A stretch of 20,597 nt of DNA from Vitreoscilla sp. (GCA_018780145.1 JADMKA010000243.1:1-20597), one strand, 5' to 3'; numbered from the stretch's first letter, positions 1 through 20,597 are shown. Made by a program: numbers and translations. Notes: a model not told the origin generated them from the sequence alone.

Positions 1-2
1 AC

Positions 3-629
3 GCGATGGTGCGCGACGTGGTGACGGTGCAGGACGTGGTCGGCTCGCCGATGATCGCCGACCCGCTGCACCGGCTCGACTGCTGCGTCATCAGCGACGG
101 CGGCGGCGCGCTCGTCGTGGTGCGGCCGGAGATCGCACGCCAGCTCAAGCGCCCGCTGGTCAAGGTCATCGGCACGGGCGAGTTCATGCGTGCGCAGATC
201 GGCGGCAAGGTCGACTTGCTGACCACCGGCGCGGCCTGGACCGGACCGGCGGCATTCGCCGAGGCCGGCGTGAAGCCCGCCGACATCCAGTACGCGTCGA
301 TCTACGACAGCTTCACGATCACCGTGCTGCTGACGCTGGAAGACCTGGGCTTCTGCAAGAAGGGCGAGGGCGGTCGCTTCGTGTCCGACGGCAACCTGAT
401 CTCCGGCTCCGGCAAGCTGCCCTTCAACACCGACGGCGGCGGCCTGTGCAACAACCATCCAGGCAACCGGGGCGGCATGACCAAGGTGATCGAGGCAGTG
501 CGCCAGCTGCGTGCAGAGGCGCACCCCAAGGTGCAGATTCCGAACTGCAGGCTGGCACTGGCGCACGGCACCGGCGGCTCGCTGGGTACCCGGCACGGCA
601 GCGGCACATTGATCATGGAGCGCGAATGA
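3..629 (+). CDS. Thiolase-like (SCP-x / lipid-transfer type) protein, C-terminal part; the 5' end lies outside the window
   Basis: The open frame runs from the window edge. It contains 'FNTDGGGLCNNHPGN' and 'LALAHGTGGSLG', which are typical C-terminal thiolase-fold motifs. Its TGA stop (627-629) overlaps the next gene's ATG (ATGA). Confidence 0.8.
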   Translation, partial: AMVRDVVTVQDVVGSPMIADPLHRLDCCVISDGGGALVVVRPEIARQLKRPLVKVIGTGEFMRAQIGGKVDLLTTGAAWTGPAAFAEAGVKPADIQYASIYDSFTITVLLTLEDLGFCKKGEGGRFVSDGNLISGSGKLPFNTDGGGLCNNHPGNRGGMTKVIEAVRQLRAEAHPKVQIPNCRLALAHGTGGSLGTRHGSGTLIMERE

Positions 630-1024
630 GCATCACCATCGGACGGCGCGAGATGCCCGCGCCCGCTGTGACCCCGGAAACGCGGCCGTTCTGGGAAGCC
701 GCCGCCGAAGGCCGGCTGCTCGTCAAGCGCTGCGACGACTGTGGCGAGCACCACTACTACCCGCGCGCGGCCTGCCCGTTCTGCGGCAGCGAGCGCACGC
801 AGTGGCGGCAGGCGAGCGGGCAGGGCACGATCTACAGCTTCAGCGTGATGCGCAGGGCCGAGGTGCCGTATGTGGTGGCCTACGTGACGCTCGAGGAGGG
901 GCCGACGATGATGACCAACATCGTCGACACCGAGGCCGACGGCATCCGCATTGGCCAGCGTGTCGTGGTGCACTTCCAGCCGAGCGACGGCGGCCCGCCG
1001 CTGCCGGTGTTCGCGCCGGCCTGA
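626..1024 (+). CDS. DUF35 / OB-fold plus zinc-ribbon acyl-CoA-associated protein, the usual partner of SCP-x-type thiolases
   Basis: The start was placed at ATG 626 (ATGA overlap with the upstream gene), not at the ORF-track start of 446. There is a four-Cys zinc ribbon, 'CDDCGEHHYYPRAACPFCGS'. An OB-fold-like 'GTIYSFSVM...VAYVTLEEGPTMMTNI' segment follows it. Confidence 0.85.
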   Translation: MSITIGRREMPAPAVTPETRPFWEAAAEGRLLVKRCDDCGEHHYYPRAACPFCGSERTQWRQASGQGTIYSFSVMRRAEVPYVVAYVTLEEGPTMMTNIVDTEADGIRIGQRVVVHFQPSDGGPPLPVFAPA

Positions 1025-1093
1025 TCGCAGCGACAACGCAGAGGACTCATCGATCTTCTCGGCCGTGGGCTGCGCGCAGCGCGACTCACGGGC

Positions 1094-2185
1094 TCAGGAG
1101 CGTGCGCCCTTCAGGCGCCGATAGATCGTGTGGCGGCTGATACCCAGTAGGTGGGCTGCAGACGTCACGTTGCCGTTCACACGCGCCAGCGCGGCCTCGA
1201 TGCATTGCATCTCGATGTCGGACAGACGCTGAAGACTCGGGCCGTCACCCCTGGCTTGGCGCGGCGGCTCGACCGATTCGCCTGACGTGCCCGCGTCTTC
1301 CATTGTTTCCATTGATGATCCTGGCCGCACTCCGTGCTCCTCGCCCAGCTCGATGCGCCCGAAGACTCGCAGCCCGCCTGTAGTTTGCCACTCGCTCAAT
1401 CCCGATCGCGAACCGTGGAGCCGGCCGAAGACGCGGTTCATGTCGATGCCGAAAGTGTCGTCGAACCGGCAGCCGACGAGATCCAGGGCTTCTGCCCTGA
1501 GCATCGACCGCGCCGGGCGGTTGGCGGCCACAATGGCCCCATCCCCACCGACGAGCAGAATGCACCCGCTCGGCGACCCTACCCAGTCCGGATGGACGTG
1601 GAAGTCGAACCGCCAAACGTCGCCGGCCGGGCGGAGAATGGCCGACTCGATCGACCTGGCCGTATCCACCGCCAAAGCCAGAGCGTCGAATGCTGGCGCT
1701 CTGCCAAAGACCGTGATGTTCAACGCACCCGTCACGTGCTGGTGCCGGCCTTCGATCGGCACCGCAACACAGTGGAACTTGTTCAGACGGCTGCTGAAGT
1801 GTTGCTCGCCGAACACAATAGACGGCGCACCCTCTGCCAGGGCGATCGAAGGTGCCGTGGCACCGACGCAGCGTTCGTCCAGCGTGATGCCAACGCGTGT
1901 GCTCACCGAGAGATCTTGCGCACACGCGTCGATCCTGCCGTAGCGCCGGATCACCGTACCGCGCCGATCGAGCAACAAGAGAATGCAGTCGGTGGCTCCG
2001 GCCAGGCCTCGGCTCAGCAACTGCAGGTGAGGCTGCGCGCAAGCGATGAGTTCGTGGTGCCTTTCATCGATTTCGTCCAGCGCACCGCGTGACACGAGTT
2101 CGAACTGAACCGGGTCTTCTGGACGCATGCCTGCCGCAACGCAGCGACTCCAGGCTCGTTGAATAGGGTTCGAGAGGTCTGTCAT
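1094..2185 (-). CDS. AcoR-like transcriptional regulator with a GAF-type effector domain and a Fis-type HTH, lacking the sigma-54 AAA+ module
   Basis: The start was placed at ATG 2185, with GGAGG 7 nt upstream on the minus strand. The N-terminus 'IQRAWSRCVAAGM...' resembles AcoR-family sensor domains. The C-terminus 'NVTSAAHLLGISRHTIYRRLK' is a Fis-type (HTH_8) helix-turn-helix. No Walker A or GAFTGA segment lies between them, and the protein is only 363 aa. Confidence 0.75.
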   Translation of the reverse strand: MTDLSNPIQRAWSRCVAAGMRPEDPVQFELVSRGALDEIDERHHELIACAQPHLQLLSRGLAGATDCILLLLDRRGTVIRRYGRIDACAQDLSVSTRVGITLDERCVGATAPSIALAEGAPSIVFGEQHFSSRLNKFHCVAVPIEGRHQHVTGALNITVFGRAPAFDALALAVDTARSIESAILRPAGDVWRFDFHVHPDWVGSPSGCILLVGGDGAIVAANRPARSMLRAEALDLVGCRFDDTFGIDMNRVFGRLHGSRSGLSEWQTTGGLRVFGRIELGEEHGVRPGSSMETMEDAGTSGESVEPPRQARGDGPSLQRLSDIEMQCIEAALARVNGNVTSAAHLLGISRHTIYRRLKGARS

Positions 2186-2563
2186 TTGCTTGCCTCCATC
2201 GGGCCTCCTCAGCAAACCAGGGCACCAACTCGGGTCGAACCCGAACTGGGGTGAACCCTAGGACCGGTGCAGTCTGCGACACCAAGCCGGGGCCAGAACG
2301 GCAACTCTTCCATGTGCAGGATAGCGCTGCGGGAGCTCGGCATGTCTCGGTAGTTCCCACGATGTAGCTGGCGCAACGACGCGGCTCGGGCCGCCGCAGC
2401 CTTGGCGGCGCGCAGTTGAGCCGGCGTACAGGCTCTACGTGTTTTCACTGATTGGCGCTGCCGCTCCGCCGCGACCCTTGACAATTCTCTTGCGGCGGCT
2501 TGACCGGCCGATCCCGTCAGTCAAACAACACGCAAGTCGACTTCGGTCGGCTCAGGAGACAGA

Positions 2564-3901
2564 ATGGACCTCAAGCGGATCACTTCGATTCTTGTCGTTG
2601 GCGGTGGCCTTGTGGCGTCGGGTGGCATCGCGCACGCCACCAACGTCGGCACCGACGCCAACCTCGGCTACAAGCCGGCGGCCGGCGCCATGGGCGGGGC
2701 GGCCTACACGGCACCGCAAGAGGCCTCGTCGGCATTGTTCGGCAACCCGGCGACATTGACCTCGCTCAAAGGCACGAACTTCAACTTCGGCGCTTCATAC
2801 CTTGGCGTCACGGCCGAGAACACTCAGTCCAGCGTCGCTGGAACGAACCGCAGCCGCTCGCGTGCGAAAGACTACATCCTTCCAGACGTTGCGGTGAAGT
2901 TCGACCTCGCCAATGGGGGCGCTGTCGGTCTCGGGCTCGAAGCCGATGCCGGCTTGGGGGCCGACTATCGAAACGCGCCGATTTCGCTGGTCGGCGTGAA
3001 CGGAGCGGCCTCGTTGCCGCTGGTGGTGGAGTTGATCTCGTTCAACGCCAACGCCGGCTATGCGCAGAAGATCACCCCGCAACTGAGTGTCGGCGCCGCG
3101 CTGACGGTGGGCTTTGCCCTGGCGCAACTCGGCACGGCCGGCCCAACGAGCGGGCTTCCGCCCGCGCTCGGAGACTTCGGCGGCACCACGAGCAGCGTGC
3201 ACGCCTTCGGCGGCGGCGTGTCGATCGGGGCCACATACGAAGCGACGCCTGAGTTGAAGGTCGGTGCCGCTTACAAGTCGCCGGTGCGCTACAAGTTGAA
3301 GGAGGTCGTGCACACGAGTGTTGCCTCGGCGGGGTATCAGGATCTCACCCTCGAGCAACCCGGCGAGGTGGTGTTGGGTTTGGCAGCGGGTGCGCAGGGA
3401 CCTTGGTTGTTGGAAGCCGACCTGGTGTGGAAGAACTGGTCGAGGGCAAAGACCTACCAGGACGTGTGGAAAGACCAGTGGCTGCTCGCGCTCGGCGGCC
3501 AGTATTCGATCGGACCGTGGAAGCTTCGGGCGGGCTACCACTATTCGAGCGACATCATGCGCAAGACACCCAACAACACGCTTGGTGGTCTGGTGGGGCT
3601 GGGCACGGTGCCCCTGGGCAGTGCGGCCGAGGCAGCGGGCCTCGGCGAGGTCGCCCGCGACGTGGTCCGTGTCGTGCAGACGACGCTGGTGCCCGTTGTC
3701 ATGAAGCACACCCTTAGCGCCGGCTTCGGCTACCAGATCGACAAGTCGATGCGACTGGATGTCTACGGCGCCAAGGCGTTCAAGGGCAGTGTCGAACGCT
3801 CGGACCCGAACGCGGCGGCGACGCTGGGGGCCCCGGTAACCACATTCAAGGGTGAAGCGTCGATCTGGACCATCGGCGCTGGCTTGCACTTCGCATTCTG
3901 A
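2564..3901 (+). CDS. Outer-membrane transport protein for hydrophobic compounds (FadL/TodX/OmpP1 family)
   Basis: It has a signal peptide, 'MDLKRITSILVVGGGLVASGGIAHA'. The 'ALFGNPATLTSL' motif is typical of the FadL N-terminal region. The sequence shows amphipathic beta-strand periodicity and ends in the aromatic terminus 'GLHFAF'. AGGAG lies 6 nt upstream of the ATG. Confidence 0.8.
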   Translation: MDLKRITSILVVGGGLVASGGIAHATNVGTDANLGYKPAAGAMGGAAYTAPQEASSALFGNPATLTSLKGTNFNFGASYLGVTAENTQSSVAGTNRSRSRAKDYILPDVAVKFDLANGGAVGLGLEADAGLGADYRNAPISLVGVNGAASLPLVVELISFNANAGYAQKITPQLSVGAALTVGFALAQLGTAGPTSGLPPALGDFGGTTSSVHAFGGGVSIGATYEATPELKVGAAYKSPVRYKLKEVVHTSVASAGYQDLTLEQPGEVVLGLAAGAQGPWLLEADLVWKNWSRAKTYQDVWKDQWLLALGGQYSIGPWKLRAGYHYSSDIMRKTPNNTLGGLVGLGTVPLGSAAEAAGLGEVARDVVRVVQTTLVPVVMKHTLSAGFGYQIDKSMRLDVYGAKAFKGSVERSDPNAAATLGAPVTTFKGEASIWTIGAGLHFAF

Positions 3902-3908
3902 GTCGGAG

Positions 3909-3934
3909 CGGACAGGGAACAGGGCGCCTGTCCG
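3909..3934 (+). other. Intergenic stem-loop between the FadL-like gene and pmoC (8-bp stem CGGACAGG/CCTGTCCG, 10-nt loop)
   Basis: The inverted repeat was read directly (3909-3916 and 3927-3934). No U-tract follows, so it is not a classic terminator. It could be an RNA processing or stability element. Confidence 0.4.
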
Positions 3935-3973
3935 GAAGAACTTGCCCTGGATCAGCGAAGGAAAGGAAACGAC

Positions 3974-4771
3974 ATGTCGGCAGTTATCGGATCAGGTCGG
4001 TCGCAGACGCCAAGTCAGGCGGCGGTAACCGAGCAGAAGATGTTCAAGTTCGGGCCGGTGGCCATCGTTTGGGGGCTGATGGCAGCCATTTACCTGGGGC
4101 TTCGGGTCTTCCAGCAGGAATTCGGGTTCAGCGTGGGTTTGGACTCTACAACGCCCGAATTCGAGTCGCACTGGATGCGTCTGTTTCAGATCGAGGTGCC
4201 ACTGATTTTCGGCACAGGCTTTGCCGTCTGGCTCTACCTCTGGTTCACGCGCGACAAAAACATGGACAGTCTGCAGCCGAAGGAGGAACTGCGGCGATAC
4301 TTTTCGCTGGTGGCTTGGTTTCTTCTGTACACGTTCTCCTTCCTCTGGATCGCCAGCTTCTTCGGCGAGGGAGACGCAGTCTGGCACCAGACCGTCGTTC
4401 GCGACACGTCGTTCACGCCGAGCCACATCGTGGTGTTTTACGCGTGCGTTCCGATGTACATCGTGTTCGGGGTTTCGAGCCTGCTCTACGCAACAACCCG
4501 GCTCCCGCGCTTCGCGAAAGGCTACTCGGTGCCCCTGATCATGGCCGTGCTCGGGCCGGCGCTGATCCTGCCGAACCTCGGATACAACGAGTGGGGGCAT
4601 GCGTTCTGGCTGACCGAGGAGATCTTCAGTCACCCGCTGCACTGGGGCTTCCCGATTCTCGGTTGGACCGGTTTCGCGCTCGGCGGTGTGCTATTGCAGG
4701 CGCTGACGCGGATGTACGAGTTGTTCCGTGAGATCGACGGCACTTCGGAGCCGGCGAAAGCGACAGCCTGA
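3974..4771 (+). CDS. pmoC: Copper membrane monooxygenase subunit C (PmoC/AmoC/HmoC family)
   Basis: 'GEGDAVWHQTVVRDTSFTPSHIVVFY' matches the PmoC core as I recall it ('EQDGTWHQTIVRDTDFTPSHI'). 'NEWGHAFWLTEEIFSHPLHWGF' matches the second conserved Asn/His/His region. The protein is multi-pass and hydrophobic. An AAGGAAAGGA ribosome-binding site lies upstream. Confidence 0.9.
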   Translation: MSAVIGSGRSQTPSQAAVTEQKMFKFGPVAIVWGLMAAIYLGLRVFQQEFGFSVGLDSTTPEFESHWMRLFQIEVPLIFGTGFAVWLYLWFTRDKNMDSLQPKEELRRYFSLVAWFLLYTFSFLWIASFFGEGDAVWHQTVVRDTSFTPSHIVVFYACVPMYIVFGVSSLLYATTRLPRFAKGYSVPLIMAVLGPALILPNLGYNEWGHAFWLTEEIFSHPLHWGFPILGWTGFALGGVLLQALTRMYELFREIDGTSEPAKATA

Positions 4772-4789
4772 GCAAACCCGTTTCGAAAA

Positions 4790-4817
4790 GCGGAGCGGGC
4801 GTGGCGGAGCGGGCGTC
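4790..4817 (+). repeat. Tandem 14-nt direct repeat (GCGGAGCGGGCGTG / GCGGAGCGGGCGTC) in the pmoC-pmoA intergenic region
   Basis: The repeat was read directly, with 13 of 14 positions identical. The second copy (GAGCGGG, 4808-4814) can pair with CCCGCTC (4828-4834) as a 7-bp stem. Confidence 0.7.
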
Positions 4818-4870
4818 CAACTGCGACCCCGCTCAGCCAAAGAAGAGCTAAACGATAGAAGGAGTCCCGT

Positions 4871-5683
4871 ATGGGTACAAACGATAGGGCGGTGCTCGAC
4901 TTGTCGGGCTTGTCGCCACAAAGCGAAAGATGGTCCAGAACATTCGACCTGCTGATCGTGGTTATTGCTGCGTTTCTGGTCTGGGCTGTTTCGCACATCA
5001 ACTTCCTGCTCTTCGCGGGCGACTGGGACTTCTTCATCGACTGGAAAGACCGTCAATACTGGGTGCTGATCTACCCGATCAGCGTCATCGTCACGGCGGC
5101 CGCTTTCCAGGCCATCTTCTGGCATCTGTTCCGGTTGCCGATCGGGGCTACCGCCAGCATGCTGTTGCTGCTGCTGAGTGTCTGGATCGTTCGATACCAC
5201 GCTTGGGAAGGCTGGGCAGGATTCCCCTTGAGCCTGGTCGTGCCGGGAACATGCCTGATGGGAGCGCTGGCGCTGGACGCACTGCTGGTCATTACACGCA
5301 GCTGGGTGCTGACGGGGGCCTTCGGTGGGGTGCTGTTCGCGATGTTGTTCTACCCGAGCAATTGGCCTTATCTGGCGCCGTACTTCCTGCCGGTGGAACA
5401 CATGGGTTCGGTGGCGCCGCTGGCGGATCTGATCGGCTACACCTTCCCGCGCACGGCGACGCCCGAGTACATCCGGATCATCGAGCGCGGCAACTTGCGC
5501 ACCTTCGAGAATGCTGCCGTTTGGGTGTCGAGTTTCTTCGCCGGATTCATCTGCATCTTCATGTACTGGATATTCTGGCAAGTAGGGGTGCTCGCGTGCC
5601 GCACAACGTCGATCCCGGTCGGTCAGCGATTCAAGGCAATGTTCGCCGGCAATGACGTTGAGGCGAAGGGGGTTTCGCAATGA
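4871..5683 (+). CDS. pmoA: Copper membrane monooxygenase subunit A (PmoA/AmoA/HmoA family)
   Basis: 'GDWDFFIDWKDRQYW' and 'TATPEYIRIIERGNLRTF' match the PmoA/AmoA signatures as I recall them ('GDWDFWSDWKDRRLW', 'TGTPEYIRMVEKGTLRTF'). AAGGAG lies 7 nt upstream of the ATG. The stop overlaps the pmoB start (ATGA). Confidence 0.9.
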   Translation: MGTNDRAVLDLSGLSPQSERWSRTFDLLIVVIAAFLVWAVSHINFLLFAGDWDFFIDWKDRQYWVLIYPISVIVTAAAFQAIFWHLFRLPIGATASMLLLLLSVWIVRYHAWEGWAGFPLSLVVPGTCLMGALALDALLVITRSWVLTGAFGGVLFAMLFYPSNWPYLAPYFLPVEHMGSVAPLADLIGYTFPRTATPEYIRIIERGNLRTFENAAVWVSSFFAGFICIFMYWIFWQVGVLACRTTSIPVGQRFKAMFAGNDVEAKGVSQ

Positions 5684-6939
5684 GTGCCATCAAAGACATG
5701 GTGCTCCGAGCCTTGCTGTGGATTTGCGTGGCTGTCGGTTGCATTCCGGTTCCCGCCCTGGCCCACGGCGAGCGTTCAACAGAGCCCTACATCCGTACCC
5801 GAAGTCTGCACTGGTACGACGTGACCTGGTCCGCCGACAAGGTCAAGGTGAACGAAAGCGTCATCGTCGAAGGGAAGTTCCGGGTCTTCAGCGATTGGCC
5901 GGACGCGGTGTCCAAGCCGGACTTGGTCTTCTTGGCATCCGGAGCACCGTCGGCCATGTTGGTGCGCAACGAGAGCTACATCAACGAGTTGCCGGCACGC
6001 CAGTCGATCAAGAACCTGGAACTCGGGCGCGACTACTCGTTCAAGCTGGTCATGCGCGGTCGGGTTCCCGGCAAGTGGCATCTTCACCCGATGTTGAACA
6101 TATCGGGCGCGGGGCCGGTGATCGGGCCCGGCAGTTGGGTCGAAGTCGCCGGGAACGCGGCGGATTTCCGGGAGTCCGTGACGACCTTGCACGGAACGAA
6201 GATCGACGACCTCCAGAACTACGGCGTGGCGCGGGCGCAGGCTTGGCAGGCGGGCTACGCACTGATCGCGGTGGCCTGGTTGCTGTGGTGGCTGCGTCGG
6301 CCGCTGATCATTCCGCGGTGGCGCGCGCTCGAACGAGGTCGCGAAGATCTGCTCGTCACGACCAAGGACGACAAGGTTGCGGTGGGACTTCTGGTGCTGG
6401 TGCTCGCGGTGGTCATCGTCGGATTCACCCAGACGCAGAAGGATTACCCACAATTGGTGCCCTTGCAGGCAGGCGTTGGGTATACACCTCCCCTGCCCGA
6501 GCAACCAACGGCTGTCGCGATCAAGTTCAAACGTGCGGAGTACGACGTTCCCGGGAGAACAATGCGAGTGACTGCAGAGTTCACAAACAAGTCCGACAAG
6601 CCGCAGCGCATCGGGGAGTTCACGACGGCGGGGTTGCGTTTCGTGAACAAGAACCTGCCGGCCGCCGTCGCCGCCGTCGACCCGAAGTTCCCCAAGGAAC
6701 TCGTGCCGGCCAATGGACTGCGTGTCGACAAGGACGCGCCGCTGCAGCCGGGTGAAAAGCGCGTGGTGACAATCGACGCCTCCGACGCAGCGTGGGAAGT
6801 GGAGCGGCTGGTGAGTTTCCTGACCAACGTCGACGCGCGGACCGGCGGCCTGGTGTTTTTCTACGACGACAGCGGGAAGCGCTCGATTGGCGAGGTGTTC
6901 GGCCCAATCCTTCCGGTGTTCAAGGGTGTTCGCTTGTGA
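5680..6939 (+). CDS. pmoB: Copper membrane monooxygenase subunit B (PmoB/AmoB/HmoB family)
   Basis: The signal peptide ends 'PALA|HGERS', giving an N-terminal His on the mature protein. 'GKWHLHPMLNISGAGPVIGPG' matches the PmoB 'WHVHTMMNVQGGGPIIGPG' region. Two central TM helices separate two periplasmic domains. Confidence 0.9.
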   Translation: MSAIKDMVLRALLWICVAVGCIPVPALAHGERSTEPYIRTRSLHWYDVTWSADKVKVNESVIVEGKFRVFSDWPDAVSKPDLVFLASGAPSAMLVRNESYINELPARQSIKNLELGRDYSFKLVMRGRVPGKWHLHPMLNISGAGPVIGPGSWVEVAGNAADFRESVTTLHGTKIDDLQNYGVARAQAWQAGYALIAVAWLLWWLRRPLIIPRWRALERGREDLLVTTKDDKVAVGLLVLVLAVVIVGFTQTQKDYPQLVPLQAGVGYTPPLPEQPTAVAIKFKRAEYDVPGRTMRVTAEFTNKSDKPQRIGEFTTAGLRFVNKNLPAAVAAVDPKFPKELVPANGLRVDKDAPLQPGEKRVVTIDASDAAWEVERLVSFLTNVDARTGGLVFFYDDSGKRSIGEVFGPILPVFKGVRL

Positions 6940-6955
6940 GAATGGGTCGAGACCG

Positions 6956-7810
6956 GTGCGAATCGGGCGCATGGCGGCAACGTGGATGCTGTCGTTCATC
7001 GTTGCTGCCTGCGGCGACGCGGGCGAAGACCGCAGGCGCCCGATGCCATTCGCCTACGCGCTTGCAGGAGAACGCGCCTGCGATTCGCCGATGCCGGGGG
7101 GGCGCGACAAACACGGTGCTTGGCGTGTCGTCGAAGGCGTCCTGGCATTCACGGTCAAGGCGCCTGAGAACTACGATCCGACACGATTGCACCCTCTGCT
7201 TGTCGTCTACGCGCCCGCCGGCGCGAGTGCAATGGATACCGAGCGCTACACCCGGCTCACCGCGCCCGCCACTCGCCGCGGATTCGTCGTTGCCTACGTC
7301 GACCATCGGCCTGTGAATCCGCGGTCGGTCAAGGCGCTCGCCGCGGTGGCCGGTGGGGTGGCCAGGAAGTGGTGTATCGACGCGCAGCGAATTTACTTCG
7401 CCGGCCACTCCGACGGCGGTACGGTGTCCACCGCGCTGGCTCTGATGCACGAAACGCGGGGCACGGCGCGGGCCATTGCCGTCAGCGCGGCCGGCATGAG
7501 GCCCAGCGACGCCGGGCAATTCGGCTGCCCTCAGCCATTGCCCGTGTGGCTGATGCACGGCTCGGGAGACACGCACTTTCCCGGCTGGGGGGCCGAAATG
7601 GCCGCTTGGTGGGCGCAGTGCAACCGATGCACCGGCGAGCGCGGGACGGCCGACGCAGACGGCTGCGCAGCGTACAACGGATGTGCCGCAGGCGCTCCTG
7701 TCGTCTATTGCGAGGTGCCGATGAAACACACTCAATGGCCCGGACTGCAGGACCGCATGACCGACTTCCTCCTTTCAGACGGCAGGAACCGGAACGAGGC
7801 TCGCCAGTGA
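6956..7810 (+). CDS. Alpha/beta-hydrolase esterase of the PHB-depolymerase/LpqC type; probable lipoprotein
   Basis: It has the nucleophile elbow 'GHSDGG' and a Cys-rich C-terminal region typical of this esterase family. The preferred start is GTG 6956, which gives 'MRIGRMAATWMLSFIVAAC' with lipobox VAAC. ATG 6971 is the alternative start. The ORF-track start of 6887 would overlap pmoB. Confidence 0.7.
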   Translation: MRIGRMAATWMLSFIVAACGDAGEDRRRPMPFAYALAGERACDSPMPGGRDKHGAWRVVEGVLAFTVKAPENYDPTRLHPLLVVYAPAGASAMDTERYTRLTAPATRRGFVVAYVDHRPVNPRSVKALAAVAGGVARKWCIDAQRIYFAGHSDGGTVSTALALMHETRGTARAIAVSAAGMRPSDAGQFGCPQPLPVWLMHGSGDTHFPGWGAEMAAWWAQCNRCTGERGTADADGCAAYNGCAAGAPVVYCEVPMKHTQWPGLQDRMTDFLLSDGRNRNEARQ

Positions 7811-8775
7811 ATCCATTGCAGCGCTGCCAGCAGTGGGACGGTACGGTTCCATCCGAACTGCTCGATCGCCACTACGACGTCGGAGCGGGGCTCTACAAGT
7901 TCTGGGCCAGTCCGGCTTCAGCATTCGACGCCGTGTGCAAGGGCTGGCGCAGTGCAGCGCATCCGGCGCAACTGCACTACGCGTGGGACCTGGCAGCTGC
8001 CGAGTCTCTGGACGCAGCGATCAGGCGTACGACCACCGAGGCCGTCGAAAGGCTCGGGCTTCACCGGCAACACGCCGTGAAGGTACTCGACGCAGGCTGC
8101 GGCATCGGGGGCGCCACCTGCCAGATCGCAGCCGAGCGGCCAGCTTGGCAATTGCACGGGATCACGCGCGTGCGGCGGCAAGCGCAGATCGCCCGCGAGC
8201 GTGCAGCGCGTGCCGGGGTGCAGAACGCCGCGTTCGAGCACGGCAGCTATCTGGCAGCGCCCTGGAGCGACGGCGAGTTTCACGGCATCTATGCCATCGA
8301 GTCACTCTGCTACACACCGGCCGGCCAACGGCCGCAGCTCATGGCAGAGATGTACCGTCTGCTGTGTCCGGGAGGGCGACTGGTCGTGGCCGACGGTTAC
8401 AGCAGCAAGGCACCGCAGCCAGGGCAGCGGGATTGGATCCAGGACGTGCTCGACGGCTGGACGATGCCGATGCCGGTGTCGGTTCAGCAGGCCGTCACCG
8501 ATGCGACAGAGGTCGGTTTTGTGGTGGAAGGCGTCGAAGACGCAACGCATCAGGTATTGGCATCGGCCGTCCGCATCGGGCGCATCGGCCGTCTGCTGCT
8601 GCGACCGCTGGCGCAACTGGCCGCCGTGCCGGGCCTGCGGCCGCTGTTGGCGCCACTGGGCTTTGCCAGCGTGGAGGGCGCGCGGCAATTCGCCAAGGCT
8701 TGCGAGGCTCAGGAACGGGTGCTCGTCGAGGGTCTCGGCACTTACCAGATCTTCGTCTTGCGCAAGCCAGACTGA
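7807..8775 (+). CDS. Class I SAM-dependent methyltransferase (tocopherol/sterol/CFA-synthase-like Methyltransf_11 type)
   Basis: It has motif I 'VLDAGCGIGG' and post-I/II motifs ('HGITRVRRQ', 'FHGIYAIESLCY', 'LLCPGGRLVV'). The start was placed at GTG 7807, overlapping the esterase stop (GTGA). The long ORF-track N-terminal extension from 7369 is an out-of-frame overlap with the esterase gene. Confidence 0.8.
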   Translation: MNPLQRCQQWDGTVPSELLDRHYDVGAGLYKFWASPASAFDAVCKGWRSAAHPAQLHYAWDLAAAESLDAAIRRTTTEAVERLGLHRQHAVKVLDAGCGIGGATCQIAAERPAWQLHGITRVRRQAQIARERAARAGVQNAAFEHGSYLAAPWSDGEFHGIYAIESLCYTPAGQRPQLMAEMYRLLCPGGRLVVADGYSSKAPQPGQRDWIQDVLDGWTMPMPVSVQQAVTDATEVGFVVEGVEDATHQVLASAVRIGRIGRLLLRPLAQLAAVPGLRPLLAPLGFASVEGARQFAKACEAQERVLVEGLGTYQIFVLRKPD

Positions 8776-8798
8776 CGCGCGTGCTAACCACGAAAGCC

Positions 8799-9380
8799 AT
8801 GAACATGATCGAACGATGGACGCTCCCGCTGCTCGCCGCAGGACTGGGGCTGTTGGCGGCGACGCACGTGCAAGCGCATGGCGGTTTGAGCGCCGACGAG
8901 GACTTCTGCAAGCTGCGAGTCGGCAAGTACTACATGCACTTTGTCGGCTATCAGCCCGGGCTCACGGGAGCCAAGGAGTTCTGCGAGGACATCCCGGCGA
9001 CCGGACCGACAACGGTGGTCATGGACGCGATCGACGGCGAGTTGCGCGAGATGCCCATTGAGGTTCGCATCGTCCCTGACACGGGGGATGGGCGTGACCG
9101 TGACGCACCGCCCGTCATCCACCTGCCGCCAAAGCTGTATCCGGGCGGCAGCGTGTCGTTCGAGCACGTCTTCGACAAGCCGGGCAAATTCGTCGGCTAC
9201 GTCATCGGTGGCCAGCGGGGAGAACACGTCGCGCGGTTTCCCTTCAGCGTCGGCACGAGCAAGGGCCCATGGCGGACCTGGCTGAGCGTGGCGGCATTCG
9301 TCGCCGGCGCGGCCCTGCTTTTTCTGTACACGGTGCGGGCCGGTCGCCGCCGGGCGGCGGCTCGAGGGTCCGCAGACTAG
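8799..9380 (+). CDS. Hypothetical secreted protein with a C-terminal membrane anchor (PmoD/AmoD-like architecture; homology not established)
   Basis: The start is ATG 8799 ('MNMIERWTLPLLAAGLGLLAATHVQA|HGG'). A soluble domain of about 140 aa contains 2 Cys and several His and Met residues. A C-terminal TM helix 'WLSVAAFVAGAALLFLY' is followed by a basic tail. Confidence 0.6.
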   Translation: MNMIERWTLPLLAAGLGLLAATHVQAHGGLSADEDFCKLRVGKYYMHFVGYQPGLTGAKEFCEDIPATGPTTVVMDAIDGELREMPIEVRIVPDTGDGRDRDAPPVIHLPPKLYPGGSVSFEHVFDKPGKFVGYVIGGQRGEHVARFPFSVGTSKGPWRTWLSVAAFVAGAALLFLYTVRAGRRRAAARGSAD

Positions 9381-9442
9381 TCGTCAGGGCTGGCGACCTA
9401 TCACTCTGCGCATGTCAGCTACATGCATCTCCACCAGGAGTC

Positions 9443-10954
9443 ATCATCGACATCTCCGAAGTCAAACATCTGATCACCGAGCGGGCAGCGACCTTCCTGG
9501 AACGCTACACCCACAAGCTGCTGATCGACGGCCAGTGGTTGCCGGCGGACAGCGGTGAGACGCTGGATGTGATCAACCCCGCCACGGAGGCCGTGCTCGG
9601 CAAGGTCGCCTCGGCGGGCGCGACCGACGTCGACAGGGCCGTGAAAGCGGCGCGGCGTGCGTTCGACGAGGGGCCGTGGGCCACGATGCGGCCGGCGGAA
9701 CGTCAACGCCTGCTGCTCAAGCTGGCGGACCTGGTCGAGGCCAACGCCCAGGCGCTGGCCGAAGTCGAGTCTCTGGACAACGGCAAGTCGGTGGGTATCG
9801 CGCGCGCGGTCGACATCGCGGTTGCGGTGGATACGCTGCGCTACATGGCGGGCTGGGCCACCAAGATCGAAGGGGCCACCAACGAGGTGTCGGTTCCGTT
9901 CGCCCCGCAGATGCAATTCGTCACCTACACGCGGCGCGAGGCCGTGGGCGTGGTCGCCGCCGTCGTGGCCTGGAACTTCCCGCTGTTGCTGGCGGTCTGG
10001 AAGCTGGCGCCGGCGCTGGCGGCTGGATGCACCGTGGTGCTCAAGCCCGCCGAACAGACCCCGCTGACGGCGCTGATGCTCGGCGAGCTGATCGCCGAGG
10101 CCGGTTTCCCGCCCGGCGTGGTCAACATCATCGTCGGCGACGGACCCTCGTGCGGCGCACCGCTGGTGGCGCATCCGCTGATCGACAAGGTGAGCTTCAC
10201 CGGTTCGACCGAGGTCGGCAAGCTGATCGGCAAGGCGGCGGTCGAGAACATGACCCGCTTCACGCTCGAGCTGGGCGGAAAGTCGCCCGTGATCGTGCTC
10301 GACGACTGCGATCCGGCCACCGCTGCCGCCGGCGCCGCGCAGGCCATCTTTTTCAACCACGGGCAGGTCTGCTGCGCCGGATCGCGCCTGTTCGTGCAAA
10401 AGAAGATGTTCGACCGGGTCGTGGCCGATGTGGCGCAGATCGCCTCGTCCATGCCCTTGGGCCACGGCCTCGATCCGGCCGCGCAGATGGGGCCGCTGGT
10501 GTCGCGGGAGCAGATGGAACGCGTCTGCAACTACATCGACATCGGCCGCACGCAAGGGGCGACCGTCGTCACCGGCGGCGCGCGCGCGAAAGACAAGGGT
10601 TACTACGTGCAGCCGACCGTGCTGACCAACGTCAACCAGCAGATGCGCGTGGTGCAGGAGGAGATCTTCGGTCCGGTGCTGACCGCGATGCCGTACGACG
10701 ACCTGGACCAGGTCGCTGCGTGGGCCAACGACACGAGCTTCGGGCTGGGCGCGAGCATCTGGTCGAACAACCTGTCCAAGGTGCATCGGCTGATTCCGAA
10801 GATCAAGGCCGGCACCGTGTGGGTGAACTGCCACAGCATGCTCGACCCGGCGATGCCGTTCGGCGGCTACCGCCAATCGGGCATCGGGCGCGATCTGGGC
10901 AAGGCTGCGCTCGACTCGTACCTGGAGACCAAGTCGGTCTTCATGGCGGTCTAG
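9443..10954 (+). CDS. NAD(P)+-dependent aldehyde dehydrogenase
   Basis: ALDH signatures are present: 'FTGSTEVGK', 'ELGGKSP' and 'NHGQVCCAGSR' (catalytic Cys), plus 'EEIFGPV'. The 3' end is secure. The 5' end is uncertain because there is no in-frame ATG/GTG/TTG between the upstream stop (9380) and the conserved N-terminus. AGGAG (9436-9440) is followed by ATC codons at 9443 and 9446. Confidence 0.85.
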   Translation: MIDISEVKHLITERAATFLERYTHKLLIDGQWLPADSGETLDVINPATEAVLGKVASAGATDVDRAVKAARRAFDEGPWATMRPAERQRLLLKLADLVEANAQALAEVESLDNGKSVGIARAVDIAVAVDTLRYMAGWATKIEGATNEVSVPFAPQMQFVTYTRREAVGVVAAVVAWNFPLLLAVWKLAPALAAGCTVVLKPAEQTPLTALMLGELIAEAGFPPGVVNIIVGDGPSCGAPLVAHPLIDKVSFTGSTEVGKLIGKAAVENMTRFTLELGGKSPVIVLDDCDPATAAAGAAQAIFFNHGQVCCAGSRLFVQKKMFDRVVADVAQIASSMPLGHGLDPAAQMGPLVSREQMERVCNYIDIGRTQGATVVTGGARAKDKGYYVQPTVLTNVNQQMRVVQEEIFGPVLTAMPYDDLDQVAAWANDTSFGLGASIWSNNLSKVHRLIPKIKAGTVWVNCHSMLDPAMPFGGYRQSGIGRDLGKAALDSYLETKSVFMAV

Positions 10955-10961
10955 GCCCCCA

Positions 10962-10982
10962 GGGCCGGGCTGCGCCCGGCCC
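10962..10982 (+). terminator. GC-rich hairpin after the ALDH gene (GGGCCGGGC-TGC-GCCCGGCCC)
   Basis: A perfect 9-bp inverted repeat begins 8 nt after the stop codon. It is nested inside a second pair, CCCCAGG...CCTGGGG. No U-tract follows, so terminator function is tentative. Confidence 0.4.
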
Positions 10983-11083
10983 GCCTCCCGCGGGGGGGCA
11001 AGGCAACCTGGGGCGGCCCGGTCTTCGGCAGGTGTCGAGTTCGCGATTGCGCCACAGCCGAAAGGCATGGCACTGGAGATTTC

Positions 11084-12415
11084 ATGGAATACCTCGGGCA
11101 GTTGAAGTCGAAACTCCGGCGCCCCGACGACGTGGCCGCCGACGTGCGCAGCGGCGACCGCGTGGACTACGGCTTCGCGCTGGCCCAGCCCGACCTGTTC
11201 GATGCCGCGCTGGCGGCGCGGCGCGAGGGCCTGCGTGACGTGGTCGTGCGCAGTGCGTTGAGCCTGCGCCCGCGGCGCGTGATCGAGGACGACCCCGAGC
11301 AAGCGCATTTCATCTGCGAGAACTGGCATTTCTCGGGCTACGACCGCAAGCAGTGCGAGGCCGGGCTGGTCAGCTATGTGCCGTTCAACTTCGGCGAAGG
11401 CCCGGCGATCTACCGCCGCCATCGCAAGGTGGACCTGGTGGTGATCAAGACCGCGCCCATGGACCGCCACGGCCACTTCAACTTCGGCGCCAGCAACGCC
11501 TACACGCGCGCTATCTGCGACGTGGCCGAGCGCATCGTCGTCGAGACCTGCGAGGCGATGCCGGTATGCCACGGCGTCGAGAACGCGGTGCACATCAGCG
11601 AGGTCGCCGCCGTGATCGAGGGCGCCGACGATCCGCTGCCCGAGCTGCCTGCCGCACCGATCGGCGACATCGACCGCCAGGTGGCCGACTTCATCCTGCG
11701 CGAAATCGGCGACGGCGCGTGCCTGCAGATCGGCATCGGTGCGATGCCCAATGCGGTGTGCTCGGCGATTGCCAATTCGGGCCTGCGCGACCTCGGCATC
11801 CACACCGAGATGTTCGTCGACGGCATGGTCGATCTGGTCGAGGCGGGCAAGGTCAGCGGGCGCCACAAGCAATCGCACCCAGGCAAGATCGTCTTCACCT
11901 TCGCCGTGGGCAGCCGGCGCAGCTACGACTTCCTGCACGGCAACGAGCAATGCCTGTCGCTGCCGGTAGACCTGACCAACCTGCCGCACCGGGTGGCCGA
12001 GAACCGCAACGTGGTATCGATCAACAACTGCATGCAGATCGACCTGAGCGGCCAGGTCGCCTCCGAGAGCTCGGGCCACCGGCACGTCTCGGGCACCGGC
12101 GGGCAGTTGCAGTTCGTGCGCGGCGCCTTCATGTCCGAGGGCGGCAAGTCCTTCATGTGCCTGTCCTCGCGCCACCGCGACAAGCAGGGCCGCTTCGCTT
12201 CGCGCATCGTGCCCGGCCTGGCCAGCGGCACGGTGGTGACGACGCCGCGCACCGACGCGATGTATGTCGTCACCGAATACGGAATCGCCAACCTCAAGGG
12301 CCTGAGCGTGTCCGAACGTGCGCGCGCGCTGATCGCGCTGGCGCACCCGGACGACCGCGATGCCTTGTACGAGGCGGCACGGCGGCACGGCATGCTCGGG
12401 CGCCGTCTTCATTGA
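11084..12415 (+). CDS. Acetyl-CoA hydrolase/transferase-family CoA-transferase (butyryl/propionyl-CoA:acetate or 4-hydroxybutyrate CoA-transferase-like)
   Basis: Both family halves are present, including 'LQIGIGAMPNAV' and 'SGTGGQLQFVRGA', with a C-terminal 'VVTEYGIANLKG'. GGAG lies 5 nt upstream of the ATG. Confidence 0.85.
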   Translation: MEYLGQLKSKLRRPDDVAADVRSGDRVDYGFALAQPDLFDAALAARREGLRDVVVRSALSLRPRRVIEDDPEQAHFICENWHFSGYDRKQCEAGLVSYVPFNFGEGPAIYRRHRKVDLVVIKTAPMDRHGHFNFGASNAYTRAICDVAERIVVETCEAMPVCHGVENAVHISEVAAVIEGADDPLPELPAAPIGDIDRQVADFILREIGDGACLQIGIGAMPNAVCSAIANSGLRDLGIHTEMFVDGMVDLVEAGKVSGRHKQSHPGKIVFTFAVGSRRSYDFLHGNEQCLSLPVDLTNLPHRVAENRNVVSINNCMQIDLSGQVASESSGHRHVSGTGGQLQFVRGAFMSEGGKSFMCLSSRHRDKQGRFASRIVPGLASGTVVTTPRTDAMYVVTEYGIANLKGLSVSERARALIALAHPDDRDALYEAARRHGMLGRRLH

Positions 12416-12552
12416 CTTGGGAGAAAACTCATGCAGTTCGAAAGCAGTGTCGTTATAGGAGTCGGCTCGGAGGGCGCTTGCGCCCGTCCGCGTTGGGCGC
12501 TCGGCGGAATCGCACACGCGCAGATGGCAAGGTGCATCAATTGGAGCCACTC

Positions 12553-13305
12553 ATGATGTCGAGGCTGATTGCGTTCATCTACGGGGCCAGCTGTTATCTC
12601 TTCTTTCTTGCGGTATTTGTTTACCTGGTCGCCTTTGTCGCCGACATTCCGGTGTCTGGTCTGATACCCAAGACAGTGAGTCACGGTGCTTCGACAGGGG
12701 CAGGCGGTGCCATTGTCCTGAACACCTTGTTGATGCTGCTGTTCGGGCTTCAGCACAGCATCATGGCCCGCTCCGGTTTCAAGACGTTCATTCAACGTGC
12801 GGTTGCGCCACACATCGAGCGCAGCACCTATGTGCTGGTCTCCAGCCTCGCATTGGCCTTGCTGATGTGGCAGTGGCAACCCATCGACGGCATGGTCTGG
12901 CAGTTCGAGTCAACGTTTGCGAAGTACCTGCTCTGGGGGCTGTTCTTCTTTGGCTGGGCGCTGATCTTCGTGGCGACCTTTCTGACCGATCATTTCGATT
13001 TGTTTGGCCTGCGCCAGGTTTACCTGAACATGGTGGGAAAGAGCTACACGCACGTCGAATTCAAGACGGTGTTTCTCTACAAGATGATGCGCCACCCCAT
13101 GATGTCGGGCATGCTGATCGCGATGTGGGCGAACCCGGTGATGACGATGTCGCATCTGCTGCTCTCTGCGGGCTTGTCGATCTACGTCTTCATTGGCATT
13201 CATTTTGAGGAACGCGCCCTGCTGAGGCACCTGGGTGATAGCTATGCTCAGTGGCGCAGCAAAACGCCCATGGTCTTGCCGGGGTGGCCGCAACGGAAGG
13301 GGTGA
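12553..13305 (+). CDS. Integral-membrane SAM-dependent methyltransferase of the ICMT/PEMT superfamily, MddA (methanethiol S-methyltransferase)-like
   Basis: Only the last 250 aa of the 650-aa ORF-track frame look real. The start is ATG 12553, with GGAG 6 nt upstream. Motifs present are 'LQHSIMARSGFK', 'TDHFDLFGLRQ', 'MRHPMMSG' and 'HFEERALLRHLGDSYAQWRSKTPMVLP'. Confidence 0.8.
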   Translation: MMSRLIAFIYGASCYLFFLAVFVYLVAFVADIPVSGLIPKTVSHGASTGAGGAIVLNTLLMLLFGLQHSIMARSGFKTFIQRAVAPHIERSTYVLVSSLALALLMWQWQPIDGMVWQFESTFAKYLLWGLFFFGWALIFVATFLTDHFDLFGLRQVYLNMVGKSYTHVEFKTVFLYKMMRHPMMSGMLIAMWANPVMTMSHLLLSAGLSIYVFIGIHFEERALLRHLGDSYAQWRSKTPMVLPGWPQRKG

Positions 13306-13403
13306 CATTTCGATTGGACCAAGGTCCGTCAAACAAGGGTCCGCCGACTACCGGTCCCTGATCGCTACTTTAGTAGTCTGCCCACCAAGGGAAGGAAAAT
13401 ACC

Positions 13404-13676
13404 ATGCCAAAATTCATTATCGAGCGCGAAATTCCAGGTGCGGGCAAGATGTCCGCAGAAGAGCTTCGCGGCGCCGCGCAGCACTCCAACAGCGTGATTC
13501 AGAAGCTTGGTCCCGATATTCGTTGGGACCACAGCTATGTGACGGGAGACAAGATATTCTGTGTCTACGAGGCCCCTAGCGAAGAGTTGATTCGCGCGCA
13601 TGCGAAAGAATCCGGGTTTCCGGCCAACACCATCACCCCTGTGGCCGCGATCATCAGTCCGGCTACTGCCGCCTGA
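13404..13676 (+). CDS. DUF4242 domain protein (small SCO4226-like putative metal-binding protein)
   Basis: 'MPKFIIEREIPGAGKMSAEEL...IRWDHSYVTGDKIFCVYEAPSEELIRAHAKESGFPAN' matches the DUF4242 consensus as I remember it. A GGAAGGAAA ribosome-binding site lies upstream. Confidence 0.75.
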   Translation: MPKFIIEREIPGAGKMSAEELRGAAQHSNSVIQKLGPDIRWDHSYVTGDKIFCVYEAPSEELIRAHAKESGFPANTITPVAAIISPATAA

Positions 13677-13757
13677 GAGCATCCAAGGCCCCTATCGGCA
13701 CCCGGCTTTCGCGGAGAGCAAGGTGACTGTCATCGACATTGATCCAGGAGGAGCGAC

Positions 13758-14267
13758 TTGAGTCATCGCGAACAGAACGCGCGCAGGATGCGCACGATCG
13801 CTGCAGGGCTGTGCCTGGCCTGCGCCACTGCGTGGGCTGGCGGAGCGGACCACGCCAAAGGACACGACGGCCATGCCGCGGAGAGCCATGCGCCAGCCGC
13901 CAAGCCGGCGCAGCCGAAGGAACTGCCGCCGCTGCGCATCCTCTCGCCGAAGCAGGGAGCGCGGATCGGCCGCACCCTCAGCGTCGAGTTCGAGACCAAG
14001 GCCGACTTGTCGAAGATGACGATGGGCGCCAAGGAGATCGGCGCGCACCTTCACGTCGATCTCGACGGCCTGTCGCTGATGCCGGCGCAGTCGGATCTGA
14101 AGCCCCTGGGTGCCAACCGGTACCGCTACACCTTCGACCTTCCGGCCGGTCCCGGAACGCGGGTGATCAAGGTCTACTGGTCCGACGCCGCGCACAAGAC
14201 GATCGAATCGACGGTTCAACAGGTCACGGTGACGGTTGTCGATGACGCGGCCGGGGGGAAGCGGTGA
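13758..14267 (+). CDS. Periplasmic His-rich protein, DUF4399-like (tentative); putative copper-binding or chaperone protein
   Basis: The start is TTG 13758, preceded by AGGAGGAG. It has a signal peptide '...AAGLCLACATAWA'. The mature N-terminus is His-rich ('GGADHAKGHDGHAAESH'). 'GAHLHVDLDG' and 'LPAGPGTRVIKVYWSDAAHK' resemble the DUF4399 'GHHHLLID / LPAG..H' pattern. The stop overlaps the copC start (GTGA). Confidence 0.6.
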   Translation: MSHREQNARRMRTIAAGLCLACATAWAGGADHAKGHDGHAAESHAPAAKPAQPKELPPLRILSPKQGARIGRTLSVEFETKADLSKMTMGAKEIGAHLHVDLDGLSLMPAQSDLKPLGANRYRYTFDLPAGPGTRVIKVYWSDAAHKTIESTVQQVTVTVVDDAAGGKR

Positions 14268-14665
14268 CCGGGGTTCATCTGCGGCGGCGCCGGCTGGTCA
14301 TGGGTCTGCTGGCGGGCGCAGGCGCGGTGGGCCTGCACGCGGTGGCGCGCGCGCATGCCGCGCTGGTGAAGTCCGAACCGGCGCGACGCGCTGTCCTGCG
14401 CAAGGCGCCCGGGCAGGTGCGCCTGTGGTTCAACGAACGGCTCGAGCCGGCGTACGCGACCATCGTGCTCAACCGGGGCGATACGCAACCCGTGGCGACC
14501 AACAAGGCGCGCTTGGACCCCGGCGATCCGAAGCTGCTCGTGCTCGACCTGCCGCCCCTCGAGCCCGGCGAGTACACCGTGCGCTACCGCGTGCTCTCGG
14601 TCGACGGGCACACGGTCGACTACGGCTACACCTTCAGCATCGCGCCGCCCGGGGGCACCAAGTAG
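14264..14665 (+). CDS. copC: Copper resistance/acquisition protein CopC (periplasmic Cu-binding, N-terminal His type)
   Basis: An Arg-rich signal 'HLRRRRLVMGLLAGAGA...ARA|HAALVKSEP' gives the classical CopC mature N-terminus. 'YTVRYRVLSVDGHTV' is the conserved CopC C-terminal motif. Confidence 0.85.
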   Translation: MTGVHLRRRRLVMGLLAGAGAVGLHAVARAHAALVKSEPARRAVLRKAPGQVRLWFNERLEPAYATIVLNRGDTQPVATNKARLDPGDPKLLVLDLPPLEPGEYTVRYRVLSVDGHTVDYGYTFSIAPPGGTK

Positions 14666-14669
14666 GGCG

Positions 14670-16700
14670 ATGCAGTGGCCGGACGTCTTGCGCTGGCTGC
14701 AGGTCGCGAGCGTGCTCTGCGTCATGGGCAGCAGCGCAGCGCTGCTGCTGGGCGGCAGCGGCGGCGGAGCGCATGGCGCACGCTGGCGGCGCATCGTCAT
14801 GGCCGCGATGCCCTGGTTTGCCGGCGCTTCGCTGTTGCTGATGTGCTGGCTGCTGGCTGCACAGGCGGTTTCCGTCACCGGCCGAACCGACGCCGCCTGG
14901 CAGTGGCAGCACTGGCGTGGCGTGCTCGAGCAGACGCGATTCGGCACGGTGTGGGCATGGCGTCAAGCGCTTGGCGTGGCGCTACTCATGGTGCTGCTGG
15001 GCAGGCGACCGCTGGCCGCGCGCGTCGGCAAGCGTGCCATCGCGGCCATCGCACTGGCGCTGGCGGCGGCAATCGCCGGCGCGGCAGCGTGGGCGGGGCA
15101 TGGGGCTGCGGTGGAGCCCAGCGGGCTGGCCACTGCCGCGATGGCGACGCACATGCTCGCGGCCGGGCTCTGGGGCGGTGGCCTGCCGGCCATGGCCCTG
15201 GGCCTGGCGCTGGCCGCGCGCCATCGCGACGGCGATCTGCGCGACTGGATCGCGCGCCTGCTGCGGCGTTTCTCGGTGCTGGCCGCGGCTTGCGTGGCGG
15301 TGCTTGTGCTTTCCGGGCTGGTCGCCGCCTACTTGTTCTCGGGCGCGCCGACCGAGTGGCCGGCGCGCGTGGACGAGTGGCGGCTCGGCCTCTTCACCGC
15401 GCTCGAGCGCTTCGTCGCACCGTTGCTCTCGACGCACTTCGGTGTCTTGCTGCTGGCCAAGATCGCATTGTTCGCGGCGGTGCTCGGCCTGGCCGCCCGC
15501 GTGCGCTGGCGCTGGATGCCGCGACTGGCGCAGGGCGATGAATCGTGGGTGGCTGCATCACGTTCGGTGAAGGCCGAAGCGGCCCTCGTGCTCGTCGTCC
15601 TGCTCTTGGCGGCGCAACTGGCCACCACCGTGCCTGCCGCACACGATGCCATGCGCTGGCCTTTGCCGTTTCGGCTGTCGATCGATGCCTCCTGGCTGCT
15701 GCCGGGCGTGCCGGTGTGGGTGTCCGCGGGTGCGTGTCTGATCGTGGCGGTCCCCATATGGGCCGCCGCTGGGCGGCGCGCGGCGGGGCTGGTCGCGGCG
15801 TTGGCGGGGGCGGGCATCGTCATGTGGGCACTGGCGGTACCCGCCTACCCTGACACCTATCGCCGAAGCACCGTGGCCTACGACGCCGTGTCGGTGGCGC
15901 GGGGCATGGGGCTGTACGGGCAGCAGTGCGTGGCCTGCCATGGCGCCGCCGGTCACGGCGACGGGCCGCTGGCCGCGACGATGCAACCTCGCCCGCCGGA
16001 CCTCGCCGAACCGCACACGGCCTTGCACACCGCAGGCGACATCTTTTCCTGGCTCACGCACGGCAAGCCGAACTCGCCGATGCCGGGATTCGCCGGGGTC
16101 ATGAACGAAGAGCAGCGATGGGACGTCATCAACTTCCTGCGCGCGTTCTCGGCCGGATACCAGGCGCGGCTGCTCACGTCCAGGGTCGTGCCGGGCCAGC
16201 CCTGGCTGGGGCTGCCCGACATCGACTTCGTCGGTGTCGACGATCGTCCGGGATCGTTGTCGGGTCTGCGCGGCCGCACCGTGCTGCTGGTGTTCTACAC
16301 GCTGCCGGCGTCGCAGCAGAGGCTTTCGCAACTGGCGCAGTGGCACGAGCGTCTGCGCGCCGCGGGGGCCGAACTGGTGGCCGTTCCCCTGCCGGCATCG
16401 CGTGGGCAGCCTCGGGCGCCGCTCCCTTACCGGCAGGCCGCCGACGGCGCCGAAGACGCGGCCGCTGCGTACCTGTTGTTCAGGCGAACCCTGTCCAACC
16501 CCGGACGAACGATCGCGGGCGAAGCCCCCGAGCACATGGAGTTCCTGCTCGACCGCTTCGGCTACGCGCGCGCACGCTGGATTCCCGAGCCAAACGCCGC
16601 AGCACCGGGCTGGGACGACGAGCGCCTGCTCGTGCAGCAGATCGAGCTGCTGCGGCGCGAACCGCGCCTGCGGCCGCCGCCGGACGACCATGTGCATTGA
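14670..16700 (+). CDS. copD: CopD-family inner-membrane copper transporter fused to a class I c-type cytochrome and a Cys-less thioredoxin-fold (redoxin-like) domain
   Basis: The N-terminal ~400 aa are polytopic and CopD-like, and the gene starts directly after copC (4-nt gap). The heme motif CVACH is at aa 420-424 (nt 15927-15941), with a distal 'NSPMPGF' Met. Residues ~505-645, 'RGRTVLLVFYTLPASQQRL...AELVAVPLP', look like an AhpC/TSA/redoxin fold with no CxxC. Confidence 0.85.
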   Translation: MQWPDVLRWLQVASVLCVMGSSAALLLGGSGGGAHGARWRRIVMAAMPWFAGASLLLMCWLLAAQAVSVTGRTDAAWQWQHWRGVLEQTRFGTVWAWRQALGVALLMVLLGRRPLAARVGKRAIAAIALALAAAIAGAAAWAGHGAAVEPSGLATAAMATHMLAAGLWGGGLPAMALGLALAARHRDGDLRDWIARLLRRFSVLAAACVAVLVLSGLVAAYLFSGAPTEWPARVDEWRLGLFTALERFVAPLLSTHFGVLLLAKIALFAAVLGLAARVRWRWMPRLAQGDESWVAASRSVKAEAALVLVVLLLAAQLATTVPAAHDAMRWPLPFRLSIDASWLLPGVPVWVSAGACLIVAVPIWAAAGRRAAGLVAALAGAGIVMWALAVPAYPDTYRRSTVAYDAVSVARGMGLYGQQCVACHGAAGHGDGPLAATMQPRPPDLAEPHTALHTAGDIFSWLTHGKPNSPMPGFAGVMNEEQRWDVINFLRAFSAGYQARLLTSRVVPGQPWLGLPDIDFVGVDDRPGSLSGLRGRTVLLVFYTLPASQQRLSQLAQWHERLRAAGAELVAVPLPASRGQPRAPLPYRQAADGAEDAAAAYLLFRRTLSNPGRTIAGEAPEHMEFLLDRFGYARARWIPEPNAAAPGWDDERLLVQQIELLRREPRLRPPPDDHVH

Positions 16701-16756
16701 CGCCGGCGCAGCAGATGGCGCTTCGAAGGAGAACCGACCGATGAAATTCAGTCGAG

Positions 16757-16775
16757 ATGTCGCAAGTTGCGACAT
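16757..16775 (+). promoter_or_regulatory. 19-bp palindrome ATGTCGCAA-G-TTGCGACAT in the 246-bp gap upstream of the PQQ dehydrogenase gene; candidate operator
   Basis: Perfect 9-bp arms around one central base were read directly. The site lies ~170 bp upstream of the ADH start codon, in the largest intergenic gap of the gene array. Confidence 0.45.
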
Positions 16776-16946
16776 GGTTCTAGCGGCGAAGGTCCTCGAC
16801 TCGGGAAACGAGCTCAGTTTGCTCGACCGGACTGAGGGATTCCACCAGCATGCGCGCAGCGCGGCCCCGGCGCGCTCAAAATCCCATTCACTCAACTCAA
16901 CCGAGACGGCGGCTGCGCCAGTCCACACGCATAGGAGAGCAATGAC

Positions 16947-18620
16947 ATGGCAAGTGACCTCACATTCTCGAAATGGCTGCTTGCGGCGGTCGCGGCCTTT
17001 ACCTGCACTGTTCAAGCCCAGAGTTTGGACGCGCTGAAGGCAGACGCGGCTACGCCCGGCGACGTGCTCACGTACGGCATGGGCTACAACAACCAGCGCT
17101 ACAGTCCGCTCAAGCAGATCAACGCCAAGAATGCGTCGAAGCTGCAGCCGCTCTGGGCCTACAGCCTGAACAACCCGCAGGGTCAGGAGTCGCAACCCAT
17201 CGTGCATGACGGGGTGATGTATGTCACCACCTTCAACGCGACGATCGCGCTGGACCCCTTGTCCGGCAAGCAGATCTGGAAACAGGACATCGAGCTTCCG
17301 CAAGACGTGTTCAAGTACGCTTGCTGCGGCATCCTCAATCGGGGCGCAGCGATCTACGACGGGAAGATCTACCGCACCACGCTGGACTCGCAAGTCGTGG
17401 CGCTGGACGCCAAGACCGGCAAGCAAGTCTGGAAGAGCAAGGCGGCCGACTACAAGGACGGCCACGCGATGACCAGCGCGCCGCTGATCGCCGGCGGCGT
17501 GGTGATCACCGGCATCGCCGGCGGCGAGTACGGCACGCGCGGCTTCATCGACGGCTGGGATCCTGCCACCGGCAAGCACCTGTGGAAGTTCTTCACCACC
17601 GCCGCGCCGGGTGAAAAGGGCGGTGACACCTGGCCTGCCGACACGCACGCGAAGGGCGGCGCGCCCACCTGGCTGACCGGCGCATACGACCCGGAGCTGG
17701 ACCTCGTCTATTGGGGCACCGGCAACGGCGGCCCGTGGAACGCGGAGGCGCGCAAGGGCGACAACCTCTACATCAACTCGGTGCTGGCGCTGCGGCCGAA
17801 GACAGGCGAGCTGGTGTGGCACTACCAGTTCAGCCCCAACGACCTCTACGATTACGACGCCACCGAAGTCGGAATGCTGCTCGATCTGAAGGTCGACGGC
17901 AAGAAGCGCAAGGTGCTGGCGCAGGCCAACCGCAACGGCTTCTTCTACGTGCTCGACCGTGCCAACGGCAAGCTGCTGGCGGCCAACCCCTACGTGAAGG
18001 TCAACTGGGCCGATCGCATCGACATCGCTTCGGGCCGTCCGGTGGAAAGCGAGGTGACCAAGCGCATCCGTGCGGGTGGCGACGAGATGGTGTGGCCGTC
18101 GGTGGTCGGCGGCAAGAACTGGACACCGATGTCATGGAATCCCGCCACCGGGCTGGCCTATGCCAATACGCTGAACATGGCCTGGCCGTACCAGCTCGTC
18201 AAGCCCGAGTACAAGAAGGGCGAGTGGTACCTGGGCGTCAACTTCCGCGGCGTGGTGATGCCCAAGGGAGAGCCGCATGGCTACCTGAGCGCGATCGATC
18301 CGCTGACCGGCAAGAGCAAGTGGCAGATGCCCTGGCCGGGCCAGCCGAGCATGGCCGGCACGCTGTCCACCGCCGGCGGTCTGGTATTAACCGGGGCTGC
18401 AACGGGTGAGTTCATGGTGGTGGACGCCGCCAACGGAAAGAAGCACTATGAGTTCAATACGGGCAGCGGAATCATCGGCTTGCCCGTCACGTGGGAACAC
18501 AAGGGCAGGCAGTACGTGACCGTCTTGTCCGGAGCGGGCGGCGTCTGGGGCATTCTGGGCGATGAGCGCATGGCTCAGACGCCGGCAGGAGGGTCGGTGT
18601 GGACCTTCGGTCTGAAGTGA
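16947..18620 (+). CDS. PQQ-dependent alcohol dehydrogenase, methanol/ethanol family (lanthanide-type signature)
   Basis: It has a signal peptide and the vicinal Cys pair 'YACCGILNRG' (nt 17322-17327). Also present are 'GGEYGTRGF', 'GGPWNAEARKGDNLY', and 'SPNDLYDYDATE' with Asp302-Tyr-Asp304 (nt 17850-17858). AGGAG lies upstream of the ATG. Confidence 0.9.
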   Translation: MASDLTFSKWLLAAVAAFTCTVQAQSLDALKADAATPGDVLTYGMGYNNQRYSPLKQINAKNASKLQPLWAYSLNNPQGQESQPIVHDGVMYVTTFNATIALDPLSGKQIWKQDIELPQDVFKYACCGILNRGAAIYDGKIYRTTLDSQVVALDAKTGKQVWKSKAADYKDGHAMTSAPLIAGGVVITGIAGGEYGTRGFIDGWDPATGKHLWKFFTTAAPGEKGGDTWPADTHAKGGAPTWLTGAYDPELDLVYWGTGNGGPWNAEARKGDNLYINSVLALRPKTGELVWHYQFSPNDLYDYDATEVGMLLDLKVDGKKRKVLAQANRNGFFYVLDRANGKLLAANPYVKVNWADRIDIASGRPVESEVTKRIRAGGDEMVWPSVVGGKNWTPMSWNPATGLAYANTLNMAWPYQLVKPEYKKGEWYLGVNFRGVVMPKGEPHGYLSAIDPLTGKSKWQMPWPGQPSMAGTLSTAGGLVLTGAATGEFMVVDAANGKKHYEFNTGSGIIGLPVTWEHKGRQYVTVLSGAGGVWGILGDERMAQTPAGGSVWTFGLK

Positions 18621-18955
18621 TGAGGAAACTGCTGACGGGCGCGGCGGCACTGTGCGCGGGCTTGATCGGCATGCCGGTGTCCGCCCAACCCGCTGACGGG
18701 TTCCCGGTGGAGCAGGTCGAGGCTGGTCGCGCGCAGTACAACCGTACCTGTGCGCAATGCCACGGACGCAACATGGTCAACAGCGGAACCACGATCTTCG
18801 ACTTGCGAAAGTTCCCAGCGGACCAGCCGGAGCGCTTCGTTGCCAGCGTATCGAGCGGCAAGGGCAACATGCCATCGTTCAAGGACGCGCTCACGCGTGA
18901 TCAAATCAATGTGCTTTGGGCGTATGTTGCGTCGCGTGGCGGCAAGGGCCTCTAG
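18620..18955 (+). CDS. Periplasmic mono-heme c-type cytochrome; likely electron acceptor of the PQQ dehydrogenase (XoxG/ExaB-like role)
   Basis: The start ATG 18620 overlaps the ADH stop (TGATG). It has a signal peptide 'MRKLLTGAAALCAGLIGMPVSA' and the heme motif 'CAQCHG', with 'GNMPSF' as the distal Met region. Confidence 0.8.
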   Translation: MRKLLTGAAALCAGLIGMPVSAQPADGFPVEQVEAGRAQYNRTCAQCHGRNMVNSGTTIFDLRKFPADQPERFVASVSSGKGNMPSFKDALTRDQINVLWAYVASRGGKGL

Positions 18956-18979
18956 GTCCTCCGGGGCACCGCGGGCAGA

Positions 18980-19004
18980 TCTCGGCGCGCGTGGCGCGCC
19001 GAGA
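18980..19004 (+). other. Perfect 11-bp-stem hairpin (TCTCGGCGCGC-GTG-GCGCGCCGAGA) between the cytochrome c and binding-protein genes
   Basis: The hairpin was read directly and starts 25 nt after the cytochrome stop. No U-tract follows. It argues that 18956-19007 is non-coding. Confidence 0.5.
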
Positions 19005-19007
19005 CTG

Positions 19008-19922
19008 TTGGCACATGCAGTCGTGACGATCATGATGGCGCTGCAATGCAATGCCTCGGCTGCAAGCGAACCTCTGCGGGTGTGCATGGCGGAGGAAAAC
19101 CCGCCGCTGAGCCGCCTCGCCAATGGAACCATGACGGGGCTGGACTTGCGGATCGCACGAGAGGTGGCGGCGGTGTTGCGGCGAGAGCTGGTCGTCGTAC
19201 CCTTCGACACAACGTACGAGAAGGAGTCATCCCTCGCGCACGAGGTGAATGCGCTGCTTTCGTCGGGGGTGTGCGAGGCGACGAGCGGATTCCCGTTGCT
19301 TGCCGGCGACCTGGGCCCGCCAAGCCGGGCATCGTCAAGGACAGCGGACTATCCGGGTGCGCCCCGCAAGCGAGAGCGGCCCTTCGTACCGCTGAAGCCA
19401 CTGTCGCCCACTCGCGCTTACCAAGGCGTCGCCATCGGTGCGGCGATGCGCGCGCCAGCCGACTCATGGTCCAGCTTGACGGCACTGAGCGAGCGACCGC
19501 ATTGGCGGGTCGGTGCGGTCAGCGGCACGATGGCTGGGACCGTGGCGCTGATGTGGCGCCACGGCGCGCTTCGGTCGCAGTTGGTCTCGTTGAGTCATGG
19601 CGAGAGCGCATTGGACGCGCTCGCTGCTGGAAGGCTGGACGTGGCGCTGGTACCCATCGCGCAGTTCGATGGTTGGCGCCTGGCGCATGCGCGGCCGTCG
19701 CTGACGCTGGCAGGCTGGCGCAAGCCAATTGACGTCAACCTCGGCTTCGTGACCCTGGCCTCGAATGAATCATTGCGCAATGCCATCGATGCGGTCATCT
19801 CGAGCGCCCTGGCTGACGGTCGCCTGGAGGGCTGGGCGACCGCCGAAGGCGCCACCTGGCTCCCACCGCGCACGCCTGACGTATCCAACGGACCGACCCT
19901 GGTGCAGCTCGTGGCAGACTGA
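19008..19922 (+). CDS. Periplasmic solute-binding-protein-family-3 protein, MxaJ/XoxJ-like (quinoprotein-dehydrogenase-associated)
   Basis: It has an SBP_bac_3-like organisation ('LRVCMAEENPPLS...GLDLRIAREVA', 'LDVALVPIAQF') and sits directly after a PQQ-ADH plus cytochrome c pair. The start is uncertain: TTG 19008 gives a short signal 'MAHAVVTIMMALQCNASA|A'. Alternatives are GTG 19023, ATG 19032, or ATG 18924 overlapping the cytochrome gene. Confidence 0.65.
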   Translation: MAHAVVTIMMALQCNASAASEPLRVCMAEENPPLSRLANGTMTGLDLRIAREVAAVLRRELVVVPFDTTYEKESSLAHEVNALLSSGVCEATSGFPLLAGDLGPPSRASSRTADYPGAPRKRERPFVPLKPLSPTRAYQGVAIGAAMRAPADSWSSLTALSERPHWRVGAVSGTMAGTVALMWRHGALRSQLVSLSHGESALDALAAGRLDVALVPIAQFDGWRLAHARPSLTLAGWRKPIDVNLGFVTLASNESLRNAIDAVISSALADGRLEGWATAEGATWLPPRTPDVSNGPTLVQLVAD

Positions 19923-19991
19923 TCCGTAGCGAGATGGCGTTCTCCTGCACGTTGTTGTCGATGCTGTAGTGAACCGTCCTCGACGTAGCGC

Positions 19992-20196
19992 TTGCCCCAT
20001 TGCGTAGCCACCGTCCGCAACCATCTCTGGGCCGTCCATGATCGTGGCCCTCTCGGACGCCAGGAACAGCACCGCGGTGGAGGATTCTTCCGGGCAGGTC
20101 GGACAGCCCAGAATCGTCGTACCCAGCAAGGCCTTGATCATTGTCTTGACCCTGTCCCAGGATTTCGAACCGTTCGGTTACAGAGACGACCGGCAT
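19992..20196 (-). pseudogene. C-terminal remnant of a short-chain dehydrogenase/reductase (SDR) gene, apparently truncated by IS insertion
   Basis: The minus-strand translation 'MIKALLGTTILGCPTCPEESSTAVLFLASERATIMDGPEMVADGGY' matches the SDR C-terminal consensus ('..G.PEE.A..V.FLAS....Y.TG....VDGG'). Upstream similarity continues only in another frame ('PVVSVTERFEILGQ'). No N-terminal Rossmann part is present. Confidence 0.4.
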
Positions 20197-20230
20197 GATT
20201 TAGGCCCCGCGGAGGGGCCAGGAGCATGTC

Positions 20231-20413
20231 GTGAAGAGAAGCAAGTTCACTGAGGAGCAGATCGCCTTTGCGCTCAAGCAGGCGGAGCTGGGCATCAGCG
20301 TCGAGGAGGTCTGCCGCAAGACGGGCATCAGCGAGGCGACCTTTTACGTCTGGCGCAAGAAGTACGGCGGCGTAGGCCCGTCGGAGCTGCGACGGCTGCG
20401 CCAGCTTGAGGAC
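20231..20413 (+). pseudogene. IS3-family transposase orfA (HTH_Tnp_1), interrupted after ~60 codons
   Basis: A GTG start with AGGAG upstream gives 'MKRSKFTEEQIAFALKQAELGISVEEVCRKTGISEATFYVWRKKYGGVGPSELRRLRQLE'. This is a typical IS3 OrfA N-terminus, but the expected leucine-zipper continuation is replaced by unrelated sequence from ~20414. The IS3 left end probably starts at a TGA.. motif at 20147 or 20196. Confidence 0.75.
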
Positions 20414-20415
20414 CC

Positions 20416-20597
20416 TGATGGCCACTTCAAATTCCCCCACCTGTGGCCAGTCAAACTCCCCCGGGCAGGACGGCCGATTATGGGTCGACGGCCGCGTTGA
20501 GCGCGATGCGTGAGGCGGCCTCCTTGAGGCGGTAGCTCTTGCCTTCGAACTCGAGCATGGCGGCGCGGTGCATCAGGCGATCGAGGATGGTGGCGGC
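20416..20597 (-). mobile_element. Terminal part of an IS21-family element, running off the window, inserted into the IS3 orfA
   Basis: It begins with TG at 20416. Two imperfect direct sub-repeats, TGGCCACTTCAAATTCCCCC (20419-20438) and TGGCCAGTCAAACTCCCCC (20444-20462), resemble the multiple terminal transposase-binding repeats of IS21 elements. It contains the istB 3' end. Confidence 0.65.
20478..20597 (-). CDS. istB: IstB-like ATP-binding transposition helper (IS21 family), C-terminal 39 codons only; not in the ORF track
   Basis: My own minus-strand translation from the window edge gives 'AATILDRLMHRAAMLEFEGKSYRLKEAASRIALNAAVDP*'. The stop is the complement of 20478-20480. The 'ILDRL.H......G.SYRLK' motif is the conserved IstB C-terminus. 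Confidence 0.7.
   Translation of the reverse strand, partial: AATILDRLMHRAAMLEFEGKSYRLKEAASRIALNAAVDP

Follow-up and report, generated by a model that had tools for sequence, protein, structure and literature searches.

A CopD protein extended by cytochrome c and predicted thioredoxin-fold domains is a standard CopD beside copper membrane monooxygenase operons of several lineages

In the present study, we analyzed a 20,597-nucleotide stretch of DNA (hereafter the window) and found that the 676-aa protein encoded by the last gene of a three-gene cassette, in which a CopD membrane domain is followed by a cytochrome c and a thioredoxin-like domain, is, as judged from its sequence, an orthologue of the 'CopD' of amo, pmo, and alkane-type copper membrane monooxygenase (CuMMO) clusters. 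The initial annotation had treated this fusion as an unusual local invention, a view that did not survive comparison with other genomes: the fusion is the standard CopD beside the CuMMO operons of beta-AOB, comammox Nitrospira, alkane-oxidizing Burkholderiales, and at least one genome of another class, and at least 584 species genomes were found to encode a full-length relative. The features of the window are listed in Table 1.

Table 1. Positions of the cassette, its protein modules, and related genes in the window
Feature	Coordinates	Strand	Details
pmoCAB-type copper membrane monooxygenase operon	3974..6939	+	AmoC, AMO, and Monooxygenase_B matches
PmoD/AmoD-like gene	8799..9380	+	193 aa; motif CKLRVGKYYMHFVGYQP; C-terminal TM helix
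ORF1	13758..14267	+	169 aa; TTG start
CopC gene	14264..14665	+	133 aa; GTG start
Fusion gene (CopD-cytochrome c-thioredoxin-like)	14670..16700	+	676 aa; ATG start
CopD core	14670..15635	+	residues 1-322, TM1-8; PF05425, NF033808
Two extra TM helices, TM9-10	15696..15839	+	residues 343-390; hydropathy, AF2 model
Mono-haem class I cytochrome c domain (predicted)	15867..16160	+	residues 400-497; PF00034, PF13442
Cys-less thioredoxin-fold domain (predicted)	16158..16664	+	residues 497-665; profile versus PDB, Foldseek
C-terminal tail PPPDDHVH-COOH	16674..16697	+	H674, H676; putative metal-binding end

Carriers of the fusion include Nitrosomonas communis, N. halophila, and N. mobilis, Nitrosovibrio Nv4, Nitrosospira, and comammox Nitrospira, as well as Polaromonas, Rhodoferax, and Methylibium, which have alkane-type CuMMO clusters. 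In the nitrifiers, the fusion is the 'copD' of amoCAB(ED)-copCD operons, and the full-length alignment with this copD covers residues 6-676 of the window protein at 34-38% identity; in the tree, the window fusion falls in a separate Burkholderiales clade (SH-aLRT 99). The occurrence of copCD in extended pmo and amo operons has already been published, with the orders amoCAB-amoE/D-copC-copD in beta-AOB and comammox Nitrospira and pmoCAB-pmoD-copC-copD-pCuAC in alpha-methanotrophs (Fisher et al., 2018, PMC6189053). The published accounts of these extended operons that we consulted name the gene plain copD, without mention of the haem and thioredoxin-like domains, and our search of the full-text literature, in which an earlier mention is possible, found no published account of this extension. 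The copD of CuMMO operons has the same three modules, a single CxxCH, and a C-terminal H-x-H; it likewise follows the CopC gene immediately and is accompanied by genes for PmoD/AmoD-like proteins and CuMMO. The cassette in the window differs in lying approximately 7 kb from pmoCAB and in having ORF1 at its head where AmoD/E would otherwise stand.

The copper context and the link with CuMMO that had been proposed for the cassette were borne out by a survey of how frequently the fusion occurs and of how closely it tracks with CuMMO genes. Among 88 loci, the CopC gene immediately preceded the fusion in 85, a PmoD-like gene was present in 69, and a CuMMO subunit gene was found within the examined flank at 42. 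The gene order AmoC-AMO-MonoB-(PmoD-like or ORF1-like)-CopC-fusion was observed in six of seven metagenome or genome contexts. In an order-level sample of 401 genomes, all ten AmoA/PmoA-positive genomes carried the fusion, and in nine the distance to amoA was less than 11 kb; in a CuMMO genome of another class, the fusion was 4 kb from pmoA. No CuMMO was detectable in four genomes of the order-level sample that carry the fusion and CopC, and no fusion homologue was found in a CuMMO genome of the same class (Gammaproteobacteria; 100% complete). In addition, a Methylomirabilota homologue has cusF, cusABC, merR, and a copper P-type ATPase as neighbors. The role of the protein is not exclusive to CuMMO because of these CuMMO-less carriers and the Methylomirabilota homologue in a resistance cluster.

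The window originates from a 280-contig draft assembly. We found no support for the suspicion, raised in the initial annotation itself, that separate CopD, cytochrome, and redoxin genes had been joined by an assembly or frameshift artefact. The uninterrupted architecture of approximately 640-720 aa recurs in hundreds of assemblies made independently of one another, some of them complete chromosomes, and the AF2 model of the fusion is a single compact and confident unit (pLDDT 92.9, pTM 0.87); the probability of an artefact is thus negligible.

The three ORFs at 13758-16700 are as tightly packed as originally described, the junction sequences consisting of a GTGA overlap and then a 4-nt gap (GGCG) between the end of copC and the start of the fusion gene. 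The TTG start of ORF1 is preceded at 6 nt by a GGAGGAG Shine-Dalgarno sequence, and a search for internal promoters and terminators in the cassette returned no candidate above shuffled controls. The pmoCAB operon (AmoC 5.4e-88, AMO 2.8e-73, Monooxygenase_B 1.1e-136) is on the same strand upstream, with aldehyde dehydrogenase and acetyl-CoA hydrolase genes between it and the cassette. A PQQ alcohol dehydrogenase gene is located downstream.

Regarding the fusion protein, the domain HMMs that had been called for gave CopD (PF05425, 50.2 bits versus a cut-off of 32.1) and Cytochrom_C (PF00034, 45.6 bits versus 21.3) above and AhpC-TSA (18.3 bits versus 26) below their cut-offs. The NCBIfam model copper_CopD (NF033808) matched residues 6-322 (E 1.3e-30) with a score of 107 against an equivalog cut-off of 195, and the fusion is, therefore, a member of the CopD family and not an 'equivalog' of canonical CopD. 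Hydropathy and the AF2 model agree on ten TM helices in all, namely, eight in the core and two extra ones, spanning residues 347-366 and 370-388 in the model, as the initial annotation had claimed for the region after CopD. The Arg-rich cytoplasmic loops (positive-inside) suggest an N-out/C-out topology in which TM9-10 return the chain to the periplasm. H144 and H161 of the CopD domain are present in 91 of 91 orthologues and H325, just past the core, in 88 (97%), and all three are at the periplasmic face. Canonical CopD/PcoD/YebZ proteins share the CopD membrane core and the pairing with a CopC whose Cu(II) site is of the His/Asp/His type, but have eight TM helices and no haem. YcnJ of Bacillus subtilis, a CopC-CopD-YtkA fusion (PMC8689200, PMC12362106), also carries an extracytoplasmic accessory domain after the permease; this is a YtkA domain in YcnJ, in contrast to the cytochrome c and thioredoxin fold in the present protein.

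The haem motif predicted at nt 15927-15941, TGCGTGGCCTGCCAT, indeed encodes CVACH at residues 420-424 within the Cytochrom_C match. With this CxxCH, a distal Met, and a location that the inferred topology places on the periplasmic side, the domain is classified from its sequence as a class I cytochrome c. The predicted axial ligand Met471 is invariant, as are H449 and H453 in the segment EPHTALHTAGD. In an alignment of 91 proteins representing two phyla, conservation reaches 90-100% for the haem ligands as well as for eight additional His residues. The closest relative of the haem domain in the PDB is CytC552 of Thioalkalivibrio paradoxus (E 1.7e-15, 36% identity), on the structure of which (PDB 7o9u/9vr0) the AF2 model of the domain superimposed by Foldseek with a TM-score of 0.79 and an rmsd of 1.4 Å. 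CytC552 exchanges electrons with the tri-copper thiocyanate dehydrogenase and has an exposed haem with an Em of approximately +160 mV (PMC9456337). A His-containing segment after the haem motif and, for CytC552, partnership with a copper center are the features in common, while CytC552 differs in being a soluble stand-alone electron acceptor from thiocyanate dehydrogenase without a transporter fusion.

The absence of a thioredoxin-type fold from the C-terminal region would have spoken against the three-module architecture, and this fold was recovered by two approaches: the family profile matched Bcp4 in the PDB (E 6.8e-7) and Foldseek searches with the AF2 model returned Bcp4, ResA, CcmG, TlpA, and AhpE at TM-scores of 0.6-0.77. 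The third module is accordingly modeled as a thioredoxin fold of the Bcp/AhpE/ResA/TlpA type. Profile alignment placed 'YTLPASQQ' in the active-site loop, in place of the usual CxxC as originally noted; the loop is three residues shorter and Cys-less, and among 74 family sequences no conserved Cys was found, the Cys loop being deleted family-wide. None of these sequences has a peroxidatic Cys (PxxxTxxC loop), the CxxC of TlpA, ResA, and CcmG is missing with only the common fold remaining, the CxxxC Cys residues of Sco/SenC are lacking, and no Sco protein was among the best 60 profile matches. Peroxiredoxin, TlpA, or Sco activity of the module was ruled out because Cys is absent family-wide. 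Although the fold and strand order are shared with Bcp/AhpE peroxiredoxins and TlpA/ResA/CcmG, the module instead conserves His, Glu, Asp, and Arg residues (R551, H622, E624, D628, R636, and W637); H622, before a β-strand and a DxxG turn, presumably occupies the place of the Sco His. A search of 1.84 billion proteins found no copy of the module outside the fusion. Shorter matches (approximately 205 aa and 360-390 aa), considered as stand-alone or split modules, were rejected as truncated gene calls because all start internally, at the MPGF Met or at TM8 of CopD. H-x-H ends 82 of 91 complete orthologues and M-V-H a further five.

The partner protein matched CopC (PF04234, E 3.7e-22) and, under the equivalog cut-off, NCBIfam NF033814 (76.5 bits). 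After the inferred cleavage at an AxA site, His31 would be the mature N-terminus. An alignment with six orthologues showed that H31, D114, and H116 are invariant and revealed no Met-rich Cu(I) site. These features are in accordance with the classical CopC with an N-terminal His initially described, and the protein is predicted to be of the periplasmic, Cu(II)-only type with a His/Asp/His Cu(II) site.

We propose that this three-gene cassette serves to supply copper in an alkane-type CuMMO island, a proposal for which, including its mechanism, we consider the case to be evenly balanced. CopC would capture Cu(II) at its N-terminal His/Asp/His site, possibly assisted in this lineage by ORF1 with its His-rich tail and His/Met β-sandwich, and would dock on the periplasmic domains of the CopD fusion. 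The haem would then reduce Cu(II) to Cu(I), such that copper is released from the very tight Cu(II) site of CopC, the affinity of which we take to be femtomolar; the haem itself would regain electrons from the pool of cytochrome c in the periplasm, for instance from the cytochrome c partner of the PQQ alcohol dehydrogenase. The eight conserved non-haem His residues are suggestive of a relay for copper beside the haem, along which Cu(I) may pass via H449/H453, H622, and the H674/H676 tail to H144/H161/H325, before entering the CopD channel, crossing the membrane, and later metallating the monooxygenase. That the haem conditions copper in this way, from Cu(II) to Cu(I), is plausible and gains some support because CopC appears to be Cu(II)-only, the His residues are conserved, and CytC552 is the redox partner of a copper enzyme. 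The expression of CopC and CopD alone causes copper hypersensitivity, pointing to import (PMC8689200), and the place of copper reduction during transport by CopD has been stated to be an open question (PMC12362106). Counted against copper supply were the four CuMMO-less carriers, the Methylomirabilota homologue, and a copCD mutant of Methylosinus trichosporium OB3b, in which neither copper uptake nor the copper switch reportedly depended critically on copCD (PMC7558416, its ref. 282); the OB3b CopD may or may not be the long form, and methanobactin is also present in this strain.

A more specific version of the copper-supply proposal, which we advance only tentatively, is that the extended CopD acts as a haem-driven cupric reductase-permease dedicated to loading CuMMO, the haem stripping Cu(II) from CopC; it is possible, with similar reservation, that the His relay ends in the H-x-H on the Cys-less thioredoxin scaffold, from which Cu(I) would move to the channel or to the enzyme. 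If this version is correct, the gene called 'copD' in every beta-AOB, comammox, and alkane-CuMMO operon would encode a redox enzyme that has so far escaped recognition, and ORF1 would represent a new copper chaperone specific to its lineage.

Thioredoxin folds of the TlpA/Sco type serve CuA assembly, and the fusion may similarly be a metallochaperone or insertase that performs no cytoplasmic import and passes copper from CopC or ORF1 to CuMMO subunits or PmoD/AmoD. Such a role is consistent with the close association in operons with genes for CuMMO and PmoD-like proteins, with the restriction of the thioredoxin domain to the fusion, and with the nearest structural relatives of this domain, among them TlpA, for which complexes with CoxB and the copper chaperone ScoI have been solved. 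The unimpaired bulk copper uptake reported for the OB3b copCD mutant (PMC7558416) is also consistent with this role. We nevertheless regard this role as unlikely: the CopD core retains the conserved membrane His of its family, CopD homologues act as importers in other systems (PMC8689200, PMC12362106), and the fusion is also kept in CuMMO-less genomes. The accompanying suggestion, that the haem sets the oxidation state while the thioredoxin domain and H-x-H tail would serve as a docking or transfer element, appears improbable to the same extent.

Copper tolerance, in which the haem would oxidize Cu(I), toxic in the periplasm, to Cu(II), or copper would be sequestered or exported by the protein, is suggested by the first discovery of Cop/Pco systems as resistance determinants, by the neighbors of the Methylomirabilota homologue, and by the closest solved cytochrome, which takes electrons from Cu(I) centers (PMC9456337). 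This role is quite unlikely given that the partner CopC has a Cu(II) site only, CopCD alone sensitizes cells to copper (PMC8689200), and the neighbors at most loci encode an enzyme that requires copper, together with its accessory proteins, and not efflux systems. In many lineages, a haem protein tethered to the membrane is encoded beside CuMMO, and the physiological electron donor of pMMO/AMO has yet to be established, which may be taken to indicate that the protein is a membrane-anchored cytochrome c donating electrons to CuMMO, with CopD mainly serving as an anchor. The complete gammaproteobacterial CuMMO genome has no homologue, however, and several genomes have the fusion without CuMMO; furthermore, metal handling is indicated by the invariant partnership with CopC and by the conserved His residues, and the OB3b copCD mutant was reportedly without a major phenotype (PMC7558416), which together render this role very improbable.

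CuMMOs (pMMO, AMO, and alkane-oxidizing relatives) control the turnover of methane, ammonia, and short alkanes, and the haem domain and conserved His residues provide a concrete handle on copper delivery and oxidation state at CopD. For the window itself, the result is mainly annotational, adding one more family member, which is joined in Burkholderiales alkane oxidizers by ORF1.

The ORF1 protein has a signal peptide followed by the disordered mature N-terminus DHAKGHDGHAAESH, the His-rich nature of which had been correctly noted, and a core (residues 55-164) predicted to be an Ig-like β-sandwich; the AF2 model has a pLDDT above 90 in the core and below 50 in the tail. A structure search returned generic Ig/Fn3-like fold matches only. 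Its homologues form 65 clusters, all without a name or a Pfam domain, and, judging from the distribution of its sequences, ORF1 belongs to a small family that has no name and is restricted to the Burkholderiales alkane clade. A CopC paralogue was ruled out (hhalign, 1.8% probability), as was PmoD, a different family, because PmoD-like proteins have CKLRxG...HFxGYQP and a C-terminal TM helix and because the window has a separate PmoD-like copy at 8799-9380. The description of the core as 'DUF4399-like' was weakly supported: the window protein, unlike DUF4399 proteins, had no Pfam match, with none to DUF4399 at E ≤ 10, whereas 10 of 52 family members gave sub-threshold matches (PF14347, best E 0.0038) and hhalign of the family against real DUF4399 domains gave a 58% probability (E 9.8e-5, 62 columns). 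The likeness is remote at best, and we know of no function for DUF4399. T88-M89, H97-L98-H99, and M108-P109 are invariant in the ORF1 family and H146 is nearly so (at least 90%). Both families are small secreted β-sandwiches, in which the HLH of ORF1 aligns with the HHH of DUF4399, as does a later conserved His.

The cassette represents one more case of the established copCD system associated with copper membrane monooxygenases (CuMMOs), accompanied by a lineage-specific extra protein. Extended pmo/amo operons encode PmoD/AmoD, CopC, CopD, and sometimes PCuAC (Fisher et al., 2018, PMC6189053), and the amo-linked copCD genes have been treated as an ordinary copper-uptake pair in papers on nitrifiers. 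The haem, thioredoxin (Trx)-like, and H-x-H extension of CopD is family-wide and has apparently not been discussed; no mention of a haem or Trx-like extension of CuMMO-linked CopD was found in the literature searched, and an earlier mention is possible.

The gene calls and a direct reading of the sequence reproduced the layout of the initial annotation exactly, with three ORFs (see the table), a GTGA stop/start overlap between ORF1 and ORF2, a 4-nt gap (TAG-GGCG-ATG) between ORF2 and ORF3, and nt 15927-15941 encoding CVACH, residues 420-424 of the 676-aa protein. A Shine-Dalgarno sequence, GGAGGAG, lies 6 nt 5' of the ORF1 start. The window is one entire 20.6-kb contig of a 5.57-Mb genome in 280 contigs. 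Its PmoD/AmoD-like gene is the third gene past pmoB and stands apart from the cassette, and the SCO4226-like and NnrU/PEMT-like genes were absent at the equivalent position in the related clusters examined. The fusion is followed by a PQQ alcohol dehydrogenase gene in the window, whereas a conserved gene without a Pfam domain directly follows it in several pmo-type clusters.

Features of the window and related loci (L-numbers), with residues of the 676-aa protein scored for conservation over 91 fusion proteins from Pseudomonadota and Nitrospirota
Feature	Position	Strand	Remarks
FadL-type porin gene	window	same as cassette	
pmoCAB-type CuMMO genes	3974-6939	+	
PmoD/AmoD-like gene, 193 aa	8799-9380	+	CKLRVGKYYMHFVGYQP motif, C-terminal TM helix
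Aldehyde dehydrogenase and acetyl-CoA hydrolase genes	window	same as cassette	
NnrU/PEMT-like membrane protein gene	12550-13305		precedes SCO4226-like gene
SCO4226-like small gene	13404-13676		directly upstream of ORF1; PF14026 (nickel-responsive protein family), E 2e-25
ORF1, 169 aa	13758-14267	+	TTG start
ORF2, CopC, 133 aa	14264-14665	+	Pfam CopC match
ORF3, CopD fusion, 676 aa	14670-16700	+	Pfam CopD and Cytochrom_C matches
PQQ alcohol dehydrogenase and cytochrome c genes	downstream of cassette	same as cassette	
Gene after fusion, ~285-310 aa	L003:10898-11764; L004:11054-11914; L007:10974-11828; L008:11091-12023		
H144, H161	CopD, predicted periplasmic face		91/91
H325	CopD, predicted periplasmic face		88/91
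C420, C423, H424, M471	haem ligands		91/91
H449	haem domain		90/91
H453	haem domain		91/91
H622	Trx-like domain		89/91
E624	Trx-like domain		90/91
D628	Trx-like domain		91/91
H674	C-terminal tail		82/91 (Met in 5 more)
H676	C-terminal tail		87/91

Regarding the 676-aa protein, CopD (50.2 bits, cut-off 32.1) and Cytochrom_C (45.6 bits, cut-off 21.3) scored above the Pfam cut-offs, and AhpC-TSA remained sub-threshold (18.3 bits, cut-off 26); the NCBIfam CopD model covers residues 6-322. ORF2 matched Pfam CopC (E 3.7e-22). The third module is a thioredoxin fold, as established by a family profile against the PDB, which retrieved Bcp4, AhpE, ResA, and TlpA (best E 6.8e-7, 144 of 179 profile positions covered), and by Foldseek on the predicted model, which returned the same set at TM 0.6-0.77. 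The redoxin-like fold with YTLPASQQ in place of the active-site cysteines, as initially described, was thus borne out: this motif aligns to the peroxidatic/CxxC loop, which is three residues shorter in the fusion, and no conserved Cys occurs anywhere in the domain in an alignment of 74 sequences. Because of the shortened loop and the lack of redox Cys, identification as a peroxiredoxin, a TlpA/ResA-type reductase, or Sco was rejected, the fold alone being held in common. The three modules form an obligate unit. When the Trx-like domain alone was searched exhaustively against 1.84 billion representative proteins, only 386 matches emerged, essentially all of which were the C-termini of 640-700-aa proteins; stand-alone short forms were dismissed, the shorter matches being truncated gene calls.

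The AlphaFold2 model, built from the 74-sequence alignment, is one compact unit predicted with confidence (mean pLDDT 92.9, pTM 0.87), and this model and hydropathy both give ten TM helices. The Arg-rich loops (residues 29-41, 111-122, 182-200, 277-301, and 367-373) agree with an N-out/C-out topology, which, as judged from the sequence, therefore places H144, H161, H325, and everything past residue ~390 in the periplasm. The nearest solved relative of the haem domain is CytC552 of Thioalkalivibrio paradoxus (E 1.7e-15; Foldseek TM 0.79, rmsd 1.4 A, 36% identity), the exposed haem of which (Em ~+160 mV) exchanges electrons with a tri-copper thiocyanate dehydrogenase (PMC9456337).

The fusion is real and common, and a survey at one genome per species confirmed 584 relatives, the best 80 of which align over query residues ~6-676. 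These 80 fall into two groups, one at 49-54% identity (Polaromonas, Rhodoferax, Methylibium, Hydrogenophaga, Extensimonas, Rubrivivax, and Sterolibacterium) and the other at 34-38% (Nitrosomonas communis, N. halophila, and N. mobilis, Nitrosovibrio Nv4, Nitrosospira, and many comammox Nitrospira). A word-indexed search yielded at least 407 full-length relatives, all with CopD and cytochrome c and many with a precomputed AhpC-TSA match; some are labelled 'copper export protein/cytochrome c family protein/peroxiredoxin' by JGI, and the domains have thus clearly been seen by automated annotation. The same architecture across hundreds of relatives rules out an artefact of assembly or a frameshift. 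Among the fetched loci, 91 ORFs are complete, and each has a single CxxCH. The C-terminus is H-x-H-COOH in 82 of these, mostly PPP[DG][DE]HVH, and MVH in five more. A Nitrosomonas sub-clade (L051, L060, and L083) ends in PFPEDYVR with loss of H-x-H, and a Nitrosomonadaceae sub-clade (L029, L031, L037, L042, and L054) in PPPDDMVH with Met for the first His; these natural variants could inform the role of the tail.

The partnership with CopC and the linkage to CuMMO genes were evident at several scales. Of 88 loci, 85 have CopC immediately upstream of the fusion, 69 have a PmoD/AmoD-like gene, and 42 have a CuMMO subunit gene inside the fetched flank, many of the others being interrupted by contig ends. 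Six of seven distant-homologue contexts are ordered AmoC-AMO-MonooxygenaseB-(160-200-aa protein)-CopC-fusion. In an even, order-level sample of 401 genomes, queried with the family-specific C-terminal half and AmoA/PmoA (PF02461), full-length matches to the former occurred in 18 genomes and the latter in 10; all 10 carry the fusion, less than 11 kb from amoA in nine. The fusion is therefore almost always present in CuMMO genomes of the sampled lineages. The association asked about at the outset is strong in one direction and not exclusive, because eight of the 18 lacked an AmoA match: four, from the nitrifier-like family f20, are ambiguous because their fusion gene lies close to where a contig begins, and four are clear cases, in which CopC still adjoins (fused in one), another has a PmoD-like gene, and the remaining neighbours are unrelated housekeeping genes. 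At one locus with no detectable AmoA/PmoA (L092, G193:C28), a PmoD-like gene (7430-8092) directly precedes CopC and the fusion, which shows that PmoD, CopC, and CopD can be retained together in the absence of CuMMO. In a CuMMO-less genome of the same order (L090:7605-10166, G271:C9), CopC is in-frame at the fusion N-terminus (~853 aa), and this four-module protein supports a direct CopC-CopD functional unit. In the phylum-wide sample, a CuMMO genome of another class has a 650-aa long-form CopD with CVACH, the Trx-like domain, and an LHSH end, 4 kb from pmoA, and one of the same class (Gammaproteobacteria) has no long-form CopD. Polaromonas (L009-L011) shares 41% PmoA and 54% fusion identity with the window, and L008 and L020 share 68-70% and 39-42%, respectively; this discordance indicates that the copper cassette and monooxygenase operon were exchanged independently in evolution.

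In the window CopC, the AxA site of the signal peptide is followed by invariant His31, with Asp114 and His116 also invariant among aligned orthologues, and the alignment revealed no Met-rich Cu(I) site. The His/Asp/His set is the Cu(II)-only site described for YobA and YcnJ-CopC (PMC8689200, PMC12362106). Eight non-haem His are conserved across all three modules, a pattern that would be expected of a putative metal relay. We propose that CopC may hand over tightly bound Cu(II), that the haem, supplied by periplasmic cytochromes, would reduce it, and that the resulting Cu(I) would travel the His relay into CopD. If true, this haem step would answer where copper reduction occurs, a question left open in PMC12362106. 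The interest lies more in the family-wide extension, through which a reductive copper hand-over becomes directly testable, than in the window.

Direct periplasmic copper delivery to CuMMO or PmoD, a role as an electron donor for CuMMO, and a role in copper tolerance were each ranked below this reductive import. The CuMMO linkage speaks for the former two as for import itself, and the CuMMO-less carriers speak against all three. Regarding tolerance, the seventh distant context (Methylomirabilota) places a fusion homologue among cusF, cusABC, merR, and a copper ATPase, the other six being CuMMO clusters. According to a review, a copCD mutant of OB3b indicated that neither copper uptake nor the copper switch depends critically on these genes (PMC7558416). 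The initial interpretation of a copper-acquisition module is partly supported, its domains and CuMMO link having stood; the fusion is not rare, and the DUF4399 assignment of ORF1 is weak.

In ORF1 a signal peptide is followed by an N-terminal tail that is disordered and rich in His or His/Met, consistent with the periplasmic, His-rich protein originally described. Concerning its 'DUF4399-like core', ORF1 had no Pfam or NCBIfam match, 10 of 52 family members gave sub-threshold DUF4399 matches, and profile-profile comparison with six real DUF4399 domains gave 58% probability, with HLH of ORF1 aligned on HHH and H146 on a conserved His. The core is a confidently predicted beta-sandwich (pLDDT > 90) that retrieved generic Ig/Fn3-like domains only; the family shows no variation at T88-M89, H97-L98-H99, or M108-P109 and almost none at H146. 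All 65 clusters of this small family are 'hypothetical' and devoid of Pfam domains. ORF1 is unrelated to CopC by profile comparison and is distinct from PmoD. Such genes were found only upstream of CopC in a Burkholderiales-type clade, which is also well supported in the fusion tree (SH-aLRT 99), and a small sister pair. The CopC signal peptide (window 14264-14330) contains four Arg in a row (HLRRRRLVMGLL), reminiscent of a twin-arginine (Tat) leader and not common to all aligned orthologues.
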